Source: an uncultured Thermoplasmata archaeon (GTDB lineage: Archaea; Thermoplasmatota; Thermoplasmata; UBA10834). Taken from it: a DNA stretch of 64,000 nt. The position numbers and the translations under genes are program-made. Below are positions 1 to 64,000 of this stretch, piece after piece. The stretch's first letter is position 1; each line of letters begins with the position of its first letter. The stretch lies in contig CAVRDX010000001.1 in the NCBI GenBank assembly GCA_963719945.1, forward strand, positions 288,001 through 352,000. Reading direction: 5' to 3'. Below the pieces are notes generated by a model. The model had not been told where the DNA came from and made no database searches. It saw only the letters and a list, made by a program, of their open reading frames with translations.

Positions 1-1
1 A

Positions 2-355
2 GCGGCGTCCCTTATTTCCGGATCGGAGGAGGACATCCGTGCGACTGTGAAAACCAAGGAACTGCAACTGCTTGTCGATGTCCGGTTGAATGAAACCATC
101 ACGGGGATCAAGCCAATCCACGCGAAACTCGGACCAACCTTCAAGAAGGATGCAAAGGAGATAGTCGCATACATCTCCTCATTGAGTGGAGATGCGATCG
201 CTGCAGTGGACGATGGCATTGAAGTTCCTCTGAGCGATGGTAGGAAGATATCTCTTGGACGGGAGTTCTATGATGTCGTGAAGACGATGTCATCCGAGCG
301 TGGAGAACTCAACCATATCACTGCTGGCGGACTCTCTGTGCTGATATACAAGTGA
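2..355 (+). CDS. valS: Valyl-tRNA synthetase, C-terminal fragment (5' end outside window)
   Basis: Frame open from position 2 (AASLISGSEEDIRATVK...); IKPIHAKLGPTFKKDAK and the short terminal strands resemble the archaeal ValRS C-terminus; no IleRS-type downstream domain. Confidence 0.7.
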   Translation, partial: AASLISGSEEDIRATVKTKELQLLVDVRLNETITGIKPIHAKLGPTFKKDAKEIVAYISSLSGDAIAAVDDGIEVPLSDGRKISLGREFYDVVKTMSSERGELNHITAGGLSVLIYK

Positions 356-416
356 TTCAAGGCTGACAGCCTTCCTCGACAGTTTATAATACTCAGTCCA
401 CAATTTGCACCTGGAC

Positions 417-695
417 ATGGATAAGAAGGAGTTTGTCGTCGAGGCGCTCAGAGGTGTATTGGACCCTCACACGGGCGTCAGCGTATACGACATGGGACTG
501 ATTTCTGACATAGTGGTGGGCGAGGATTCTGTTGGGCTAACTTTCATGCCGACGAGTCCGTTCTGTCCCGTTGGCGTCGAACTCGCGAAAGCGATTAGGG
601 ATCAGGTCCTGACCGTTGATGGCATCACAAAGGTGAATGTCAAAGTGGTAGGACATGTCCGAGCGGACGATATCAACCGAGAGGTTAACGCCTGA
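417..695 (+). CDS. DUF59 / SufT-like metal-sulfur cluster assembly protein
   Basis: DPHTGVSVYDMGLI and PTSPFCPVG motifs; TATA-like tttataat at 383-390; ATG 417 preferred over TTG 405. Confidence 0.88.
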   Translation: MDKKEFVVEALRGVLDPHTGVSVYDMGLISDIVVGEDSVGLTFMPTSPFCPVGVELAKAIRDQVLTVDGITKVNVKVVGHVRADDINREVNA

Positions 696-2097
696 GCCGG
701 TCTCTTAACAGACTGACTCGGACGCGCTTTTCTGCCACGGTGCATCTCTCGAGATCCTTCATTGCTCCGAATGCAACGCTCTTGTGCAGATGGACCCTGC
801 TGTCCTCATCGCCTATCGTCACATCTCCTATGAGATGTTCCTGGACTCTGGCCTTCCTCTCTATGAACCTCAGCAGGTTGACCATGTCAATGCCATCTTT
901 TCTCCCCAGGTTGATCGCGAAGGCCACCATTCCGAAATGGTCTGCGTACTCTTCGAAGTCGAGCTGACGCTTCACGGTATCCCTGCCACCGGAGTCTGGC
1001 ACATCCTCCTCTTGGATTGTCGTCCTGCCGAAGTTCTCTATGGCTTTGACCAGATGACGCTCCTCATTGGAGACGAATGTGATAGCCTTCCCTGTGCGTC
1101 CAGCTCTTGCGGTTCTGCCGATCCTGTGAACATAGTCTTCGGGGTTCCCTGGGATGTCATAGTTGAACACGTGAGATATGCCTTCGACATCAATGCCTCT
1201 AGCAGCGACATCGGTGGCGACGAGGATCTTCAACTTACCATTCCGGTATTTCGCCATGACCTTCTCTCTCGCGGACTGGCTCATATCCCCATGGATGCCC
1301 TCAACGGAGTACCCATAGGCTCTGAGTTTTCTTACCAGTGTGTCCACCATCCTCTTCGTGGAACAGAATATCAATGAGAGTTCCGGCTTCTCCGTATCAA
1401 GTATCCTGCACAGGGCCCAGAGCTTGTTCTTCCTTCCAACGTTGATATAGACCTGCTCGGTCTGGTCGACCGTCAAGGTGTCCTGGCTGATATTCACTGT
1501 TTTGGGGTCCTTCATGTATCTGAGGGCGAGTTCCCTTATGGCCTCAGGAAGGGTCGCCGAGAAAAGCATGGTCTGCCTCTTCTTCGGAACCCTCTGGAGT
1601 ATCCATTCGATATCATCGATGAACCCCATGTCCAACATCCTGTCAGCCTCATCGAGCACAACGACGGATACATTATCGAACGCGAGTTCTCCTCTTCTCA
1701 TCAGATCCATCAATCGACCTGGTGTGCCTACTACGATCTCTACACCCTTCCTCAATCTGCTGACCTGGACGGTTATCGATTGTCCACCGTAGATTGCCAA
1801 GGGCCGTAGGTCCATGTACTTCGACAGTTCGAAGAAATCTTCGGCTACTTGAACGGCCAACTCCCTTGTAGGCACCAGTACAAGAACCTGTATTCCTTTC
1901 TTGGGCTGGATCTTGGATACGATCGGTATGGCGAACGCTCCTGTCTTCCCAGTGCCCGTCTGGGCCTGGGCCATCAGGTCGAAGCCTTGATTGGCTAAAG
2001 GTATGGTCTGTTCCTGAACTGGGGTTGGATCTTCCCATTCCAACTCGGATATAGCTCTGAGTAATTCTTGGCTGCTTATGAGCTCCTTAAATTCCAT
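685..2097 (-). CDS. DEAD-box RNA helicase with C-terminal DbpA-type RNA-binding domain (CsdA/DeaD-like)
   Basis: AQTGTGKT, PTRELA, DEAD, SAT, HRIGRTAR; C-terminal INLGRKDG...IGDVTI. Confidence 0.95.
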   Translation of the reverse strand: MEFKELISSQELLRAISELEWEDPTPVQEQTIPLANQGFDLMAQAQTGTGKTGAFAIPIVSKIQPKKGIQVLVLVPTRELAVQVAEDFFELSKYMDLRPLAIYGGQSITVQVSRLRKGVEIVVGTPGRLMDLMRRGELAFDNVSVVVLDEADRMLDMGFIDDIEWILQRVPKKRQTMLFSATLPEAIRELALRYMKDPKTVNISQDTLTVDQTEQVYINVGRKNKLWALCRILDTEKPELSLIFCSTKRMVDTLVRKLRAYGYSVEGIHGDMSQSAREKVMAKYRNGKLKILVATDVAARGIDVEGISHVFNYDIPGNPEDYVHRIGRTARAGRTGKAITFVSNEERHLVKAIENFGRTTIQEEDVPDSGGRDTVKRQLDFEEYADHFGMVAFAINLGRKDGIDMVNLLRFIERKARVQEHLIGDVTIGDEDSRVHLHKSVAFGAMKDLERCTVAEKRVRVSLLRDRLRR

Positions 2098-2187
2098 GCT
2101 TTCAATCTTCCTTGTCTTGTTCCAGATATCGAGTTAGTCTTTTTGTACTATTTGAATCCATATGGTTTCCAAGCGTAGGTCGTACAG

Positions 2188-2844
2188 ATGGTCGGTGGCT
2201 TATCCAAGGCAAGGGACGCCTGGCAAAGGTTGTATTCCAAACGCGGGCTTCATTATGGGGGTACTGGCGACATATCATTCCTGGAGCCTCATTTGCGGAA
2301 AGGGAGCCTCGCATTAGATGCCGGTTGCGGAGATGGGAAGACGACCGAAGCCCTCCTCAAGAGATGCGATGTGGTGGCATGTGATTTCTCTCGAGAGGCT
2401 CTCATGGCGCTGAGATCTCAGCGTGATCAGGATAGAATAGCTAATCTGGTCGAATGCAATATATTGAAACTCCCATTTGGTGAAGAAAAGTTCGATGTGA
2501 TTTCTTGCGTTCACATCCTTTCGCACATGGTCGGGGTGGAAAGGATCACAGCGGCGAACCAGTTATCCGCAGCCCTCAAGTCGGGCGGGTTCATGCTCGT
2601 CGAGGTCTTCGGTCGAGGGGATATAAGATGCGGGGAAGGCAAGGAGGTCGAGGATTTCTCCTACCTTCGTGGAGACGGCATAATGACCCACTACTTCCAG
2701 GAGGGCGAAGTCCAGTCCCTGTTCCGAACCTTCGAGATTGTGATGGAAATCGGTGCGATAAGGAGGGTCACCTTCGGTGCGGTCGCGGGCAAGAGGGATG
2801 TCCTCAGGGTGCTGATGCGGAAGCCCGGAGACAAACCCGTATAG
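2188..2844 (+). CDS. Class I SAM-dependent methyltransferase
   Basis: LDAGCGDGK motif I, ACDFS, LPFGEEKFDVI, LKSGG. Confidence 0.9.
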   Translation: MVGGLSKARDAWQRLYSKRGLHYGGTGDISFLEPHLRKGSLALDAGCGDGKTTEALLKRCDVVACDFSREALMALRSQRDQDRIANLVECNILKLPFGEEKFDVISCVHILSHMVGVERITAANQLSAALKSGGFMLVEVFGRGDIRCGEGKEVEDFSYLRGDGIMTHYFQEGEVQSLFRTFEIVMEIGAIRRVTFGAVAGKRDVLRVLMRKPGDKPV

Positions 2845-2998
2845 AAATCGACATAAGTCTTCCGCCAGAGATCGACTATCTGCTTCATGATTCAGAGATC
2901 ATCCGCCAAGGCGATGCACTGATTTAGGAATACGAGGAGCGGATTGCTTGAATCAATGCCTCGAAAGTTTTATTATGTCGACGACTGGATGCAGCCGC

Positions 2999-3280
2999 AT
3001 GGTCAGCAAGGTTCATGCAGCGCACATATTGGTGAAGAGCGAGAACGAGGCCAAGGAACTGATGAACAAGGTCAAGGGCGGAGAGAACTTTGGAGAGTTG
3101 GCAAAGAAGCACTCGGAATGCCCTTCAGGCAAGAATGGTGGGGACCTCGGCTGGTTCGGGAAGAACATGATGGTCCGCGAGTTCGAAGTCGCAGCTTTCG
3201 CGGGAGAGAAGGGCCAGGTAGTCGGTCCCATTAAGACTCAGTTCGGATGGCATCTGATTCGAGTTCTTGATAAGAACTGA
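2999..3280 (+). CDS. ppiC: Parvulin-type peptidyl-prolyl cis-trans isomerase
   Basis: HAAHILVK, FGELAKKHSECPS, GGDLGWF, MVREFE, KTQFGWHLI. Confidence 0.95.
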   Translation: MVSKVHAAHILVKSENEAKELMNKVKGGENFGELAKKHSECPSGKNGGDLGWFGKNMMVREFEVAAFAGEKGQVVGPIKTQFGWHLIRVLDKN

Positions 3281-3510
3281 ATTGATAGGTCCGGGTGCAG
3301 AAGCCTGTCCTCGAACCATCTTAAACCACTTCTTTCATATTCTCGATGTATCTGACAGATATTCTCATCCGACATTTGTAGAGCTGGATATGGTCGGTCT
3401 CGGAATAGCTTTTCTTCGCGGTTGCTGGCAGTTTGATATTCCCGAAAGTGAAATATCCTAAATCCCTTTGGTAGCAAATTATAAGCCAAGTTCATCCATG
3501 CGCAGAAGTC

Positions 3511-3987
3511 ATGGTAGCCGCAGCATCAAAGACGTCCGAGTTCCGACGGATAGATGATTATGGTGCAGTGAAGGAGCTGGCGATCAGGGCGGGCCTGGAT
3601 GTGGCGGATAAGCCGATCGACGACATAGTCGCAGCCTTTGGATACTTCGTTGATGGCACGCTCATGGGCAGTGCCGCACTCGAATTCGAGGAAGGCAATC
3701 ATTTTCTCGAATGGGTTGCTGTCGATAGCAGTGTAAGGCTTAGAGGAATAGGCGCATCACTCGTGGGCATGGTTGAGGACGAGGCGATGTCTCGAGGAAT
3801 GACCGAACTCTGGGCAAAGGCAAGGATTCCGGATTTCTACCGGCGGATCGGCTATCGCATTCTGAGCAAGGACGAGCGAGGTCTGAAGACTCTCGATGGA
3901 TGTCGGGGATGCCCAGAGCGCAACAAAACATGCCATCCAGCAATAATCGTGAAGAACCTAGGGCCGAAGCGGAGAACGGTCTCTTGA
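3511..3987 (+). CDS. GNAT N-acetyltransferase with Cys-rich tail
   Basis: VAVDSSVRLRGIGASL acetyl-CoA motif, FYRRIGY, C-terminal CRGCPERNKTC. Confidence 0.85.
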   Translation: MVAAASKTSEFRRIDDYGAVKELAIRAGLDVADKPIDDIVAAFGYFVDGTLMGSAALEFEEGNHFLEWVAVDSSVRLRGIGASLVGMVEDEAMSRGMTELWAKARIPDFYRRIGYRILSKDERGLKTLDGCRGCPERNKTCHPAIIVKNLGPKRRTVS

Positions 3988-4007
3988 ATCACTGGCCCCT
4001 AGGCTTT

Positions 4008-5171
4008 TCATTCTTCGTATGGCTTGCCTTCGCCTAGCACTGCGTGTACTTTTGGCATAAGATCCTTGACCGGTATCTTCTGCGGGCATTTCTCTACGCA
4101 TTCACCACATTGTGTGCATGCACTGGCACGGCCACCTTCTTCGAGGAATCTCTGATAGGAGAATCGCGATGACTCCACCGCTTCGTACATGAATCCTTCA
4201 TTGTATAGTTCGAAATTGGATGGTATCTTGACTCCACTCGGGCAGGGCATGCAATATCCACACTTGGTGCACTGGACGAGCATCTTCTGCCGGTACTTCT
4301 CCTGTATCCTCTTGATCAGGCTCTGTTCATCCTCGCTGAGATGATTAGGTCTTGATGCTTCTGCGGATCTCAGGTTCTCATTGACTTGGTCCATGGTACT
4401 CATGCCACTGAGGATGAGGGAGACCTCCGGTTGGTCCCATATCCATTGGAGCGCCAGATCAGCCGGAGTCCGTGTGGATTCCGATTCATTCAGAACATCA
4501 GTTATCTGCCTAGGCGGCCTTGCCAGCTTTCCGCCCAGAAGCGGTTCCATTATGACGACCGCGAGCCCCTTTGATGCGGCGTACTTCAACCCTTCCGTGC
4601 CTGCTTGGTTCTCTGTGTCCATGTAGTTGTACTGTATCTGGCAGAACGTCCATTTGTCATATCCATCCATTATTGTCCTGAACGCCTCGATATCATCGTG
4701 GAATGAGAATCCAAGATGCCTGATTCTTCCGTCTCTGATTGCAGCCTCCGCTTTATCGAGCAATCCCAACTTGATTACAGTGTCTTCCCATCTCTCCTTT
4801 CCCAGACCATGGAGCAGATAGAAATCGATGTAGTCGGTCCGAAGTCTATCAAGCTGTTCGTTCAGGTATTTATCAAAATCATCAGCTTCTTTGACCAGCC
4901 ATACGGGGGATTTCGTTGCGAGCCTCACTTTCTCCCTGTATCCGTCCTTGAGCACATTGCCCAGCAGAACCTCGCTCTTTCCTTCGTGATATGGATATGC
5001 CGTGTCTATGTAGTTGACACCCTTATCGATGGCCGAGCGGATCATCTTGGTCGCCATCCCTTCATCGATGTTCCCTCCAAATGGGTTGCCATCGGTGGTG
5101 GGAAGGCGCATGCATCCGAAACCTAGAGCTGAAGTCTTCCAGTCGAGCTTCCCAAAATCTCTGTACTGCAT
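4008..5171 (-). CDS. Aldo/keto reductase with C-terminal 4Fe-4S dicluster domain
   Basis: LGFGCMRLP, IDTAYPYH, LGFSFH, MEPLLGG; CTKCGYCMPC and CTQCGECVEKCP. Confidence 0.93.
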   Translation of the reverse strand: MQYRDFGKLDWKTSALGFGCMRLPTTDGNPFGGNIDEGMATKMIRSAIDKGVNYIDTAYPYHEGKSEVLLGNVLKDGYREKVRLATKSPVWLVKEADDFDKYLNEQLDRLRTDYIDFYLLHGLGKERWEDTVIKLGLLDKAEAAIRDGRIRHLGFSFHDDIEAFRTIMDGYDKWTFCQIQYNYMDTENQAGTEGLKYAASKGLAVVIMEPLLGGKLARPPRQITDVLNESESTRTPADLALQWIWDQPEVSLILSGMSTMDQVNENLRSAEASRPNHLSEDEQSLIKRIQEKYRQKMLVQCTKCGYCMPCPSGVKIPSNFELYNEGFMYEAVESSRFSYQRFLEEGGRASACTQCGECVEKCPQKIPVKDLMPKVHAVLGEGKPYEE

Positions 5172-5666
5172 CTCAACACCTTCTGGATATCAATGATTCT
5201 CAGGGTCGTTCCTTGACGTTTCCGGCTTCCATGACCAATGAATCATCTTCGGGATCGATTTGGAGTCATTTCTCCAATACCTGTGTTTGTGCAAGCATGG
5301 GCCATGGATCGTATGACCGAGCCTGATATGGCTCTGCAAGAGCATAGGCTTGCATGACAAATAACCATTGCCCCAAGACGCAATGGTGAGGGGATATCAG
5401 CAGATGATTTGTGGGCGAGTGCGAATTGGCTGCTCGCATAACCGCCAAAGCTCGGTCATATCCATCTGTTTAATATGTACATCATTATTCCCCTGATTGG
5501 GCATCTTTGAGTTTATCGGAAGCAGCGGATGGGATAATGATGAATGACGCTTGGATTGAGCAGGGCGAGGGTTTCGGAGCCATTGGAGCGGAACCCAGGT
5601 CCGATTATCTTCGTCTGCTATTGACACAGTCTGCTCTTGTTGCGCAGTGATCGGTGAAGCTGCATC

Positions 5667-7535
5667 ATGTCTTTCAAAAGAATTCTTTTAGTCAAGCCTT
5701 CTGGCAGGCACGGTCTCTCTTATGCATTCGACCTGGTTCCGACCGCGCTTGAATACATTGCTGCTGCTGTTGAGGATATCACAGATACAGTGACCATCTT
5801 GGACCTCGAGATGGAGCCTGGGACATTCGAAGAAGCTTTCAAGGAGTCCTTGATGGCTCTGGATCCTGACCTTGTGGGGATTACGATGTCTGCCACCGAT
5901 CACAGCGAAGGCCTGGAAATCGCACGGTTGGCCAAGAGTCACGGGGCATTGACCATATTGGGCGGATATCATCCCACAGCCATCGTCGATGAACTCTTAT
6001 TGCAGCCCCAGGTGGACATGGTAATCCGTGGCGAAGGCGAAATCACCATGCGGGAGCTGGTCGAAAATGGTGGGCCAGAAGGTGTGCGGGGCATCTCGTA
6101 CAGGAAGAATGCGCAGATAATTCATAACCCTGATCGAGAGTTCGTTGATGATCTGGATAGTCTGCCTTTTCCAGCTCGACACCTTAGGAGATATGACTAT
6201 GGTACAAGGCTGATGCCAGATCGAGAGTATGATGTCTTGACGACCTCCAGAGGGTGTTTCGGCAGATGCACTTTCTGTTGTGAGCCAACCATGAGCAAAG
6301 GTCATCAGCGCTTCCGCTCTCCAGAGAATGTCATGGAGGAAATATTGGAGATAGTCTCTTTCCACGACAACAAGCCAATTAGCATTGATATCACCGACCC
6401 TCATTTCATGGGGCGACCAGAGCTAGTGGAGCAGCTGTGCGATCTCTTGGCCCAGCATGAGCTCGACATACGTTTCGGCGTCAAGGTGCGAGCAGATTCG
6501 GTGGCGAAGCATCCTGACATCGTACGGAAGATGATTGCAGTCGGGATTGAGGGTTTCGAAATGGGCATAGAAAGCCCTAACATGGCTGACATCAAATCTG
6601 TATCCAAGGGCATGAGTACCGACGTGCACATCCAGGCGGTCAACAACATAAAAAGATGGGGCGGGAATGCAGGCGGGACATTTGTAATCGGCCTCCCTGA
6701 TCAGACCGAGGACCAGATACTGGAATTCCCCACATATGCCAAGAAGATAGGACTCACTAGCACTGCCTACGGCATCGCGACACCTTTTCCTGGCACCCGA
6801 TTCTATGATGAATTGGATGCCCAGGGGCTGATCTTCGAGACAGACTGGAATCGTTATGATGAGATGCACTCGATATTCAAGTCCAAACATATCTCCAGCG
6901 AACGGATGGAAGAGCTGGCCTCCATCTGCATGGCCCGATTCTGGACTGTTGACATGTTCATCGAAAAGGAGCGTATGCATCTGATAAGGCATGGGTCCAA
7001 AAGATCACTCGCCAGATTCCTCGCTGAAAAGATGCATGAACTGAGTTTCTCGATTGAGATGGGTTCGCAACTCCAGAACAAGAATCTGGGGAAGCATGTG
7101 CAAGCGGTGATAGAAGCGTCAGCGGACCCTGGCGTGGAAGGTTATACGAGGAACACTGGGGTACACAACATCATCGACATGACCTTGTTCCTAAGACTCC
7201 TTGGTGATCAGACCGTGCAACTCACAGTGATGAGCGATGGAATAGCTATCACGAGCTGGATTCTAAAGACCACACGAGATGGGGTAGAGTATATTCGAGT
7301 CATCCCTGGGAAATCTGACCTGAACACCATCAATCTGGATGTGGATCTAGATCATTTCGATTTCGGCGGGGACCGTGGCCTAAACATCATCGATAGCATC
7401 CGAATCTTGGGGAAGATGCTCGCATCGAACCGAGGGATAAGAAAGCAGCCTCGCATGTTCCGATTGTTGATTGCTGGAGTCCTCGAGTTGGTTGCTGGGT
7501 ATCTGAGATCTATTGATCGGGCAAGGGCGGATTGA
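5667..7535 (+). CDS. Cobalamin-binding radical SAM enzyme with C-terminal extension
   Basis: N-terminal B12-binding region (GGYHPT, RGEGE), SRGCFGRCTFC (CxxxCxxC), GIES, IGLP, TPFPGT; about 190 extra residues after the core. Confidence 0.92.
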   Translation: MSFKRILLVKPSGRHGLSYAFDLVPTALEYIAAAVEDITDTVTILDLEMEPGTFEEAFKESLMALDPDLVGITMSATDHSEGLEIARLAKSHGALTILGGYHPTAIVDELLLQPQVDMVIRGEGEITMRELVENGGPEGVRGISYRKNAQIIHNPDREFVDDLDSLPFPARHLRRYDYGTRLMPDREYDVLTTSRGCFGRCTFCCEPTMSKGHQRFRSPENVMEEILEIVSFHDNKPISIDITDPHFMGRPELVEQLCDLLAQHELDIRFGVKVRADSVAKHPDIVRKMIAVGIEGFEMGIESPNMADIKSVSKGMSTDVHIQAVNNIKRWGGNAGGTFVIGLPDQTEDQILEFPTYAKKIGLTSTAYGIATPFPGTRFYDELDAQGLIFETDWNRYDEMHSIFKSKHISSERMEELASICMARFWTVDMFIEKERMHLIRHGSKRSLARFLAEKMHELSFSIEMGSQLQNKNLGKHVQAVIEASADPGVEGYTRNTGVHNIIDMTLFLRLLGDQTVQLTVMSDGIAITSWILKTTRDGVEYIRVIPGKSDLNTINLDVDLDHFDFGGDRGLNIIDSIRILGKMLASNRGIRKQPRMFRLLIAGVLELVAGYLRSIDRARAD

Positions 7536-7559
7536 TTCGCATACTATTTGCCTGATATG

Positions 7560-7970
7560 TCATTTCTCTGATTGATCGAAGTAATATCCACATGGTTCGT
7601 GCAGCTGCTCATCCTTGGTTCTCGGATACTTGCGACACTGAATGGGTCTTATCGCATATGCCTTGCACTTAGCTATCGGTGGGTCGTCATCAGAATACCT
7701 AAGGAATGGACATTTGACAAGGAACTGACAACACGCTCCGCAATTTCTGCAGTTCCCACTCCTCTTCGAATCTATCGGTAATACGAGGCTGGTCACGAAT
7801 CTCTTCATCTTGCCATCGAAAGGGCCGTTGGGGAATCTTGATGAGTTCATAGTTTCCCTTCTGTGGGAGAAGATCCTGTCATCTGATGCTCGCAATACTT
7901 CGGTATGCTGTTCGGCATTATATCTGTACGTGTCATCATCATTCACGTCATCCCATCGCTTAGATACCAT
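7560..7970 (-). CDS. Small Cys-cluster protein (YkgJ / CxxCxxCC-like)
   Basis: GNCRNCGACC, CPFL, CKAYAIRPIQCRKYP, CGY. Confidence 0.75.
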   Translation of the reverse strand: MVSKRWDDVNDDDTYRYNAEQHTEVLRASDDRIFSHRRETMNSSRFPNGPFDGKMKRFVTSLVLPIDSKRSGNCRNCGACCQFLVKCPFLRYSDDDPPIAKCKAYAIRPIQCRKYPRTKDEQLHEPCGYYFDQSEK

Positions 7971-8015
7971 GGCGGTATCCAGTCCTGATTTCCTCGATTC
8001 TCTCTCTATTGGGGA

Positions 8016-8888
8016 TCACTCTTGATTGATACTGCCCGTGCCTGTCAATTCCTCACTGATTCTCCAAAGCCTCTTCGCCACGCTCTCATCATAGGATTCC
8101 TTCGAGGATTTCTTCACTTTCTTCTTTGCGAAGTACTTCCCGGATACCGAAACGACCTCTGGAGAGGATGCCAAGTATATCGACGTCTGAGCCCCTTTCC
8201 TGGCGCTGATCATGAATGGCTTGCTCAGCAGGATGAACAACTTCCACGCGCCTGTTGTGTCTTTCCCGAAATTAGTTCTCACCATTCCAGGATGGAGGCA
8301 GTTGACGGTCACGCCGGTGTCTGAGAGTCTTCTCGCGAGTTCATATGTGAATAGAATATTCGCCAGTTTTGCCTGCCCATACGCCTTTCCGGGAGTGTAT
8401 CCCTTCTCGATCATGATATCATCGAAATCAATGTGACCCATAATATGACCCACTGAACTCAAATTGATTATCCTCGATGGGGCACTTCTGATGATGATGT
8501 CGAGGAGCAGCGATGTCAGGAGGAAGTGCGACAGATGGTCAAGAGCTAGAGTGTATTCATAGCCATCGACTGAGATTCGTCTTTCGTTAATTATCTCCCC
8601 TGCATTGTTGATGAGCACATCGAGTCGGTCGTATTTTTCTCTGTACTCGGATGCAAGTCTGCGGACACTTTCCATTGATGTCAGGTCGCAGGGTAGATAG
8701 TCGATGTCTTTATTCTCGGTCTCAGACCTCATCTCATCAACAATTCTGATCAGTTTCTCCTTCGACCGACTGACGAGCACGAGTGTGGCTCCCATATGGG
8801 CTAATCCTCTCGCAGTTTCTTTGCCTATGCCCCCGGTGGCTCCGGTTATCATCACGACTTTTCCTTTCATCGAATCGTTATGTGGCAT
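8016..8888 (-). CDS. Short-chain dehydrogenase/reductase (retinol dehydrogenase/WWOX-like)
   Basis: TGATGGIG, INNAG, YGQAK, LHPGMVRT, AKRLWRISEEL. Confidence 0.95.
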   Translation of the reverse strand: MPHNDSMKGKVVMITGATGGIGKETARGLAHMGATLVLVSRSKEKLIRIVDEMRSETENKDIDYLPCDLTSMESVRRLASEYREKYDRLDVLINNAGEIINERRISVDGYEYTLALDHLSHFLLTSLLLDIIIRSAPSRIINLSSVGHIMGHIDFDDIMIEKGYTPGKAYGQAKLANILFTYELARRLSDTGVTVNCLHPGMVRTNFGKDTTGAWKLFILLSKPFMISARKGAQTSIYLASSPEVVSVSGKYFAKKKVKKSSKESYDESVAKRLWRISEELTGTGSINQE

Positions 8889-9049
8889 AGTTATTCACAA
8901 TCCTCCTCCTCCAAATCTCCGCCAGTGCGCATAGACTTATGGATTGGAATATATCTTTTGTGTTGCGAGCACTATGATCCGTTTGCCATGGTTATTTGAT
9001 TCGGGTCAAACCTCGGTGAATTCATAATCAAATTAATATAGCGCAATCT

Positions 9050-9367
9050 TTGTCTTTATACTGGGGATTTGGTATGAATATCTCAAACAGACAGGCAATG
9101 ATGACTGTTCTCATAGTATTTTCATCTCTGATGTTCTTTCTCGTGTTGGGGTCGGAGACTGCATCCGCAAGGATGACCGCTAATGAACTCAATCCGCCAT
9201 GGTGGGAGAATCCATTGATCCAACCTTGCATCATGGTACTAATCACAATCATCCTCTATGCTGTATCGGCAGCAATCATCCTTGGTCCAAGGACTGAGCG
9301 GACGCATATACCGATGGACGAACTGAGCCGGACATCAAGATACGAAATCAATATGAGACGGATTTGA
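9050..9367 (+). CDS. Hypothetical small membrane protein
   Basis: Two hydrophobic segments; fills the gap between neighbours; start uncertain. Confidence 0.5.
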   Translation: MSLYWGFGMNISNRQAMMTVLIVFSSLMFFLVLGSETASARMTANELNPPWWENPLIQPCIMVLITIILYAVSAAIILGPRTERTHIPMDELSRTSRYEINMRRI

Positions 9368-9469
9368 TGAAATCGATATTCTCCTGTAGATGATGTCCGC
9401 GGTTATCTTGATAATTGTGATAGCAGATTTCATTTCCAGATTTCAATCAAGGATGTATTATGGGAGAAA

Positions 9470-9913
9470 TTACTGCGTATTCTGTGGATGAGATTCGAGT
9501 TCATCTTTCAGAAGAGTCAGGCCCTTGATGAGTGCTTCGTTCATATGCTCACCTACTTGTTCCGCCGCCGTCTGCGGATCAGATTGCGCCGAATCTGGGC
9601 TTCGAGGAGTGTATTCCCGGAGATTGTTCTGCATACGATTCCTTTCCCTGAGAATCTTTGCCATGAAGGACCATATGGATGCAATGCATTCTATGCGATT
9701 CATAGTGTTCTCATCCTTAGATCCTGATACTTGTATCAATCTGGAGCTGTCTTCCATAGCAGATCTAAGCGACAGTCCATCAACTGAAACGGCGAGATCC
9801 TCCTCTGATGCATTTATTCTGAGTGATTCGAGCGCCTTGGATATCTCATCGATTGCTCTCCGGGTCTTCCTAGGAAGCCGGCCCGGAGATCCGTCACGTC
9901 TGAACAAGCCCAT
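9470..9913 (-). CDS. Hypothetical protein
   Basis: 147-aa ORF with ATG start and helical charged composition; no recognised motif. Confidence 0.5.
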   Translation of the reverse strand: MGLFRRDGSPGRLPRKTRRAIDEISKALESLRINASEEDLAVSVDGLSLRSAMEDSSRLIQVSGSKDENTMNRIECIASIWSFMAKILRERNRMQNNLREYTPRSPDSAQSDPQTAAEQVGEHMNEALIKGLTLLKDELESHPQNTQ

Positions 9914-10087
9914 GGGTGATGTGTATGATTGTCATTGGCATATTGTGTTTTCGCATGATGTGAGCATTGTGGGAAGCCCTGTCTGGCTCATGTTCAAATT
10001 GCGACAAGAATGGGAGCCTACACCGTCCACATAGTCATGAATAACCCTTATCTCCTATTGCAGGATGATGATTGGAGAGAGAAACAG

Positions 10088-11332
10088 ATGACATTCAAAG
10101 ATCTTAGGCTCATAGAGCCTCTACTGGATGCGGTTGCCAAACAGGGTTATACTACGCCGACACCAATACAGGAACAGGCAATTCCTCATATCCTTCAAGG
10201 CAAGGATTTGATTGGAATCGCACAAACGGGCACAGGAAAGACGGCTGCATTTGTTCTGCCCCTATTGCAGATAATGTCCCAGTCCCCTAAGCATATTATC
10301 CCTAGGTCTCCCAGAACTCTAGTTCTTGCGCCAACCAGAGAATTGGCTGCGCAGATAGATGAGAGCTTTGCAACCTACGGCTCATTTATGAGATTCAGGC
10401 ACACCGTAATTTTCGGCGGTGTCAACCAAGGCGCTCAGGTTAGAGCAATTTCCATGGGAGTTGATGTCCTTGTCGCTACACCTGGCAGATTATTGGACTT
10501 GATGAACCAGCGCCACGTGAATCTAACCCATTTGGAATTCCTTGTTCTCGATGAAGTTGACAGAATGCTTGATATGGGCTTCTTGGTTGATGTCAAGAGG
10601 ATCATTGCAAAATTGCCGGCACACAGACAATCAATATTCCTTTCAGCAACGATGCCTCCAAGGATAAGCGAGCTTGCAAAAACATTGCTCCATCATCCTG
10701 TGCGCGTTGAAGTTGCCCCTCAGGCAACCACAGTAAAACTAGTTCAGCAAAAGGTCCTATTTGTGGACGAAGGAAACAAGATCGCGATTCTATTGGAATT
10801 GCTGAAACATAAAGATCTGAAATGTGTGCTGATATTTACTAGAACAAAAAGACGAGCCAATAACGTCGCCAAACTGCTGACCACTCAGGGCATTCGGGCC
10901 GAAGCCATACATGGCAATAAATCACAGAGTCAAAGAACAAGAGCATTGGATAATTTCAAATCTGGACATGCAAGAGTGATGGTTGCGACAGACATTGCTG
11001 CAAGGGGCATTGACATTGATGACATATCTCATGTAATAAATTATGATCTGCCCGTTGACCAGATTGATAACTATGTCCATAGAATTGGCCGTACCGCGAG
11101 AGCAGGAGCTAGTGGCACTGCATATTCGCTGTGCGCAAGCTATGAACGGGATGCCTTGAGGGAAATCGAAAGCCTCATAAAGATGAATATCGAAGTGATG
11201 TCTCATTCATTTCATTCTAATACGGCAAGAGATGCTGTTGGCGCTGCTGCAAGACCACCGCCAAAACAGCAAAGAGGCCCGAGAAGGCCAAATACGAATC
11301 GACGGAATGAGAGACATTATCGATCGAGATAG
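10088..11332 (+). CDS. DEAD-box RNA helicase, RhlE-like
   Basis: MTFKDL start, AQTGTGKT, PTRELA, DEVD, SAT, HGNKSQ, HRIGRTARAG, basic tail. Confidence 0.93.
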   Translation: MTFKDLRLIEPLLDAVAKQGYTTPTPIQEQAIPHILQGKDLIGIAQTGTGKTAAFVLPLLQIMSQSPKHIIPRSPRTLVLAPTRELAAQIDESFATYGSFMRFRHTVIFGGVNQGAQVRAISMGVDVLVATPGRLLDLMNQRHVNLTHLEFLVLDEVDRMLDMGFLVDVKRIIAKLPAHRQSIFLSATMPPRISELAKTLLHHPVRVEVAPQATTVKLVQQKVLFVDEGNKIAILLELLKHKDLKCVLIFTRTKRRANNVAKLLTTQGIRAEAIHGNKSQSQRTRALDNFKSGHARVMVATDIAARGIDIDDISHVINYDLPVDQIDNYVHRIGRTARAGASGTAYSLCASYERDALREIESLIKMNIEVMSHSFHSNTARDAVGAAARPPPKQQRGPRRPNTNRRNERHYRSR

Positions 11333-11476
11333 ATGGCTCAGAATCCTTTGTTCAGAAAAAGTCCTTGTCTCCTTCCGTCGATTAATGGGCGAAAAATGGC
11401 GAGGAACACTCCCTACGAAAGCGATTCTGTTTCCGCTGCATTTTATTCCTTCACACCTTTTCTCAGAAGAATGGAC

Positions 11477-11520
11477 GTGCGGCCGCCGGGCCGTGCACCC
11501 TGCACAAGCCAGACTCCACT
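11477..11520 (-). repeat. Degenerate partial copy of tRNA-Gly (att-like scar)
   Basis: gtgcggccgccggg at 11477-11490 is identical to 12055-12068; ccagactccact at 11509-11520 matches 12110-12121 at 11 of 12. Confidence 0.65.
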
Positions 11521-11601
11521 TTTTCTGATTTCAATCAAGAGAAGATTCCTGGGGACAAGGCATCTGCCGCCCCTTCCCCATCGTAGTATTCGCGGGGAGA
11601 A

Positions 11602-11928
11602 CTAGGCTCTCAACATTTCAAATGCACAGTCTGAACAATAACGAGAGAACGAATGTGATCGTCGCCAATTCCTGAGCAGAACGATTGTGAGGACAAGCAT
11701 CACAACAAACAAAGCAGAAAGAGCCAGATTCGCGAGCGAGAAGTCACCATCTGCGAAAGTGCTGATGACATTAGTGCCTAGGCCAATCAGAAATCCCATT
11801 ATGTACAAAGCTGCAAAAACGAAGATTATGGTCCTTAGAGGAAGGCGTATCAGATTCAGACCTCCACGTGGAGGTGATGTCTCCTGCTCCGATTTGTACT
11901 CCCTCCCACACCCAGCGCAAGTGGCCAT
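11602..11928 (-). CDS. Small two-TM protein with terminal CxxC pairs
   Basis: CAGC, two hydrophobic helices, CSDC. Confidence 0.7.
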   Translation of the reverse strand: MATCAGCGREYKSEQETSPPRGGLNLIRLPLRTIIFVFAALYIMGFLIGLGTNVISTFADGDFSLANLALSALFVVMLVLTIVLLRNWRRSHSFSRYCSDCAFEMLRA

Positions 11929-12055
11929 CAGATAGACAGAATTACTTTCTTCCCTTATAATGCTGGTCTCGGAGCTATTTGAATCGAGAAAATCCTCGGG
12001 TGCAATTAAACCATTAATTGAAAACGAAAAATCTTTGTCTGGCTACGCATAGGAG

Positions 12056-12129
12056 TGCGGCCGCCGGGATTTGAACCCGAGTTTTGAGCTTGGCAAGCTC
12101 AAGTGATAACCAGACTACACTACGGCCGC
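12056..12129 (-). tRNA. tRNA-Gly(GCC), no intron, CCA not encoded
   Basis: GCGGCCG acceptor stem paired with CGGCCGC plus discriminator A; anticodon arm TGAGC-TTGCCAA-GCTCA; T-loop TTCAAAT. Confidence 0.97.
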
Positions 12130-12163
12130 ATACTGGTTGTACGCCTCAATACACAGGGCCCAT

Positions 12164-13486
12164 TTATATCTTGTGCGGGGTCGAGAGCTCTCGACACCCA
12201 TTCTTTTCCATCCACTGGATGGCCTCTCCGACCAAGTAGAGGGACCCTATGACGCAGACTCCTTTTCCAAGAGTGCTCTCCGAAGCCATCTCTATCCCCT
12301 TCGAGGAAGTCATCGAGATGGATGAATGACCTTTGAACTCCTTCTTCACAATCTCGTACAGGTCGGTTGCCGGGAGCGCGCGCTTATTGTCTACCTGAGT
12401 CGCTATGATCCTGGATGCATGAGGAGCAATCGTCCGAACGATCTCCCTAGCGTCTTTATCATTCATACAGCCGACCACGAAGGTCATCGGCAGAGTACCT
12501 AGCGCCTCCAGAGTCGAAATCGCCATCCGCACGCCATCAGGATTATGACCTCCATCGAATATCAAAAGGGGTTCACGTTGCACAATCTGCATTCTCCCCG
12601 GCCATCTGGCATTTGCCAATCCCTTGCGGATCTCTTCCTCAGTTATGTTGTCTTCCTTTTCTGCAAGGCATTCCAGGCACGCGATTGCTGCTGCGGCGTT
12701 CTCCGCCTGATATCCTCCGATCAGAGCGGTCTCAAGGTCAATCATCTCTCTCTTACCAGAGTAATTGAATGATGTCTCATGCAATGTCTGTCTGATGCAA
12801 TCGACTGCGAAATCCAGATCGATTCTCACCAACGGCACTCCGCATTCATCGCACTTCTTCTCGAAGATGCCGAGTATGGATGGGTCCCGTTCACAAGTCA
12901 CGACCGGCGCCCCATTCTTGATTATCCCCGCCTTCTCAAATGCGATCTCCGGGATTGTGTGGCCAAGGTAGTCCGTGTGTTCCAGCCCTATCCTTGTTAT
13001 GATTGACACGTCCGGTTCGATTACATTGGTGGCATCAAGCCTTCCTCCCATGCCTACTTCGGCAACGACAATATCGACATGCTCCTCGGCGAAGTATCTG
13101 AAGGCGAGCCCAGTCGTGAACTCGAAGAAGGTGAGCTGCTGCTCCGGACCTTGCCTAGCCATCGATTCCATCTCGGCTCGGAGCTCCTCCCCTATCCTCA
13201 CAACATCGGCTTCGGGCATATCCTGTCCGTCGACCTTTATCCTCTCGCGGAAATCCACTAGGTGCGGTGATGTGTATAGTCCCACCCTGAAACCGTGGGC
13301 CTTTAGAATCTCAGCCAGAAACGTGCAGACCGAGCCCTTGCCGTTGGTTCCGGTGACATGTATCGAGCGGAATGAGTTCTGCGGATTCCCTATCCTATCG
13401 AGGAATTCCCGCATGTTGTCCAACCCCAGCTTTATCCCGAACCTCTCGAGGTTGAACATCCAGTCGACTATCTCCGTGTAGCTCAT
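12164..13486 (-). CDS. folC: Folylpolyglutamate/dihydrofolate synthase
   Basis: HVTGTNGKGS, YTSPHL, EVGMGGRLDATN, EKAGIIK, WPGR, DGGHN, GSLYLVGE. Confidence 0.95.
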   Translation of the reverse strand: MSYTEIVDWMFNLERFGIKLGLDNMREFLDRIGNPQNSFRSIHVTGTNGKGSVCTFLAEILKAHGFRVGLYTSPHLVDFRERIKVDGQDMPEADVVRIGEELRAEMESMARQGPEQQLTFFEFTTGLAFRYFAEEHVDIVVAEVGMGGRLDATNVIEPDVSIITRIGLEHTDYLGHTIPEIAFEKAGIIKNGAPVVTCERDPSILGIFEKKCDECGVPLVRIDLDFAVDCIRQTLHETSFNYSGKREMIDLETALIGGYQAENAAAAIACLECLAEKEDNITEEEIRKGLANARWPGRMQIVQREPLLIFDGGHNPDGVRMAISTLEALGTLPMTFVVGCMNDKDAREIVRTIAPHASRIIATQVDNKRALPATDLYEIVKKEFKGHSSISMTSSKGIEMASESTLGKGVCVIGSLYLVGEAIQWMEKNGCRELSTPHKI

Positions 13487-13530
13487 GAGCGAGGTGCAAA
13501 TCCACCTGCATATTAAGAAGTTCTGTGGTC

Positions 13531-14292
13531 CTAGACGGCTAGTCTCTCAATCCACGACCTCATATCGGTCCCGTCCTTCTTGGCCAGACGTTCCATCTCC
13601 TTCAGAACACCCGAACTATATTGTGCGGCTTTCTTGGGTCGGTCGTATGCCTCTACTCCGAGCTGCTTGGCTACATCCCTCAAAACGATCTTGCGTTCCC
13701 CGCGGTCTATCTTTCGGGCCATAGGCGTCTTGGATGCAATGTCTATCACGCTGCTCGATGCGAATGGGTATCCGATGAGCTTTCCTCTTGTCAGGGCAGC
13801 CCGCCTAAGCAACTCGCTCTCCCTCGTAGCCTTCTCGAGATCCGATGCCATCCGAGGTCCGGGGTCGTCCTCCCCTAGGTACTTCGCATATCCTCCGAAC
13901 AACTCGTCGGCGAAGCTGCCTGTGAGGGTCAGTCGCTCTTTCGATTCGATCATGACTGCAAGGATTGGTATCGTATATCCCACGATGACCGGATTATTGG
14001 TGGCAAGGACTGTCGACGCTTCCCTGACCAGGGATCTTATGGTCGGTTCCGTCAGGACGATGATCTCAGATGAAGTCGAAGGATCATCGGAACCATCTAT
14101 GGCGATCTTATGGTCTGCAGCCCCTTCTATCGCGCACGTGTAGCGTGTTACAGGCACGACCTCTCTTGCGAGCGAGTCGATGACCGAACTATCCAAACCC
14201 CCTGAATACGCCATCGCTGCCGTCGGCTCCCCATCTATGCATTCCCTGACGGCATTTCTGAGCGTCTCAATCAACTCTGCAACGTCGGTCAC
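13531..14292 (-). CDS. Asparagine synthase C-terminal-domain protein (no glutaminase domain)
   Basis: AYSGGLDSS PP-loop, GSFADELFGGY, RKIVLR, RPKKAAQYSSG. Confidence 0.88.
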   Translation of the reverse strand: MTDVAELIETLRNAVRECIDGEPTAAMAYSGGLDSSVIDSLAREVVPVTRYTCAIEGAADHKIAIDGSDDPSTSSEIIVLTEPTIRSLVREASTVLATNNPVIVGYTIPILAVMIESKERLTLTGSFADELFGGYAKYLGEDDPGPRMASDLEKATRESELLRRAALTRGKLIGYPFASSSVIDIASKTPMARKIDRGERKIVLRDVAKQLGVEAYDRPKKAAQYSSGVLKEMERLAKKDGTDMRSWIERLAV

Positions 14293-14373
14293 GAACGCAT
14301 GACCTGCACTGTACCTGAAAAATGCATCGCTTGAGGTTAAAGGGTTTAGTTCGATATGTGAAAAAAGTGCATC

Positions 14374-14475
14374 TCACTTATCGCTGAAATCGTCCCAGAT
14401 GCATTCTGGTGCATCATCAAAGAGTTTCAGATCGTCTATTGCAGGTATGAAATCCTGCGATTTCGAGTCTTCCAT
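14374..14475 (-). CDS. Candidate 33-aa acidic micropeptide MEDSKSQDFIPAIDDLKLFDDAPECIWDDFSDK
   Basis: Hand-translated; GGAGG 10 nt upstream of ATG; T6 run just after TGA. Confidence 0.5.
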   Translation of the reverse strand: MEDSKSQDFIPAIDDLKLFDDAPECIWDDFSDK

Positions 14476-14807
14476 CTTTCTTCGTCCTCCTTTTCGGAGG
14501 TCGCTATATGATTGGGCTATTGAAGTACTTGCCGCCGATAGCTTCCTCAATGTAGAACCTTAATCGAACAGTTCTCTGTTCCGCTGACATCGTACAGGTC
14601 GCAATCTCGATGTCGGATCTCTCAGTATGGATTGATGTGATGGTCGGCAGTCAGCGCGCAATCGTCCGTGACTATCTCATCTGACAGGAAGCCGGTTTGT
14701 TTCGGGAATGAAAACTTAAGGGTGCCAGCGGTTTACCAAAGGCTTAAGAGGGGTATAGGTTATTTACCTAAACAGACAGTTTATGAATCACTCTCGGAGG
14801 GTATTTG

Positions 14808-15350
14808 ATGAATGATGATGACCTCATGAAAGTCAAGATCTGCTTCATTGGAGACGCAGGCGTAGGTAAGACTAGCCTCATCAAGAGATTTGTTCTCGAC
14901 GTCTTCGACGACAGGTATATCGCAACCATCGGGACCAAGGTTACGAAGAAAATTGTTGAGGTCAGTGACCAGGGGACCAATGTCAAGGTCATGATGCTCA
15001 TTTGGGATATTATGGGTCAGAAAGGGTTCCGCGAACTCCTGCGCGAAGCATACTTTTTCGGAGCGCACGGGGCAATCGCAGTATGTGACCTGACGAACAA
15101 GGAGACTCTCGAAGAACTCAGGTATTGGATAAAGGCTCTGACCGATGTCGCGGGTGATGTGCCAATAGTGTTCGCGGGAAACAAGGCAGATCTCGAGAAT
15201 GAGAGGGTAATCAAGGACGAGGAACTCCAGGAATTGGCCTCGAAATACAAGGCCAAATCGTTCATGACCAGTGCGAAGACTGGCCAGGGAGTCGAGGATG
15301 TCTTCAAGGCCCTCGGTCTCGCAGTCTCAGAGAAGATGGGCTCACGGTAG
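14808..15350 (+). CDS. Rab-like small GTPase
   Basis: G1 GDAGVGKTS, G2 YIATIG, G3 WDIMGQ, G4 GNKAD, G5 TSAKTG; FRELLREAYFFGA resembles RabF4; SD ggagg; no C-terminal Cys. Confidence 0.95.
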   Translation: MNDDDLMKVKICFIGDAGVGKTSLIKRFVLDVFDDRYIATIGTKVTKKIVEVSDQGTNVKVMMLIWDIMGQKGFRELLREAYFFGAHGAIAVCDLTNKETLEELRYWIKALTDVAGDVPIVFAGNKADLENERVIKDEELQELASKYKAKSFMTSAKTGQGVEDVFKALGLAVSEKMGSR

Positions 15351-15452
15351 TAGCCAGTGGTCCATTACCAACCCTGATAACGAATTAATAATCCTTATAT
15401 GCCCAGCATCGGCTATGAAATCCTCCAGAGAGTCAAGGGGCGGCTTAAGTTC

Positions 15453-18400
15453 ATGAAGGAAGTTCCCGTAGGAGGTTGCAGTCGTCATGCTCGAATTCTG
15501 AGCGGCTCACTTGCAGTCCTTCTCGCAATATTGATGATATCGGGGCCGGTCCTTCTGATGATAGGGGATGACCCCGTCAACGCCTCTGCGGATTCCCTGA
15601 CTTCCTGGGACCATTTGCTGCGCATGCATGAGGGAAGCCCTGTCTCCTCAGGAGATTATGATTGGCTGAACTCTTCCGCCCCTCAGAATCCAAGCGACCT
15701 CGATTACGATTCTGATGGATTGCTCGGAATCACGATCAAGAAGAACCTCCCATCTCAGCGTTGGAGGCATTTCTGGGTGCTCTCCCCTCCGGTGAACTCC
15801 GACGTTAGCATCCAAGGCGACATCTCGGCTCACATCTGGGCGGCCTCCAGGGACAACGAATCGGGGTCGATGATGACCATAACGTTGTCCGACATGGCTC
15901 CGTCCACCTTCTATAGCCCAAGCTCGTGGGCGAGTGTGGGAAGTGCCACGATTGCGCTGACGGGTCCTGTATACTCGTCATGGAAGGCATATGATCTGAA
16001 CATCCCCGGGATAGATTATGTGCTGGCAGATGGCCACTCTCTCGTCTTGACCATCATGAGAGGGGATTCGATCAATGACGGCTTGATGATCCTCTATGAT
16101 AGCAATGCATTCGATTCATACCTGATTGTCCCAACCAGGGACTTCATAAGCGTCGACGATGTCTGGACGGAAGATGAATCTGGAACATCCAGGACCGTGT
16201 TCGCCGACACTGAGGAGATTGTGGTATATGCGAACGTGTCGAACCCGTTCGGAGCATATGATATCCGCGAGTCCTATCTGGAAGTTGCATATTCCAACAA
16301 TGGGACAGTGTGCATCCCGTCGACTCCTCTGACCCTGGTTTCGGCGGACTCGTCCTCAAATCCGTCCTGGAAGCTGTTCTCTACTGCTCTCGAGCATTTG
16401 TGCAACGGAACCTTCAATCTGACGGTCTATGGCTATGATGCATTGGGCACTCCGACCTGGTTGACATCGTCCGTATCGATAGTCACCGCAGATCATTTCG
16501 AAGTCTTAACTCCATCCAATATCATCGCTGGCCAGGAATTCGAGATGACTATCACCGCATTGGACGCGGCTGGAGAGATCGTCCCGAATTGGAGAGGCAC
16601 TGTCGAGGTCGAGTCGGTCTTTTCAGAGACGATGACCCCCTCTTCTGGATCGCTGAATGTCACAACGGTAGAATTCGAGGGAACGGAGAACGGTGTCGTC
16701 ACGGTCGAGAACCAATCATACGACGCGGGCGAAGAGACGATAATCCTTATCGCGTATTCGAACTCGCATTTCGGCTACAGCGTCGAGATCTATGTGTGGA
16801 GCGGTCCCGTCAGTACGATATCCATTGACCCTGCGGGACCTATAACCTCGCTTCTATCCGGATCCATCGTATCTTTCACTGTGGTCGGACTGGATCATCT
16901 GGGGAACGAGAATACCTCCTGGTCGCCAGCATGGTCGGTGTTTGGCAGTGTCGGGACGATATCCGGTTCAGGAATGACGGTCTCCTTCATCGCATTGAAT
17001 GATGGTGTTGGTGGCATAAACTGCACTGATCCTGCGAGCGGCATATATGTGAACGTGAATATCACGGTCGTCGCCGGAAGTCTAGCCAGGATTGTATTGT
17101 CGCCGAGCGGCCCACTATCTATTCCCGAAGGGGTGAGCCAAGTTATTGTCGCGACGGGTTACGATTCATATGACAACATCGTAAGCATGTCCAGCGCTAC
17201 TTGGAGCACTAACACTTCTGGCAAGATCGTCGGTAGCGGTTCCACAGTCACCTACACTGCAGGGTACATCCCCGAATCAGGGGCGATTGAGGTCATGTAT
17301 GGTTCTGTAAGCGCATCGATCAGTGTTACTGTCATTAATGCACTCAATGGTCCACGACTCAGCACCATACCGACGCAGATCGCTACGGAAGATAGTTCAT
17401 GGAGCTTGAGTCTCACTTCATATTGGCATCACACCAATGGCACAGCGAACCTGAAGTGGTTTGCTGAGAATGTCGACACTTCACTCTACTTGGTCACGCA
17501 TGATCCATCTTCAGAGGCGATTGTAAAGTTCTATACGCAACCTGACAAGTTCGGCTCAGACACATTCAGACTCTGGGTAAGGGATCCCGACGGGTTCTCA
17601 ACCTATCAAGATATAGTTGTGAGTATCCAGCCAGTTAATGACAGGCCACATTTCGTCCACAGCCCACCGACCGAGATATATGTCAAGTTCTCAACTCCAT
17701 ATTCCTTCGACTACAGCTACTACGTGTCCGATGTTGACAACGCGAAGAGCAATCTGCTGATGTTCGCCGAATCTTCGAACTACGGCGATATCCTTTTCGA
17801 CCACCTGATATCAACATTCCTCTTCCTGGAGAAGGATGGGACCAACAGCTACTTCGAGATCATCACAATCACTCTGACTGATGCTGTCAATGCAGAATCA
17901 TCAGATTCTACAAATTCCGATTATCTGAATGCCGTGATATGGGTGACGGATGATACGCCACCGTCCCTGAACAACACGTTGCCGGATCAGGAGTTGAACG
18001 AGGGTGACCTAAATGTCTATGCGTTCGACCTGGACGACTTCTTCTTCGACCAGGATCCCGAAGACTATCTCGTCTATCAGTATGGTTTCGACAATATAGT
18101 GATATCCATCGATCAGGAGACCCACGAAGTCTACATGTCCGCACCGTTTGAATGGTCTGGAATCACTGAGGGCACCCTCACGGCCATGGACCCGACAGGC
18201 GCTTTCAAGACAGACATAGTCACGGTGACGGTCTTCGCTGTGAACGATCCTCCGTCGATCTCTCCGATCAATGATATTCATGTGCGCTATGATGTGGTAA
18301 CCAAGATCGATGCGAGCATGTATGTAGCCGATCCAGATCATACTCTGGATGAGTTGGTATTCTCATTTGACAGTCCATATGCAAGCTATTCTGATGGAAT

Positions 18401-19679
18401 GATTGAACTGCTCTTCCCTGCGAACCTCAGCGGTGGAGCGTTCACGAGCCCCTATATCGTCAAAGTCGGCATGACCGTCGCTGACCCTGAGGACGCGTCT
18501 GCAATACTTAGCTTCAGTGTGGTAGTGAGTGACAACTACGCTCCCGCAGTCACATACCCGATTCCATATCCAACACTTATCTCGTTCCCGGAGGATACCT
18601 ATCTCAATGGCTCGCTGAACTTGAGTCTGCTATTCAACGATGTTGATGACTCTAGCTTGTCCTACAGGATAGTCTATGGGAGCGCGTCTCCGAACATACA
18701 TGCGGTGATATATCCCGATGGTGTGGTCAACTTCACAGCCGCAGTCAACTGGTCTGGCATCGAAACTCTTGGGTTCGTGGCAACGGATTCTCACGGTGCC
18801 TGGGCTTCATGGATGGTCACGATCTCGGTGACGCCAGTGAATGATGCACCAATCATCTTGCCGATCAAAGATTTCGTGTTCAAGGGTTGGCCGAGGAACT
18901 CTCATTACATCATTTCCCAGTTCTTCATCGACAGCGAGACTCCGTATAGCTCGCTGGTGATATCAGCAATCCCTGATCAGTATGTGAGCGTAGTCGGCAG
19001 TTACCTCTATGTCAGCCTGCCAGATGGTGTGGATGTCATCACCGTCACTCTTCAGGCGACAGATGGTGACGGCGCGACGTCCAATACGATCAGCTTCAGG
19101 GTCGGCGTGACAAAGACTATGGCTGAGACGATTGGATGGCCGTACACTTTCCCCTTGGTGTTGCTTGCTGCAGGAATCGCGAGCTATTTCGCTGCCATGA
19201 GGATGCCTAGGCCCTACTCCCTTGAGAACCTCTTCCTCATCCACAACGACGGCAGGCTTGTTGCCCATGTCACTGAGGAAGAGAACACGAACATGGACAA
19301 TGACGTGGTGAGCGCCATGTTCACTGCCGTCCAGGAATTCGTGCGTGATTCTTTCCAGCAAGGGGAGGTCGGATTGAAGAAGCTCGAGATTGGCGACAAG
19401 AGCGTCATCATCGAGAAGGGTAAGTCTGTCTACATCGCCATGATCTATTCGGGATGGCCTCGAAAAGAGGTTTTCACATCTCTCGCGATGCTGCTCCGAG
19501 ACATCGAGGAAAGATATGCTGATAGGATTATTCGCTGGAACGGGACTATGAAGTCGCTCAAGGGCGTGCAGGAGATGCTCCAGATATACATGTCAAATGA
19601 GTTCAAGCCCGGTTCCTGGCAGGTCGAGGAAGAGATCGGAGAAGAGGAATGGGTCGACATCCTCGACAAGGAATCCTGA
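15453..19679 (+). CDS. Large single-pass surface protein with Ig/cadherin-like repeats and cytoplasmic longin-like domain
   Basis: N-terminal hydrophobic signal; repeat-end motifs PVNDRP, TDDTPP, AVNDPP, DNYAP, PVNDAP; TM WPYTFPLVLLAAGIASYFAAM at about 19137-19200; tail LFLIHNDGRLVAH...SAMFTAVQEFVRDSF. Confidence 0.85.
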   Translation: MKEVPVGGCSRHARILSGSLAVLLAILMISGPVLLMIGDDPVNASADSLTSWDHLLRMHEGSPVSSGDYDWLNSSAPQNPSDLDYDSDGLLGITIKKNLPSQRWRHFWVLSPPVNSDVSIQGDISAHIWAASRDNESGSMMTITLSDMAPSTFYSPSSWASVGSATIALTGPVYSSWKAYDLNIPGIDYVLADGHSLVLTIMRGDSINDGLMILYDSNAFDSYLIVPTRDFISVDDVWTEDESGTSRTVFADTEEIVVYANVSNPFGAYDIRESYLEVAYSNNGTVCIPSTPLTLVSADSSSNPSWKLFSTALEHLCNGTFNLTVYGYDALGTPTWLTSSVSIVTADHFEVLTPSNIIAGQEFEMTITALDAAGEIVPNWRGTVEVESVFSETMTPSSGSLNVTTVEFEGTENGVVTVENQSYDAGEETIILIAYSNSHFGYSVEIYVWSGPVSTISIDPAGPITSLLSGSIVSFTVVGLDHLGNENTSWSPAWSVFGSVGTISGSGMTVSFIALNDGVGGINCTDPASGIYVNVNITVVAGSLARIVLSPSGPLSIPEGVSQVIVATGYDSYDNIVSMSSATWSTNTSGKIVGSGSTVTYTAGYIPESGAIEVMYGSVSASISVTVINALNGPRLSTIPTQIATEDSSWSLSLTSYWHHTNGTANLKWFAENVDTSLYLVTHDPSSEAIVKFYTQPDKFGSDTFRLWVRDPDGFSTYQDIVVSIQPVNDRPHFVHSPPTEIYVKFSTPYSFDYSYYVSDVDNAKSNLLMFAESSNYGDILFDHLISTFLFLEKDGTNSYFEIITITLTDAVNAESSDSTNSDYLNAVIWVTDDTPPSLNNTLPDQELNEGDLNVYAFDLDDFFFDQDPEDYLVYQYGFDNIVISIDQETHEVYMSAPFEWSGITEGTLTAMDPTGAFKTDIVTVTVFAVNDPPSISPINDIHVRYDVVTKIDASMYVADPDHTLDELVFSFDSPYASYSDGMIELLFPANLSGGAFTSPYIVKVGMTVADPEDASAILSFSVVVSDNYAPAVTYPIPYPTLISFPEDTYLNGSLNLSLLFNDVDDSSLSYRIVYGSASPNIHAVIYPDGVVNFTAAVNWSGIETLGFVATDSHGAWASWMVTISVTPVNDAPIILPIKDFVFKGWPRNSHYIISQFFIDSETPYSSLVISAIPDQYVSVVGSYLYVSLPDGVDVITVTLQATDGDGATSNTISFRVGVTKTMAETIGWPYTFPLVLLAAGIASYFAAMRMPRPYSLENLFLIHNDGRLVAHVTEEENTNMDNDVVSAMFTAVQEFVRDSFQQGEVGLKKLEIGDKSVIIEKGKSVYIAMIYSGWPRKEVFTSLAMLLRDIEERYADRIIRWNGTMKSLKGVQEMLQIYMSNEFKPGSWQVEEEIGEEEWVDILDKES

Positions 19680-19689
19680 TCCGGCGCAA

Positions 19690-21402
19690 TCAGGCATTCT
19701 TCATGGCATATTCGAACAGCGACTCCTTTGGTTCGCCGAGATTCATCTCGTACTCTTCATAGAGTCTGATCGCCATGGAACGTCTCATGAATTTCATCGG
19801 CAGAGTCCCTGAGCGTAGCAGTGTGTCGTGGAAGAACCTCAGGGTGAATTTGTCTCCCATGAGTTCCTTCACATCGTCCCTGAGCTGGAGGATGTTTAGC
19901 TTTCCGATGAAGTACGATAGATAATATGTCGGGGTTATTGCGTATGTGCGGACATCGTTCATCGCTGCCTTTCTCTGAAGGCCGACTTCCGTTACGAGCA
20001 AGTCAGTCACTTCCTCCGTCGTAGTTCTGCCAGTCGACAACTTGACATCAGCGATTACCCTCACGATTCTGAAAACTAGATCATTCAGCTGTGCCAGTCT
20101 CTCGATCGGCGTGCTGCTGAATCCCTGAGCCATCATCATCTCTTCACAGTAGAGTGCCCAGCCCTCGGCGAAATCCATGGATGCGCTAAGGGCTCTCAGA
20201 TATGATGGGTTGGCATTGGCGACTATCCCTTGCAGGTGATGTCCTGGATATCCTTCGTGGACTGCAGTGTTCGCGATGGTCCCGAACGCGTGATCCATCA
20301 GGAGTTCTGGGTCATTATCCGGCGTCACCAGGAACAACCCTTTCATGTCTGTGGAAAACTTGGCTGGCTCGTATTGTGCTGCAAAAGGCGCGGTGTGTCT
20401 CATGAAGACGGGGGTCTCAATGACCAGCAGCTTCTCTCCGTCAGGAACTGTCGCGATATCGTTATCTATAACGAATAGGCGTGAACGCTCGATCTCCTTT
20501 CTATACGCCTTCAAAACCTCTTCGAAGTTCTTTGGATGGTTCGATCGCATCTTGTTTCTGGCATCGATTGGGTCGCAGGTATCTACAATCTCCTTCGAGA
20601 TTTCAGCCATCTCTTTCTTGACGATTTGGAGATAAGTCTCGGCAATTTCCAATGCCTCATCGGAGGTCATTCCATAGCTTCTGAGTTCGAGATACTCCTC
20701 GAACTCCTTCTCTGTCAATATCGAACCGTCATGTGACCGTGGTATCACGTGATCCTTCAACCATCCATTGTAACTCTCAATCTCCTGGTTGCATCTATCG
20801 ACAGCGCTCTCCAATCGGGCGATGACCCCATCATCCTTCGCCGTCTTCTTCGCGATCATCACAATCTCATCGAGAAACGCAGGGAGCCTCATACCGGTTT
20901 CAAGAGTCACTTCGTTGCAGATCTTCAATGGGTCATTGAGGATGGATTTCGAATCCTCGATGAATCGGGGGAATTTCTCAAGTCGTGAAGAAATCGCATC
21001 TAAACGCTTCTCGAAGGGAATGTCATCCCTTACGAACAGGAAGAAGAGCGAGTTGCATATCTCATCAGGTGCCATGCACATATGCTCGTGCATTCTCAAC
21101 TTCTCTATCTCGAATATCCTTATCTCGAACAGATACTTCGCCAGATCCTTGTCCAAGCGTTCGTTGGGCGAGATAGAAGCATCATCGAACTTGTCGAGTT
21201 CGGATATGAAATGGCGCAATCTCTTCGTCTGTTCGGAGAATATGCCCTTGTTGACTGCCTTGACTTCGTGGTCATATCGATGCCATCCCAATTGAGTTGC
21301 ATAGGCTGGGTCCCAGCTCAGTATCTCGTCGATGATGCTTTCGCTGAGATCTTGGAAGAGGAGGTTAGTCATTGGACAAATATGTGCATGATTCAATTGC
21401 AT
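19690..21402 (-). CDS. DUF885 family metallopeptidase-like protein
   Basis: HEGYPGHHLQ, FAEGWALYCE, PTYYLSYFIGK, FHDTLLRSG. Confidence 0.9.
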   Translation of the reverse strand: MQLNHAHICPMTNLLFQDLSESIIDEILSWDPAYATQLGWHRYDHEVKAVNKGIFSEQTKRLRHFISELDKFDDASISPNERLDKDLAKYLFEIRIFEIEKLRMHEHMCMAPDEICNSLFFLFVRDDIPFEKRLDAISSRLEKFPRFIEDSKSILNDPLKICNEVTLETGMRLPAFLDEIVMIAKKTAKDDGVIARLESAVDRCNQEIESYNGWLKDHVIPRSHDGSILTEKEFEEYLELRSYGMTSDEALEIAETYLQIVKKEMAEISKEIVDTCDPIDARNKMRSNHPKNFEEVLKAYRKEIERSRLFVIDNDIATVPDGEKLLVIETPVFMRHTAPFAAQYEPAKFSTDMKGLFLVTPDNDPELLMDHAFGTIANTAVHEGYPGHHLQGIVANANPSYLRALSASMDFAEGWALYCEEMMMAQGFSSTPIERLAQLNDLVFRIVRVIADVKLSTGRTTTEEVTDLLVTEVGLQRKAAMNDVRTYAITPTYYLSYFIGKLNILQLRDDVKELMGDKFTLRFFHDTLLRSGTLPMKFMRRSMAIRLYEEYEMNLGEPKESLFEYAMKNA

Positions 21403-21559
21403 ATAAACTTATACCTTATAAGTGAGCGTCATTTCGAAGTTGCCAGATGGGCTGTAATAGGTGTGATGATCCATTGGAAACGACGCTTTTCCAGCCAGTG
21501 CTAATTAAGCGCCTATCGCAAAGGCTTATACACTGCCTGTCTAATCCCAAGAATCCAAA

Positions 21560-23845
21560 ATGCCAAGCTCAGGCAATCAGTCTGTTACGGTCACACTGAG
21601 GCGCGACCTAGGCCTTTTCGATGTGACGATGATAGGCATTGGTGCCATGATCGGTACCAGCATATTCGTCCTCATAGGGGTCACCACAAGGGAGGTCGGA
21701 GCAGCTGTGCTGCTCGTCTTCGTACTCAATGCGATAGCGACCATCTTCACCGCTGGGACATATGCTGAGCTAGGCTCCACATTCCCAGAGGCAGGTGGAG
21801 GCTATCTATGGGCTAAGAAGGGGTTGAGGCACCCTTCGGCGTTCCTGTCTGGGTGGATGTCTTGGTTCGGTCATACAGTTGCCTGCAGTTACTATGCCTT
21901 GGGCTTGGGTTATGCGATGGTTGCATTCATCGCATACTTCGAAATCGATTTCTTCGGCCTTGCGGATGACATGATCGTTAAACTCTTCGCGGTCCTCGCG
22001 ATAATATCTTTCGTTGGAGTGAATTATATCGGTGTTGGTGCCACGGGCAAGGCAGGCGCCATGATCACCCTGATCCAGATACTAATCGTCGCGTTCTTTG
22101 TAGCGTTCTCGATACTGTTCGCCCTTGATGTATCTGGCATCTACATGCTCAAGAGTATCGGTCCGATCTTTCCGGATGATTTCACTCGCATCTTCATGGT
22201 GATGGGATTCACCTTTATCGCATTCGAAGGCTACGAGATCATCGTCCAATGCGGCGAAGAAGTGAAGGATCCGAAGAAGAACATACCCCGCGCGATCTTC
22301 ATCTCCGTCCTTGTCGCTGCTGTGCTGTACATCTCTGTGGCGTTGGCCTGCCTCCTGAATTTCTCTACCGAATGGCTAGGTGCACAGGGCGAGAATGCGG
22401 TCATCGAGAGTGCTAAGAATGTGATTCCATACCTGGGCGCCCCACTGGTCATTTTCGGAGGAGTGCTTTCCGCGATGGCAGCGTTGAACGCGACCGTTTT
22501 TTCATCATCCAGGGTTAGTTTTGCCATGGGCAGGGATAACTCATTGCCAAAGGTATTCGGGGCAGTTCACAAGAAAAGGCGTGTTCCTCACAACGCCATC
22601 GCGATAACTGGATTGATAATGTTGTTCATGGCGTTATTCTTCCCACTGGAGGTAGTGGTTGCATCGACATCGATCATGTTCCTGCTTCTTTTCACATTCG
22701 CCAATGCGGCATCCATCAAATTGAGGCGTAGACTCACGAAGATAGATATCGGGTTCAAGACACCTTTGTTCCCGCTCTTCCCGGTTGTCGGGATTATCAG
22801 CAGCCTAGCGATTGCCGTGTATATGTTCAATTTCATGCCGATGGCTTGGTATATCACACTCATTTGGCTGGGGGCAGGCCTCGCTCTGTCCGTCTTCGCG
22901 AAGCCCGCAGAGGAATTCCAATCGATCGTCGAGAGGAAGCGGGTCCCGGCAAAGCCTCTTCCGAAGGACCAGATCGAACGGTACAGAGTCTTCCTCGCAC
23001 TCGGAGACCTTGGCGACCTCAGGCTCGTGGAAACTGCAGGTGTCATCGCGCGGTATTTCAAGGGCGAATTGACTGTGAACACTGTGGTCGAGGTACCTCG
23101 GGCGATGCCTTTGGAGGCCATCAGCAGGGATTATGTTGACGAGATCGCCCAGGGATTGAAGAAAGCCATCAAGGTGGCGCCTTCTACTGTCAAAGTCCGT
23201 CCTGTGGTCTCAGTATCGTATTACGTGCCCGGAGCGATCGTGGACCAGATCAAGCACGATGCTGCCAACCTTCTGGTCCTGGGCTGGAAAGGCACTCGCA
23301 GACGCGGAAGAACCATATTAGGTAGGAATCTGGACGAGGTGGTGAGGCGGGCACCTTGCGATGTGGCGATCATCAAGACCAAGAGGTTGAGCAAGAACAT
23401 AGAGAAGATACTCCTCGTCTCGGGTAAATACTATGAAACCAGGAAGGCACTTCTTCTCGCACTGCCACTCGCAAAAGAATATGGTGCTTCGATCGACATC
23501 CTTTCTGTGATAACTGACGACAAGCAGGTGGAACTTGCGAAGGGCAATGCGGATAGATTGAGCAAGATGTGTACCCGGGTTAATGTACCTCACGAGGTCC
23601 ATATCGTGCGCTCGAAATCGCGCGTTAACGCCGTGCTCGAAGCGGCCAAGAAATGCGATCTATTAGTGATGGGTGCGGGATCACAGACTGCGATAGAGAA
23701 GACTCTGCTCGGGACCACATATGATAGGATCATACGGTCGGTAGATGTGCCTGTGATGGTCCTGAAGACCACGAATGTCAATAGGACCCCACAGCCAGGA
23801 ACGGTCGTATCATTCCCGACCTTTATGCCACCTGGCAGGACCTAA
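21560..23845 (+). CDS. APC amino acid permease fused to two universal stress protein domains
   Basis: GIGAMIGTSIF, YAELGS..PEAGGGY, FEGYE, about 12 TM; LVLGWKG...RAPCDV and LVMGA...DVPVMVLK. Confidence 0.92.
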   Translation: MPSSGNQSVTVTLRRDLGLFDVTMIGIGAMIGTSIFVLIGVTTREVGAAVLLVFVLNAIATIFTAGTYAELGSTFPEAGGGYLWAKKGLRHPSAFLSGWMSWFGHTVACSYYALGLGYAMVAFIAYFEIDFFGLADDMIVKLFAVLAIISFVGVNYIGVGATGKAGAMITLIQILIVAFFVAFSILFALDVSGIYMLKSIGPIFPDDFTRIFMVMGFTFIAFEGYEIIVQCGEEVKDPKKNIPRAIFISVLVAAVLYISVALACLLNFSTEWLGAQGENAVIESAKNVIPYLGAPLVIFGGVLSAMAALNATVFSSSRVSFAMGRDNSLPKVFGAVHKKRRVPHNAIAITGLIMLFMALFFPLEVVVASTSIMFLLLFTFANAASIKLRRRLTKIDIGFKTPLFPLFPVVGIISSLAIAVYMFNFMPMAWYITLIWLGAGLALSVFAKPAEEFQSIVERKRVPAKPLPKDQIERYRVFLALGDLGDLRLVETAGVIARYFKGELTVNTVVEVPRAMPLEAISRDYVDEIAQGLKKAIKVAPSTVKVRPVVSVSYYVPGAIVDQIKHDAANLLVLGWKGTRRRGRTILGRNLDEVVRRAPCDVAIIKTKRLSKNIEKILLVSGKYYETRKALLLALPLAKEYGASIDILSVITDDKQVELAKGNADRLSKMCTRVNVPHEVHIVRSKSRVNAVLEAAKKCDLLVMGAGSQTAIEKTLLGTTYDRIIRSVDVPVMVLKTTNVNRTPQPGTVVSFPTFMPPGRT

Positions 23846-24306
23846 CCTACTATTCCTCCGAAGAGTTCTTCGAGTGCCTTCCTCGCGGTCTTGGTGAGGT
23901 CCATCTTCTTTGCATCTTCATAATTGACCCACTTGATGTCCTGCACCTCGGCGCTCAACCTGGTCTCTCCTCCAATAGGCTTCGACAGAAAATCCACGAG
24001 GACGAAATGGAACTTGATTTTGCCCGACTCGTCCCTATCGATCATATCGAACACATTGATCAGCTCTAGAACCTCGACCGTGATGCCTGTCTCTTCCTCG
24101 GTCTCCCTTATTGCGGCTTCCGAGAGTTTCTCTCCAATCTCTACGAGACCACCTGGTATACTCCACTTGCCTGCACCAGGGTCGAAGGCTCGCTTTATCA
24201 GCAATATCTTACCCTCTTTGATGGTGACAGTGCCAACTCCCACAAGGGGGGCATCCGGATATTCGCGTCTGCGTCCATGGTTGTCATTGTCCGTCATGTT
24301 CATCAC
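23842..24306 (-). CDS. Nudix hydrolase (ADP-ribose pyrophosphatase-like)
   Basis: Nudix box GGLVEIGEKLSEAAIRETEEETG; REYPDAPLVGVG. Confidence 0.93.
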   Translation of the reverse strand: MMNMTDNDNHGRRREYPDAPLVGVGTVTIKEGKILLIKRAFDPGAGKWSIPGGLVEIGEKLSEAAIRETEEETGITVEVLELINVFDMIDRDESGKIKFHFVLVDFLSKPIGGETRLSAEVQDIKWVNYEDAKKMDLTKTARKALEELFGGIVG

Positions 24307-25448
24307 TTTCTTCTTTTCCTCAATATCGCGAAGGACATCGCCACTGCAATCGAAGCCACCATTATTATTATAATCCCTATTATCAAGGTCGTATTATTGG
24401 CATCCTCGGCGGATAGCCAGAGTATTCCGCTCAAGAGCGCCTGCGATATCACTTCTATCTGTTCCACCGAGATCGTATCGACAGTATCCTGTGAAGTATG
24501 GTAGTACGGATTGACTGGAATATACACTGGTGGAACCACTCCTGCCATATAGGTTTCCTCTGTCACCAGCATGCTCCGGTAGTTTCCCTCCCAGAACGAT
24601 GAATGGTCGCTGTATATGGTCCATGGTGAATTCACTATATCGATGGTCAGCTCGAGGTCCAACTGTTCTGCCAGATACTTGGTTGCGTCTGCCATGAGAT
24701 TGGATTCTTCGTTGGTGATCATTGTCGTGATGTTCTCTGTCCCTGCCCTGTATCCGATCATGTCGAGGATAGCAGAACCCTTGTAAGTCTCACCATTCGC
24801 GACTTCTTGTTTGACGAAGTACGCGCTGCCAGCACACCCTCCCGAATGATCGTATCCTAATTCCTCCGCTCCAAAGGCAACGAACTTCACGGTATTATGG
24901 AGGTCGACATCCGCCAGTACCCTGGCCATCTCGATTATCGCTGCGATTCCTGATGCGTCGTCATCTGCACCTGGGGCGGTCAGGAGTTCTGCATCTATCA
25001 GGGTATCAGCAAGGCGGTTCTCAGAATCATAGTGCGCTCCAAATAGGAACAGCCCTTCGCTTCCACTATCGGTTGGAATGGTCGCAATGATATTGGAGCT
25101 GATGACATCTCCAATGGTAAACTGCTGGATCTCGGTCTCCAATCCTATATCAACGAATCTCTCATAGATGTAGAGTGCGGATTCTCTTGAGCTCTCTAAG
25201 ACAAAACTCCTGGACCCAAAATCCTCAAGCTCTTCGATCGTCGCCATGATATTCGAACTATCGACCTTTTGAATGATTGCCAGAATCTCATCCATATCTG
25301 GCCCTGCCTTCGCGGGCATGATTCCAGTGCTTGCAGAGAACAGGATCGTGCAGACCATGATGGTTGCAGATGCGAAAGCCGTTGCCCTGGTTATCGCCTC
25401 TTTATGCGATGAACGCGGAGACCATTGCCTGGGTGGCTGTTCATCCAT
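24303..25448 (-). CDS. Membrane-anchored M28 family aminopeptidase
   Basis: GAHYDS, PGADDDASG, GAEELG, LDMIGY, SDH, YHT; N-terminal signal and C-terminal TM plus KRRK. Confidence 0.92.
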   Translation of the reverse strand: MDEQPPRQWSPRSSHKEAITRATAFASATIMVCTILFSASTGIMPAKAGPDMDEILAIIQKVDSSNIMATIEELEDFGSRSFVLESSRESALYIYERFVDIGLETEIQQFTIGDVISSNIIATIPTDSGSEGLFLFGAHYDSENRLADTLIDAELLTAPGADDDASGIAAIIEMARVLADVDLHNTVKFVAFGAEELGYDHSGGCAGSAYFVKQEVANGETYKGSAILDMIGYRAGTENITTMITNEESNLMADATKYLAEQLDLELTIDIVNSPWTIYSDHSSFWEGNYRSMLVTEETYMAGVVPPVYIPVNPYYHTSQDTVDTISVEQIEVISQALLSGILWLSAEDANNTTLIIGIIIIMVASIAVAMSFAILRKRRK

Positions 25449-25499
25449 GTTTTCGGATTAGCGGTCAACCATATAAAATGGTTCAGCTATACGCGCATC

Positions 25500-26189
25500 G
25501 TGGAACTTGAGCCAATCTTTAGGCAGATAGGAAAGCAGGTGACCGAGGATAGGGTATCCGCGGAATATCATCAATACACTGAGCTCAAACATACTTGGAG
25601 GCTCAGGAATCACACGCTGTCATTCAAAATAAGCGATTATATGGATGGCGCTCCTGATGAGATCACAGAAGCACTCGCATGGTATCTCATATGCCGAGCG
25701 AAGGGCAGCAAATGCCCTGCTGGAATGGCTGCTCAATACCTCGACTATGCTCGATCGACCGGACTATGGGCGTCCAAGAGGGACTCGTACATATCAAGAG
25801 CGAGGAACCTGTCCTTCCGTCCTGTCGGAAGCCACAGGGATCTCGGCCAGGTATTCGACTACGTAAATGGATGCTATTTCAGCGGTGGATTGAGGCGACC
25901 AGATCTAGCGTGGACGAAGGAGTCCCCAAAATCCCGTCTCGGTTTCTATTTCAAGGCGTTGAACCTTCTGGCCGCCAATCGTGTTCTAGACTCTGAGCGA
26001 GTCCCTCGGTATGTGCTCGAATTCGTCGTCTATCACGAACTGCTACACGAGGTAATGAATCCAAAGGGGACTGCTACAAGGAGCATCCACCACACTAAGG
26101 AGTTCAAGGAGCGCGAACAACAGTTCTCGATGTATTCTGAGGCGGAGGCCTGGCTCTTGAAACTCTCACGCCCCAGAACAAGAAGATGA
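25500..26189 (+). CDS. YgjP/SprT-like zinc metalloprotease domain protein
   Basis: VPRYVLEFVVYHELLH, HTKEF; likely GTG start at 25500. Confidence 0.8.
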   Translation: MELEPIFRQIGKQVTEDRVSAEYHQYTELKHTWRLRNHTLSFKISDYMDGAPDEITEALAWYLICRAKGSKCPAGMAAQYLDYARSTGLWASKRDSYISRARNLSFRPVGSHRDLGQVFDYVNGCYFSGGLRRPDLAWTKESPKSRLGFYFKALNLLAANRVLDSERVPRYVLEFVVYHELLHEVMNPKGTATRSIHHTKEFKEREQQFSMYSEAEAWLLKLSRPRTRR

Positions 26190-26533
26190 TCCGTGTCCCC
26201 CAGGTGTAACAGTGCGATTCATGGTATGCTTAGCACTCTCGTCGCCCTGACCCTCCTGGGGGTTTTGTTGCACGTCGTGTTGTCCACTACACATGCTTCG
26301 GTGTCTCACCGGTGATTCATAGAGGGACCCATATGACGCACTGTAGCCTGGTGTCGGAACACTGCATCATGTAGATCAGCAGCATAGTATTCCAGGCAAG
26401 AGTATTACACCGTTTGTTGGATATATGGCTTTCCCTATGCAATTCGCCTCAAGAATCGTGGCCAGCATGATTCTGGATATCGAGGACACGATACGCAATT
26501 ATTTTTATAGCCATAAGTTATCTTAAAACATAT

Positions 26534-27424
26534 ATGGCAGCGTTGATTGGCTGCTCAGGGTGGTCTTACGATGACTGGGTCGGCAGATTCTATCCTGCCG
26601 ATCTCGCGAGCAGGAAGGGGGAGTGGTTCGCATACTATTCCAAGTACTTTCCTTCAGTCGAGATCAATTCGACCTTCTACAGGGTGCCAAATGAGTATAT
26701 GGTGAAATCTTGGATAGAGAAGGGCCGCCAGAGGCTAGGGTTCGAGTTTTCCGTGAAACTGCCTCAGATGGTGACTCACGACTCTATCCTGAAGGATTCT
26801 TCTGAGGCAGCAGCATCTCAGGCATCGAGCTTCGAAGGTATATGCGTCAGACCACTGGCGGAGGCAGGTCTTCTCGGTGCGGTCCTGATTCAATTGACTC
26901 CGCACTTCAGGTTCGAAGGCAAGGGTAGCTTGGGGAAGTTGAGGTCGCTCTTCCAGATGCTCGATACAGATCTCTATGATTATGCAGTGGAGTTCCGTCA
27001 CAGGTCGTGGCTTAACGAGCGAGGTAACGAACTCGCGCCAGATGCGGTGGAGGTCCTTCAGGAGTTCGGTGTCGCAAATGTGATAGTGGATGGACCAGGG
27101 TTCCCCATAACTCGATCCCTCACATCGAAGCATGCCTATGTGCGATTTCACGGTCGGAACTACGATATCTGGTACAAGGACGAACTTGAGGACGACTACA
27201 GAATCAACCGCTACGACTACCTCTATTCACATGATCAACTGGCTGATTGGGAGCCGAGACTTTCGGAGATAGTCTCCAACTGCGAGAAGGCACGAATATA
27301 TTTCAATAACCATGGGCGAGCGAAGGCCGTCAAGAACGCTTTCCAGATGATGGAGATTCTCGGCATGCCTCATGAACACAAGGAAGTTTTCATACAGGAC
27401 CAGATGACGCTCGGCGGCTATTGA
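26534..27424 (+). CDS. DUF72 (YecE) family protein
   Basis: IGCSGWSY, VEINSTFY, AVEFRH, YVRFHGRN, RYDYLYS, YFNNH. Confidence 0.95.
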   Translation: MAALIGCSGWSYDDWVGRFYPADLASRKGEWFAYYSKYFPSVEINSTFYRVPNEYMVKSWIEKGRQRLGFEFSVKLPQMVTHDSILKDSSEAAASQASSFEGICVRPLAEAGLLGAVLIQLTPHFRFEGKGSLGKLRSLFQMLDTDLYDYAVEFRHRSWLNERGNELAPDAVEVLQEFGVANVIVDGPGFPITRSLTSKHAYVRFHGRNYDIWYKDELEDDYRINRYDYLYSHDQLADWEPRLSEIVSNCEKARIYFNNHGRAKAVKNAFQMMEILGMPHEHKEVFIQDQMTLGGY

Positions 27425-27429
27425 CCTGT

Positions 27430-29853
27430 TCACGAGACCAGGAACGCGGTGCTGCTCCCGTCCTCCTGTTCTTCCACCTTCACGATGGATGCCATCAGGT
27501 CCTTGACATCCTCTAAGTGAGTTATGAGGAATATCTGTCTAAACTGGGTCGATAGGTTGGACAGGGCTGCCATTACACTCCTCTTGCGAGCAGGGTCGAG
27601 TGATCCGAATATCTCGTCCAGTATGAGGAAGTTTATCGGGTTGGCCCCAGTCCTCTCCGCTATGATCCTCGAGATCGCCAACCTGAGGGATAGGTTCGCG
27701 AGGTCTGCTTCCCCTCCCGAGAACCTGCTGATCGGATACAGTGTGCCTTGGTCATCGATCTGGATCTCATAACTGTCGTTCAATTCGACCCCGGAGTACC
27801 TGCCCTCTGTCATGGACTCGAATACATGGGACGTGAGATCTGAGAGGGTCGGGGCCACTTTGCCGATCAGATGATCCCTGAATGTTATCAGCACGTCCTC
27901 GAGAAGTGCGAGGTCATCAGCCTTAGTACGTTCCATCTCTATGCTCTTCTTGACCCTCGAGATGTTCTCCAACTCCTTCCGAGCCGTTTGGAGTTCGGAC
28001 CTGCTGCTATCCTTCGAATCGGAGAGTCTCCGCACCTCGTCTTTGGCCTTGGATAGCACGTTCATTTTTTCATCAATATCCTTGAGAATGACTTCATATA
28101 GCTCTTTCTTTGGTTCAAGTTCGGAAATGAGGGTCTTCAGGGTGCGCTCCTCCATGGAGTTCTTGTCTATCCATTCCTTGACTTCTCGCATCTCGTGATC
28201 GGATCGCGCCATCTCTTCCTGAGTCCCCTTCAAACGGACGAACTCGTCGTGCATGGGTTTCAGCCGGTCCCTCTCCGCTCTCGTCTTGGCATATTCGTCC
28301 TCTGAGAATGTTATCTTGCCTAGTTCTTCAATATCTCGATTCTTGGAGGCTATCCTTTCATCTATCGCTTTCGATTGTCTTTGGGATGCCTCAATCTGAG
28401 ACTCGAGCCTTCCTTTCCTGCGAGTCTCCGCCTCGATCCAAGCGGCTTTCTTCTTGAAAGCCTCCTCCCTCTTCGAAATACCTGCCAGGTCCGCATTTGC
28501 CTTTTCCATCTCTGTCTTCGCTTCGGAGGCAACCCGTTCGGCCTCCGATGATGACTCCGACAACTTGCTGACCAGGAGCCCATAGGCGTTCTCCAACCTT
28601 CTCTCGCAGGTTGGGCAGGTGCCTTCTGAGCCAAGTTTAGAGATCTCTTCGAGTTTCTTGCGGTCCTTCAACGCCGATTCGATGCGTTCCTTTGTCTTCG
28701 CCTTGAGTTCCCCTATCCTGTGCGAGAGGTCCGTCCTGGCCTTCTCTGCTTCAGCACGGGATCTGTCCAGATTCTCCTTCTGTTCTTCAAGCTCAGGGAA
28801 CTTTGAGAGTTCCTCTTCGATCCCTTTGGCCTCTGATCTGATCTGCTCCTTCGACTTCTCATCGGTCTCGATATCCTTGGCAAGGTGCATGGCACGCTCA
28901 GCTTTCCGCCTGGATCCCTCCAACTCGTCCAGTGTGGATGAAATCTTGCCCCAGTCAGTCTCCGCCTTCTCAAGCACTGGAAGTCTCTGCAGCTTGACCT
29001 TTGCCTCATTGATTCTATTCTGCAATCGCTCTTCTCTATTGTGCAATTCTCTTAGCGCTGAGGTCTTCGCTGAGAGGTCCTTATTGGTCGAATTGTACGC
29101 TTCATAGTCCTTCTTGACCTCGTCTCGCCGGCTCTTGGTCACCTCGAAGTCTTTCTTGGCCTTGATCTCATTCTCCTCGGCAGTCTTCAGCATCCGTTCC
29201 GATTCTTCAACGGCTTTCTCTAGAGCTGGCACCTTGCTACCTATCAATGATTCCCGGTCTCGCCCCTCCTCATCATGCAGCGTCTGCTCCGCGCCTTTGA
29301 TCCTCTCTGTCACATCCCTCCTGTCCGCTCTAGCGGTCTGGAGTATGTTATCGACGCCATCGATTCGGAGCATTCGAAGGACCACTTTCTTCCTCTCTCC
29401 TGGTGTGACATTCTGGAGGGCGTTCAATTCCTTCTGGCGCGCGAAGACCGAAGTGAAGAACGATTTGTGTTCCATGCCGATCAGTTTCTCGACGGCCTTC
29501 TTCACGGGCTTATCGCCATCCGCGAGGACCGTGTCTCCTGATTTGAGGGTCGCTTTCATCGTGAGGCTCTTTCCTCCCATCTCCCGTTCGATCCTGTAAT
29601 CGGTGCCTCCCAGCTCGAACTCAAGATTCACAGAACACGATTCTGATGATCCGGCGGTGGCACTTCTTATGCCTTCTCGAGATGTCCTCACCACTTCGTC
29701 TGTATTGCCAAAGAGCGCCCACGCTATCGCTTCTATGATCGTGGTCTTGCCAGTGCCGTTCAATCCGAGTATGCCCACGACTCCATCGGGGAACTCCAGT
29801 TTGACCTCCCGGAATCTCCGATAATTCTTGATCTCGAGGTATGATATCCTCAT
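27430..29853 (-). CDS. rad50: Rad50/SbcC ATPase
   Basis: GLNGTGKT, coiled coil, zinc hook CPTC, FSGGE signature, LILDEIFGSLD, ITH. Confidence 0.93.
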   Translation of the reverse strand: MRISYLEIKNYRRFREVKLEFPDGVVGILGLNGTGKTTIIEAIAWALFGNTDEVVRTSREGIRSATAGSSESCSVNLEFELGGTDYRIEREMGGKSLTMKATLKSGDTVLADGDKPVKKAVEKLIGMEHKSFFTSVFARQKELNALQNVTPGERKKVVLRMLRIDGVDNILQTARADRRDVTERIKGAEQTLHDEEGRDRESLIGSKVPALEKAVEESERMLKTAEENEIKAKKDFEVTKSRRDEVKKDYEAYNSTNKDLSAKTSALRELHNREERLQNRINEAKVKLQRLPVLEKAETDWGKISSTLDELEGSRRKAERAMHLAKDIETDEKSKEQIRSEAKGIEEELSKFPELEEQKENLDRSRAEAEKARTDLSHRIGELKAKTKERIESALKDRKKLEEISKLGSEGTCPTCERRLENAYGLLVSKLSESSSEAERVASEAKTEMEKANADLAGISKREEAFKKKAAWIEAETRRKGRLESQIEASQRQSKAIDERIASKNRDIEELGKITFSEDEYAKTRAERDRLKPMHDEFVRLKGTQEEMARSDHEMREVKEWIDKNSMEERTLKTLISELEPKKELYEVILKDIDEKMNVLSKAKDEVRRLSDSKDSSRSELQTARKELENISRVKKSIEMERTKADDLALLEDVLITFRDHLIGKVAPTLSDLTSHVFESMTEGRYSGVELNDSYEIQIDDQGTLYPISRFSGGEADLANLSLRLAISRIIAERTGANPINFLILDEIFGSLDPARKRSVMAALSNLSTQFRQIFLITHLEDVKDLMASIVKVEEQEDGSSTAFLVS

Positions 29854-30959
29854 TCCTCGTCCTCCGCGAAGTATGGCAGACCAATCTCAGCGAGCTTACT
29901 CTTCTTGCTGTCCGACACATCGAGCGCGTTCACGTACTGCTGGAATTCGTGGGAGAGTGATCCGATGTGCCCTCCTGAGACTTCGCGGAGTTCCTCGGTC
30001 TCAGCCCTTTCCACTTTCAGTTCGAAATGCATTGCCGCAGAACCAAGTTTTCTGACAGTCGCGACCTCCAAAGCTCTATATGCATCTGGTCGGACCTTGC
30101 TCACGGTGAGCCTCACGATCTTGTCATCGATTGAGGATGCGCTGATTCTCTCCCTAGCCTCCTTCAATATCTCCGATGAGGTGAGCTCCGATGCGTCTAT
30201 CGATTGGATGTCGATCATATCTCTTGTTGTCAACTCGTGGAAAATAGTCTTGTCATCGTCAAGGTCCACTTCGATAATGCCCTTCTTCTGGCCGACCTCG
30301 CCAAAGCCTAGTCTCTCGGTCGATCCGGAATAGTACATTCTCTTCCTTACCTCTGTATATCTGTGGAAATGTCCCAATGCGACATAATCGAAATCTCTCG
30401 ATATGGAAGATGCTGGCACGTCCTGTTCGTTGAACTCATCCATCTTGTAGGTGTTAGATCCAAGTATGCCTCCATGGAGGACGAGCACGTTGTACTTCGT
30501 ATCTCCTGACGGAGTGGCATTCGAGATGAACTCGTGCATCGGTGGTGCGACCGAGTGGGGAACTGCATGGACCGTCAGATCGTCCTTCACGATTTTCTGA
30601 AGTCCTGGTTGGTGGACTGAATGCACGTGGTCCAGGTGTTCGAATATTCTGAAAATGTTGCCCGTCTCCCTCAGTCTCGGTGTGGAATGGTTGCCGGAGA
30701 TTAGCACGGTCTTTATCTTCTCGTCGGATAGTCTGATGAGTTGCTTGAGCGCGAAATCAATTGCTCTGTTCTGCGGCCTGACCGTATCGAAGAGGTCACC
30801 TGCGTGGATGACGATATCAGGACGGATCTCTATCGCCTTATCAATGGCCTGTCGAAATGAATCGTAGAAATCCGCCTCTCGCTGGTTGATCCCTTGTGAA
30901 TCGACTTTCGAATAAGCGCCGTACCCTAGGTGAGTATCTGAGATGTGCAGTATCCTCAA
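29850..30959 (-). CDS. mre11: Mre11/SbcD nuclease
   Basis: SDTHLG, AGDLFD, GNHS, LHG, ALGHFH, YSGS; 4-nt overlap with rad50. Confidence 0.93.
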   Translation of the reverse strand: MRILHISDTHLGYGAYSKVDSQGINQREADFYDSFRQAIDKAIEIRPDIVIHAGDLFDTVRPQNRAIDFALKQLIRLSDEKIKTVLISGNHSTPRLRETGNIFRIFEHLDHVHSVHQPGLQKIVKDDLTVHAVPHSVAPPMHEFISNATPSGDTKYNVLVLHGGILGSNTYKMDEFNEQDVPASSISRDFDYVALGHFHRYTEVRKRMYYSGSTERLGFGEVGQKKGIIEVDLDDDKTIFHELTTRDMIDIQSIDASELTSSEILKEARERISASSIDDKIVRLTVSKVRPDAYRALEVATVRKLGSAAMHFELKVERAETEELREVSGGHIGSLSHEFQQYVNALDVSDSKKSKLAEIGLPYFAEDEE

Positions 30960-32800
30960 TCTTTCTCACGCTCCATGGCGGCAATGATCTCGGATATCTC
31001 GGCCAATTCCTTGGACGATGCCGAATCGTGGGCCGACCGGTCCGTCCTTGCGAAGACCTCACACATCTTGTGGTTGACAGTCTGGACTGAATTCCAAAGT
31101 GCGACGAGGACTACCGTGATCATGCCAAGTACCAGGATATAGAACAATATGTTCTCCTTGACGACAGAATGCACTATTGGCGATATGATCACGAATCCGA
31201 CTGCGAGATACAAACCGAGCATAGTCCATCGGAGGGCTTTTGCAGTAGCTTGGTACCCCATCTCCTCACCGGACTGTGTTCCGAGCATAGCCTCACTCGT
31301 CGACACCTCAACGAATCTGATCGTCCTGACCCAGGTGTTGTACATGGCTGGGACAATGAGCACTATGGATACGGTGACTGCCAATAGCGTCAGGAGGTCC
31401 GCCCGTCCTCCGACCAGGTATGCATAATCTTCCGTTCGCTGGACGAAACTGCCAAGGCCTACTAGGACAGAGATGACAATCACTATGTTAACAAGGATGC
31501 TCGAGATGTTGTTCCTCATCTCGTTTGATATCTTCCGGGAGGATCGTGAGCGTCTCCTGAGGTTCCTCATGACCAGATTCAGATAGGATGCGAGGACCAC
31601 CAGAGACCTTGGTGTCTTGGTCTCTATCGCTCTGATTATCCCCTCTGTGGATTTGACGCTGTATGGCACGATCAAGGCAGTGATGGTGGTCACTACGACT
31701 ATCATGGGGTACAGATCGGGGCGGATGTTCGGGTTCGTCGCTGCGACCGCTGCGATCATGAGGGAGAATTCTCCGATCGCGACCATGCTCAATCCCGCAC
31801 CTATCGCATTCCTGGCACCGAATCCTGCTGCAAATGTGGATAGTGTGCATGAGAACAGTTTTGCCAGGATGAAGACCACGGTTATTATGACAACTGGGAT
31901 GATGAATGTGGATGGATTGGAGAGTACATCGAGCTCCATCAACATCCCTATGGCGAGTATGCCTATTGTTATGAAGAATATGGCTCCGAAGATATCCCTG
32001 ACCGGCTCCACCTTCCTCATGACATCCGATGCAAATCTGGATTCAGATATGAGCACGCCCATGACGAATGCCCCGATGGCTTCTGAGAATCCGATGGCTA
32101 TGGAGAAGTATGCCATGGCGAAACAGAGCCCTAACACGGTGACTATGAGGAGTTCACCGGAACGCTGCTTTCCAATGTAATCGACCAGGCGCGGGACCAC
32201 CGCAAGCCCGAATACGAATGCGGCGGCCACGAACACACCCATCTTCAGGAGCAATCCTCCGAGTTGTCCTGGATTGATACCGCCGGACGATACCAATCCA
32301 GACACGGCTGCAAGTATCAATACGGCGGCGAAATCCTCCACGATAAGCAAACCCATGACGAGTCTGGCCCGCTCCTTGTCCAGCCCTCCGCTCTCCATGA
32401 GCGCCCGAACGATTATCATCGTAGACCCGACTGACAGGATAGCACCCAACAGAGTCGCTTCGAGAGAAGTCCAGCCCAGAGTTAGGCCTAGCTGGAATCC
32501 GAATCCTATCATGAGCAGTATCTCAATGGTGGCGGCCACTATCACGGTTATACCGAGCGCCCTCAGCTTCTTGAAGTTGAATTCGAGCCCTATTGAGAAT
32601 GTGATTAAGATGATGCCCAGTCTTGCCAGAAGCTCGACGGACTCTCTTGAAGAAGTCACAAAGGGGCCGACGAGTATTCCTGCCAGAAGATATCCGAGAA
32701 TGAGGGGTTGTTTGAACCTGTGGAAGAGGACTATGATGACTGCAGCAACCGCTATGACGAGCGCCATGCTCATTACGAACTCTGTCTGCAAGTCTGCCAT
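30956..32800 (-). CDS. CPA2 family cation:proton antiporter
   Basis: KQPLILGYLLAGILVGP, FSIGLEF, LIVEDF, IGAFVMG, FGAIFF, IGEFS. Confidence 0.9.
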   Translation of the reverse strand: MADLQTEFVMSMALVIAVAAVIIVLFHRFKQPLILGYLLAGILVGPFVTSSRESVELLARLGIILITFSIGLEFNFKKLRALGITVIVAATIEILLMIGFGFQLGLTLGWTSLEATLLGAILSVGSTMIIVRALMESGGLDKERARLVMGLLIVEDFAAVLILAAVSGLVSSGGINPGQLGGLLLKMGVFVAAAFVFGLAVVPRLVDYIGKQRSGELLIVTVLGLCFAMAYFSIAIGFSEAIGAFVMGVLISESRFASDVMRKVEPVRDIFGAIFFITIGILAIGMLMELDVLSNPSTFIIPVVIITVVFILAKLFSCTLSTFAAGFGARNAIGAGLSMVAIGEFSLMIAAVAATNPNIRPDLYPMIVVVTTITALIVPYSVKSTEGIIRAIETKTPRSLVVLASYLNLVMRNLRRRSRSSRKISNEMRNNISSILVNIVIVISVLVGLGSFVQRTEDYAYLVGGRADLLTLLAVTVSIVLIVPAMYNTWVRTIRFVEVSTSEAMLGTQSGEEMGYQATAKALRWTMLGLYLAVGFVIISPIVHSVVKENILFYILVLGMITVVLVALWNSVQTVNHKMCEVFARTDRSAHDSASSKELAEISEIIAAMEREKD

Positions 32801-33014
32801 GATGACTGCACCGCTGCATTGAGCCCTGTCCCGGTCAAGCTCGAGGCATCCCTGTTCAGCCTTCCCGGTCCTCCCCATATTCAGAGCAATAGATGCTCTG
32901 GCATCACTGATATGGGTTTGATTACTTAAGCTTGGTTCTTGCCCATAGTACGCCTGGAGCGACTACTAATGATGAGTTCGAACATGAAAGGTTAAAATCC
33001 GAATAGGTTCATCA

Positions 33015-33941
33015 ATGGTCTGGATGGCGGATAGGTTAAGGTTCTCTCAATTCCCAGATGGACAAGATGTCCGAACAAAGCTTTTCGGTCTTGGGAGTGC
33101 TGGATGCAACATGGTAGAGCCTGCTCCATACCCCAAGGTTGCTATATCCACATCGAGTGCTGACCTGGATCGCTCGGGTGCGGAGAGAAGAGTCCTTCTT
33201 GGCCAGGATCGTTTGGTCGGAGCATATCACACCGATCGATCCGTACTGAAACAGATGCCGTCGATAGTCGGACATGAGGTGATGGATGTGTTCAACAACA
33301 CCGATCTGGCATTCTTGATGTGCGGCCTCGGGGGCATCAGTGGGAGTCTCGGGACGAAGGTCTTCTCGACACTCGCTCAGTCAAAAGGGATTCTTGAGGT
33401 CATTCTGGCTGCGACACCGTTCTCCGCGGAGAGCACCAGGAGACGGGAGTTTGCCAAACGGATCCTCGGGGAGCTGCTCGAAACATCCACAGTCTGCATC
33501 GAGTTCGGGAACGACCAGCTGTCCACTCTGGCGCCGAACGTGCCTTTGTCAAAAGCCTTCTCGTTGATGAACAGTATCATGCTCCGACCAGTCATGGAAT
33601 TGTGCGCAACGACATCGAAATTGGACATGGGTCCGCTCGGACGGGTCATCGGTGATTCATCATATGGACGGTTCGGACTAGGCATGGCGCGCGGCGATGA
33701 GCGTGTCGAACGCGTTGTCAACGAAGCGCTCAGTTCGCCTTGGTTCGACTACGATCTCGCAGAGACCGATGCTGGCATCGTGATCTATTCATCTTCAGAT
33801 CCATGGGAAAAGGAAATGGAGTCAATCTTGGGTTCACTGGATTCTCATCTACCTCGTTGCCGCATGATCTGCGGATCATATGCTGATCCTGCTCTTGGTG
33901 ACCGGATAAGAGTGAGTCTGATTCTCTGCCGCACGCTCTGA
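33015..33941 (+). CDS. Divergent FtsZ/tubulin-family protein
   Basis: GLGSAGCNM, CGLGGISGSLG, PFSAE..RR, GNDQL, KAFSLMN, EALSSPW, C-terminal DRIRVSLI. Confidence 0.85.
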   Translation: MVWMADRLRFSQFPDGQDVRTKLFGLGSAGCNMVEPAPYPKVAISTSSADLDRSGAERRVLLGQDRLVGAYHTDRSVLKQMPSIVGHEVMDVFNNTDLAFLMCGLGGISGSLGTKVFSTLAQSKGILEVILAATPFSAESTRRREFAKRILGELLETSTVCIEFGNDQLSTLAPNVPLSKAFSLMNSIMLRPVMELCATTSKLDMGPLGRVIGDSSYGRFGLGMARGDERVERVVNEALSSPWFDYDLAETDAGIVIYSSSDPWEKEMESILGSLDSHLPRCRMICGSYADPALGDRIRVSLILCRTL

Positions 33942-33966
33942 AGTCTTTTCGTCTCACCCAACATCG

Positions 33967-34461
33967 TCATTCAAGTAATGGGAATCTCTGCACCAATGGG
34001 GTTCTGCTCCACCATCCGCCCAAGCCAATCCATTTGCCAGGCTGCACAAAGGCTATGCCGAGCAGTATGATCATGTATATTATGTGGTCATCCAGAATTG
34101 GATTGTTCTCTGGCGGCAGATTTGAGGACCACATGGTGATCATCAAGATTGCTCCGCCAAATCCTGCAATCTGATTTGCGAATCCGAGAATAAGAGCGAT
34201 TCCCAGAAGGAGAACCGCTGTCATGAAGACTAGGTCCACTATGGTATTCCCTGCGAGTCCTTCATAGAACCCGCTCAGCGGGCCAGAAGTCGCATAGCTC
34301 AAGAATCCTGTGGTTGGTGATCCACCATTTATCCATGAGCTTTCGGAAGACGTGGAATATCCTAGTCCGAACAACTTGTCAATGAATGCCCATAGGAATA
34401 TCCAACCCAGACCTATCCGAGCAGATGCCCAGACATATTGTTCCTTAGTCAACCTCTCCAT
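33967..34461 (-). CDS. DoxX/DoxD family membrane protein
   Basis: RIGLGWIFLWAFIDKLFG, WINGGSPT.GFL, NNPILDDHIIY. Confidence 0.85.
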   Translation of the reverse strand: MERLTKEQYVWASARIGLGWIFLWAFIDKLFGLGYSTSSESSWINGGSPTTGFLSYATSGPLSGFYEGLAGNTIVDLVFMTAVLLLGIALILGFANQIAGFGGAILMITMWSSNLPPENNPILDDHIIYMIILLGIAFVQPGKWIGLGGWWSRTPLVQRFPLLE

Positions 34462-34740
34462 CGTCGAAACACCTCGGGCAATAACGCCGTTATCTTGATT
34501 GGTGTCAGGATAATATTAAACTATCTCCGAATCACAGAGCATGTCACGAATTCCGTTTTGCTCAATTCGAAAAGTCTGTGGCAATTGTGCTCTTCGATGC
34601 ATAATTTCGGTTGATGTGAGAATAATCTTTCTAATCATGAACCGAAAATGACTTAGTAGATGGGATGGATGTCTTTGATGCGCCAGTACTATGAATCCGA
34701 TGGTCAAAATTCCCTTTTCTTTTAGGGAAAGGATTGCCTA

Positions 34741-36306
34741 TTGGCGCAAGTGTGGAGGGGAATCGTGAAAGCAATTAGAATAAGCGCTGCATTGGTACTG
34801 GTCGCGGTCGTATTGTCTGCGATGGCAGTTCCAATGATTGCGAAGAATGATGGTGGAGGCGGAAAGTCTGAGACAACGGTCTTGTACCTGAGTGGAACAC
34901 CTCGTGAGATGGGTCTTCAATATGGTGCGATGGCCAAAGACGCGATCGTGAGCAATGTGGCCCAGTTCTGGGATTGGGTTTCTGCGAATGGATTGTCGCA
35001 GCAAGCATTGATTGCGGATGCATTGGCGGATGAGGTGTACCTTACATCTGCGGTGATCGACGAACTGAAAGGTATGTCAAAGACGTCGGGAGTTTCATAC
35101 AACGATCTATTGACATTCAACAAGTACGGAAATGACGATTACGAACAGAAAGCATGCACCTGCTTCGCGGCTGCTGGTAGCGGAACAACTGATGGCGTGC
35201 CTATCACGTCAAAGAACCGGGATCAGAACAACATGCAGGTCCTCTTGCTCGTTGCTCCGGATTCTGGATACAAGTTCATCGGCATGATGTCCGCCGGTGC
35301 TGTCGGTATCTCTCAGGGTATCAATGAGATGGGTCTGTCTATTGGCCACACATGGATGCCAGTTCCTGAATACTATGACCCGGGCTATGCTCCGTTCGTC
35401 GTAAACCAGATGGTGATGGAGCAGTGTGCGGATGTGACTGAGGCTATCGCTCTGATAGGCGAGGTCCCGAAAGCCGAGGGTGCGACATTCATATTGTCTG
35501 ATGCGTCCATAGCGGCCTTCGTCGAGACCGTTCCATCCGTGATCAATACACCTGACACTGTGTACCAGATCATAACGGATGGAGCATATGTCCACACCAA
35601 CCACTATGTCATGGAACCTTTTTATTCATGGGTATTGGATGGTTCATTCCGCTACTTCTGGACGCCATCGGTGGCGAGATATGATCGTGGATTGGAGCTA
35701 TTGGCCGAGAATCCCGTCCTTGATGTCCAGACGGTGATGAGCTTTACAAGGGACCTCGAGAACTTCGGGAACCCCAACACGAATGCAGTGAAGGATGCGC
35801 ATCCCGAGATTCCGGAAGACTGCTGGTGGGATGGATGGCCTGGATTCTCCATCTCAAACGCAAGGACTGTGAGCGCTTCGGTATTCCGTTCTGATCCCGT
35901 CAACTCGGAAGAGATGTCTGTGATGTGGATGGCGATAAACGGTCCTGTGTGGGCACCATATGTTGCATTGCACAATGCAATCCTAAACGAGTTGGACGTT
36001 GCGAGCGTGCTTCTTCAGGATTATGTCACAGGGATTGCCTGGAGCGCAGCATCTCAGCTTAGGAGCAGCGGGCTCTATGAGTGGGGCGATCTGGTTCCAG
36101 TCTACGAGCAGTGGGAGATCGAACAGCTCGTCGATGTGATTGCCAGCGAGGATGAGGCAAGAACTCTGATATCCAACGGAGAGATGGATTCGGCTTGCCT
36201 GTTGCTTACAGTCACAGATGGCGGAATAGCCCAAGCTGCGGTCGAGTTGATGCAGAGCCTGCTAGAGTCACCATTGTCAATGGAACTCATTGCAGTGCCA
36301 CAGTGA
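34741..36306 (+). CDS. Secreted C45 family Ntn-hydrolase / peptidase
   Basis: Signal peptide, GTPREMGLQYG, ELKGMS, ACT autocleavage Cys, KNRD, GINEMG, HTNHY. Confidence 0.85.
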   Translation: MAQVWRGIVKAIRISAALVLVAVVLSAMAVPMIAKNDGGGGKSETTVLYLSGTPREMGLQYGAMAKDAIVSNVAQFWDWVSANGLSQQALIADALADEVYLTSAVIDELKGMSKTSGVSYNDLLTFNKYGNDDYEQKACTCFAAAGSGTTDGVPITSKNRDQNNMQVLLLVAPDSGYKFIGMMSAGAVGISQGINEMGLSIGHTWMPVPEYYDPGYAPFVVNQMVMEQCADVTEAIALIGEVPKAEGATFILSDASIAAFVETVPSVINTPDTVYQIITDGAYVHTNHYVMEPFYSWVLDGSFRYFWTPSVARYDRGLELLAENPVLDVQTVMSFTRDLENFGNPNTNAVKDAHPEIPEDCWWDGWPGFSISNARTVSASVFRSDPVNSEEMSVMWMAINGPVWAPYVALHNAILNELDVASVLLQDYVTGIAWSAASQLRSSGLYEWGDLVPVYEQWEIEQLVDVIASEDEARTLISNGEMDSACLLLTVTDGGIAQAAVELMQSLLESPLSMELIAVPQ

Positions 36307-36481
36307 AACAGGGCGCATCCCTGGTCACGAACCAAACCCTTTATCCTTCAATATTTTCAAGGCTAGTGCTATTAGTTCGAAGAATGAACCAAAACCGGCT
36401 TCTAATACTTGATTCAATTAATTCTGGGGAATCCGACCGGGAAGACCGGCGAGGGTCTACCCGCTTTTTCTATTAATTGGT

Positions 36482-36979
36482 TCAGTGGAACTCTTCGAAG
36501 GAGACGATTTCATCGAAGTTCTTCCTCTTGCGGGCGATCTTGTGGTCTCCTTTGGGATAACCGATGGCAAGCATGGCCACTATCGCATATTCTTCTGGAG
36601 CCTTGATGGCGGCTTTGACTGCATCTTCATCAAAGCTGCCGATCCAGCAGCTGCCCACCCCATCAGCCGTGGCTTGAGTGACCATATTCTGCAGAGCGAT
36701 CGTGACATCCACAGTATACCATTCAGGAGATCGCTTCTTATTCCCGCATCCCACGATTACTACAGGACACTCGGTCAAGAATTTGGCATATCTTCCGTGA
36801 GATAGTGCCTTTCTTATCTGTTGGTCACGCACGACCACGAATTTCCATGGTTGGTAGTTCATGGCAGAGGGCGCGATCCGTCCAGCTTCGAGTATCCTTC
36901 GGAGTGCCTCCTCAGGTATCTCCTTCGAGTCATATTCTCGGATGGATATTCTCTTGTTGATTGGGTCAATCAGATTCAT
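36482..36979 (-). CDS. Nitroreductase family protein
   Basis: RISIREY, APSAMNYQPW, GSCWIG, IGYP. Confidence 0.93.
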   Translation of the reverse strand: MNLIDPINKRISIREYDSKEIPEEALRRILEAGRIAPSAMNYQPWKFVVVRDQQIRKALSHGRYAKFLTECPVVIVGCGNKKRSPEWYTVDVTIALQNMVTQATADGVGSCWIGSFDEDAVKAAIKAPEEYAIVAMLAIGYPKGDHKIARKRKNFDEIVSFEEFH

Positions 36980-37105
36980 GATAATCCCTCTCTCATGGGC
37001 ATCATGCGTTAATTAGCCTTGTGGAATCGTCAGTTCGATTGATGCTGAGGCGCCGTCAGTTATTCATGAGAGTTCACGCATTATCCCAACATCGGAGGAC
37101 CGTGT

Positions 37106-37822
37106 TTGGCCGATGCACTATCAATCGCCGACTTGGAGCGAATGAGAGTCGGTGAACCATTCTTCAGCAGAAAGAATCGAGTGTTCAGAGTGAATCTTGA
37201 AGGAAGGATATGCGTGGCCAAGGTCTCTGGACCAGGACGGGAGAACCTGATTGCACACGAATATGAAGTCCTGTGCAAATGCAGACGGTATGGAGTACCT
37301 GTTCCTGAGCCTATCATGCAATTGAAGGATGCATTCATCATGAGCGCTGTTGACGGAGATAATGCGTCCGAGGTCTTTGATTCATGTTTCGAAATCTCGA
37401 GTAATAGTGCAGGTGATACGAAATTGGGCCAACTTGCCGATCATGTCGCATCTTGGCTCTACTCTTTTCATAAAGCGTTCGATTTCGAATATATCAGAGG
37501 CGATTCGATACTTCGCAATTTCATCGAAGTTCCAGGAGGACTGGTCGGGATTGATCTCGAGGAGTCCCATGAAGGCGACCCGATTGAAGATCTGGGGCAA
37601 GTATGCGCGTACATCATAGCCACAAGACCAATGTTCATTGATGCGAAGTTCGATTTCGCAAGGGCAATAGTTGCTGAGTATGAGGATAGAAGCAAGAGTG
37701 ACATTAGGTTGAAACTACCACGTTCTGTGTCTTGTGCGCTGAGGTATTATGGTGGGTTCAGGAGTGATTGCGCGCTGATGTGCGAATGGGCGGACCGGAT
37801 AGCCTCCTGGAGCAAATTCTAG
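37106..37822 (+). CDS. Protein kinase-like phosphotransferase (Bud32/RIO/APH superfamily)
   Basis: VAK, E..VL, GVPVPEP, RGDSILRNF, IDLEE, EDLG. Confidence 0.75.
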   Translation: MADALSIADLERMRVGEPFFSRKNRVFRVNLEGRICVAKVSGPGRENLIAHEYEVLCKCRRYGVPVPEPIMQLKDAFIMSAVDGDNASEVFDSCFEISSNSAGDTKLGQLADHVASWLYSFHKAFDFEYIRGDSILRNFIEVPGGLVGIDLEESHEGDPIEDLGQVCAYIIATRPMFIDAKFDFARAIVAEYEDRSKSDIRLKLPRSVSCALRYYGGFRSDCALMCEWADRIASWSKF

Positions 37823-38568
37823 ATGTGTATGATCGAATCGATCTCATAGCATCTGGAGAAATATATGATGGCAATAGCCAGCGCAATGGTTGATATCACC
37901 AGCAAGATATCCCATGCAGTCATTCTGAGTGGCTTGAGCAATGTCCGTTTCGGGTACGCGCCGAATCCCCTGCCCGTCATGGATGCCGCAAGAGTGTTGA
38001 CCTTGGACATCGCTGAGATCAGCATCGGCATGGTTGTATATCTTGCAGCTCTGAAGATACCCTTGATGCTCTTGTCCAATTTCATGCCTCTGGTGACCTG
38101 AGCTTCGCGAACTGCACTCAGTTCCATCTGGAAGACAGGGACGAATCTCATAGCCAATGCTGGTAGGTAGGCGAACCTGTAGGGGGCTCCCGAACTTATG
38201 AGCGCAGAGGAGAAATCAGAGGCTCTTGTCGTAGCGACGAATATCCATGACATCGTGATCAAAGCCATGAATCTTCCCGCTATCAACACTCCTGTTTCTA
38301 TTCCTCCCCAATTGACATCAAGGAACAGTATTCTCAGGGCGACTTCTCCGGAATGGTTGAATATCACTTGAGCGAGGAAAATAGCGAATGCGAACCACAT
38401 GACCCCTTTTGTGAAGGTGCTTCTGGCATTTGTGAATACCTTGGCCAATATCACCACAGCCACAAACATAACCATGTACGCAGGATCTGAGATCTGGAAG
38501 ACCATGACCGATAGCACTATCAGGGTGAGGAATTTGGCCAAAGGATTGACGGCGTGAGGTCTACCCAT
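37819..38568 (-). CDS. ecfT: ECF transporter T component
   Basis: NPLAK, ALAMRFVP, REAQVTRG, ASMTGRGF coupling motifs. Confidence 0.93.
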   Translation of the reverse strand: MGRPHAVNPLAKFLTLIVLSVMVFQISDPAYMVMFVAVVILAKVFTNARSTFTKGVMWFAFAIFLAQVIFNHSGEVALRILFLDVNWGGIETGVLIAGRFMALITMSWIFVATTRASDFSSALISSGAPYRFAYLPALAMRFVPVFQMELSAVREAQVTRGMKLDKSIKGIFRAARYTTMPMLISAMSKVNTLAASMTGRGFGAYPKRTLLKPLRMTAWDILLVISTIALAIAIIYFSRCYEIDSIIHI

Positions 38569-40033
38569 CCATCTTCCCTCCGATTGGCAGGAGTTGCTTC
38601 CATGACTCTTCGGATATTTCTTTTACGGCTCCATCTGCAACTGTCTTTCCGTTCTTCATGATCAGAACGTCTGTGCAGAATCCTCGTGCGAACGCGATGT
38701 CGTGGGTCACGATTATTATTGTCTTGCCAGATCTCTGAAGATTGGCAAGCAATTCCATGATCTTGGACACATTATCCTCGTCCTGTCCTGCGAACGGTTC
38801 GTCCAACAGGAGTATGCTCGGACCATGGGCAGATGCGGATCTGATGTTCACCCTTCTCTTCTGTCCGAAGCTGAGGCATTGAGGATGGACGTATCTTCTG
38901 ACTCCTTCGGCGCCCTCAAAAAACTCAATTGAGTTCTCCGCCTCTTGCATCGATGTGCCAAAGTTCTGAGGTCCGAACTTGATCTCCTTCTCGACAGTCT
39001 TCTCGAACATCTGGTGATTCGGATTCTGGAAGACCAATCCGATGTCTCTCCCCAGTACCCATGGCTCGACAGGGTTATTCTTGGTTATACGATGATTCTT
39101 GAATTCTATCGAACCTGAGGATACCTTGATTAGCCCCATGATATGTTTCAGCAGAGTCGTCTTCCCTGAGCCGTTCTCTCCCATAAGCGCGACCACTGCT
39201 CCATCCGTCACCGTGAATTCGACATCTTCCAGTATTCTTTTCTCCCCAATCTGATAATTGAGGCCATTCACCGTAAGAATGGTTCCATTCCTTGGGACGA
39301 CCTCTGGATAAATGCGCGCCTCTTTTAGTGATCTGCAGATATCCGCGAACTTCAGGTCTTCAGCAGTGCAATCATGCGATATTTTGCCCCTATCCATAAC
39401 GATGATCCGAGTCGCCATATCCATGAATTCATGGACTCGGTGCTCCACGACAACTACTGTCATCTTCCTTACGGTTCTGAGCTTCTCGATGGCTAATACG
39501 ACTTCAGCAACGGACTTCGGGTCAAGGCTTGATGTCGGCTCATCAAGTATCAATATCTTCGGATCGAGCGCGAGCATGGACGCTATGGCTACCTTCTGCT
39601 TCTCCCCTCCCGATAGAGTGGATATGTCTCGATCTATCAGGTGAGAAGCATTGACTGATTCCAGCGTTTCGTGGACTTTCTGCCGGATATCTTCTTCCCT
39701 GAATCTAAAATTCTCAAGGCCGAAGGCAATTTCTTCTTCGACCGTTTCGGTGCAGAACTGGGTCTCTGGATCCTGTTGCACCATTGCTATGAATCGTGCA
39801 GTATCAATTGGATCGACCAGCTCATCTCCATCTATTCTGATCGAGCCGGATAGTTCTGCGGGTATGATCTCAGGTATGAATCTGCATACGGCCTGCATGG
39901 CAGTCGATTTCCCAGATGCGCTATTGCCAGCTAGCACGACGAACTCGCCGTGTCCTATTGAGAATGATATATCTTGGACGGCAAGTATTGACCTATTCTC
40001 ATACCTGACGCACAGGTGCGATACTTCGAGCAT
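38561..40033 (-). CDS. ECF transporter fused A-A' ATPase
   Basis: Two cassettes: GNSASGKS/QDPETQF/LSGGE/LDEP and GENGSGKT/FQNP/LSFGQ/LDEP. Confidence 0.93.
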   Translation of the reverse strand: MLEVSHLCVRYENRSILAVQDISFSIGHGEFVVLAGNSASGKSTAMQAVCRFIPEIIPAELSGSIRIDGDELVDPIDTARFIAMVQQDPETQFCTETVEEEIAFGLENFRFREEDIRQKVHETLESVNASHLIDRDISTLSGGEKQKVAIASMLALDPKILILDEPTSSLDPKSVAEVVLAIEKLRTVRKMTVVVVEHRVHEFMDMATRIIVMDRGKISHDCTAEDLKFADICRSLKEARIYPEVVPRNGTILTVNGLNYQIGEKRILEDVEFTVTDGAVVALMGENGSGKTTLLKHIMGLIKVSSGSIEFKNHRITKNNPVEPWVLGRDIGLVFQNPNHQMFEKTVEKEIKFGPQNFGTSMQEAENSIEFFEGAEGVRRYVHPQCLSFGQKRRVNIRSASAHGPSILLLDEPFAGQDEDNVSKIMELLANLQRSGKTIIIVTHDIAFARGFCTDVLIMKNGKTVADGAVKEISEESWKQLLPIGGKMDG

Positions 40034-41116
40034 CTACCTCACTTCGATCTTGATGACGTCCTCGACCCAATACGCACCTTCATATTCAGCAGCTACCAGT
40101 GTATAGATGTCATCTTCCACGGTCAGTATTAGGCGGTCATCCGACATGACGCTCACAAATGAAAAAACCACTGTGTAGCCATCACTTCCCCAAATGACCA
40201 CATCTGAAGCATCATCCCCAGGAGACGATTCTTCTATTATGATATTGACGGGCACACCTGTATAGTTCGTGGGTGGTACATATGTCACTACGCCTTTGAG
40301 TTCGGCGTTGATAGTGATTTCCTGGTTCTCGAAGTCACCGTACCGGAAATAATACGGATTCTGCACATCGCCGGTTATTTCAACGGTATCTGAACCTGGA
40401 AGGACGAAGACGAACATGTAATAATACACTCCTCCGATGGCGAAAACTGCCAGGAACGCAACGACGACCGACATCGCTGCGATGGCCTTCTTCTTCTTTC
40501 CCTTCTGCTCCAGGTACGCCTTCTCATCGAACTCGGGTGAATCCACCATCATCGGTTTTCGTGCACGGACGATTCCCGATGTCTCTAATGTGTCCAGCAT
40601 CTGGAGCACGAGCCATCCGCCGAATATCATCCCTGATGCATATGCCAACATACACAGCATGGCAATTAGTATGATTGGGACTCCGGAGAAGAAGAATATC
40701 TGGAAGACCACGACATTGGCTGCCGCGGATAGTCCTCCTGCGAATGTGTACGCAAAGATGTTCCGATCGGATTTGGTGCTGTCTTTGAACATCACTATGT
40801 CGGGAATGATGCCTTGGATCACAGAGACCACGACTATTACGATCCCGTGAGTGCTCCCCATGAATAATTCGATTATACCCTTGACGAGTCCCGTGACGGT
40901 GCCTGCCCCCTTCTTTCTCGTAAGGGCTATTGCCAGCATGATCCAGATGACATGCAATCCTGAAAGGAACTGCCCCGCACCGAAAGGCACGCCAACGATA
41001 TGGTTCACCATGTTCCCCAGGTAGCCCACATATGTCGAAAGCACCCCCCCCAATGCGGACAGAAGAGCTATCGTCACAAGATCTTTCGTGCTGAAGTGAT
41101 ACTTAATGTCGGTCAC
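40034..41116 (-). CDS. ECF S component (YkoE-like) fused to extracellular molybdopterin-binding-like domain
   Basis: FSTKDLVTIALLSALGG...RKKGAG, about 6 TM, one extra TM, then YTGVPV...SDGY...GAYWVEDVIKIEV; GTG overlaps upstream TGA. Confidence 0.8.
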   Translation of the reverse strand: MTDIKYHFSTKDLVTIALLSALGGVLSTYVGYLGNMVNHIVGVPFGAGQFLSGLHVIWIMLAIALTRKKGAGTVTGLVKGIIELFMGSTHGIVIVVVSVIQGIIPDIVMFKDSTKSDRNIFAYTFAGGLSAAANVVVFQIFFFSGVPIILIAMLCMLAYASGMIFGGWLVLQMLDTLETSGIVRARKPMMVDSPEFDEKAYLEQKGKKKKAIAAMSVVVAFLAVFAIGGVYYYMFVFVLPGSDTVEITGDVQNPYYFRYGDFENQEITINAELKGVVTYVPPTNYTGVPVNIIIEESSPGDDASDVVIWGSDGYTVVFSFVSVMSDDRLILTVEDDIYTLVAAEYEGAYWVEDVIKIEVR

Positions 41117-42603
41117 GCCCCGTCCAATATCGTTATGCTGACTACATTGCTGACCCATCTAGCGCCAGCAGAGGCGTTGATATCGTATCCCTGTCCCTCG
41201 TACGATGTCAATTCGCAGTCGGAGTTACTGTAGAGGCCATCGTCCGGCAGCATCGCCAGCCTCGGTCCGTCCTGCCATTCGGGTGCACTGAGATCATCGT
41301 ACGCTATCGCGATCACCATGAAACCCTGCAATTCTAGCCATGTCTCGCTCGGGTAGACGTTCAGATACCCGAAATCTTGATAGTAGGTGTCAATGGATTC
41401 GATCCTGAGCAAATCCCCTTCCTCCATGCCGCCGACTTGCGCCAGCAGGTCGGAGATCAATATGCCCGTATAGTCTCCTTGACCGCCGATGTTCCCGTAT
41501 GCGTTCTCATATGACGAGTACTTGTGAATCTGGGTCATCTGTCCTAGATCCTCATAGGTAAGGTTGACGACCGTGCCGTCCTTTCCCGTTATCGATATGA
41601 AATCTCCCATCAGTCCAAAGTCGATATCGGTCTTTTCATATGAGATGGATGAAGACGAAACTTCGACAGACACATAGTGGTGGGTGCCGTTGTCAAGGGA
41701 TGCGCCTGCACCGCCCGTTATAATGAACGCTGTGTTCTCTATCTTCTGGTAGTGGAACGCGTGCACATGTCCGGTGAACACCGCGTCTACCTCATCTTCA
41801 AGGACGAACTCCTGGAATCTCTCACACGAATCCAGGTCGAGCGTGTGATTATCTGTGAATGGGTCGTAGCTCGGTGCGTGAGTCACCACGACCTTCCTCT
41901 CCGCATTCTTGAAAATCTCTCTCATCCATTGAATTTCCTCCTCCGATATGTTCAAATCGGACGAGTCCACAATCGCGAATGTTATCCCCGAGTATGCGAA
42001 CGAATAAGACATCGGAGCGAACCTTTTCTGATAATCGATGCCCTCATCGCTCTTGATGTCGTGGTTTCCAGGGGTCGTGTAGATTGGGATCGGGGATACA
42101 TCGAAAGCTGCTTCCAAAGCATCGAATTCCTTTGGCAATCCAGATGGCGTCATGTCTCCACAGTGTATCACGAATTCGTAATCCGCTATGTCGCTGAGGA
42201 TGGTTTCCAGCATCGAATTGAATCCTTGGCTGTCCCCGAGAACAACGAACTTGAACTCGGACTTCTCATCCGTAGTCAGTTCGTATCTATCCCTGCCTTT
42301 CTCTGCCATGAACGAGACGTTCGTTCCATCTCGTGATATTGTATCATCATAGTCTATGATCTGGGCATCTGGATGGCAGTTAGTGAGAATGACCTCTCCT
42401 GAAAAACCATGGAGTGACAGGGTCACTTCAGGGGAGAGGCATCTAAAAATGATCTTGTTGGAGTTTTCAGAAAGCAAGGTGCCTCCAGTGATCTCTGCTC
42501 CTTCATCTGCACGCAGGAACACAGTCATCGATGCCGATAGCAGACAAGCTATGGCTATCGAGCCGATCACCAGGGCAATCTTGCTTCTCTTTGAGTTTAT
42601 CAT
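41113..42603 (-). CDS. Secreted/anchored calcineurin-like metallophosphoesterase with C-terminal molybdopterin-binding-like domain
   Basis: Signal helix; GDSQ, GDMT, GNHD, THAP, GHVH; YTGILISDLL...DTY...GPRLAML...ARWVSNVVSITI. Confidence 0.85.
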   Translation of the reverse strand: MINSKRSKIALVIGSIAIACLLSASMTVFLRADEGAEITGGTLLSENSNKIIFRCLSPEVTLSLHGFSGEVILTNCHPDAQIIDYDDTISRDGTNVSFMAEKGRDRYELTTDEKSEFKFVVLGDSQGFNSMLETILSDIADYEFVIHCGDMTPSGLPKEFDALEAAFDVSPIPIYTTPGNHDIKSDEGIDYQKRFAPMSYSFAYSGITFAIVDSSDLNISEEEIQWMREIFKNAERKVVVTHAPSYDPFTDNHTLDLDSCERFQEFVLEDEVDAVFTGHVHAFHYQKIENTAFIITGGAGASLDNGTHHYVSVEVSSSSISYEKTDIDFGLMGDFISITGKDGTVVNLTYEDLGQMTQIHKYSSYENAYGNIGGQGDYTGILISDLLAQVGGMEEGDLLRIESIDTYYQDFGYLNVYPSETWLELQGFMVIAIAYDDLSAPEWQDGPRLAMLPDDGLYSNSDCELTSYEGQGYDINASAGARWVSNVVSITILDGA

Positions 42604-42611
42604 GCTTCGAC

Positions 42612-44187
42612 TCAGATTGGCAGGTTCTCGAGGTCTATGTCCACCACGTTGCTGATTTTCATCGAGCCCGGCAGGAACTCGTTCACGAGCCTCAGAGGCG
42701 CCATGTCTGTGAGCATCTCCCAGTCAAGCATGAACGCGAGAACGAGAGTATCGTTGAACGCCGCCGTTGCCGAATCGATCGTCACATCGTACCATCGGAT
42801 GCCGTGAGCACTATGTCGTAGCCTTCGTCGGCCAATGTGCTGTTCAGCTCGTAGTGGCTCTCGTCCGTTCCATCCATCACTGCAACCAGGAGCCACAGTG
42901 GCAGACCTGCGTAGGTGTGCGCTACTTCCTCACTATCGGTGTAATTGTAGTACACTGCGTGCACTCCACCGTAGTTGGTGTATGTGAAGTTCTTCGCGTG
43001 GAGTCCCGAGTAGTATGTTGCGACATATGTCTCTGCAGTTATCACCGCGCTGGTCAATCCCGTCAGGTTCAGAGTCCAGGTCGGGACATCATGCATGTCG
43101 ACGATCGAGATATTCTCGATGGACTTGATCCTCTGACCTGATGTCAGACCATCACCGACGAGCTTGAGCGGGAATTCGTCATCTGAAAGCAGCTCTCCGT
43201 CGAGCCTATTCGCGACGATCAGGTGTCGTTCCTTGCTACTTGCAGCGAGGTGAATGGACTTGTCGGCTCAATAGCCATCCGATGCCATCACCGTCACATT
43301 GTAGCCCGCCTGTGCAAGCAAATCGTTGAATAGGTAGTCGGTGGCAGGTCCATCGGCACCATCGACTGCGGAGACGAGGGTCCAGAGTGCGACACCTGTG
43401 TACTCATGGGTTCCAGTCTCGTTCTCGAAGGTCCATGATGCAGCATGGTATTCGCAGGAGGCAAGGGATTCGAAAGTCTGCCTGTCGATCTGAAGGTCTG
43501 TCACGCCACTCAGGTTGAGTGTCCAATCCTTCATGAATGGAAGGATGGTGATCTCTTCGACGTATTTCGCCCAGAATTGTCCATCGGTTATGGGGGCTGA
43601 CTCGTCAACAATGGCTATGCGCAGGTCCATATCTTCCAGGGGTAATCCGTCCTGCGCATAGGCCACGATCATCGTGAAATCACCTTCTCCGAGGAGCGAT
43701 CCATCCTCAGGATCGTAGTGTGCGAAAGTGCCGTCCTCGACCTGGCTTGAACTATATGCCATCGTGTAGCCGTCGGTGGAGACAACCTCAAGGCTATAGT
43801 CCGTGCCTGAGTACAACAGATCGACGAAATCTGCAAGGGGTATTCCCGTGAATTCAAAGGGTCCTTCTATGGTCCCAGTGGTCTTCTTGAAGCTACCCGA
43901 AGCTGTGGTTGCGGTCATGTCCTTCAGCTCCTCCATCGTAAGGTTGATTGAGGCCTGGTCCTTTGTGACGGTGAGCACCGTGGTGCCTTCGGGCGTCTCA
44001 TCGTCGTCCGTATTCTGAGTGAGCATGTACCCCAATGGTACTGCGACCAAAAGCACGATGATCACTGCAAGAGCGATCAGCTTGGTGGTCGAACCCATGC
44101 CGGCCTTCTTTGGGGCTGCGATGCTTTCCTTGCCTTCTCATTGATTTCATTGGTGCCCGTTTCCGGGGCTTTCGAAGAATCTGACAT
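42612..44187 (-). pseudogene. Membrane-anchored protein with three tandem molybdopterin-binding-like (SUOX/MsrP fold) domains; frameshifted here (sequencing error or decay)
   Basis: Reconstructed by hand: ATG 44187 with GGAGG, shift before 44098, TGA 43268 with shifted FTSLQVARNDT segment, shift near 42790; each repeat has F/Y(T/A)G.., DGY, (P)L(R/K)(L/I) and terminal K..I. Confidence 0.8.
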
Positions 44188-44201
44188 TACGTAGCTCCTC
44201 C

Positions 44202-44225
44202 CGATATGTCTATATGAGCATACCG
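44202..44225. promoter_or_regulatory. ModE-box-like palindromic operator of the ECF operon
   Basis: CGATATGT-CTATATGA-GCATACCG (dyad CGRTATG-N10-CATAYCG) between the minus-strand TATA-like TTTTTATT (44241-44248) and the SD of ATG 44187. Confidence 0.55.
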
Positions 44226-44316
44226 CCGATAACGAGGAGCAATAAAAAGCTATCGCTTTTTCGAGCCCATTTCAGGACCTTGGATATCACAGATTGCCAG
44301 GTGACTCACAGATCAT

Positions 44317-45105
44317 TCATCGTAGGGTCCCAGCGAACACCTGCCATGCCAATGCGGATTTCGCAACGAGGCTGAGGATGATGTAGACCCTCTCGCCGTG
44401 GAGATAGTCCTTCCATTTTCCTTTGGCTCTGTATTGCAGGACCATGTTCACCGCGAACACGTTGAAGAAGATCGCAAGGGATATGAATATGAAATACACG
44501 AAGGTCGGCACCGAATTCCCGGAACCCAGGAGCGCTCCGAAGAAATATATTCCCAATACTATCCATACAAGCAGCCCTGCAAAGCAGCCAAAGAAGTACG
44601 ATGTCCAATTCGTCCGCTTCGTCGTCTGGTTGTGCAGTTCCATCATCAGACCGAACAGGTTCATTGTCGCGTTGAGTGAGAATATGAGTATCAAACTGGA
44701 GAGTTCGAATATGCCACATAGCATCGCAATGACTATTACCATGACCGAGGAGCTTGCAGCATACTCATACCATCTGGCATAGTTGATCCCTTCCTTCAGG
44801 TTCCTGACGTACCATGGATATCCCTTGGGCGAGGACACAGCGAAATGAGCGATCGCAGAGATGAACAGGAACGATGCGACCATGGGTCCAAGTTGAAGGT
44901 TGATTAGAGTGTCTGTCTGGGAGTTTATGGTCTCCGTGACTGGATCATAATGCAGGAGAGTGAGATTGATGGGTAACGATGAACTCTTGCTCAACCAGAG
45001 CATCAATGTCCCTTGGATTAGGTGCAGAAAGCCCATTGCGATGTTGAATTTCCTCAGGCCCACGAATCTAGATTCCTTAACGGATTCCTCCAGATTTCCA
45101 CCCAC
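44317..45105 (-). CDS. Heliorhodopsin
   Basis: LRKFNIAMGFLHLIQG, SAIAH, RWYEYAASSSVM, LNATMNLFG, ERVYIILSLVAKSALAWQVF with the Schiff-base Lys. Confidence 0.95.
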   Translation of the reverse strand: MGGNLEESVKESRFVGLRKFNIAMGFLHLIQGTLMLWLSKSSSLPINLTLLHYDPVTETINSQTDTLINLQLGPMVASFLFISAIAHFAVSSPKGYPWYVRNLKEGINYARWYEYAASSSVMVIVIAMLCGIFELSSLILIFSLNATMNLFGLMMELHNQTTKRTNWTSYFFGCFAGLLVWIVLGIYFFGALLGSGNSVPTFVYFIFISLAIFFNVFAVNMVLQYRAKGKWKDYLHGERVYIILSLVAKSALAWQVFAGTLR

Positions 45106-45244
45106 CCTTGATTGATGACTCGAATATAATTCGTTTTCCCACTTTTCATATGGTGCTGGATATGCACCAGCAATCGACGCTCTGAGCTTTCCATTCGGTT
45201 CGGAAATTACTTGATTCTTCTATGCGATGTGTCGGTAGGTTTCC

Positions 45245-46002
45245 GTGTCACCAAACAAGGCGATTGTGAGAGCGCCCGGGTCGAGGTATTCGGACTGTCT
45301 GTCGTCGCATCCATTGAAGCGAACCATCGACCTGGTCAATGCACGCAATCAGCATGCTCGCTACCGTGCAACTCTCTCGGAATTGGGCATGGAAGTAATC
45401 TGTCTCGAAATGGATGACGAACATCCCGATTCTTGCTTTGTCGAAGATGTGGCAATTGTCCACAATGGCAAGGCATTGATGTGCAGGACCGCAAAAGAGA
45501 GCCGACAGGGAGAGGAAGGTCCAGTGCGGGAGACACTATCTCATCACGTGTCGATCGGATTCGCAGCAGCTCCTGCGACAATCGAGGGTGGCGACGTCGT
45601 CCATCTTGAAGACTGACTGATTTGCGGTGTCACACAGAGAACGAATGATGATGGAGCGAGACAGATGGGTGAATGGCTCGAGACCAAGGTTGATTTGGTT
45701 CGAGATCCGAAGATCATGCATCTCAAGAGTTTCGTCAGCTCCTTGGGAACGAACCAGCTTGTTGGTCGCGGAAAAATACTCTGAGCACGATGTTTTCGAC
45801 GGACTTGACTGTCCTGGTGGTACCAAACGAGGAATGGTATGGCTCAAACTTGATTGCCATCGATGATTCAGTAATCATGTCGAAAGGGTACCCACGCACC
45901 GAAGCCATTCTGAAATCAAATGGGTTCAGGGTCACAGCGTTGGATATGAGTGAATTCCCTAAATGCGACGGGGCTCTCACATGCCTATCGATCCTCTTCT
46001 AG
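45245..46002 (+). pseudogene. Dimethylarginine dimethylaminohydrolase / amidinotransferase family, disrupted
   Basis: HPDSCFVED, EGGDV, RTN, HLKS, DGALTCLS; in-frame TGA at 45614-45616 and two frameshifts near 45750 and 45808. Confidence 0.85.
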
Positions 46003-46004
46003 GG

Positions 46005-46613
46005 TCAGGATTTCTTTGATTTGCCAGGTTTTTTCACATTGGCTCGAAGGACATCTCTGAGCTTCTTGCTCTGCTGCTGGTACTTCTCGAATTCTTCATC
46101 GGACATCAACAAGAGTTTGGTGTAGTCGACTAGAGTCTGTTTCTCGAAGAAGCCGACATCCTCCAACCCTCCTATCTGATCAATGATCTCTGGGACCGTG
46201 CCCAGTTCTTCCTTGGCCTCCTCGATCTCTATCATCTTTGCCAGGATATTTGCTCCTTGATCGACGTCGTATCCAAGGCTCTTTAGACCATCGATTATGA
46301 GCTTCGCCTTCTCCTCGAGGTCTTCCTTGCAGCATGAGCTCGTGCCATGCATGCACTGGAACAATTCGGCGGACGCCCTGTAATAAGTCTCAATGAAGTG
46401 CTCGATCCTTTCTTCGCGTGCGACTTCGACCATCTCTGATTCTTTTAATTTCCTTATATGATGGTAGATTGCCTGTGGGGTCAGATTGAGTTCGGATGCC
46501 AATTGGCTGACAGTGTATTCCTTTCCTCTCAGGAGGTAAATCATCCTCCGTCGAGTTTCGTCTCCAAGGAGCTGGAATGCGGCTGGATCTTTAATCACTT
46601 TCATCGATTTCAT
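46005..46613 (-). CDS. ArsR-type winged helix transcription regulator
   Basis: LGDETRRRMIYLL, TVSQLASELNLTPQAIYHHIRKL, IETYY. Confidence 0.9.
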   Translation of the reverse strand: MKSMKVIKDPAAFQLLGDETRRRMIYLLRGKEYTVSQLASELNLTPQAIYHHIRKLKESEMVEVAREERIEHFIETYYRASAELFQCMHGTSSCCKEDLEEKAKLIIDGLKSLGYDVDQGANILAKMIEIEEAKEELGTVPEIIDQIGGLEDVGFFEKQTLVDYTKLLLMSDEEFEKYQQQSKKLRDVLRANVKKPGKSKKS

Positions 46614-46899
46614 GGATGTCCAGACAACATATGGTTTAACAGTGATATAAGGATTTTTATCATTAAAACGAAGGTTTTATTAACTTATACGACTATTGTA
46701 CTCGTGGGCGATGAGGACGTGAAGCACGGGAGAAACTACGCAGGAAGCAAATCTCATATCATGTGTCCGCTGGCGGCTCATTCACGCGTTGTGTCGGTCT
46801 TCGTGAGATCCCCTCGTCTGTGCGAGCGTCCCGTCCGCCTATCAATGGAACCTGTCACAAGAGATTCGGCAGGGATGATGAAATGAGGTGATTAGGTTG

Positions 46900-47157
46900 A
46901 TGGCAGAATCTAACCTGATGACTAGAGGCAGACACATACAGAACACTCACACGGACGTATCTCGATATGTCCGTAATGAATACAATGATCGTGATTGCAG
47001 ATGGCTAGTCAGCCAGATAGCCTCTTCCAGATGCGGGGCCGTGAAGCTGACGCCTGAGAGTAGACTGAAGGAGGAACGAACTGTCTCAAGCACGATCATG
47101 ACGAAATTGTCATTCGTGATGAGAGGTCTCACGAGCTCTGCAGATCCGGATAAGTAG
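46900..47157 (+). CDS. Hypothetical small protein
   Basis: SD gaggtg upstream of ATG 46900; fills the gap. Confidence 0.5.
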   Translation: MAESNLMTRGRHIQNTHTDVSRYVRNEYNDRDCRWLVSQIASSRCGAVKLTPESRLKEERTVSSTIMTKLSFVMRGLTSSADPDK

Positions 47158-47165
47158 TATATCCC

Positions 47166-47957
47166 TCAATCGTCCTTCCCATTGGTCCATTGTCCGAGAG
47201 ATTCCTCTTCCATGAAATGAAGCCTCCCAGGAACAACGATTGAATGCAGGGGTCCTCCGAAATCCATTGCCATGAGCTTCGTCAGAGGACCCGCAGCAAC
47301 TACGCTATCCGGGGATCCCGCTCTAGCAACGACACATACGAGGGAATCATCCTTCGCTGCGCCTTTCCCCATCCTTCTCTCCATCTCCTGCAACAGATGC
47401 AATCCTTCATTCGCCGACATGTATCGAGAATTCTCCGCATCGATATCAAGAAGAACCAGCGTATGCAACCCTCTCTCCAGGTTCTCCACAATCATGTCGT
47501 ACGGGCTTGTGGGGGAGTATCCCTCCTGCGGGAATGGCAGAGTCGTCGTCCGCCCGAACTTATAGTGCTGCAGACCCAGTAATCCTGGTACCGCTGTCAA
47601 GGCAGAGCTGCCGTGGATTACTTCTGTATCGATGGATGCCTTATGAGCACGCAAACGTAGGTCTATGTGAGTCGTCGCGGTCATAGGGTCTCCGGCGACA
47701 AGGAGTGCGACCTTCTTCTCATCCGCCTCTTTGAGTATCCTCTTGCCATCTTCGACTTCCTCTCTTCCAAGCGCTATGATTTCCTTGTTCGTCATCGCTG
47801 AGAGTCTTTCAAGGGCGCCTTCCGAGAGTTTCGAAGTATAGAATTCTGCGAAGACCACATCTGCAGATCTTATGCGATCGAGACCGGCGAGCGTTATGCC
47901 TGTCTCATCATGAAGTCCAAGTCCGATGAATGAGAGTCTGCCGCTTCGTCTCACCAT
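47166..47957 (-). CDS. dph5: Diphthine synthase
   Basis: FIGLGL, EFYTS, GDPMTATTH, GLQHYKFG, GLHTLVLLDI, LHFMEEE. Confidence 0.96.
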   Translation of the reverse strand: MVRRSGRLSFIGLGLHDETGITLAGLDRIRSADVVFAEFYTSKLSEGALERLSAMTNKEIIALGREEVEDGKRILKEADEKKVALLVAGDPMTATTHIDLRLRAHKASIDTEVIHGSSALTAVPGLLGLQHYKFGRTTTLPFPQEGYSPTSPYDMIVENLERGLHTLVLLDIDAENSRYMSANEGLHLLQEMERRMGKGAAKDDSLVCVVARAGSPDSVVAAGPLTKLMAMDFGGPLHSIVVPGRLHFMEEESLGQWTNGKDD

Positions 47958-48086
47958 GGACGTATGAACACTGACCCCATAGATTACATTTATCCATCCA
48001 GGCATTACTTGATTTGCATCCGATTCCCTTTCGATGCATCAATTCTTTAAACCTTCTCGATTACCCTCTTAACCTCGTATTCCAAT

Positions 48087-48143
48087 CTCCCCTCGGGACG
48101 GAGCGATGCTTTGGTGGAGTGGCGGTCCTGTCCCGAGTGGGGG
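48087..48143 (+). promoter_or_regulatory. Stem-loop in the 5' leader of the corrinoid/MtmB operon occluding the SD
   Basis: ctcgggacgg (48092-48101) pairs with ctgtcccgag (48128-48137); ctccc (48087-48091) pairs with SD-like ggggg (48139-48143); TATA-like ctttaaac at about 48044-48051. Confidence 0.5.
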
Positions 48144-48151
48144 TAGCTATT

Positions 48152-48799
48152 GTGAGTGCTGAGAAGATTCTGGAGCAGCTGCGCGGAGCCGTGCTGAAGT
48201 ACGATTCCGACGCAGCAGTGTCTGCTGCAAAGGCCGTCATCCACGCGAAGATGGATCCTCTGCAGGCGATTGAGAAAGGACTGGTTCCTGCAATACATGA
48301 TGTGGGTGAAAAGTTCGAGAAGATGGAGATATACCTCCCTGAGCTAATGCTCGCAGGGGACGCCATGAAGTCTGCTCTCGCCCTGCTTCTGCCGCTCGTA
48401 CCGAAGGGCGAGAAGACCTCCAAGGCAACCGTTGTTATCGGCACGGTCCAGGGGGATGTCCATGAGATTGGCAAGAACATCGTTTCTAGCATGCTTATGG
48501 CGGGTGGCTTCGAAGTCATCGACCTTGGCGTGAACGTCAAGACTTCTAGCTTCGTCGACGAGGCCAAGGCAAGAGGCGCCAAGATCATCGGCGCATCAGC
48601 CCTAATGTCCAGCACGATCGGATCGCAGAAGGATATCGTCGATTATCTGAGTGCGTCAGGGGACCGCAGAAAATTCACCGTTCTGATTGGAGGAGGCCCG
48701 ACCACTCAGGAATGGTCTGATGAGATAGGGGCCGATGGTTGGGGCAAGAATGCTGTGCATGCGGTCAAGCTTGCGACCAAAGCGGCCAAAGGGAGGTGA
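48152..48799 (+). CDS. Methyltransferase cognate corrinoid protein (MtmC/MtbC-like)
   Basis: Cap domain VGEKFEKMEIYLPELM, GTVQGDVHEIGKN (DxHxxG), SALMS, IGGGP, EIGADG. Confidence 0.95.
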   Translation: MSAEKILEQLRGAVLKYDSDAAVSAAKAVIHAKMDPLQAIEKGLVPAIHDVGEKFEKMEIYLPELMLAGDAMKSALALLLPLVPKGEKTSKATVVIGTVQGDVHEIGKNIVSSMLMAGGFEVIDLGVNVKTSSFVDEAKARGAKIIGASALMSSTIGSQKDIVDYLSASGDRRKFTVLIGGGPTTQEWSDEIGADGWGKNAVHAVKLATKAAKGR

Positions 48800-48804
48800 T
48801 TCGA

Positions 48805-50193
48805 GTGGTCCAGATACTAGACGTGATGCAGAAGGCGCTCGAGGGCAAGCCGATGAGCGAGACCGACTACCAGCTGAAATCCTTCGCGGCTAAGGTGAAT
48901 GCGAAGGTGAAGGAGTACGATATCCACTTCGACAGGAACACTCCGATACCCGACGATCCTACGCTCGCAGATGATGCATTCCAGGCTGCTGTCGACATTG
49001 TCGTCGAGGTGGGGGCATACTGCACCAATACGAACCGGGTAATATCCTATACCGAGAACGAAGTCAAAGAGGCTCTCAGGTTCGCACCGTCAGAAATAGA
49101 ATTCGGCGAGGGAAAGGATCGAAAAAAGCTACTGCCGAGGAGTGTGGGGGACAAGAACCCTCCATGGTGTCTCCTGGGTGCCGGCGGAGGCGCGTGCTCG
49201 AGCGAGCAGTCATTCCTCGCCCTTGTTGAGGGATACGCTGAGATACCCGAAGCGAATGCGATAACCACTCCAGCGCTCACAAAGGTGGGAGGAATGAGGA
49301 TCAGGCCTGCATCACCTCTCGAAGTCCTTGGAGCCCAGAGGAACGCGGTTCTGTTCAGAGAAGCCTGCAACCGTGTCGGTCGTCAGGGTATGCCCGTGAT
49401 GAACACGCTCTCCACTGCCGAGTCTGACATCGCCCTTGCCGGCGCGCTGCATCCGAAGTACGGCCTGCGTCAATCTGATGGCTACATGATCTGCTGCATG
49501 GATCCGATGAAGGTCGATTTCTCGAGGCTGAACAAGGCTACGGTGGCCCTTGGACTCGGCGGGCCTATCGGAATGTGCTTCGGCCCGATGATGGGGGGCT
49601 ATGCCGGGGGACCTGAAGGCACGGCCATATCGAACATAGCTCACCACATGATGGGGATACTGACATATCAGGCGAGCTGGCTTTTGCCATTCCCGCTTCA
49701 TCTCAGATATGTGTCAAGCAGCTGTCGGGAGCTCCTATGGTTGATCAGCCTATCTGGTCAGGCGATCAGCAGGAACACGCATCTTCTATCCGTCAATCTG
49801 AATTACACCTCTGCCGGTCCATCGACGCTGATGTGTCTGCTAGAGACTTCAGCATCGGTGACCGCTGCGGTGACTTCTGGATTGCACATCGAGTCACTGG
49901 GTGTGGCATCCAACAAGGAGGAGGACAGGACCACTCCGGTCGAGCCGCGGATATCGGCAGAGGTGGGGCACGCGGTAGCTGGTATGAGCCTGGCCGATGC
50001 GAACGAGCTGGTCAAGAAATTGGTCAGGGGATATGAGGACAAGCTTCAGACCCCTCCATTGGGGAAGATGCTCTTCGAAGCATGGGATGTAGAAAAGCGC
50101 AGACCCAGCAAGGAGTATATCGCGGTGTTGAAGGAGTATAGGAAGAAGATGAAGGGTTTGGGGATTGGAGTCAGTGGGGGTCCTTGGGTCTGA
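48805..50193 (+). CDS. Monomethylamine methyltransferase (MtmB) family protein lacking pyrrolysine
   Basis: IPDDPTLAD..F.A, GAYCTNTNRVI, EAC..VGRQGMPV, MKVD, GGYAGGPEG, AGPST, EPRISAEV, PPLGK; uninterrupted frame; SD GGAGGTGA. Confidence 0.9.
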   Translation: MVQILDVMQKALEGKPMSETDYQLKSFAAKVNAKVKEYDIHFDRNTPIPDDPTLADDAFQAAVDIVVEVGAYCTNTNRVISYTENEVKEALRFAPSEIEFGEGKDRKKLLPRSVGDKNPPWCLLGAGGGACSSEQSFLALVEGYAEIPEANAITTPALTKVGGMRIRPASPLEVLGAQRNAVLFREACNRVGRQGMPVMNTLSTAESDIALAGALHPKYGLRQSDGYMICCMDPMKVDFSRLNKATVALGLGGPIGMCFGPMMGGYAGGPEGTAISNIAHHMMGILTYQASWLLPFPLHLRYVSSSCRELLWLISLSGQAISRNTHLLSVNLNYTSAGPSTLMCLLETSASVTAAVTSGLHIESLGVASNKEEDRTTPVEPRISAEVGHAVAGMSLADANELVKKLVRGYEDKLQTPPLGKMLFEAWDVEKRRPSKEYIAVLKEYRKKMKGLGIGVSGGPWV

Positions 50194-50221
50194 CCTCGTG
50201 GAATGAGACCCCCACCAATCC
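50162..50221 (+). other. Inverted repeat spanning the MtmB-like stop codon (possible 3' stability or termination stem)
   Basis: gtgggggtc (50174-50182) pairs with gacccccac (50207-50215), flanked by ggattg/caatcc. Confidence 0.4.
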
Positions 50222-50281
50222 TCTGGTCTATGCCAATCATGCGATTGGATTGGTTTATCTATCGAGAATACCGATGGGTGT

Positions 50282-51292
50282 ATGGATATGGAATCTATCT
50301 GCCTAGTCGTTCCAAAGAAGAAGACCGAACCTGTCAGGCGCAGATTGCTGGAGAAGGGCATACTCAGAACGGATCTCCAGGTAGTCTCTGATTCGAAGTC
50401 CGTCTTTCTGCCTGTGAACCAGAGGGTCGATCTGGGCTACCCCATCGAGACCCGCGAGTTCTCTGAACTCGAGGCCCAGATCAAGGATTACAGGTTATTG
50501 GTCGACGTGCCCGATACGCTGAGGCCACTTCTCCCGTCATCATACGATGTCCTAGGTTCAGTGGCCATAGTCAAGATGTCCGATGATGTCCTGCCGCACG
50601 CGAAGCACATCGGGAATGCGATAATGGCCGTGCAGAAGTCGGTCAAGACCGTGTGCGTGGATGAAGGCGTCAAGGATGAGTATCGCACCCGTCAGGTCAG
50701 AGTCGTCGCAGGGGAGGGGTCCACTGAGATCACGCACAAGGAATATGGGCTCACATTCAAGCTGGATGTGGTCAAGGTCTTCTTCTCGCCGCGTCTCGCG
50801 ACAGAGCGCGACGCAGTCGCCAAGCAGGTCCAGCCGGGTGAGGTCATCATAGACATGTTTGCAGGTATCGGTCCCTTTTCCATCATGATCGCAAAGACAA
50901 GACTGCCGAAGGTCATTCACGCCATTGACACGAATCCCGATGCAATCCAATACATGAAGGAGAATATCTCGCTTAACAAGGTGAGCAATGTCAATCCGAT
51001 CCTCGGTGACGCCAGGGAGGTCATAAAGGACCTTGAGAAGGCTGATAGGATCATCATGAACCTCCCTCACAGCGCGAGGGAATTCCTGCTTGACGCGCTG
51101 GACGCCCTCAAGCCCGGCGGAGTGATACATTTCTATGAGATTATGGAAGACGATGAACTGGAGGACCGTTTCCATGCAATCGCCGATATGGCGGTTAGCA
51201 AGGGTAGGGTCATGACTGAGCTCTCTCGGCGGAAAGTGAAGAGCTACTCCCCAACCATGGGTTTCTATGGCTTCGACCTCAAATTCTTCTGA
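50282..51292 (+). CDS. trm5: tRNA (guanine37-N1) methyltransferase, Trm5/Met-10+ family
   Basis: SYDVLGSVAI, HKEYG, VFFSPRLATER, DMFAGIGPF, RIIMNLP, SYSP. Confidence 0.9.
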   Translation: MDMESICLVVPKKKTEPVRRRLLEKGILRTDLQVVSDSKSVFLPVNQRVDLGYPIETREFSELEAQIKDYRLLVDVPDTLRPLLPSSYDVLGSVAIVKMSDDVLPHAKHIGNAIMAVQKSVKTVCVDEGVKDEYRTRQVRVVAGEGSTEITHKEYGLTFKLDVVKVFFSPRLATERDAVAKQVQPGEVIIDMFAGIGPFSIMIAKTRLPKVIHAIDTNPDAIQYMKENISLNKVSNVNPILGDAREVIKDLEKADRIIMNLPHSAREFLLDALDALKPGGVIHFYEIMEDDELEDRFHAIADMAVSKGRVMTELSRRKVKSYSPTMGFYGFDLKFF

Positions 51293-51783
51293 TTGCAGGG
51301 CTTGAGTGTGATGCCCTTCTGCCCCTGATAGTTGCCCGACCTCTCTCGATAGGTTTTCAAAGGCGGGGATTTGAGTTCTTCCAGGACGACTTGGGCGAAC
51401 CGTTCACCTATCGGTATATCGACGGGACCGTTCGACGCATTTATGGCAGAAAAGGTAAGATTGCCATGAAACTCTGCGTCGATTCTTCCAAAAGAGGACA
51501 ATATGCCTCTGCGCACCCAGGTGGTCCGGATCCATATCTGCCCTATCAGATCCGGAGGCAATTCGAGATATTCCCGCGTGCCTATGATGAACCACGATCC
51601 CGCGGGTACGGCCGCTACTCCCTCTCTGATTCTGATGTCCGTCGAGGGGATCCAAATCTCTTCTATCGTCACATCATATCCGTTAGGGGTGAGGTTCTTC
51701 TCATTATAGGTTCCGATCTTCAGGGACCCATCGCCTAACCTGGAGAGTATGTCGGTATCTGACAGAACTGCCACGGTGATCAC
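51265..51783 (-). CDS. dcd: dCTP deaminase
   Basis: VLSDTDI, PNGYD, RTTWVRRG, IDAEFHG, GERFAQ, GNYQGQ. Confidence 0.9.
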   Translation of the reverse strand: MITVAVLSDTDILSRLGDGSLKIGTYNEKNLTPNGYDVTIEEIWIPSTDIRIREGVAAVPAGSWFIIGTREYLELPPDLIGQIWIRTTWVRRGILSSFGRIDAEFHGNLTFSAINASNGPVDIPIGERFAQVVLEELKSPPLKTYRERSGNYQGQKGITLKPCNQKNLRSKP

Positions 51784-52373
51784 CGTTTCTTCTTGCCTTT
51801 CTTCTCGGTCTTTCTCGGGGTGGGTTTCTTCGTCGCTGCCTCGGGATCCATGTCCTTGATCTTGATTGCAGCCTCATTGGCCAGTGACTTGAATCTATCG
51901 AATGATCTAGGCCATTTCTCGGTGAGCTCGACAGCGAAGGCATCGGACACCTCCTGCGGACCATCGAGTTCGATTCGGTCGAACCCCTTTGAGACCAGGA
52001 GTACGCTCACCTGGTCAGTGACCTTGGCGATTCTCTCCCAGTGGAATAGCTGGTTGATTCCGTCAAGCTCCTTGACGAGGTCGACGACATATTCACTCCC
52101 CAACTTTGTCAGCAGGTGAGTATGCAGGTCTGCAAGTTCAAGCGCTGTCTTGGTCACAACCGTCCTGACCTCGTCCATGAACTCATCGAGGTCCTCATCG
52201 CTCATTCTCTTCAATTTTCCTGGTGAGGATGCCATCGAATCTCTGACCTTGACCAATATCGCAGGCTCGAGCTCGTTCTGGATAGTCCTGAGGATTACGA
52301 TTCCATGTCTGGCCAGCGCGGCTTTTGCATCTCGCAGATCCTTGACAAGTATCGGGTCGAGAAGGTCTTCCAT
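51780..52373 (-). CDS. Hypothetical protein
   Basis: 197-aa ORF packed between the M42 peptidase and dcd; Lys-rich tail. Confidence 0.7.
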   Translation of the reverse strand: MEDLLDPILVKDLRDAKAALARHGIVILRTIQNELEPAILVKVRDSMASSPGKLKRMSDEDLDEFMDEVRTVVTKTALELADLHTHLLTKLGSEYVVDLVKELDGINQLFHWERIAKVTDQVSVLLVSKGFDRIELDGPQEVSDAFAVELTEKWPRSFDRFKSLANEAAIKIKDMDPEAATKKPTPRKTEKKGKKKR

Positions 52374-52386
52374 TTCCAGCCTCTGT

Positions 52387-53508
52387 TCATATCTCGGTGA
52401 AGCTGTCGACCTTCTTCTTGTCCATCTTCTTGATGACTTCCACGAGCAGCTTGATAGCGTTCTCCGTATCCGTGAGGCTCAACAAGCCCGCATGTGCGTG
52501 TATGTGTCTCGTCGGGACGCCGATCACAAGGCTCGGACAACCTGCGTTGGATATGTGGATTATGCCCGCATCAGTGCCCCCTCTTGCTATCTGGGAAAGC
52601 TGGTATGGTATCTTGGACCTGTCTGCGGTCGAGAGCACGAACTCAAGCAGTTCCTGATTGGGTATCATGGACGAGTCATAGGTCGTTATCGAAGGTCCAA
52701 GTCCCATCTTCGTCGGTGCCTCGCTCGGTTCGATTCCGGGGACATCCCCTGCTATATCTACCTCAAGTGTGAGACAGACATCGGGGTTCACGACATGAGC
52801 TGTAGTCCTCGCGCCCCTGAGCCCGACCTCTTCCTGAGTGGTGGCTGCTCCTACGACTGTGTTGGGATGCTTGATCTTCTGCTCTGACAGGGTCCGGACC
52901 ACTTCAGCTGCGATGAACGTGCCTATCCTGTCATCGAATGCCTTTCCGATGGCGATGGTGTCGCTGCCCTTCTTCTTGCCATCCCTGAATATCTTCTTCT
53001 CGATGGTCGAGAAGCACGAGTCTGGCATTATGGGGTTACCCAGCCTCACGCCCATCTCCTTGGCTTCGTCTTCGTTTGATGCTCCAATATCGATGAACAT
53101 CTTATCCTTGGTCACGACCTTGCTGCGCTCCTCAGCTGGGAGCAGGTGTGGTGGCTTCGCTGCGATGATGCCTGGTATGATTCCCTTGGCGGTCTTGACC
53201 TTCACCCTCTGGCCAAGCAGGACCTGGTCGAACCAGCCTCCGAGCGGGTTGAATGTGAGGAATCCTGCCTTGTTTATAGAGGATACCATGAAGCCTACTT
53301 CATCGACATGGCCTGGAAGAAGCACGACCGGTTTCTCGGCCGACCCTTTCTTCGTGAATAGCAGCGAACCTAGTTTGTCTGTCGTGATGCTATCGCAATA
53401 CTTCGACACATATCCTTTGACTATTCTGGCGGGCTCCTTTTCGAAGCCAGATGGGCCAAAGCAGTTGGTCAGTTCTTCGAGGAACTTCATTGATTCTTTC
53501 GATATCAA
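52387..53508 (-). CDS. M42 family (TET) aminopeptidase
   Basis: GPSGFE, HVDEVG, KAFDDRIG, QEEVGLRGA, GGTDAG, RHIH. Confidence 0.95.
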   Translation of the reverse strand: MISKESMKFLEELTNCFGPSGFEKEPARIVKGYVSKYCDSITTDKLGSLLFTKKGSAEKPVVLLPGHVDEVGFMVSSINKAGFLTFNPLGGWFDQVLLGQRVKVKTAKGIIPGIIAAKPPHLLPAEERSKVVTKDKMFIDIGASNEDEAKEMGVRLGNPIMPDSCFSTIEKKIFRDGKKKGSDTIAIGKAFDDRIGTFIAAEVVRTLSEQKIKHPNTVVGAATTQEEVGLRGARTTAHVVNPDVCLTLEVDIAGDVPGIEPSEAPTKMGLGPSITTYDSSMIPNQELLEFVLSTADRSKIPYQLSQIARGGTDAGIIHISNAGCPSLVIGVPTRHIHAHAGLLSLTDTENAIKLLVEVIKKMDKKKVDSFTEI

Positions 53509-53663
53509 AACCTCACCTGTGGCTCCAATCATGTTGACGATAGATAACAGTTGTGTTATGCATGTCGACCGATCCCTTAATGTCTACTTTCGAATAGCTA
53601 GTCCACAGGACTAATATCCCCCTGTGTGTTCGTGGCTGAGTTGCCAATGATGGGTAGAGTGCT

Positions 53664-54182
53664 ATGAAACGGTTCACGCATCTCATCTCAGGAATCGCTG
53701 CAGGGTCAGCGATTGCATCTCTGTCTGGTAGCGAACCCATTTCATTGATGGTACTGGGAGGCTTCTTCGGCATATTCCCGGATTTCGATATCATATTCTC
53801 TGGCCTGGGCAGACGCGTGCACAGGTCTGCTGCATCTCACAGCCTCCTTGCTTCGTCGATCTTCGCTCTGGCGTGGGCGGTCCTTTTGATGACCGTATCG
53901 GGGATGCCTCACTTGTCCTGGTTGGACGCGATCCCTCTCGTCCCATCAACTGTCGTAGTATTCCTGGCTTCGTTCGTCCACACGCTTGAGGATTCGTTGA
54001 CCTTCCAAGGATGTAGGCTATTCTATCCGCTATCCCTCAGAAAATACAAGGGTGGTGTGAGGTACGACGATGTCGCCGCAAATGCTATCCTGACCGTGAT
54101 AGCAGTCGGAGTGACCCTCCTCTTCATCCAGATTGATCTGTCCTCCCTCTTGCCCTTTGTTCTCTCCCTTGGGAACTTATAA
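53664..54182 (+). CDS. Membrane-bound metal-dependent hydrolase (YdjM/DUF457-like)
   Basis: TH, PDFD, HRSAASHSL, HTLEDSLT..G, YPL. Confidence 0.85.
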   Translation: MKRFTHLISGIAAGSAIASLSGSEPISLMVLGGFFGIFPDFDIIFSGLGRRVHRSAASHSLLASSIFALAWAVLLMTVSGMPHLSWLDAIPLVPSTVVVFLASFVHTLEDSLTFQGCRLFYPLSLRKYKGGVRYDDVAANAILTVIAVGVTLLFIQIDLSSLLPFVLSLGNL

Positions 54183-54226
54183 ATGCGGATAAGCTAATCC
54201 CAGCGACAAGGTTCGGGAGGCCAGTT

Positions 54227-54610
54227 ATGTCAGTTATTCAGCCCGATCTCAAATACACAAAGGACCACGAATGGGTGAAGATTGAGGGTAACCTCGCGCG
54301 CATAGGAATCACCGATCATGCACAGACCGAGCTGACGGAGATAGTATTCGTTGAGCTCCCTAGCATTGACAAAGATGTCGGCAAAGGGGATGTTCTGGGG
54401 AACGTCGAATCAGTGAAGACGGTCTCGGAGGTCTTCTCACCAGTCAGCGGCACGGTCAAGGAGAAGAACGACAAGCTCGTCGATTCTCCTGAGCTGCTGA
54501 ACAAGGATCCATACGGCGAAGGGTGGATCGCAGCTGTCGAGATCGGCAACCAGGACGACCTGAGCGATCTCATGTCCGCTGATGATTACAGGAAGCTTCT
54601 CGGCGAGTAG
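54227..54610 (+). CDS. gcvH: Glycine cleavage system H protein
   Basis: YTKDHEW, IGITDHAQ, VESVKT lipoyl Lys, NKDPYGEGWI. Confidence 0.96.
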   Translation: MSVIQPDLKYTKDHEWVKIEGNLARIGITDHAQTELTEIVFVELPSIDKDVGKGDVLGNVESVKTVSEVFSPVSGTVKEKNDKLVDSPELLNKDPYGEGWIAAVEIGNQDDLSDLMSADDYRKLLGE

Positions 54611-54693
54611 AGTCGTTCGGCACTCAAGCGAGCGCCAATCGGCATCTGCTCCATATGGTCTCTCCGACTATGAACAACTGGGAGGTTTGACAC

Positions 54694-55200
54694 ATGAAGA
54701 ATCCGATAACGCCTGGGAAGTCACAAGATGCCTTTTCCGGATTTCCTGTTGTGCTATGTAGCATGAGCGGACCGAAAGACAACATCATCACATTGGCAAT
54801 GTGCCACATCTTCTCATTTGAACCTCCTCTTGTGGCTATCGGCATCGCACCTAAGCGACACAGCTACGGTCTGCTCCGAGACTCGGATGATTTTGCCATC
54901 AACATACCGACCAAAGGGCTTCTGAAAGCAGTCGAGATATGCGGCTCCAAGTCTGGGCGGAAAGTGGACAAATTCGATGCAGCGGGTCTTACTCGTGAGG
55001 ATGCGGAGAAGATATCGTCCCCTCTGATTGCAGAGTGTCCTGTCAATATCGAGTGCATGAAGGTGAAGGAAGTCGAGGTTGGCGATCATGCCCTTTTCAT
55101 TGGTGAAGTGGTAGCTGCAAGAATGGATGCAAAATACGATTCAAAGGATGCCCTCCTCTATTGGGGGGAATACAGGGTGATTGGAGATATCGTGAGGTGA
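54694..55200 (+). CDS. Flavin reductase-like FMN-binding protein
   Basis: SFEPPLV, FAINIP, CGSKSGRKVDKF, ECPVNIEC, GDHALFIGEV. Confidence 0.92.
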   Translation: MKNPITPGKSQDAFSGFPVVLCSMSGPKDNIITLAMCHIFSFEPPLVAIGIAPKRHSYGLLRDSDDFAINIPTKGLLKAVEICGSKSGRKVDKFDAAGLTREDAEKISSPLIAECPVNIECMKVKEVEVGDHALFIGEVVAARMDAKYDSKDALLYWGEYRVIGDIVR

Positions 55201-55208
55201 GTATGGCC

Positions 55209-55697
55209 ATGGACGTTGGTGCAGCAATAAGGGCCCGTCGCAGTATCCGCAAATTCAAACACAAGGCATTTCCGCGCGACCTGCTGGAGGATTTGATGGA
55301 TCACATGAGGCTCGCACCGTCTGCCAACAACAAGCAGAGCTGGGAGGTGGTGGCGGTCGTGGATGACGACCTGAAGAATCTTCTGGTACCTGCATGCGCG
55401 AATCAGGGATTCCTTGCGGACTGCTCTGCGTTCATTGTAGGCGTTTCAGAACCGGGCGCCAAGTTCTCAGTCATCGACATGACGATAGCGTTCGACCATC
55501 TGACTCTGCGTGCAGTGGATCTTGGCCTGGGGACATGCTGGATAGGTGCCTACGATCCAGATAAGGTCAAAGGGATACTGGGCATCCCATCTGATCGGGA
55601 TGTGCCAATATGCGTCGCCGTTGGATATCCTGACCAGGAACCGATGGCTCGGAAGAGAAAGAACCTGTCCGAACTGTTCCATATCGATAGATGGTAA
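55209..55697 (+). CDS. Nitroreductase family protein
   Basis: RRSIRKF, APSANNKQSW, GLGTCWIG, VGYP. Confidence 0.92.
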   Translation: MDVGAAIRARRSIRKFKHKAFPRDLLEDLMDHMRLAPSANNKQSWEVVAVVDDDLKNLLVPACANQGFLADCSAFIVGVSEPGAKFSVIDMTIAFDHLTLRAVDLGLGTCWIGAYDPDKVKGILGIPSDRDVPICVAVGYPDQEPMARKRKNLSELFHIDRW

Positions 55698-55824
55698 TCC
55701 TCATCCTTGCGGTTCTGATCTAGCCGACAGATATTACTATCTCTGGCCTCAATATCGGCTCCGTGGTATTCGATTGATTCAAGGTTCAGAATGCTCGGAC
55801 AATGGAAGTTCACCAAATGCTGTC

Positions 55825-56187
55825 ATGACTACTGGCCCGACATCTAGACAATACGATCATCAATGCAGTTCCTGTGGCAGATCAGTGAGTTCGGAAGGTA
55901 CGTTCTGTCCCCACTGTGGCAATGGTTTCGGGATCGTCGATGATCTCGTGGCCGAACCCGAACCATGGACGATGACTTCTCACGGATTTCTGTATCTGAT
56001 ATCTTTCATCATACCCGTGATCGGCATCGTATTCGGGGGATTGTATCTTGGAACGAACGATTCCGATCATAATGTTGTTGGCAGGAATTGTATAATCCTT
56101 GGTGTCTTGGGTGTGCTGACATATTCGATGATCGCAGTATTGTGGTTCTACATGAGCATCTCTGATGCGATCCGTATATTGACCTGA
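55825..56187 (+). CDS. Zinc-ribbon membrane protein
   Basis: CSSCG...FCPHCG followed by YLISFIIPVIGI and a second TM. Confidence 0.75.
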   Translation: MTTGPTSRQYDHQCSSCGRSVSSEGTFCPHCGNGFGIVDDLVAEPEPWTMTSHGFLYLISFIIPVIGIVFGGLYLGTNDSDHNVVGRNCIILGVLGVLTYSMIAVLWFYMSISDAIRILT

Positions 56188-56321
56188 ACCGGGTGATTAA
56201 GACCGATCGCAGTGCGTGCTCTTGAACTCGTTTCTGATTCCGAGAATAAATCGCCAATGTATAAATGGTCGTAGTCTATTATCTGCCAGAGCCACTCAGA
56301 GTGTGCCTCGGGTGACACCCG

Positions 56322-58265
56322 TTGTTCATCTTCAATACTTGTCCCAGAGACTGTTATGATACATGTGCGATTGTAACGCGAGTCAGGAACGGGAAGTTGC
56401 ACTCGACAGAACCCAATAAAAAGCATCCTTTCACTGGCGATCTACTCTGCCCGAAAGGGAGGAATATCTCACAATACGTATACTCGCGGCAGCGGATCCA
56501 GTATCCTCTCAGAAGAACAGGTGAGAAGGGTGCAGGAAAGTTCGAGGAGATCACTTGGAACGACGCTCTCAAGGAGATTGCTGAGAACATTCGAGAAATA
56601 TCTCTCCGGCATGGTCCGGAATCGATACTGCAATTCGATTACGCTGGAACAATGGGCATGGTTCAGAGATACTTTCCGACCAGATTCTTCAATGTCATCG
56701 GGGCATCTAGGGTATCACACACCATATGCTCTCGTGCTGGAGAAAAGGCCCTTGAGATAGTCTACGGTTCCACACTGGGTATGCTTCCTGATGAGATTGA
56801 GAAATGCCGACTCATTGTGCTCTGGGGGATGAACCCTGCATGGAGCAGCGCTCATACGTTCGAGATGCTGAAGCGCGCCAAGAAATGCGGCACGAAGATC
56901 TATATCGTCGATCCTGTGAGATCGGCCACGACCGAGCTCGGGACGCATCTTCAAATCAAACCGACCACCGATGCAGCTCTCGCCCTTGGTATCATAAACC
57001 ACCTTATTGAGAACAGGCTATGTAACGAAGTCTTCCTCGACCAGAACACCACTGGCTTCGACCGGTTGGTGGGGGCTGCCAGCAAATATGACATGACCAC
57101 GATTTCCAAGACCACGGGTCTCAAGACTCGCGAGATCGAGGATTTCATAGGAGATTTCGTCTCTCTCCGACCTAACTGTATAATGATTGGATACGGGATG
57201 CAGCGTCATAGGAATGGCGGTGATATGGTCCGTGCGATCAGCATACTGCCCGCATTGATTGGGGAGAACCGCGGGTTCTATTATTCGACGGACCTCGGCG
57301 ATTTCGATATGGATTATCTGGAGGGTGCCTCACTCCGTACTCGGAAGCGTGTGGAGCATAACATGGTGGACATCGGCCGTACCCTTCAGTCGAACAAGAT
57401 CAAGATGATGTTCGTATACAATTCTAATCCGCTTGCAACGCTGCCCAATCAGAGATTGTTGCGAGATGGCTTCATGAAGAAGGACATATTCACGGTCGTT
57501 CATGACCTGTTCATGACCGACACAGCGGACCATGCGGATATCGTGCTTCCTGCAACCAGCTTTTTCGAGCATTTCGATATCCATACCTCGTATCTCCACA
57601 ATTATTTCTCGATAAATGAGAAGGCGATCGAGCCGATAGGCGAAGCCAGGTCCAACAGTGATGTCTTCCGATCGCTCGCCAAGATAATGAATCTGCAGAC
57701 CAAGGAACTCTTCGAAGAAGATGAGAAGGTCGCACGCACGCTGTTATCGAAGAGCAAGGTCGTCGAGGGCAAGTTTGAGGACCTGAAGAAGAAGGGCTTC
57801 TTGAGGATGAAGGTCCCGAACAGGTCAATCTACAACACGCCCACTCGGAAGATCGAATTATATTCCGCTGCGGCAGATGCCGCTGGATTGGGCGGATTGC
57901 CTGTTCATGTCGAGGTGCGGAGAACTCAGCCATTCATCCTGCTTTCACCGGTGCATAAATTCCTCGTCCGGTCCCAGTATCATCTCCGATGGCCGGATAT
58001 CCGACCAGTGGTATACATGAACGAGAAGGACGCCCGTGAAGAGAGCATCGAGAGCGGATCTCTGATCACGCTCAAGAACGAATTCGGCGAATGGTCCGTT
58101 ACATGTGAGATCTCTGACATCGTCCTTCCTGGGGTCCTGGTGACATATTCCGTGCTATGGCCTAAATTGTGTGGCGGCACGAACGTCAACTTCGTCACGA
58201 CGGATTTCGTGCAGAAGTACGGGCAGAACTCCGCCTTCAACTCGACCTTCGTCAAGATAATCTAA
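56322..58265 (+). CDS. Molybdopterin (bis-MGD/DMSO reductase family) oxidoreductase, cytoplasmic
   Basis: CPRDCYDTC, LCPKG, YPLRR, GTMG, TICSRAG, SNP, MTDTADHADIVLPA; no Tat signal. Confidence 0.92.
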   Translation: MFIFNTCPRDCYDTCAIVTRVRNGKLHSTEPNKKHPFTGDLLCPKGRNISQYVYSRQRIQYPLRRTGEKGAGKFEEITWNDALKEIAENIREISLRHGPESILQFDYAGTMGMVQRYFPTRFFNVIGASRVSHTICSRAGEKALEIVYGSTLGMLPDEIEKCRLIVLWGMNPAWSSAHTFEMLKRAKKCGTKIYIVDPVRSATTELGTHLQIKPTTDAALALGIINHLIENRLCNEVFLDQNTTGFDRLVGAASKYDMTTISKTTGLKTREIEDFIGDFVSLRPNCIMIGYGMQRHRNGGDMVRAISILPALIGENRGFYYSTDLGDFDMDYLEGASLRTRKRVEHNMVDIGRTLQSNKIKMMFVYNSNPLATLPNQRLLRDGFMKKDIFTVVHDLFMTDTADHADIVLPATSFFEHFDIHTSYLHNYFSINEKAIEPIGEARSNSDVFRSLAKIMNLQTKELFEEDEKVARTLLSKSKVVEGKFEDLKKKGFLRMKVPNRSIYNTPTRKIELYSAAADAAGLGGLPVHVEVRRTQPFILLSPVHKFLVRSQYHLRWPDIRPVVYMNEKDAREESIESGSLITLKNEFGEWSVTCEISDIVLPGVLVTYSVLWPKLCGGTNVNFVTTDFVQKYGQNSAFNSTFVKII

Positions 58266-59641
58266 TCGGCATCGTCCTGGGTCGGGATGAAGAATTCCTT
58301 GTGTATTGCCATTATGGTCTTCTTGAGGTCCTTGTTGTCTACCGTGAAGTGATACGCTACCGTGGATGCTCCCGCTGAAATGAGGTCCACATTCACCTTC
58401 TTTGATGCGACCGCTTTGAATACTCTGGCTGCAACACCCTCGGTGTAGCCCAGACCTTCTCCGACTGTGCACACGAGCGCCACTCCTGGGGTTATCTCGA
58501 AGCTCTCCCCGACCCCACCGATGATGCTCTTGATCGCGTCTTTGGCCAGAGTCATCTGGCTCTCATCTATCAGAACGGCAACGCAGGTTTGGGATGTGGT
58601 CGCAGAGAATATGTTCACACCTTCGCTCGCGAGACAGTTCGTGATGTCAGATAGAAATCCTGACTTGTAGCCTGCTCCGGTATCGTACACCTTCAACGTG
58701 GCCACTTTGGGAAGATATGATACGCTCTTTATGACCTCCTTCTTTGTCTGCTTCCCATTTCCGATCGTGGTGCCTGGAGATTCTGGCGAGTAGAGGTTCT
58801 TGATTATTATCTCTATCCCTTTCAAACGTGCTGGCTGAACCGCCCGCGCGTGCAGTACCTGTGCTCCAAAGTACGCGAGTTCCGCAGCCTCCTCATATGA
58901 TAGTGATTCTATTGTGAACGACTCCTTCACGAGCTTCGGGTCCGCGCTCATGAACCCGTCCACTTCCTTCCAGATCTCAATGGGTTTCGCGTTTGTAGCG
59001 TATGCGATCACTGCAGCCGAATAATCCGTACCGCTTCTGCCAACGGTGGTGACATGGCCGTCCTGTGTCGTCCCGAAGAATCCGGTGACGACTGGAGTGA
59101 TTCCCTGTCGTATTGCGCTGTCGAGGCTGGCACCCATGTTCTTCTCGCATTGGTCCAATAGTGCCACAGCGTTCCCATGCTGGTCGTTGGTGATGAATCC
59201 GATGGCGTCGCTCTCCATTGCAATCGCATTGATCCCATCGTTCGTGAGCCTCGAAGCGACCACTATCGCCGAAAGCCTCTCCCCGAAACTGAGTATGAGG
59301 TCGTTGGTTCTTGGTGTGAGCTCCTCGGTATAAGTCACGCCGTACAACAACCTCTCGAGCTTGGTCATCTTCTCCTCGATGAGGTCGAGCGCCTCCTTCC
59401 TGACCTGCCCTTCCGTCTTCGGCAGCATGTCTATGTGCCTCATCCTCAGAGCCAGCAATAGGTCATCGATCTCCTTCTCCTGCCTCGGCCTGGAGACGAA
59501 TTCCTTGAGCGTATTCGTCACTCCAGCCGCGGCCGAAACCACCACAATCTTCGAATCTTTCTCCGATCGTACCACTTTAGATACTCTATCCAGGGAGTCC
59601 TCTGTTCCAAGGCACGTCCCTCCGAATTTCATGACCTTCAA
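58262..59641 (-). CDS. lysC: Aspartate kinase with two ACT domains
   Basis: VMKFGGT, VVVSA, GERLS, GRSGTDYSA, ADPK, EAAELAYFGA. Confidence 0.93.
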   Translation of the reverse strand: MKVMKFGGTCLGTEDSLDRVSKVVRSEKDSKIVVVSAAAGVTNTLKEFVSRPRQEKEIDDLLLALRMRHIDMLPKTEGQVRKEALDLIEEKMTKLERLLYGVTYTEELTPRTNDLILSFGERLSAIVVASRLTNDGINAIAMESDAIGFITNDQHGNAVALLDQCEKNMGASLDSAIRQGITPVVTGFFGTTQDGHVTTVGRSGTDYSAAVIAYATNAKPIEIWKEVDGFMSADPKLVKESFTIESLSYEEAAELAYFGAQVLHARAVQPARLKGIEIIIKNLYSPESPGTTIGNGKQTKKEVIKSVSYLPKVATLKVYDTGAGYKSGFLSDITNCLASEGVNIFSATTSQTCVAVLIDESQMTLAKDAIKSIIGGVGESFEITPGVALVCTVGEGLGYTEGVAARVFKAVASKKVNVDLISAGASTVAYHFTVDNKDLKKTIMAIHKEFFIPTQDDAD

Positions 59642-60414
59642 GGTCTCACCTCATGACTGCTACAACAACCTAAGTAAGCTGGAGATGCCATCCTGCTATG
59701 GACCGTCATCTTCTCTGGATTATGCTCCACTTCGACAATCTTCGGGAATCTGCCATGCATCGCGATGGCGTCTCTGAATTTGACGAACCCTCCGATGAAT
59801 CCTTCCATCCCTTTGAACGGGTCGAATACTGCGTTGAGCGTATCCTCGTCCGTGGCGCGGTTGCCCAATGCGGTCGCCAAAGCATCTGCGAGTATAGCCG
59901 AATCTGCCATCGCGACTGCAGCATCGGCATTTCCGAAACTGATCGAATGGCCAAGAGTTCCGCTGGAAGCACAGACACCAATGATCCTTGATGACGGTTC
60001 GAGCTCCATTGCGACGGCCGACTCCGATCCTGGTTCCCAGAATATCTCCATGGTCGCTGGCTTCTCGAGTATCAACGCGACATCCCCTCCATTATCGACC
60101 CAGCCATGCGAGCAACCTCTGCTCTCCATGGCCTCCATTGCCACCTGGGCGATAGTCCCAGCTACCGCAGACATGGGCCCGATTCCGGCGCGGGCAGAGG
60201 CATCGCACATCCGTGAGATGACTGGTCCATCATCCTCCTTCGGCGTGTATGGCTCGAGGGTCGTCATGAAGAACCGGTCTCTCCGTATCATGCGTTCGAT
60301 ATCCTTCCTCGCGCTCTTGATAGCATCCACCGCAGCCTCCACGTACTGCCCATCTGCTGCGATCGTGGCCGCAGTCTCTCCTATCTCTACCTTTGCGTGA
60401 ATAAATGCTCCCAT
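59638..60414 (-). CDS. UPF0280 ApbE-like protein (MA1715-like)
   Basis: GETAATI, GPMSAVAG, DNGGD, SSGTLGHSISFG.AD, ADALATALGN; ATG 60414 overlaps upstream TGA. Confidence 0.9.
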   Translation of the reverse strand: MGAFIHAKVEIGETAATIAADGQYVEAAVDAIKSARKDIERMIRRDRFFMTTLEPYTPKEDDGPVISRMCDASARAGIGPMSAVAGTIAQVAMEAMESRGCSHGWVDNGGDVALILEKPATMEIFWEPGSESAVAMELEPSSRIIGVCASSGTLGHSISFGNADAAVAMADSAILADALATALGNRATDEDTLNAVFDPFKGMEGFIGGFVKFRDAIAMHGRFPKIVEVEHNPEKMTVHSRMASPAYLGCCSSHEVRP

Positions 60415-60815
60415 CAGATCAGTATCTCCATGGCTCTCGGAGGGCAGGCGTCGATGCAGACTCCACAAGCGACGCACTTCTCTTCGTTGAAGCTGACCTT
60501 TCCAGATTTCGGGTCGATCGAAAGCGCCTTCGTAGGGCAGATCGAGACGCACATGCCACAGTGTGTGCATGCGTCGTCATCTCTCCTAACCCCCTCCTTT
60601 ATGGGTCTGACATTCACGCTGTTGTCCTTGAGATAGTCTATCCCCTTTCGGATGTCATCCGCCTTTCCAGACAGTTCAAGGACCATCTTCCCTCCTACTT
60701 CGTCTATCTCCGCCCTGAGTATGTTGACGAGCAGGTGGTACTTGGCAATCAGGTTGTGCGTGATCGGCTGGTTGGATGCTTCAGGGCTGAATGTGAGGAC
60801 GACCTTGGTCTTCAT
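60414..60815 (-). CDS. NIL domain-ferredoxin (MA1822/MJ0099-like), partner of aspartate-semialdehyde sulfurtransferase
   Basis: NIL motif (VNILRA), CTHCGMCVSICP and CVACGVCIDACP. Confidence 0.92.
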   Translation of the reverse strand: MKTKVVLTFSPEASNQPITHNLIAKYHLLVNILRAEIDEVGGKMVLELSGKADDIRKGIDYLKDNSVNVRPIKEGVRRDDDACTHCGMCVSICPTKALSIDPKSGKVSFNEEKCVACGVCIDACPPRAMEILI

Positions 60816-62023
60816 TGCATCGCCTCCCTCTCGGTACGAACATCAAGGTTCCTGAGGACCCTGTCCATGGGGAATCTCTGGATCGGTTCCTGGATCGCGA
60901 ACTCGCCTTTCATTATCCAGCTCTTGAGGATCTCAGATATCTGCTTCGCCTTATAGAGGCTCGAGAGCGAGGATGTCGGGACCTGCTTTCCTTTGATAGT
61001 GATCTCTCCTGATCTCAGGTCCGCATATGATACATCTCTGAGGACGGGCCTGTTCCTTGACTGCTGGGCATAGTCGAATACCGGCGCCTGTATCTCATCA
61101 TTCGTCACTGCACAGTATCTTGCCATCTCCTCATCGAGGATCGGTATCGGGATCCCAATACCAATTCCGAGGGAAGAGCCGTATCTGCTCAGTGTGAGCC
61201 CCCTAAGGAAGTCTGGTGTCATCTGCTTAAGGTCTCCAAGGACCGCAAGACTCCCAGCCGGCCTCTTCGGCACTCCGTTCGGTGTCCTGGGCGCTCCTGG
61301 ATTGAACTGTGTACCTTCCCATATCACATGTCCCTGGCTTCCACCAAGGAAGATCCTGGTTCCTATCCCGATCGTTCTATAGTATGGGTCGTTTATCAAT
61401 GGGGATATCTCACCAGCGCTGCTGAAAGTCGCGTTCCCGAACTCCGGCAAGAGCTTCCCCATATAGGTGTACATGGTCTTCGGTGACGAATTCGTGGCGA
61501 CAGCGTAGTTCTGATAGCAGTTTCGTACGTTCATCAGGACTGCCTGGTTGATCGTCTTGAGGCTGATGTATGTGTCAATCTCCTTCCTGGGGTAACAGTC
61601 CGTCCCGTAGCTGGTCGCCCTCAACCTCATTGCCTTGCCCCGCACGAGGTCCTCGATGACGTGCCCACCGCCATGGATCATGTTGTTCGTCTCGTCCAAG
61701 GCGGTTGCTCCAATGTACGCATCGACCGCCGCAAGTCCTGCCTGGGCGGGAATCCCGTCGATCCATATCTTCTGCATCTTGATCGGTGGGTCTGAATGCC
61801 CGAAGTTCAGGTATGCGCCGGACGAGCACATTGCTCCGAACGTGCCAGTCGTCACTACATCCACTTCTTTGGCGGCCTTCTTGATTCCGTTCGCTCGAAC
61901 GAATCCTTTGAACTCCTGGGCGGTCATCACGACTACGTCGCCGTCTGCTATCTTTTGATTTATCTCAGCATAGCTCTTGCTCGGGGAGTCCTGTTTCTTG
62001 CCGGACTTCTTTCCATCGCTCAG
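60812..62023 (-). CDS. Homocysteine biosynthesis protein / L-aspartate semialdehyde sulfurtransferase (MA1821/MJ0100-like, no CBS domains)
   Basis: KSYAEINQKI, VDVVTTGTFGAMCSSG, TDCYPR, RNCYQNY, IGIGTRIFLGG; frame extends upstream of GTG 61930 to a CTG at 62023. Confidence 0.92.
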   Translation of the reverse strand: MSDGKKSGKKQDSPSKSYAEINQKIADGDVVVMTAQEFKGFVRANGIKKAAKEVDVVTTGTFGAMCSSGAYLNFGHSDPPIKMQKIWIDGIPAQAGLAAVDAYIGATALDETNNMIHGGGHVIEDLVRGKAMRLRATSYGTDCYPRKEIDTYISLKTINQAVLMNVRNCYQNYAVATNSSPKTMYTYMGKLLPEFGNATFSSAGEISPLINDPYYRTIGIGTRIFLGGSQGHVIWEGTQFNPGAPRTPNGVPKRPAGSLAVLGDLKQMTPDFLRGLTLSRYGSSLGIGIGIPIPILDEEMARYCAVTNDEIQAPVFDYAQQSRNRPVLRDVSYADLRSGEITIKGKQVPTSSLSSLYKAKQISEILKSWIMKGEFAIQEPIQRFPMDRVLRNLDVRTEREAMQ

Positions 62024-63087
62024 ATTAGCCCCTCCCTGAATGCTAGCTCGGCGTTCAGGACGGATCCGCCGGCGCCGCCTCTCACCGTGTTGTGCACGAG
62101 GAGGAGGAATCTCAATCTGTCATTGTTGACCCTGATGCGGCCGATGCTGATCGCCATCCCCTTGGCCCTCTCGGGCTTCCCTGCGTCGCAATCGAGGACT
62201 GGCTGAGGACGGTCGGGTTCCTCCCTCACGATTATCGGCTGGATGGGCGCGCTCGGGAGCTCCAGCTCCTGCGGCCTCGCCCTGAAGCTTGAGAATGCCT
62301 TTGCTATCTTCTCCGCATCCGGCATGTTCCTGTCCTTGATGAAGACCGCCTCCAGGTGTCCGTCCCTTGTACAGACTCTTGCGCAGCTTGCTTCGATGCT
62401 CACTGGCGAGTCTCCGAACCTGCCGTTGCTGTATCCTCCGAGGATCTTCCTTCCCTCTGAGGACATCTTCTCCTCCTCACTCTTGATGTATGGCAGGACG
62501 TTGCCCAGGATGTCTATCGATGGGACTCCTGGATAGCCTGCACCTGATAGCGCTTGGTATGTTGTCACATACACTTCTGTGAATCTGAACGCATCAACGA
62601 GAGGTTTCAGGCCCAGAGCGAGACCGGTGACTGAACAATTGGCATTTGTCACGACGTACCCTCCCTTCTTTCTCCGCATCCTCTGCGCCTCGATGGATGC
62701 AAGGTGGTCCGGGTTGATCTCAGGGACCAGTATGGGTGTGTCGATATCCATCCTATGCGACGATGCGTTCGAGAATACTGCCATGCCCTCCTCAGCGCAT
62801 GCGTCCTCCACCGGGCCCGCGACTTCTGAAGGAAGACCACTGAATATGACCTCTATGCCTTCCTTGGCCAGAGCCTTGGCATCCGTAGTCTGGATCTTGC
62901 GCCTTCCAAGATCTTCATCCATGTCGATGTCGAAGAGCTTCCACACGTTGGCGAGGGTCTTCCCTTCAGATCTGTCGGAAGCGCAGTAGGCGGCCACCTC
63001 GAAATAGGGGTGCATATGGAGCATGTGAGCGAATCTCTGTCCGATCATTCCGCTTGAACCCAGTATTGCTGCCCTCTTCTTCTCCAT
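62020..63087 (-). CDS. asd: Aspartate-semialdehyde dehydrogenase
   Basis: LGSSGMIGQ, SNAS, PEINP, NANCS, QALSGAG, EEEKM, HNTVRGGAGG. Confidence 0.96.
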   Translation of the reverse strand: MEKKRAAILGSSGMIGQRFAHMLHMHPYFEVAAYCASDRSEGKTLANVWKLFDIDMDEDLGRRKIQTTDAKALAKEGIEVIFSGLPSEVAGPVEDACAEEGMAVFSNASSHRMDIDTPILVPEINPDHLASIEAQRMRRKKGGYVVTNANCSVTGLALGLKPLVDAFRFTEVYVTTYQALSGAGYPGVPSIDILGNVLPYIKSEEEKMSSEGRKILGGYSNGRFGDSPVSIEASCARVCTRDGHLEAVFIKDRNMPDAEKIAKAFSSFRARPQELELPSAPIQPIIVREEPDRPQPVLDCDAGKPERAKGMAISIGRIRVNNDRLRFLLLVHNTVRGGAGGSVLNAELAFREGLI

Positions 63088-63092
63088 GTGTC

Positions 63093-64000
63093 TCAGTCCT
63101 CCGTGTATTCCTTCACTGAATGCATCAACTTGATGAATTCATCGTGTTCTTTTTCGATTGCCGCATTCTTGATCTTGCCCAGGTTGCTCTCCATGAGGTC
63201 GAGCATCTCCTTCGTCCTGGGGTTGAGTGTCTGAATATCGTGATATACCCGTCGGCTTTCTCCCGATACATCCTTTGCCAGCGCAGCCAGTTTCGCGAAG
63301 GAAGTCCCCTGCACGTTCTGCAGCTCCGCAAAAGACATTCCTGACGATGCGAGAGTTGCGCCGAACAACAGTCCGGTCACATGGGATAGGCCGAGTATGT
63401 ACGCCATCATCTGATCGTGCTCCTCAAGGTATAGCCGTATGACTTTCGCTCCTGCGGATTCGAACATCTCCCTGGCCTCTTCGGTGGCTTGTTTCGATCC
63501 GCAGTCGCATACTACCACGTTCATGCCTTTCGCAGAAGGTGCCCCAGGTCCGAACATCGGGTGGATGCTTGTGATCTTCAACCCATCGGCAGCAGCGAGT
63601 CTCAATATGCCCGCTATATGTGATTTTATGCTGCAGATATCGAGGATGAGCCCAGAAGGACGTGCCGATACTACTCTCCGCAGGTCGTCTGGACACAGAC
63701 CAAGCGGGCTCGCCACGATTATGATGTCGCTGCTATTGATTGCCTGGTCAAGCAACCTCACATTCGAGTAGCCCTTCAGCCGCCCTCGGGGGTCCCAGAC
63801 CTTCACTTCCGCACCTCTATTCGACAGGAACCTGCACATCCACTCCCCCATCTTGCCTGATCCTCCGACTACGATGGCCTTCTTGCCATCCAGTCCCTCC
63901 CGTCTTACTCTCTTCTGCACATTGACGGAATCGGCTATCAGGAGTCGTGAGATCTCCTTCGTGATGTCCTTGTCCGCGTTGAGTGACTTTGCCAGCGCGG
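63093..64000 (-). CDS. tyrA: Prephenate dehydrogenase, probably fused to an N-terminal chorismate mutase (5' end outside window)
   Basis: VGGSGKMG, DICSIK, SIHPMFGP, EHDQMMAYILGLSH; frame open to the window edge (ALAKSLNADKDITKEISRLLIADSVNVQ). Confidence 0.88.
   Translation of the reverse strand, partial: ALAKSLNADKDITKEISRLLIADSVNVQKRVRREGLDGKKAIVVGGSGKMGEWMCRFLSNRGAEVKVWDPRGRLKGYSNVRLLDQAINSSDIIIVASPLGLCPDDLRRVVSARPSGLILDICSIKSHIAGILRLAAADGLKITSIHPMFGPGAPSAKGMNVVVCDCGSKQATEEAREMFESAGAKVIRLYLEEHDQMMAYILGLSHVTGLLFGATLASSGMSFAELQNVQGTSFAKLAALAKDVSGESRRVYHDIQTLNPRTKEMLDLMESNLGKIKNAAIEKEHDEFIKLMHSVKEYTED

Follow-up and report, generated by a model that had tools for sequence, protein, structure and literature searches.

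A Rab-like GTPase gene paired with a gene for a surface protein carrying a predicted longin-fold cytoplasmic tail in Thermoplasmata

Two genes on one strand

The window, the whole 64,000-nucleotide stretch of DNA that was analyzed, belongs to a Thermoplasmata MAG, so that its organism is a non-Asgard archaeon, as a preliminary description of the same DNA had supposed. The first gene of interest codes for a Rab-like small GTPase of 180 aa (14808..15350, + strand), whose start is the ATG at 14808, the TTG at 14805 being unused in orthologs. Its product is a member of the Ras superfamily (Pfam Ras, E 3e-38; NCBIfam small_GTP, 2.7e-19), with the complete G1-G5 motifs in a single domain of ~170 aa. 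The G1 motif GDAGVGKTS, the switch-I T40, the G3 motif WDIMGQ with the catalytic Gln, the G4 motif NKAD and the G5 motif SAK are invariant in 19 relatives, and the invariant residues include K21, T22, T40, D67, G70, N125, K126, D128, S155, and A156. Near-identical proteins are named “Rab family GTPase” at NCBI, and the nearest solved relatives are the eukaryotic Rabs Ypt6, Rab1, Rab8, and Sec4 (E about 1e-29); all 60 of the best 60 PDB matches are Rab/Ypt/Sec4 proteins, a closeness by sequence matches and not by tree. The prenylatable Cys motif and the hypervariable tail of Rabs proper are absent from the protein, which ends in ...EKMGSR and has no Cys past residue 93.

The second gene, that of the receptor, can be read from two starts. 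The longest ORF (15399-19679, +) codes for 1426 aa, and its ATG at 15399 is not conserved, being AAG in close orthologs. Comparison of orthologs places the conserved start at the ATG at 15453 (M19), which yields a protein of 1408 aa (15453..19679, +), the length of the closest database relatives. The intergenic gap is consequently 48-102 bp, depending on whether the start is 15399 or, as conserved, 15453. Within it lie the elements TGATAAC (15375-15381) and the TATA-like CTTATA (15394-15399), which are invariant in nine orthologous loci (15375..15399, +) and probably form the receptor gene's own promoter. Separate transcription of the two genes is likely because CTTATA is unchanged across these loci; separate transcripts leave the conserved pairing of the GTPase and receptor genes intact.

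The receptor begins with a hydrophobic segment preceded by basic residues (residues ~33-56 of the 1426-aa ORF; 15495..15566, +), which is either a signal peptide or a signal anchor. The all-beta ectodomain opens with a jelly-roll beta-sandwich (residues 67-247; 15597..16139, +) resembling the C-terminal non-catalytic domain of PepX/CocE-type hydrolases (8yzn_A, Z 17.8, rmsd 2.6 over 161 residues; the Pfam PepX_C match is weak). Two Ig/CBM-like beta-sandwich domains follow (residues 250-468; 16146..16802, +; Z about 10, rmsd 2.1-2.4 over ~100 residues), and then further Ig-like and tandem-95/cadherin-like repeats with a recurring V-N-D-x-P motif (residues ~470-1240; 16806..19118, +; NCBIfam 5e-17, Pfam Big_9 3.5e-6). 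A single C-terminal transmembrane helix (residues ~1246-1267; 19134..19199, +), followed by RMPRP, leads into the cytoplasmic tail. The preliminary description had read much of this correctly, namely the G1-G5 boxes with no prenylation Cys, the TATA-like element near 15394, and a receptor with a signal peptide, Ig/cadherin-like repeats, one transmembrane segment and a cytoplasmic tail; its size of ~1,400 aa holds as well (1408 aa, ~1,410). The “adhesion” role that it attached to the receptor is a guess by analogy with the Ig/cadherin-like folds.

Fold and family of the cytoplasmic tail

The tail consists of a domain of a large unnamed family (residues 1272-1400; 19212..19598, +) and an acidic C-terminal extension with Trp residues that runs to the stop codon (19599..19679, +); the extension of many family members carries a basic-Tyr..Gly-Asp-Trp motif. 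An AlphaFold2 model of the tail built from a 44-sequence alignment (pLDDT 87.4, pTM 0.82) gives the order beta-beta-alpha-beta-beta-beta-alpha-alpha, with strands and helices assigned by DSSP at E7-15, E20-25, H34-51, E59-64, E67-73, E77-84, H89-111, H117-120, and H123-133. The model has no N-terminal helix, and the transmembrane helix ends about 6 residues ahead of beta-1. On the surface of the domain, conservation falls on the His that follows beta-2, the Asp ahead of alpha-1, the Gln of alpha-1, and a Trp-x-Gly motif that lies between alpha-2 and alpha-3. Roadblock/LC7 domains, by comparison, follow the order alpha-beta-beta-alpha-beta-beta-beta, in which the N-terminal helix comes first.

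In a structural comparison of the model with 48,161 chains, the best 30 matches are all longins (Z 10-14.5, 116-135 of 138 residues aligned). Sec22b heads them (3egd_C, Z 14.5, rmsd 2.3 over 123 residues; Foldseek concurs, with TM 0.75/0.81), followed by VAMP7, TRAPP subunits, AP sigma, Ykt6, the Lokiarchaeota Roadblock-Longin 8yqg_B (Z 11.8), and Mon1-Ccz1 (Z 10.9). Roadblock structures reach a Z of 9.4 at most, over ~100 residues, and a Roadblock/LC7 (PF03259) fold was rejected on topology, the N-terminal helix being missing, and on its lower Z. The prediction of a longin fold for the tail, rather than a roadblock fold, is therefore one of high confidence, and both the secondary structure order and the longin-like character given in the preliminary description agree with the model.

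Sequence comparisons are silent by contrast with these structural matches. Pfam and NCBIfam scans of the tail returned no match, Pfam none even at E<=10, and the tail alignment, used as a profile against PDB sequences, yielded chance-level matches only (E>=0.1). Neither the tail nor any of its 44 relatives reaches the gathering threshold of a Pfam longin or roadblock family, so that the likeness to eukaryotic longins is one of predicted fold, and not of established homology; sub-threshold matches among the 44 relatives are to Robl_LC7 in five, Fuz_longin_1 in three (best E 0.017), and Intu_longin_1 in one. The family itself is large, with 3,674 cluster representatives at E<=1e-3, all of them named “hypothetical.” Bacterial OmpA/BON and SH3_3 proteins also turn up in the fold search as carriers of this fold. 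Fragments of tail proteins bear the JGI name “OOP family OmpA-OmpF porin,” which was discarded as a porin signal and served as a lead to the bacterial OmpA fusions. Two apparent stand-alone soluble tail proteins (P0142 and P0133) were set aside as probable fragments because they lie at or near contig ends. A search of the literature outside subscription journals for a described prokaryotic or Thermoplasmata longin returned nothing relevant.

Pairing of the tail and GTPase genes

Among 121 Thermoplasmata genomes, the tail domain is found in 84 and the GTPase in 88, with near-identical phyletic patterns: three families lack both (f6, 0/12; f19, 0/9; f20, 0/1), and a fourth (f11) has the tail in 0/11 and the GTPase in 1/11. 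Within the family and order, coordinates were listed for 12 genomes, and in every one of them the orthologous genes are adjacent on the same strand. Genomes of family f8 (Ca. Sysuiplasmataceae) carry a single tail gene and a single GTPase gene apiece, and the two are adjacent in 5/5. Across five genomes with complete match lists, a same-strand GTPase gene lies in reach of 16 of 59 tail proteins, vs. 1.45 expected (Poisson 4e-12). Viewed from the GTPase, 20 of 80 loci hold a tail gene, on the same strand in every case and directly adjacent in 17. About a quarter of the tail proteins, and likewise of the Rab-like GTPases, adjoin each other. The genome of the window, which counts five GTPase paralogs and three tail proteins, contains another such pair, in which the gene for a 217-aa membrane protein bearing a tail domain is separated by about 30 bp from that of a GTPase paralog behind it. 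The third tail protein of the genome has no GTPase neighbor, and neither of its two true Robl_LC7 genes adjoins any GTPase.

The pairing extends to bacteria, as the tail domain occurs in 4 of 101 Chloroflexota genomes, each of which has a single copy and a single GTPase, encoded on the same strand no more than about 1.5 kb apart. The gene order in Ca. Amarolinea is a tail-domain+SH3_3 protein, then the GTPase, then a PAS histidine kinase. An HMM of the archaeal tail matches a bacterial protein of this kind at E 8e-30, and the neighboring GTPase, with the PAS histidine kinase downstream, is 42% identical to that of the window. Adjacency, which the preliminary description had seen at a single locus, holds within the genus and out to other Thermoplasmata families, and is seen again in bacteria. 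The two proteins also co-diverge: GTPase and tail distances correlate with r 0.82 over 28 pairs, a value reached by 0/2,000 global shuffles and 15/2,000 within-genome shuffles, the signal being partly driven by close kin.

A complex of two tails and the GTPase was predicted with a score of 0.55, vs. 0.21 for the best control; at least 76% of contacts are shared between the runs, and the partner pLDDT is at least 78. This score passes the mark, as do those of 58 of 80 solved complexes and of 2 among 110 mismatched pairs, but it falls in a band where a pass is more often false than true unless the prior is high (at 0.60 or under, the mark is reached by 7 of the 80 solved complexes and by both passing mismatched pairs). 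The pass may also partly reflect memory, because longin-GTPase complexes are already solved. The modeling hints at physical binding of the tail to the GTPase.

A candidate receptor-GTPase module and its relatives

The reading that we favor, with some confidence, is that of a two-gene receptor-GTPase module. A single-pass protein with a large all-beta surface portion would hold a longin-fold domain at the inner face of the membrane; this domain would be the platform on which the cognate Rab-like GTPase, lipid-free and encoded beside the receptor, docks and is regulated, and through this platform the state of the surface protein would be coupled to the nucleotide state or the location of the GTPase. 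The module outlined in the preliminary description keeps its longin-fold tail and its conserved adjacency to a Rab-like GTPase; its binding step is the part to which the single complex prediction lends a slight weight. Binding between the two proteins, an inward run of the signal, and a role of the tail as GEF, GAP or plain membrane anchor would all be steps beyond the gene pairs themselves. No invariant Arg is found in the alignment of the tail family, and an arginine-finger GAP is not claimed for this reason. Since the GTPase also has its own catalytic Gln, we lean toward the tail being an anchor or a GEF-like platform.

The direction of control might be reversed with the same parts, an unlikely reading that deserves the most attention among the alternatives. 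The GTPase would then stand upstream, and its binding to the longin tail would govern where the surface protein is placed, how it clusters or how active it is, for instance in polarity, at adhesion sites or in envelope assembly; in Myxococcus, MglA-GTP engages the machinery of gliding adhesion in much this way. The receptor is kept end to end across families (26% identity over 1,423 columns with that of Ca. Sysuiplasmataceae, E 1e-85) and is not a variable sensor, exactly one pair per Ca. Sysuiplasmataceae genome fits a housekeeping role in cell biology, and no output gene (kinase, cyclase or transcription factor) adjoins the archaeal pair; no coiled-coil gene was noticed in the neighborhood within the window either, where the flanking genes are an Asn-synthase-like gene and a DUF885 gene, both on the other strand. 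The histidine kinase that follows the GTPase in the bacterial counterpart, on the other hand, fits signaling from the outside in.

It is rather improbable that the longin-fold tail is an oligomerization or sorting module that never touches the GTPase, with co-regulation or a shared pathway behind the pairing. Longin and roadblock folds commonly dimerize, three quarters of the tail proteins have no adjacent GTPase, the predicted complex gives slight support to binding, and a conserved promoter-like box separates the two genes. Such a module would nonetheless have to accommodate the near-identical phyletic patterns of the two genes, the one-to-one adjacent pairs of the Sysuiplasmataceae and the four Chloroflexota genomes, the common strand in all 20 loci holding both, and the co-divergence of tail and GTPase. 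Finally, a conflict or defense system, with a GTPase-coupled sensor of invaders at the surface, is very improbable: some tail-family members are fused to a STAND-type AAA_16+TPR protein and others lie beside DUF835 proteins, and a preprint mentions profilin-longin-like domains together with GTPases in candidate anti-selfish-element systems (bioRxiv 10.64898/2026.10.19.760177), but the locus sits among housekeeping genes with no effector gene nearby and no composition anomaly seen, and the pair is vertically conserved across the class, ectodomain included.

Under the favored receptor-GTPase module, the recurrence of the pair across archaea and some bacteria points to an old membrane-to-GTPase module, as far as sequence can tell. 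Longins count as GTPase platforms of eukaryotes, and lately of Asgard archaea, with an origin in the roadblock proteins of prokaryotes (PMC3521125). A bolder proposal, which we regard as tentative, is that a true longin-type GTPase platform, fused to a receptor and working one-to-one with Rab-like GTPases, is an old prokaryotic invention common to Thermoplasmata and several bacterial phyla, of which the Asgard proteins are look-alikes, and that the eukaryotic longin-Rab partnership descends from such a transmembrane module and not from a roadblock derivative of the eukaryote/Asgard stage. In either case, thousands of unnamed proteins of non-Asgard archaea and bacteria have a confidently predicted longin fold and are genomically tied to Rab-like GTPases free of a lipid anchor. 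Should the tail bind the GTPase, this would explain how GTPases devoid of a lipid anchor arrive at the membrane, give a function to the unnamed domain of bacterial Rup neighborhoods, and provide a simple two-protein system with soluble, easily expressed parts for the study of receptor-to-GTPase coupling before eukaryotes.

Rab-like GTPases without a C-terminal Cys were described in a Thermoplasmatales archaeon and in Aciduliprofundum, and their membrane localization was suggested to occur “via protein-protein interactions” (Surkont and Pereira-Leal, 2016, PMC4915359). The GTPase of the window fits that description; no partner was proposed there, whereas a membrane-anchored candidate is identified here. 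In the bacterial group 1 Rup, a Ras/Rab-like GTPase without an MglB partner adjoins a membrane protein, the conserved unnamed domain of which was not assigned a fold in the 2014 paper, as well as a signal-output gene (histidine kinase or GGDEF/EAL) and a gene for a coiled-coil protein (Wuichet and Sogaard-Andersen, 2014, PMC4316618). The window is similar in that its GTPase adjoins a membrane protein with a domain HMM-homologous to the Chloroflexota protein in the same context. It differs in that a giant ectodomain comes first and the longin domain follows at the C-terminus, and not at the N-terminus as in Rup, and in that the adjacent kinase is found in the bacterial locus only, the archaeal pair having no kinase or cyclase gene beside it. 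MglA-MglB and roadblock/LC7 operons, as summarized second-hand in PMC3521125 (Koonin and Aravind, 2000, as cited therein), place a small domain that belongs to the profilin/longin-like superfamily, the presumed regulator, beside a Ras-superfamily GTPase. The window likewise couples the gene of such a domain with a small GTPase gene, and the tail follows the longin order, with no N-terminal helix and with C-terminal helices, rather than the permuted roadblock order.

Longin platforms for small GTPases include Mon1-Ccz1 for Rab7, TRAPP Bet5-Trs23 for Rab1, DENN for Rab35, the GAPs FLCN and NPRL2, and SRX for SR-beta. The eukaryotic longins work in soluble multi-subunit complexes, whereas the domain of the window is tethered to a single-pass surface protein; the tail matches none of the Pfam longin families significantly by sequence, and an invariant Arg finger is missing from its family. 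A further Thermoplasmata MAG has a relative in which Robl_LC7 is fused to the tail domain, as it is in the Lokiarchaeota Roadblock-Longin 8yqg. With the eukaryotic and Asgard platforms the tail shares its predicted fold and strand order, at Z 10-14.5 over 120-135 aligned residues, and its candidate partner is likewise a Rab-like GTPase.

The GTPase gene, the receptor gene and their locus

The GTPase gene (14808–15350, + strand) codes for a 180-aa protein of the Ras family (Pfam Ras, E 3e-38; NCBIfam small_GTP, 2.7e-19). As the preliminary description had stated, its G boxes are complete: boxes 1–5, including the catalytic Gln of WDIMGQ, are invariant across 19 relatives, and the protein sequence has no Cys near its C-terminus. 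The best 60 matches among solved structures are Rab/Ypt/Sec4 proteins throughout, and databases list near-identical proteins from Thermoplasmata MAGs as “Rab family GTPase” or “small GTP-binding protein.” The GTPase and receptor genes are co-oriented and flanked by unrelated housekeeping genes on the opposite strand, i.e., an Asn-synthase-like gene upstream and DUF885 downstream, in a window of unremarkable base composition.

The longest ORF of the receptor (15399–19679, + strand) encodes 1,426 aa. When the sequence between the two genes was aligned for nine orthologous loci, the position of ATG 15399 read AAG in most orthologs and an ATG equivalent to 15453 was kept in the closest ones. The length of the receptor's closest database relatives (1,408 aa) matches a start at 15453. 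The TATA-like CTTATA (15394–15399), already pointed out as a hint of separate transcription, is invariant in all nine loci, as is TGATAAC (15375–15381), 13 bp upstream of it. Because of these conserved elements, the ATG pattern and the 1,408-aa relatives, the receptor gene probably starts at 15453 and, judging from sequence, probably has its own BRE/TATA-type promoter. TGATAAC itself may be a regulator site.

The receptor has an N-terminal hydrophobic segment and one C-terminal transmembrane helix (approximately residues 1246–1267). A model of residues 57–470 (24-sequence alignment, pLDDT 87.8) contains three domains: a predicted jelly-roll (residues 67–247) resembling the non-catalytic domain at the C-terminus of PepX/CocE-type hydrolases (161 residues superposed on 8yzn_A with Z 17.8 and rmsd 2.6), followed by two predicted Ig/CBM-like sandwiches (Z about 10). 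The remaining ectodomain consists of tandem-95/cadherin-like repeats (NCBIfam, 5e-17; Pfam Big_9, 3.5e-6), so that “Ig/cadherin-like surface protein” was a fair description; a role in adhesion would be putative. The receptor is old and conserved rather than a variable adhesin; its counterpart in another family (f8) aligns with it end to end (26% identity over 1,423 columns, E 1e-85).

The cytoplasmic tail and its predicted fold

No Pfam or NCBIfam model matches residues 1262–1426, which include the tail (residues 1272–1400). An exhaustive HMMER search nevertheless retrieved 3,674 cluster representatives at E ≤ 1e-3, including 1,352 at E ≤ 1e-10, mostly very large proteins that carry the match C-terminally; two or three copies occur in some, other matches lie in small membrane proteins, and every named member is a “hypothetical protein.” The core comprises ~125 residues, with Asp33, Trp113 and Gly115 invariant (numbering of the alignment's first sequence). 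The AlphaFold2 model built from this alignment (pLDDT 87.4, pTM 0.82) reproduces the β-β-α-β-β-β-α-α order initially read from the sequence. Searched against 48,161 PDB representatives, it retrieved only longin domains as top matches, led by Sec22b (Z 14.5, rmsd 2.3 over 123 residues) and followed by VAMP7, TRAPP subunits, AP sigma chains, Ykt6, sedlin, CPLANE, Mon1-Ccz1, SRX and DENN. A Lokiarchaeota Roadblock-Longin protein, also among these top matches, scored Z 11.8; roadblock proteins came below them, at Z 9.4 or less over only ~100 residues. Foldseek gave the same picture. Given the model, the Z ranking and Foldseek, the longin fold is well supported as a prediction. At the sequence level, Robl_LC7, Fuz_longin_1 and Intu_longin_1 recur among family members as sub-threshold matches only, and homology to eukaryotic longins is plausible.

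Directly after the longin domain (post-α3 columns of the tail alignment, A1), many members carry a short basic-Tyr-x-x-Gly-Asp-Trp motif; in the receptor, FKPGSW precedes an acidic stretch that contains Trp (19599–19676). A linear binding motif may lie here.

Pairing of tail and GTPase genes in archaea and bacteria

Across 121 Thermoplasmata genomes, the tail domain was found in 84 and the GTPase in 88, and their family-by-family patterns nearly coincide, which is to be read as a pattern, not a statistic, among related genomes: f6 (0/12), f19 (0/9) and f20 (0/1) have neither, and f11 has no tail (0/11) and a single GTPase (1/11). The adjacency proved to be conserved. Within the same family and order, the GTPase lies directly upstream of a ~1,400-aa receptor in all 12 genomes with listed coordinates, and f8 genomes have exactly one gene of each kind, adjacent in 5/5. 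In five diverse genomes with complete lists, a GTPase on the same strand is in reach of 16 of the 59 tail proteins, for 1.45 expected (Poisson 4e-12), and 21 of 78 GTPases have a same-strand tail gene in reach. Among 80 GTPase-centred loci (GTPase alignment), 20 include a tail gene, always on the GTPase strand and directly adjacent in 17. Both gene orders occur (GTPase then receptor; tail protein then GTPase). For 28 pairs, GTPase and tail distances correlate (r 0.82, to which close kin contribute), a value above 2,000/2,000 global shuffles and reached by 15/2,000 within-genome shuffles.

The window's own genome (1.78 Mb, 87% complete) encodes three proteins with the tail domain and five Rab-like GTPases. 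A second pair joins a 217-aa tail-domain membrane protein to a GTPase paralog about 30 bp downstream; a 101-aa ORF overlapping the end of this GTPase gene (L003:2467–2772; C1:136065–136370), without Pfam match, may be a third component or spurious. No GTPase gene adjoins that of the third tail protein, whose ectodomain contains FG-GAP, PKD and Big_13 domains. Elsewhere in this genome (locus L040:4704–6145; C3:98704–100145), the gene for a 170-aa Rab-like GTPase paralog runs 4 bp into the start of the gene for a 310-aa V4R+DUF835 protein. DUF835 is also fused to a tail domain (protein P0057) and adjoins a tail fragment (locus L017), and DUF835 proteins may be a second partner class of these GTPases. 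In four genomes of one genus (genome:contig G014:C9, G037:C7, G067:C39 and G026:C60), a protein of ~1,930 aa that has two tail domains is encoded ~17–18 kb away from four tandem GTPase genes, with the same spacing each time, in a conserved larger cluster.

A shape search of ESM Atlas clusters (matches TM 0.79–0.86) returned unnamed archaeal clusters, one from Promethearchaeota, and bacterial OmpA/BON (Cyanobacteriota), OmpA (Pseudomonadota) and SH3_3 (Chloroflexota) proteins. It also returned, by fold, a fusion to a response-regulator receiver domain in Thermoplasmatota; together with a fusion to an AAA_16+TPR STAND-type protein (P0150), this suggests that the domain is a general signalling adaptor. 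Two contig-end tail-protein fragments (JGI; P0133 and P0142) are named “OOP family OmpA-OmpF porin,” a misleading label that was probably inherited from OmpA fusions in bacteria. The GTPase scan retrieved one bacterial locus, in Ca. Amarolinea aalborgensis, whose 5.7-Mb genome has exactly one gene of each kind: a 477-aa protein (archaeal tail HMM, E 8e-30; domain 153–281, SH3_3 388–439) with, directly downstream, a GTPase that shares 42% identity with the window's and is itself followed by a PAS-HisKA-HATPase kinase. Among 101 sampled Chloroflexota genomes, the domain occurs in four, and each of these carries a single tail gene and a single GTPase gene, co-oriented and within ~1.5 kb of each other.

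A proposed longin platform and related systems

The most likely reading, to which we give somewhat better than even chances, is that the tail would be a membrane-tethered longin platform on which the cognate lipid-free Rab-like GTPase docks, linking the GTPase switch to a conserved surface protein, outside-in or inside-out. A predicted complex of two tails and one GTPase weakly supports docking (score 0.55; best control 0.21), with runs sharing at least 76% of contacts and partner pLDDT of at least 78. Of 80 solved complexes 58 reached the mark used, as did 2 of 110 mismatched pairs; passes with a score of 0.60 or under came from only 7 of the 80 and from both mismatched pairs that passed. Given the gene-context prior, the score slightly raises the odds of binding; longin-GTPase complexes already solved, and known to the predictor, may also have contributed to it. 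The tail could act as anchor, GEF or GAP. An arginine-finger GAP is not favoured, since the GTPase itself supplies a catalytic Gln and the family alignment contains no invariant Arg. The proposal is directly testable with two small soluble proteins, and the module is genuinely interesting for the question of how Rab regulation arose.

Cys-less Rab-like GTPases were previously reported in Thermoplasmatales, and their membrane localisation was guessed to rely on protein partners (Surkont and Pereira-Leal, PMC4915359). In the literature outside subscription journals, we found no description of a longin-fold partner for these GTPases in Thermoplasmata or bacteria. In Group 1 Rup neighbourhoods, the gene of a bacterial Rup GTPase is accompanied by those of a membrane protein bearing an unnamed conserved domain, given no fold, and of a kinase or c-di-GMP enzyme (Wuichet and Sogaard-Andersen, PMC4316618); the Chloroflexota loci match this arrangement. 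Longin domains have been described as eukaryotic derivatives of prokaryotic roadblock domains (Zhang et al., PMC3521125). In another Thermoplasmata MAG (L062:6297–7232), a 312-aa protein directly upstream of three tandem GTPase genes joins a genuine Robl_LC7 domain (53–139) to a longin-like tail domain (169–296), the same roadblock-longin arrangement as in the solved Lokiarchaeota structure 8yqg. The module belongs, as a variant, among the longin/roadblock-GTPase modules.

Follow-up and report, generated by a model that had tools for sequence, protein, structure and literature searches.

The operon at positions 37819-44187 of the 64,000-nucleotide stretch of DNA analysed here (the window) encodes a dedicated group I ECF importer, which probably salvages a tungsten (or molybdenum) pterin cofactor, already loaded with metal, from its surroundings, in place of de novo synthesis or as a back-up to it. 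It is a strong candidate, at the stage of prediction, for a cofactor uptake route of a kind not previously described in prokaryotes. The operon and moaA-E-C-B-moeA have complementary distributions, and a shared regulation links the operon to moa, tup/wtp and AOR genes. The literature searched, the coverage of which was incomplete, contained no account of this system or of its operator.

Layout of the operon and its SUOX/PruR-fold repeats

The five genes lie on the minus strand in the order gene 1, phosphoesterase, S component, A-A' ATPase and T component (Table 1), and their mapped ends bear out the overlapping or abutting junctions of the initial annotation. The stop of gene 1 (42614-42612) is followed after 8 nt by the phosphoesterase ATG at 42603. 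The phosphoesterase stop overlaps the probable GTG start of the S component at 41116, the S stop abuts the ATPase ATG at 40033, and the ATPase and T genes overlap by 8 nt. From GTG 41116 the S component is 360 aa long, a length matching its homologues; the longest ORF call begins at 41158. In a profile search the operon matched PF00149, PF09819, ABC/ECF ATPase (twice) and PF02361, as expected from the annotated metallophosphoesterase, S component, A-A' ATPase and T component. The S gene, a dedicated T gene and the A/A' gene stand together in one operon, the arrangement that defines group I ECF systems, and this order is kept in relatives. Also as annotated, no twin-Arg motif was found in the anchored proteins, which have single N-terminal anchors. 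The phosphoesterase is missing or truncated in three genomes (G017, G051 and G142).

Table 1. Features of the operon and its surroundings (window positions)
Feature	Position	Strand	Remarks
Cytoplasmic APH-like small-molecule kinase, convergent with the operon	37106..37822	+	catalytic K, E, DxxxxN and DxE conserved
ECF T component	37819..38568	-	PF02361, 2.8e-26
Fused A-A' ECF ATPase	38561..40033	-	TIGR04520/TIGR04521 above cut-off
YkoE-fold ECF S component with extra transmembrane helix and outward SUOX/PruR-fold repeat (~40381-40037)	40034..41116	-	5EDL, Z 23.1
Anchored calcineurin-like metallophosphoesterase with C-terminal repeat (~41526-41116)	41113..42603	-	GDSQG, GD, GNHD, H and GHVH motifs present
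Gene 1, membrane-anchored surface protein with three Cys-less SUOX/PruR-fold repeats	42612..44187	-	disrupted in the assembly
Gene 1 repeats	A ~43906-43412; B ~43441-42965; C ~42967-42615	-	
Palindromic operator, consensus GATATGCT-N6-AGCATATC	44203..44224		between a TATA-like box (~44248-44241) and the ribosome-binding site
DMSO-reductase-family (bis-MGD) enzyme, the only one of the genome	56322..58265	+	possible client; outside the operon, no operator site

The S component has the six-helix ECF fold and superimposes on YkoE with an rmsd of 2.2 Å over 184 residues; ThiT, RibU and BioY give Z 10-13. YkoE E77 and Q95 are kept as E97 and Q115, while W49, Y46 and D131 align to His, Ala/Ser and Gln in an HMM sequence alignment.

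Five homologous repeats were found across the operon by iterated HMM searches. The SUOX fold that had been claimed for them is supported by a profile match to SorA (E 1e-11) and by structural comparison of the S repeat (Z 14.8 and rmsd 2.1 Å over 118 residues to SorA; Z 13.4 to PruR) and of repeat A (Z 15.7 to PruR, 15.4 to chicken sulfite oxidase); repeats B and C and that of the phosphoesterase are assigned to it by HMM homology. The statement that most repeats lack the Mo-ligating Cys proves too weak, since an alignment with PF00174 proteins of relatives that do carry the Cys shows none at this column in any of the five. Repeat B has a conserved Cys (CEYH), which sits about 8 residues upstream of the column. 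Repeat A retains the LR and WxK motifs (R/K in 28/28, K/R in 27/28). Arg194 and Lys207 of MsrP probably have a role in phosphate binding. The DGY Tyr is kept in all repeats, without exception in the S repeat (69/69) and in repeat A (28/28). The terminal Trp is found in the S (68/69), phosphoesterase and A repeats and is absent from B and C. At the level of motifs, these two residues appear to match the Tyr/Trp pterin sandwich of PruR (PMC11194511). Neither a PW motif at the Cys position nor linkage to a DcpA-type sensor gene was seen for these repeats and loci.

Operon, families and fold stand as first annotated, but gene 1 does not have an intact reading frame, which had gone unreported. The anchor and three repeats are there; the in-frame part is the ORF 44098-43268, with the anchor and repeat A. 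The orthologue in G005, G010 and G006 is one ORF of 523-690 aa, and compared with it gene 1 carries four indels and one stop (+2 nt at ~44134; TGA at 43270-43268; +1 at ~43257; -1 at 43221; -1 at 42791). The indels at 42791 and 44133 are absent from contigs of ~90%-identical relatives. A search for sequencing runs of this strain found none, the best one sharing 0.10 of the words, and listed no run with RNA. Among ~250 other orthologues, about 4-5 are disrupted in the same assembly, including an H+-pyrophosphatase-like gene and the neighbouring DDAH gene. Since gene 1 is no more diverged than the genes next to it, its lesions are recent or assembly errors. Programmed recoding of its TGA codons was ruled out, because the breaks are indels and a stop missing in relatives. 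In this genome gene 1 may supply repeat A only.

Association with tungsten and molybdenum genes

The initial annotation had made its reading depend on an association with Mo/W genes, and this is found in gene complement, in a common operator and in bacterial riboswitches. In a census of 221 genomes of the class Thermoplasmata (MAGs 80-99% complete, with counts inflated by kinship among genomes), 38 carry the operon. Tungsten-type AOR enzymes occur in all 38, and the operon in 0/103 AOR-less genomes. Intact moaC is absent from 49 AOR-bearing genomes; this operon is present in 34 of them and a second cluster with Cys-less domains in 11. Either system occurs in 5 of the 69 AOR-bearing genomes with intact moaC and in none of the AOR-less genomes. 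Of the 38 operon genomes, 32 lack both moaC and moeA and 5 have an intact moeA, which is found in 23/25 close relatives lacking the operon. The contrast between operon and moa/moe genes is repeated within three genera (g2, g38, g44) and one family (f2), and two genomes with the operon, G178 and G018, show a moa operon in decay. Since moa genes are organised as a single operon, they are not lost independently of one another. General genome erosion was rejected as the cause of moa loss since thiC (38/38) and mptA (35/38) are retained; thiamine and folate-type pterin synthesis are not lost in association with the operon. Other families without moa genes have related Cys-less domains within their AOR operons. 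In the second cluster, the membrane protein does not align to the S profile, and an Atlas match (0.79) to an ECF S family gives a lead only.

In the assembly of this genome, which is 87% complete, none of moaA, moaC, moaE, moaB/moeA and tupA/modA was found, in line with the gaps in moaA, moaC and moaE for which a check had been proposed; mptA was not found either. The genome encodes three full AORs, which carry the EYE and CxxCxxxC motifs, together with one DMSOR-family enzyme and one MobA candidate. The bis-MGD enzyme, earlier named as a possible client, is still one, but the AORs are the best-supported clients.

The operator matrix was trained only on leaders of the ECF operon, with a background of 0.05 sites per 10 kb. 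The site before gene 1 scores 24.6 bits; the genome has three sites of at least 20 bits, and 3 Mb of simulated background has none. In relatives, matches lie directly before moaA in 10/11 moaA-led operons, before tupA/wtpA in 7/7 cases and before ferredoxin-AOR in 4/4 (one weak). Three bacterial homologous operons are preceded by the Moco/Tuco riboswitch RF01055 (69-76 bits, cut-off 36). P3 is missing in both RF01055 alignments examined, and an RF01055-type variant without P3 has been linked to tungsten (PMC2408646). Rfam finds no riboswitch in the window. A scan for sigma-70 promoters and terminators gave chance-level results, the sigma-70 model not being applicable to archaea.

The operator and the neighbouring kinase, which lies just outside the region first reported, had both been overlooked. 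An orthologue of the kinase is present in 35/38 operon genomes, and in G225 the T gene and the kinase stand at a contig end. In bacteria it adjoins the homologous operon in one case and is absent from most such loci. The kinase has no sequence match in the PDB.

A proposed salvage route and its alternatives

The anchored Cys-less repeats would catch and shield the released cofactor via its pterin ring, non-catalytically. The surface phosphoesterase may trim a nucleotide or phosphate and the neighbouring kinase may restore the phosphate; these are the two weakest steps, each with a little under an even chance of being right. The S-fused repeat would pass the cofactor to the S pocket, with A-A' and T powering uptake, and it would then be loaded into the three full-length AORs and, through the retained MobA candidate, the bis-MGD enzyme. 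A repressor at the palindrome would silence the operon under ample cofactor supply. Only one Cys-less SUOX protein has been characterised, PruR, and it binds small pterins other than Moco, in a pocket considered too short for Moco itself (PMC11194511); by analogy, this pocket length and pterin preference would count against Moco as the ligand of the repeats. Moco is sensitive to oxygen once free (PMC7849362), which leaves a supply of cofactor from the environment unproven. Further points against the route are the lack or truncation of the phosphoesterase in the three genomes named above, the rarity of the kinase at bacterial loci and the disruption of gene 1.

The import of Moco/Wco or a precursor, as first suggested, is supported by the Mo/W gene association, and the precursor is the less likely half because moeA is lost too. 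Were the cargo a metal-free intermediate (MPT, dephospho-MPT or cPMP) that receives its metal after uptake, the same regulon and distribution would be predicted, and repeats without a metal-ligating Cys would suit it; G018 keeps moaB and moeA and has lost moaA and moaE, and a MoaE-family gene is kept in 13/38 operon genomes. However, moeA was not found in 32/38 and moaE in 25/38, and the cells have no known way to import or insert the metal: tupA/modA was not found in G000 or G020, and PF12849 matches that might have been retained TupA were rejected, as the 13 loci examined are phosphate pst operons (pstS). Metal-free cargo is therefore unlikely, and with moeA and the importers of tungstate lost, it is more likely that the cofactor enters with its metal. 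An importer of bare tungstate or molybdate would share its operator with tupA/wtpA and explain riboswitch placement as for oxyanion transporters, but the S pocket retains the ring-binding Glu and Gln of YkoE, there would be no use for a phosphoesterase and a kinase, and most carriers can neither make MPT nor insert metal, so that an imported oxyanion would be useless. Its chance is very slight.

A PruR-like importer of unconjugated or folate-type pterins (neopterin, monapterin) for one-carbon-carrier synthesis would fit the tie of PruR with sulfite oxidases as best structural match of repeat A, its binding of pterins of this type (PMC11194511) and the lack of mptA in this assembly. Such a role is improbable, since mptA is retained in most operon genomes and both regulation and distribution track moa, tup and AOR genes. 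An importer of thiamine or HMP like YkoEDC, with the phosphoesterase acting on TPP, draws on YkoE as the nearest solved S component and on the two aligned residues. Against it are the three changed contacts, thiC in every carrier, and the riboswitch of the homologues, which is for Moco; no TPP riboswitch was found at the operon. This is the least probable of the alternatives, with hardly any chance.

Salvage of the metal-loaded cofactor may extend further. It is slightly favoured that many anaerobic archaea and bacteria are tungsten-cofactor auxotrophs, which use this ECF system, its surface capture domains and a cycle of dephosphorylation and rephosphorylation to import the intact metal-pterin as they would a vitamin. 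The operon would belong, in Thermoplasmata, to an undescribed repressor regulon (GATATGCT-N6-AGCATATC) together with moa, tup/wtp, AOR and a cofactor-free aldehyde dehydrogenase, and the second Cys-less-domain system would do the same job in other moa-less families.

Comparison with known systems

For a long time it was held that a cell makes the Moco that it uses (PMC7849362). Among prokaryotic Mo/W importers, a 2018 survey lists only carriers of the bare oxyanion (PMC6147048). It also left unexplained about 300 prokaryotes that have 'orphan' molybdoenzymes but no pathway for the cofactor, most of them lacking Mo transporters (PMC6147048). Caenorhabditis elegans reuses mature protein-bound dietary Moco without biosynthetic enzymes, but this is an animal, the transporter was unknown in that paper, and E. 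coli was not an intermediate (PMC7849362). The operon offers a testable answer to the orphan enzymes, namely cofactor cross-feeding in anoxic communities. If true, it would be the first transporter defined for the intact cofactor, and would add small domains with a possible stabilising effect on this labile molecule as well as an archaeal operator that controls a tungsten-cofactor regulon.

Salvage by dephosphorylation, import and rephosphorylation is known from Haemophilus NadN/PnuC/NadR for NAD, and from thiamine and riboflavin. Here too a surface phosphoesterase, an importer and a cytoplasmic kinase are co-inherited, but protein families and cofactor are different, and the chemistry is a prediction. 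PruR (PDB 7KOU, 7KP2, 7RKB; PMC11194511) is likewise a small, exported, non-enzymatic SUOX fold without the Mo-ligating Cys; by motif, its Tyr appears to correspond to the conserved Tyr of the repeats and its Trp to the terminal Trp of three of the five. Unlike them, it signals to DcpA-type sensors and binds non-Moco pterins, whereas the present repeats are membrane-tethered, tandem, fused to transport parts and without the PW motif. The sulfite oxidase family (SorA 2BLF, SoxC 2XTS, MsrP/YedY 1XDQ) has the same fold (Z 11-15), but the repeats have no metal-ligating Cys, Tat signal, dimerisation domain or heme domain. YkoEDC, the group I ECF thiamine importer of Bacillus subtilis (PDB 5EDL; PMC5037267), also has S, fused A-A' and T in one operon, the same S fold with the pyrimidine-binding Glu and Gln, and, as in bacterial homologues of this operon, riboswitch control by the cognate cofactor. 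Compared with YkoEDC, the present system has three of five thiamine contacts changed, adds a transmembrane helix, a fused outward SUOX-fold domain, an anchored multi-repeat protein, a phosphoesterase and a kinase, and belongs to a Mo/W regulon instead of being under a THI box.

Architecture of the operon and fold of its repeats

The initial annotation described a minus-strand ECF importer operon of five genes with tight junctions, which stands, and took its first gene, for a surface protein, as intact, which it is not in this assembly (source genome 87% complete, in 4 contigs). The other four of the five genes (phosphoesterase, S, A-A' ATPase and T) are intact. Compared with three close relatives, in which gene 1 is a single ORF, the assembled gene shows 2 extra nt at ~44134, a TGA at 43270-43268, and further frameshifts (+1 at ~43257, -1 at 43221 and -1 at 42791); the anchor and repeat A remain readable in an in-frame ORF that starts at 44098. 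A DDAH/amidinotransferase-like gene (45245-46000, plus strand), unbroken in relatives (251 aa), carries a stop (45614-45616) and indels (near 45750-45811), and it forms a local lesion cluster with gene 1. Directly upstream of the operon, a heliorhodopsin gene (PF18761; 44317-45105, minus strand) is intact; this adjacency is seen only in the closest relatives, and in genome G051 heliorhodopsin lies near the operon's other end. A corrinoid protein and an MtmB-family methyltransferase are encoded at 48014-50193 (plus strand), the latter in an open frame with no in-frame TAG, and thus apparently pyrrolysine-free.

Features of the importer system in the window, the source genome (G000) and relatives
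Feature	Position	Strand	Remarks
Five-gene operon	44187-37819	minus	tight junctions between genes
Metallophosphoesterase, membrane-anchored, 496 aa		minus	PF00149
S component, 360 aa	probable start GTG 41116	minus	PF09819
Fused A-A' ECF ATPase		minus	TIGR04520/TIGR04521 over cut-off
T component		minus	PF02361
APH-like kinase gene	37106-37822		convergent with operon; catalytic motifs intact
Palindromic operator	44203-44224		leader of gene 1
Operator, NAD-type aldehyde dehydrogenase	G000 C3:182209 (L192:4210)		
Operator, ferredoxin-AOR	G000 C1:720380 (L193:6381)		
Second cluster	L122:6330-13253 (G045); also L121, L124, L126, L127, L129		12 genomes, four families

An iterated HMM recovers the proposed set of five homologous repeats, of which A, B and C lie in gene 1 and the other two in the 3' part of the phosphoesterase gene and of the S-component gene; among relatives, gene 1 has 2 to 7 repeats (348-1101 aa; loci L028, L029 and L138). 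Their proposed SUOX fold was borne out by structure match for the S repeat and repeat A, and rests on sequence homology for B and C, which the structure search of the gene-1 model barely probed. In a model of the S fusion (pLDDT 85.7), residues 21-213 match the thiamine S component YkoE (Z 23.1) and residues 256-374 match SorA (Z 14.8), SoxC (Z 14.4) and PruR (Z 13.4). In a model of the intact gene-1 product of the close relative G005 (pLDDT 85.4), repeat A matches PruR (Z 15.7) and sulfite oxidase (Z 15.4) equally well. The profile of the repeats detects both SorA (E 1e-11) and PruR (E 6e-7).

Most repeats had been said to lack the Cys ligand; in alignment with Cys-bearing PF00174 proteins of relatives, all five lack it at the metal-ligand column. 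The S repeat and repeat A always have the Tyr of DGY, and the terminal Trp of the S repeat is kept in 68/69. In repeat A, the positions of Arg189 and Lys207 are basic in 28/28 and 27/28, respectively; we take their counterparts in SUOX enzymes to bind the phosphate of MPT. Because the S repeat mostly has Glu where repeat A has Lys207, these residues would fit a ligand that is phosphorylated at gene 1 and dephosphorylated at the S component. Every ecto-domain is preceded by a transmembrane helix whose N-side is basic, and the Tat motif is absent from the ecto-domain proteins of the operon, as first noticed. Such sequence features suggest that the ecto-domains probably face outward and are exported empty.

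Distribution of the importer and of cofactor biosynthesis

As to the gaps at moaA, moaC and moaE that the initial annotation proposed to look for, neither these genes nor moaB/moeA or tupA/modA were found in the source genome (87% complete), which encodes three full-length tungsten-type enzymes (AORs), one DMSOR-family enzyme (56322) and one MobA candidate. A short AOR-like gene (G000 C3:~274376-275200; open frame of 409 aa, weak AFOR_C match) is not among the three. A census of the class covered 221 genomes, of which 38 carry the operon; all 38 are AOR-positive. Intact moaC occurs in 4/38 carriers versus 21/25 genomes of the same families that lack the operon, and for intact moeA the figures are 5/38 and 23/25; related genomes are not independent data points in these counts, and the moa genes make up one operon. 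The anticipated association with Mo/W genes thus holds. This contrast is seen again within three genera (g2, g38, g44) and within family f2, and therefore does not reflect one ancestral event. Incompleteness or general gene loss as its cause is ruled out by thiC (38/38 carriers) and mptA (35/38). Two importer-bearing genomes have a decaying moa operon: in one it is full of stops (L135, G178:C4), and in the other, the single-contig G018, moaA, moaE and half of moaC are gone (L134). The importer also occurs in some prototrophs (G001, G013, G051, G136 and the bacterium G230).

Intact moaC is missing from 49 AOR-positive genomes. The operon is present in 34 of them and, at a contig end, in one more; 11 carry a second cluster, which places related Cys-less domains and a membrane protein at a ferredoxin-AOR operon. 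Neither system was found in the 103 AOR-less genomes. The second cluster combines genes for ferredoxin and an AOR of ~790 aa with those for an unassigned membrane protein of ~230 aa and for one or two small SUOX-like proteins that lack the Cys; a radical SAM gene often comes next. Its hosts lack moaC, moaE and moeA in 11/12 cases, and it is possibly an independent route of cofactor uptake or delivery.

Of the 38 operon genomes, 35 have an orthologue of the APH-like kinase; in two of the other three, the contig breaks off within the T gene or at it. Outside the carriers, the orthologue occurs in a single genome, next to the T gene at a contig end. Family f16 has it in 17/18 carriers versus 0/12 non-carriers. 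The phosphoesterase varies more: it is truncated or missing in G017, G051 and G142, and an NPP-type phosphodiesterase takes its place in several other loci. A kinase paralogue (~35% identity; G000 C1:262957-263688, outside the window) occurs throughout the family, with or without the operon.

Operator and riboswitches

A palindrome, GATATGCT-N6-AGCATATC, is common to the gene-1 leaders, flanked by a TATA-like box on one side and the ribosome-binding site on the other. With a matrix trained on these leaders only and a cut-off of 20 bits, three sites were found in the source genome, and 3 Mb of simulated background yielded no site. The three precede the importer operon, a ferredoxin-AOR operon (by about 230 nt) and a gene for an NAD-type aldehyde dehydrogenase, plausibly a cofactor-free substitute. 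In relatives, the operator stands directly before moaA in 10 of the 11 operons that begin with moaA, ahead of tupA or wtpA in 7/7 cases and before ferredoxin-AOR in 4/4 (one only 13.2 bits), and also before two-repeat genes of moa-less families; G018 retains it before its moa remnant (L134). In bacteria, an RF01055 riboswitch lies upstream of three homologous operons, and both riboswitch alignments listed (for two of the three operons) lack P3. The form without P3 is associated with tungsten (PMC2408646). One riboswitch-bearing bacterium has an AOR, and moaC and moeA were not found in it.

Cargo and relation to known transporters

The simplest reading of the observed architecture, distribution and regulation is vitamin-style salvage of a W/Mo-pterin cofactor. 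The tethered repeats would capture the cofactor, a nucleotide or phosphate would be trimmed off, and the ECF transporter would take up the product, which would then be rephosphorylated and loaded into AORs and, via MobA, into the bis-MGD enzyme. A cargo from the Moco pathway in one form or another is very likely, and the metal-loaded cofactor is the probable one. Because moeA and the oxyanion importers were lost too, the metal should arrive already bound, and a metal-free intermediate appears improbable. We consider a non-Moco pterin quite unlikely and an oxyanion slightly more so. Thiamine is the least credible cargo: the S pocket keeps Glu77 and Gln95 of YkoE, but Tyr46, Trp49 and Asp131 are altered and the regulation is not of the thiamine type. 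At another locus (L092:8904-14942), three paralogous S components, a PF00174 protein and a T component lie beside an SBP_bac_11 (ModA-like) gene.

No paper describing the operon was found in a literature search. About 300 prokaryotes with orphan molybdoenzymes have been left unexplained (PMC6147048), and PMC7849362 shows Moco uptake for C. elegans only. New here are the census with its controls, the operator in archaea, the second cluster and the disruption of gene 1. The repeats share the fold of SUOX enzymes but are not such enzymes, nor are they PruR proper. Like YkoEDC, the operon encodes a group I ECF transporter and probably works in the same way, whereas its pocket residues and regulation are not those of a thiamine importer; it thus belongs to a known ECF class, with a cargo that is probably new.

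What the first reader, a model, noticed from the sequence alone, without database searches (positions are those of the whole stretch)
48152..50193. Pyrrolysine-free MtmB homologue with cognate corrinoid protein
Seen: uninterrupted 462-aa MtmB-family ORF; the position matching the Methanosarcina GRPGMGV-Pyl motif reads GRQGMPV-M (ATG 49399-49401, residue ~199). Established: characterised MtmB uses Pyl202 to activate methylamine, whereas non-Pyl members of the separate MttB family demethylate quaternary amines such as glycine betaine. Inference: an MtmB-family enzyme with a different, unknown methyl donor, probably feeding folate-linked C1 metabolism (folC and gcvH are in the window) rather than methanogenesis.
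Basis: partly seen in the sequence, partly recalled or inferred. Interest (0 to 1): 0.7.

Follow-up and report, generated by a model that had tools for sequence, protein, structure and literature searches.

The report
Pyrrolysine-free MtmB-type methyltransferase with B12 carrier
An uncultured, non-methanogenic Thermoplasmata archaeon carries an intact two-gene module (a vitamin-B12 carrier protein plus a pyrrolysine-free relative of the methanogens' methylamine methyltransferase) that probably strips a methyl group from a still unknown small methylated compound and passes it to folate. Enzymes of this kind are already known, so this is an uncharacterised subfamily and not a new principle.

Summary
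Window 48152-48799 encodes a 215-aa corrinoid protein and 48805-50193 an uninterrupted 462-aa MtmB-family protein. Met199 (ATG 49399-49401) sits where Methanosarcina MtmB has pyrrolysine.

The interpretation (a different methyl donor, feeding folate and not methane) is supported by the whole genome. I found no mcrA, no MtbA/MtaA-type enzyme and no pyl genes. The genome does hold an MtgA-like methyl-THF:corrinoid methyltransferase, RamA, MetF, Fhs and seven non-Pyl MttB genes.

The module is an order-wide trait: MtmB homologue in 48/49 genomes, none with a stop; MtgA-like and RamA in 49/49; McrA in 0/49.

The novelty was overrated. Non-Pyl MtmBs have long been known, and one (MtqB, tetramethylammonium/choline) was characterised in 2026. 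mtmB genes in non-methanogenic Thermoplasmata have been noted in MAG papers, and this scan has flagged non-Pyl MtmBs in at least 87 other genomes.

New here:
- The protein belongs to a distinct subfamily: at most 41% identity to any listed cluster representative, and 34% to the MtqB clade.
- The acidic pyrrolysine cradle is replaced by an invariant Met/Cys/aromatic pocket.
- That pocket shares two cysteines with MtqB.
- The three pocket cysteines (C230, C231, C258) are all replaced together in a sister paralog.

The substrate remains unknown.

The parts
48152..48799 (+). Gene for the cognate corrinoid (B12-binding) protein, 215 aa, GTG start
   Evidence: PF02607 + PF02310. The best NCBIfam models are MtgC, pyl_corrinoid and MtbC, all below their cut-offs. 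An orthologous gene lies directly upstream of the MtmB homologue in 11 of 11 paralog-A loci examined. It is one of only two corrinoid proteins in the genome.
48455..48472 (+). DxHxxG (DVHEIG) cobalamin lower-ligand motif of the corrinoid protein
   Evidence: Motif located by script. It is followed by SxL and GG motifs in the same ORF.
48792..48799 (+). Shine-Dalgarno-like GGAGGTGA overlapping the corrinoid gene's stop codon, 5 nt before the MtmB start
   Evidence: Read directly from the sequence. It implies a co-transcribed, translationally coupled pair; this is an inference.
48805..50193 (+). Gene for the pyrrolysine-free MtmB-family methyltransferase (paralog A), 462 aa, GTG start
   Evidence: PF05369 at 323 bits. 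PDB 1L2Q at E = 2e-68. The AlphaFold model has pLDDT 95 and superposes on 1L2Q with TM 0.94 and rmsd 1.4 A. It is the only MtmB-family gene in the genome.
49399..49401 (+). ATG codon for Met199, the position of pyrrolysine (Pyl202) in M. barkeri MtmB
   Evidence: Met at this position in 120 of 121 clade members.
49483..49500 (+). Codons for Y227-M228-I229-C230-C231-M232, a strand end lining the pocket; M228 replaces Glu229 of MtmB
   Evidence: Alignment to Pyl-type sequences. The model puts a strand at residues 227-230. C230 and C231 are invariant in 121 of 121 sequences.
49573..49581 (+). Codons for M257-C258-F259, the end of the next barrel strand; C258 replaces Glu259 of MtmB
   Evidence: The model puts a strand at residues 255-259. 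C258 is invariant in 121 of 121 sequences. It is Asp in paralog B and Cys in the MtqB clade.
49798..49806 (+). Codons for L332-N333-Y334; L332 replaces Gln333 of MtmB, and Y334 matches its Tyr335
   Evidence: Invariant in 121 of 121 sequences.

Best explanation
The pair is the substrate-specific front end of a corrinoid-dependent methyl-transfer chain that ends on tetrahydrofolate and not on coenzyme M.

Proposed chain of events:
1. The MtmB-fold TIM-barrel enzyme binds a small methylated compound in a pocket lined by Met, Cys and aromatic side chains.
2. It presents the methyl group for attack by the Co(I) form of the adjacent corrinoid protein.
3. The resulting methyl-Co(III) protein is unloaded by the genome's MtgA-like methyltransferase onto tetrahydrofolate.
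4. RamA re-reduces the corrinoid protein when it oxidises.
5. Methyl-THF is oxidised through MetF, FolD and Fhs, or used for biosynthesis.

The enzyme has neither pyrrolysine nor the acidic residues that surround it. It therefore cannot work as MtmB does on monomethylamine. Its pocket is of the same kind as that of MtqB, the tetramethylammonium/choline enzyme. The most likely donor is therefore a small, permanently charged methyl-onium compound, meaning a quaternary amine or possibly a sulfonium.

Shown here: gene integrity, family and fold, loss of the Pyl apparatus, presence of all partner enzymes, and order-wide conservation.
Inferred: the direction of methyl flow and the class of substrate.
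Unknown: the actual substrate.
For: Family and fold.

Dedicated corrinoid partner: 5-nt gap and Shine-Dalgarno sequence. The pair is conserved in 11 of 11 paralog-A loci across four genera.

Partner enzymes:
- MtgA-like protein at 270.8 bits against a cut-off of 259, found in 49/49 genomes of the order.
- RamA in 49/49.
- MetF and Fhs present.

Not methanogenic and not Pyl-using:
- McrA in 0/49 genomes.
- No URO-D-type methyltransferase.
- PylB/PylS only below their cut-offs.
- TAG is a common stop codon.

Purifying selection: MtmB homologue in 48/49 genomes without stops; 144 of 462 columns invariant over 121 sequences.

Pocket:
- Columns that are invariant in 15 Pyl-type sequences (E205, E229, Q232, E259, Q333, Y334 in M. 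barkeri numbering) are kept in only 2-16% of 129 non-Pyl representatives.
- Here they read L202, M228, C231, C258, L332 and N333.
- All six are fixed, or nearly so, within the clade.

The MtqB clade, identified by its Methanococcoides methylutens and Methanococcoides sp. AM1 members, also has Cys at 230 and 258 and Met in the pocket. This matches the published description of a sulfur- and aromatic-rich site (PMC13044021).
Against: - No biochemical data exist for this clade.
- It is only 34% identical to the MtqB clade and lies in a different, well-supported part of the tree. At least ten pocket positions differ.
- No transporter or catabolic gene that would name a substrate is linked to the pair. 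No BCCT transporter was found.
- The MtgA-like and RamA genes are not adjacent to the pair.
- The roles of the MtmB cradle residues are recalled from the structure papers. I could not confirm them in the paper library.
- The genome is 87% complete, so absences are not proof.
Confidence: 0.72

Rival explanations
1. It demethylates a non-quaternary amine without pyrrolysine. Candidates are monomethylamine or dimethylamine released from methylarginines, or sarcosine left after betaine demethylation.
For: - A dimethylargininase-like gene (NCBIfam 8e-54, below its cut-off) lies directly upstream of, and co-directional with, the sister paralog B in 12/12 genomes of one genus and in 2 genomes of another. 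It lies 2.8 kb from paralog A in four genomes of this genus.
- In another genus, paralog A sits in one operon with two MttB homologues and the corrinoid gene. This recalls stepwise demethylation.
- MtqB shows slight monomethylamine activity (PMC13044021).
- gcvH lies 4 kb downstream.
Against: - In this window the dimethylargininase-like gene is a pseudogene, with one stop and two frameshifts, while the MtmB pair is intact. The two are therefore not interdependent here.
- The tight linkage concerns paralog B, which differs in exactly the three pocket cysteines.
- No known mechanism activates an unquaternised amine in this fold without pyrrolysine.
Confidence: 0.12
2. The invariant Cys230-Cys231-Cys258 triad binds a metal such as zinc, as in MtaB or the homocysteine-binding barrels. 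The enzyme would then handle an S- or O-methyl compound (methanethiol, dimethylsulfide, methylmercaptopropionate, methanol), or a thiol acceptor.
For: - The three cysteines are invariant in 121 of 121 sequences.
- They lie at the ends of adjacent barrel strands.
- They account for three of only eight fixed differences between paralogs A and B, changing together to Ala, Ser and Asp.
- Only 2 of 129 other non-Pyl representatives have three or more Cys at the 12 pocket columns.
- Zinc sites with one Cys plus a vicinal Cys pair are known in methyl-transfer barrels (recalled: BHMT, MetH; MtaB uses Glu-Cys-Cys).
Against: - The MtqB clade has four pocket cysteines, two at the same positions. It acts on quaternary amines, and its paper mentions no metal.
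- No metal prediction could be run.
- No zinc site has been reported in this fold.
Confidence: 0.08
3. The module is mainly biosynthetic. The corrinoid protein would serve as methyl donor for the archaeal core-MetE methionine synthase, and the MtmB homologue would be one way of loading it.
For: - The pair is nearly universal in the order and sits among housekeeping genes: dph5, trm5, dcd.
- A 311-aa core-MetE is present in 11/12 genomes of the genus, and no MetH-type homocysteine domain was found.
- Characterised core-MetE enzymes accept methyl-corrinoid donors (recalled).
Against: - Loading from methyl-THF needs only the MtgA-like enzyme.
- A substrate-specific MT1 enzyme with seven MttB siblings fits catabolic or scavenging demethylation better.
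- Synteny with housekeeping genes holds only within the genus.
Confidence: 0.06
4. It is an inactive relic of a former pyrrolysine enzyme.
For: Pyrrolysine and its surrounding residues are lost.
Against: - The gene is intact and strongly conserved in 48/49 genomes, with an invariant alternative pocket.
- It is not nested within the Pyl-type clade.
- It keeps its own corrinoid partner.
Confidence: 0.02

Closest known systems
MtqB/MtqC of Methanococcoides methylutens Q3c (tetramethylammonium and choline:corrinoid methyltransferase; PMC13044021)
   Same: - Pyrrolysine-free MtmB-family enzyme of about 460 aa, encoded beside a corrinoid protein of about 215 aa.
- The acidic Pyl cradle is replaced by a sulfur- and aromatic-rich pocket.
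- Cys at the positions equivalent to 230 and 258 in both clades.
   Different: - Only 34% identity.
- The MtqB clade groups with the Pyl-type enzymes, whereas this protein lies in another well-supported group.
- At least ten pocket positions differ: N200, L202, Y227, M228, C231, F259, G260, L332, N333, Y334 here against G, M, H, L, L, M, C, Y, V, F in the MtqB clade.
- MtqB feeds coenzyme M through MtqA/MtbA in a methanogen. This organism has no such enzyme and no Mcr.
MtmB, pyrrolysine-dependent monomethylamine:corrinoid methyltransferase of Methanosarcina barkeri (PDB 1L2Q/1NTH) and of Methanomassiliicoccales
   Same: - Same family and fold: TM 0.94, rmsd 1.4 A, 33% identity.
- Same gene order, corrinoid gene then methyltransferase.
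- Conserved GRxGM motif before the Pyl position.
   Different: - Met in place of Pyl.
- E205, E229, E259 and Q333 are replaced by L, M, C and L.
- No pyl genes, MtbA or Mcr.
- In a sample of 401 genomes of the phylum, all but one of the full-length MtmB matches outside this genome carry one in-frame TAG and lie in three families of the same class. Loci fetched by name show these are Methanomassiliicoccales.
MtgB/MtgC/MtgA glycine betaine:tetrahydrofolate system of Desulfitobacterium hafniense, and other non-Pyl MttB-family systems
   Same: Same overall logic: a non-Pyl MT1 enzyme, a corrinoid protein, a pterin-binding MT2 enzyme that delivers to tetrahydrofolate, and RamA. The genome also has seven such MttB homologues and an MtgA-like gene.
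   Different: The MT1 enzyme belongs to another family (PF05369, not PF06253). Its structural similarity to MttB/MtgB is only remote (TM about 0.5).

Membership tests
MtmB family (Pfam PF05369) | Full-length match to the family profile above the curated cut-off | tested here: met
   323.2 bits against a cut-off of 25; model positions 1-449 of 450.
MtmB family (Pfam PF05369) | TIM-barrel fold that superposes on the solved MtmB structure | tested here: met
   Model pLDDT 95. TM 0.94 and rmsd 1.4 A over 452 columns to 1L2Q/1NTH.
Pyl-dependent monomethylamine methyltransferase (MtmB sensu stricto) | In-frame UAG decoded as pyrrolysine at the position of Pyl202 | tested here: not met
   ATG (Met199) at 49399-49401. 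M in 120 of 121 relatives.
Pyl-dependent monomethylamine methyltransferase (MtmB sensu stricto) | Acidic/polar residues around the pyrrolysine ring (E205, E229, E259, Q333; their roles are recalled from the structure papers) | tested here: not met
   They read L202, M228, C258 and L332 here. The same columns are invariant in 15 Pyl-type sequences.
Pyl-dependent monomethylamine methyltransferase (MtmB sensu stricto) | Pyrrolysine machinery (pylTSBCD) in the genome | tested here: not met
   PylB at 35.9 bits against a cut-off of 348; PylS C-terminal domain at 32.8 bits against 178. No tRNA-CUA found, and TAG makes up 23% of stops. The genome is 87% complete.
Pyl-dependent monomethylamine methyltransferase (MtmB sensu stricto) | Methyl delivery to coenzyme M (MtbA) and methane formation (Mcr) | tested here: not met
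   No URO-D family match. No McrA in the genome or in 49 genomes of the order.
MtqB (tetramethylammonium/choline methyltransferase) clade | Phylogenetic membership in the clade that holds the Methanococcoides enzymes | tested here: not met
   34% identity to the M. methylutens protein. The two lie in separate groups, with support 0.98 to 0.99.
MtqB (tetramethylammonium/choline methyltransferase) clade | Conserved pocket signature (M202, H227, C230, C258, M259, C260, C295, Y332, F334 in this protein's numbering) | tested here: inconclusive
   Only C230 and C258 are shared. The general Met/Cys/aromatic character is shared.
MtqB (tetramethylammonium/choline methyltransferase) clade | Methylation of cob(I)alamin or MtqC by tetramethylammonium or choline | not testable with these tools
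   Needs an enzyme assay.
Corrinoid-dependent methyl transfer to tetrahydrofolate (MT1 + corrinoid protein + MT2 + RamA) | Corrinoid protein with a B12-binding domain and DxHxxG motif next to the MT1 gene | tested here: met
   The adjacency is conserved.
Corrinoid-dependent methyl transfer to tetrahydrofolate (MT1 + corrinoid protein + MT2 + RamA) | Pterin-binding methylcorrinoid:THF methyltransferase and the reductive activase RamA in the genome | tested here: met
   NF005719 at 270.8 bits against a cut-off of 259. RACo_C_ter at 336 bits. Both are found in 49/49 genomes of the order, but neither is adjacent to the pair.
Corrinoid-dependent methyl transfer to tetrahydrofolate (MT1 + corrinoid protein + MT2 + RamA) | Physical and catalytic coupling of these particular proteins | not tested
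   No complex prediction or assay was run.

The most novel reading that the evidence does not exclude
In this clade the invariant Cys230-Cys231-Cys258 triad could be a metal- or thiol-based activating device that takes over the chemical role of pyrrolysine. In the sister paralog the triad is exchanged as a unit for Ala-Ser-Asp, and that paralog is encoded behind a dimethylargininase-like gene. Together this would let Pyl-free archaea demethylate unquaternised methylamines, for example methylamine or dimethylamine from methylarginine breakdown, or sarcosine. It would be a third solution to methyl-group activation in the MtmB fold.
Probability: 0.1. Interest if true: 0.8.

Novelty: new member of a known kind. 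Interest (0 to 1): 0.42.

Why it matters
Anaerobic demethylation of methylated amines outside the methanogens diverts methane precursors into folate-linked carbon metabolism. It appears widespread in sediments, where near-identical or roughly 91% identical copies of this pair occur in freshwater-sediment, marine-sediment and groundwater metagenomes.

Only one Pyl-free MtmB has a known substrate. This clade is a core trait of a whole archaeal order, and it comes with a clean, invariant pocket signature and a natural 'mutant' paralog. That makes it a well-defined target for finding a second substrate class, and for asking what replaces pyrrolysine chemically.

Tried and rejected
Gene neighbourhoods of database homologues could not be read, so I used the genome search and the fetch from genomes instead.
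- The single genome-contig scan, aimed at MtqB through the non-Pyl sisters of the Pyl clade, returned Methanomassiliicoccales and Acetobacterium loci, 12 of 13 of them Pyl-type. These served as Pyl-type references only.
- Cluster look-ups and a profile search gave almost no organism names. MtqB relatives were reached only with the last protein search, by guessing the 459-aa representative.
Its clade is represented by the M. methylutens and Methanococcoides sp. AM1 proteins.
- Literature searches for the MtmB active-site residues found nothing, so their roles rest on recall plus the covariation test.
- NCBIfam has no model that matches the methyltransferase.
- The protein atlas gave only generic MtmB clusters.
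- No RNA holder was listed for the stretch.
- No run holds more than a fifth of its sampled words.
- The PylS N-terminal domain search over the order is a weak test, because Methanomassiliicoccales also lack that domain (recalled).
- No BCCT transporter was found.
- I considered a functional link between the window's gene and the nearby dimethylargininase-like gene. I set it aside for this genome because that gene is a pseudogene here.
- A complex prediction of enzyme with carrier was not run, following the tool's own guidance.
Full report
**Observation**

ORF listing and translation show two co-directional genes.
- 48152(GTG)-48799 encodes a 215-aa protein with both B12-binding domains, PF02607 and PF02310. 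It has a DVHEIG motif at 48455-48472. Its best NCBIfam models are MtgC and MtbC, below their cut-offs.
- 48805(GTG)-50193 encodes 462 aa that match Pfam MtmB end to end at 323 bits. They match M. barkeri MtmB1 (1L2Q/1NTH) at E = 2e-68.

In the PDB alignment Pyl202 pairs with Met199, codon ATG at 49399-49401. The corrinoid gene's stop lies 5 nt before the methyltransferase start, and a GGAGGTGA sequence overlaps that stop.

Met199 is not an error. It is M in 120 of 121 close homologues. None of the matches in 48 genomes of the order contains a stop. An identical contig covers the codon in a freshwater-sediment run, although that run may be the source sample.

**The organism and its methyl-transfer inventory**

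The window lies in a 1.78-Mb, four-contig genome that is 87% complete. Homologues are named Thermoplasmata/Thermoplasmatota archaeon by their sources. The genome belongs to the same class as the families whose MtmB genes carry one TAG; loci fetched by name identify those as Methanomassiliicoccales.

| Feature in the own genome | Result |
|---|---|
| MtmB-family genes | one |
| MttB-family genes without stops | seven |
| Corrinoid proteins | two |
| MtgA/AcsE-like methyl-THF:corrinoid methyltransferase | one, 270.8 bits vs cut-off 259 |
| RamA | one |
| MetF | present |
| Fhs | present |
| FolP | present |
| URO-D-type MtbA/MtaA | none |
| McrA | none |
| CdhC | none |
| BCCT transporter | none |
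| PylB, PylS | only far below cut-off |

The MtgA-like gene lies next to the second corrinoid protein and two MttB genes. TAG ends 23% of long ORFs and aragorn finds no tRNA-CUA. This is the inventory of a non-methanogenic, Pyl-free methylotroph whose methyl groups go to tetrahydrofolate.

**Conservation**

In the 49 genomes of the order:

| Feature | Genomes with it |
|---|---|
| MtmB homologue (never with a stop) | 48 of 49; 12 of 12 high-quality genomes |
| MtgA-like protein | 49 of 49 |
| RamA | 49 of 49 |
| McrA | 0 of 49 |

Within the window's genus the whole neighbourhood is syntenic: dph5, corrinoid gene, mtmB homologue, trm5, dcd, M42 peptidase, gcvH.

Other genera have two paralogs.
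- Paralog A is 71-82% identical to the window's protein. It always follows a corrinoid gene (11 of 11 loci).
- Paralog B is 64-66% identical and never does (0 of 6 loci).

In one genus paralog A is the last gene of an operon reading MttB-MttB-corrinoid-MtmB.

**Place in the family**

An exhaustive search of 1.84 billion cluster representatives found 891 relatives, about 200 of them at E <= 1e-30. Nearly all of the 150 best hits listed are full-length and uninterrupted. The nearest listed representative is only 41% identical.

The column of pyrrolysine holds almost any residue in these proteins, including L, M, I, V and G. Lacking Pyl is therefore the common state of the family.

In maximum-likelihood trees:
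- The window's clade, with A and B as sisters (support 1.0), lies in a well-supported group with sequences from Bathyarchaeota, Thermoleophilia, Spirochaetes and Thorarchaeota.
- The Pyl-type enzymes of Methanomassiliicoccales and Acetobacterium form a separate group.

The gene is thus not a recent Pyl-to-Met derivative of the neighbouring order's MtmB. Identity to those enzymes is 29-31%.

**The pocket**

I read through 15 Pyl-type genes and aligned them with 129 non-Pyl representatives and 38 clade members.

| M. barkeri MtmB | State in 15 Pyl-type sequences | Kept in non-Pyl representatives | This protein |
|---|---|---|---|
| Pyl202 | invariant | 0% | M199 |
| E205 | 93% (one exception) | 16% | L202 |
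| E229 | invariant | 3% | M228 |
| Q232 | invariant | 3% | C231 |
| E259 | invariant | 10% | C258 |
| Q333 | invariant | 2% | L332 |
| Y334 | invariant | 5% | N333 |
| Y335 | (not in the list of differing columns) | (not measured) | Y334 (retained) |

E205, E229, E259, Q333 and Y335 are the residues I recall as surrounding the pyrrolysine ring in the crystal structures. I could not confirm this in the paper library. The residue types at those numbers and the covariation with Pyl both agree with the recollection.

The signature M199-N200-L202-Y227-M228-C230-C231-M232-M257-C258-F259-F296-L332-N333-Y334 is fixed, or nearly so, in 121 clade sequences. Even the nearest other subfamilies do not share it.

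The AlphaFold model has pLDDT 95 and pTM 0.94. It superposes on 1L2Q with TM 0.94 and rmsd 1.4 A. It places these residues at the C-terminal ends of successive barrel strands: 227-230, 255-259, 292-295 and 329-334. That is where a TIM-barrel active site lies.

**Comparison with the one characterised Pyl-free MtmB**

PMC13044021 makes three relevant points:
- MtqB of Methanococcoides methylutens Q3c is a non-Pyl MtmB homologue that methylates cob(I)alamin from tetramethylammonium and choline.
- The docked site is rich in sulfur-containing and aromatic residues.

The last protein search identified that clade through its M. methylutens and Methanococcoides sp. AM1 members, both 459 aa. The window's protein is 34% identical to it and lies in a different part of the tree, whereas the MtqB clade groups with the Pyl-type enzymes as the paper reports.

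The MtqB clade's pocket reads V/I-G-x-M, H227, C230, C258-M259-C260, C295, Y332, F334 in this protein's numbering. The two clades therefore share the loss of the acidic cradle, Cys at 230 and 258, and a Met/Cys/aromatic lining. They differ at ten or more positions. I conclude that the enzyme works like MtqB in kind but is not a member of its clade. It probably has a different substrate.

**The cysteine triad and paralog B**

Only eight columns are fixed differently between paralogs A and B. Three of them are C230 to A, C231 to S and C258 to D. Only 2 of 129 other non-Pyl representatives have three or more Cys at the 12 pocket columns. The three cysteines therefore behave as one functional unit.

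That unit may set substrate specificity, or it may be a metal site. The metal idea is weakened because the MtqB clade has four pocket cysteines and its paper mentions no metal.

Paralog B is preceded by a co-directional dimethylargininase-like gene in 12 of 12 genomes of one genus and in two genomes of another. This hints at a link to methylarginine-derived amines.

In the window the homologous gene (45242-46002) is a pseudogene, with one stop and two single-base insertions relative to intact orthologues. Paralog A evidently does not depend on it.

**What is known already**

- MAG studies have recorded mtmB, mttB and the H4F methyl branch in non-methanogenic Thermoplasmata orders next to Methanomassiliicoccales, and have proposed anaerobic methylotrophy (PMC11264602; bioRxiv 10.1101/2020.03.09.984617).
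- Public annotation already calls these proteins monomethylamine:corrinoid methyltransferase, which is almost certainly wrong as to substrate.
- This scan's own notes hold 113 findings of non-Pyl MtmB in at least 87 genomes, with other subfamilies sitting in purine-, histidine- or amide-related contexts. Those notes are unchecked.

**Verdict**

The gene pair is real, intact and strongly conserved. It is an uncharacterised subfamily of a known kind of enzyme, embedded in a complete tetrahydrofolate-linked corrinoid methyl-transfer system. The substrate is unknown. A small quaternary amine (or a sulfonium) is the best guess, by analogy with the pocket of MtqB.

Interest is moderate. The cysteine triad, its concerted replacement in paralog B, and that paralog's dimethylargininase-like neighbour are the most useful new leads.

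Noticed in passing
window 45242-46002 (+): Dimethylargininase (DDAH)-like pseudogene. It has one in-frame stop and single-base insertions at 45758 and 45811 relative to intact orthologues in two genomes of the same genus. Intact copies lie directly upstream of MtmB paralog B in 12/12 genomes of another genus.
   Followed up: partly
window 44317-45105 (-): Intact heliorhodopsin; its best solved relative is 6IS6 (E = 7e-84). A heliorhodopsin gene also lies beside MtmB paralog B in two genomes of a sister genus (L031, L041). Heliorhodopsin, the DDAH-like gene and the MtmB homologues thus tend to travel together.
   Followed up: partly
L036:5987-11268 and L037:5969-11283 (- strand; genomes G028, G027): Operon MttB-MttB-corrinoid protein-MtmB paralog A. 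Three substrate-specific methyltransferases share one corrinoid gene, which is reminiscent of stepwise demethylation.
   Followed up: partly
G000 C1:233184-238095 (about 50 kb before the window): The genome's second corrinoid module: two non-Pyl MttB genes and a corrinoid protein, divergent from the only MtgA-like methyl-THF methyltransferase. Five further MttB genes are scattered elsewhere.
   Followed up: partly
G000 C3:129046-129912: Short archaeal 'core' MetE (311-aa ORF), with no MetH-type homocysteine domain in the genus. Enzymes of this type are recalled to take methyl groups from corrinoids, so the corrinoid proteins may also feed methionine synthesis.
   Followed up: no
Both are far from the finding.
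   Followed up: no
G313:C28:140282-141619 (L027/L045; Candidatus Methanoprimaticola sp. MG2): A Pyl-free MtmB homologue inside a Methanomassiliicoccales genome. It is sister to the Pyl-type clade, has Phe at the Pyl position, and keeps most of the acidic cradle (E205, E259, H, D, W, Y, Y). It looks like a recent loss of pyrrolysine, unlike the window's clade.
   Followed up: partly
order-wide, e.g. G026:C1:885718-888520: Many genomes of the order have a second MtgA-like gene paired divergently with a second RamA gene. The window's genome has one of each.
   Followed up: no
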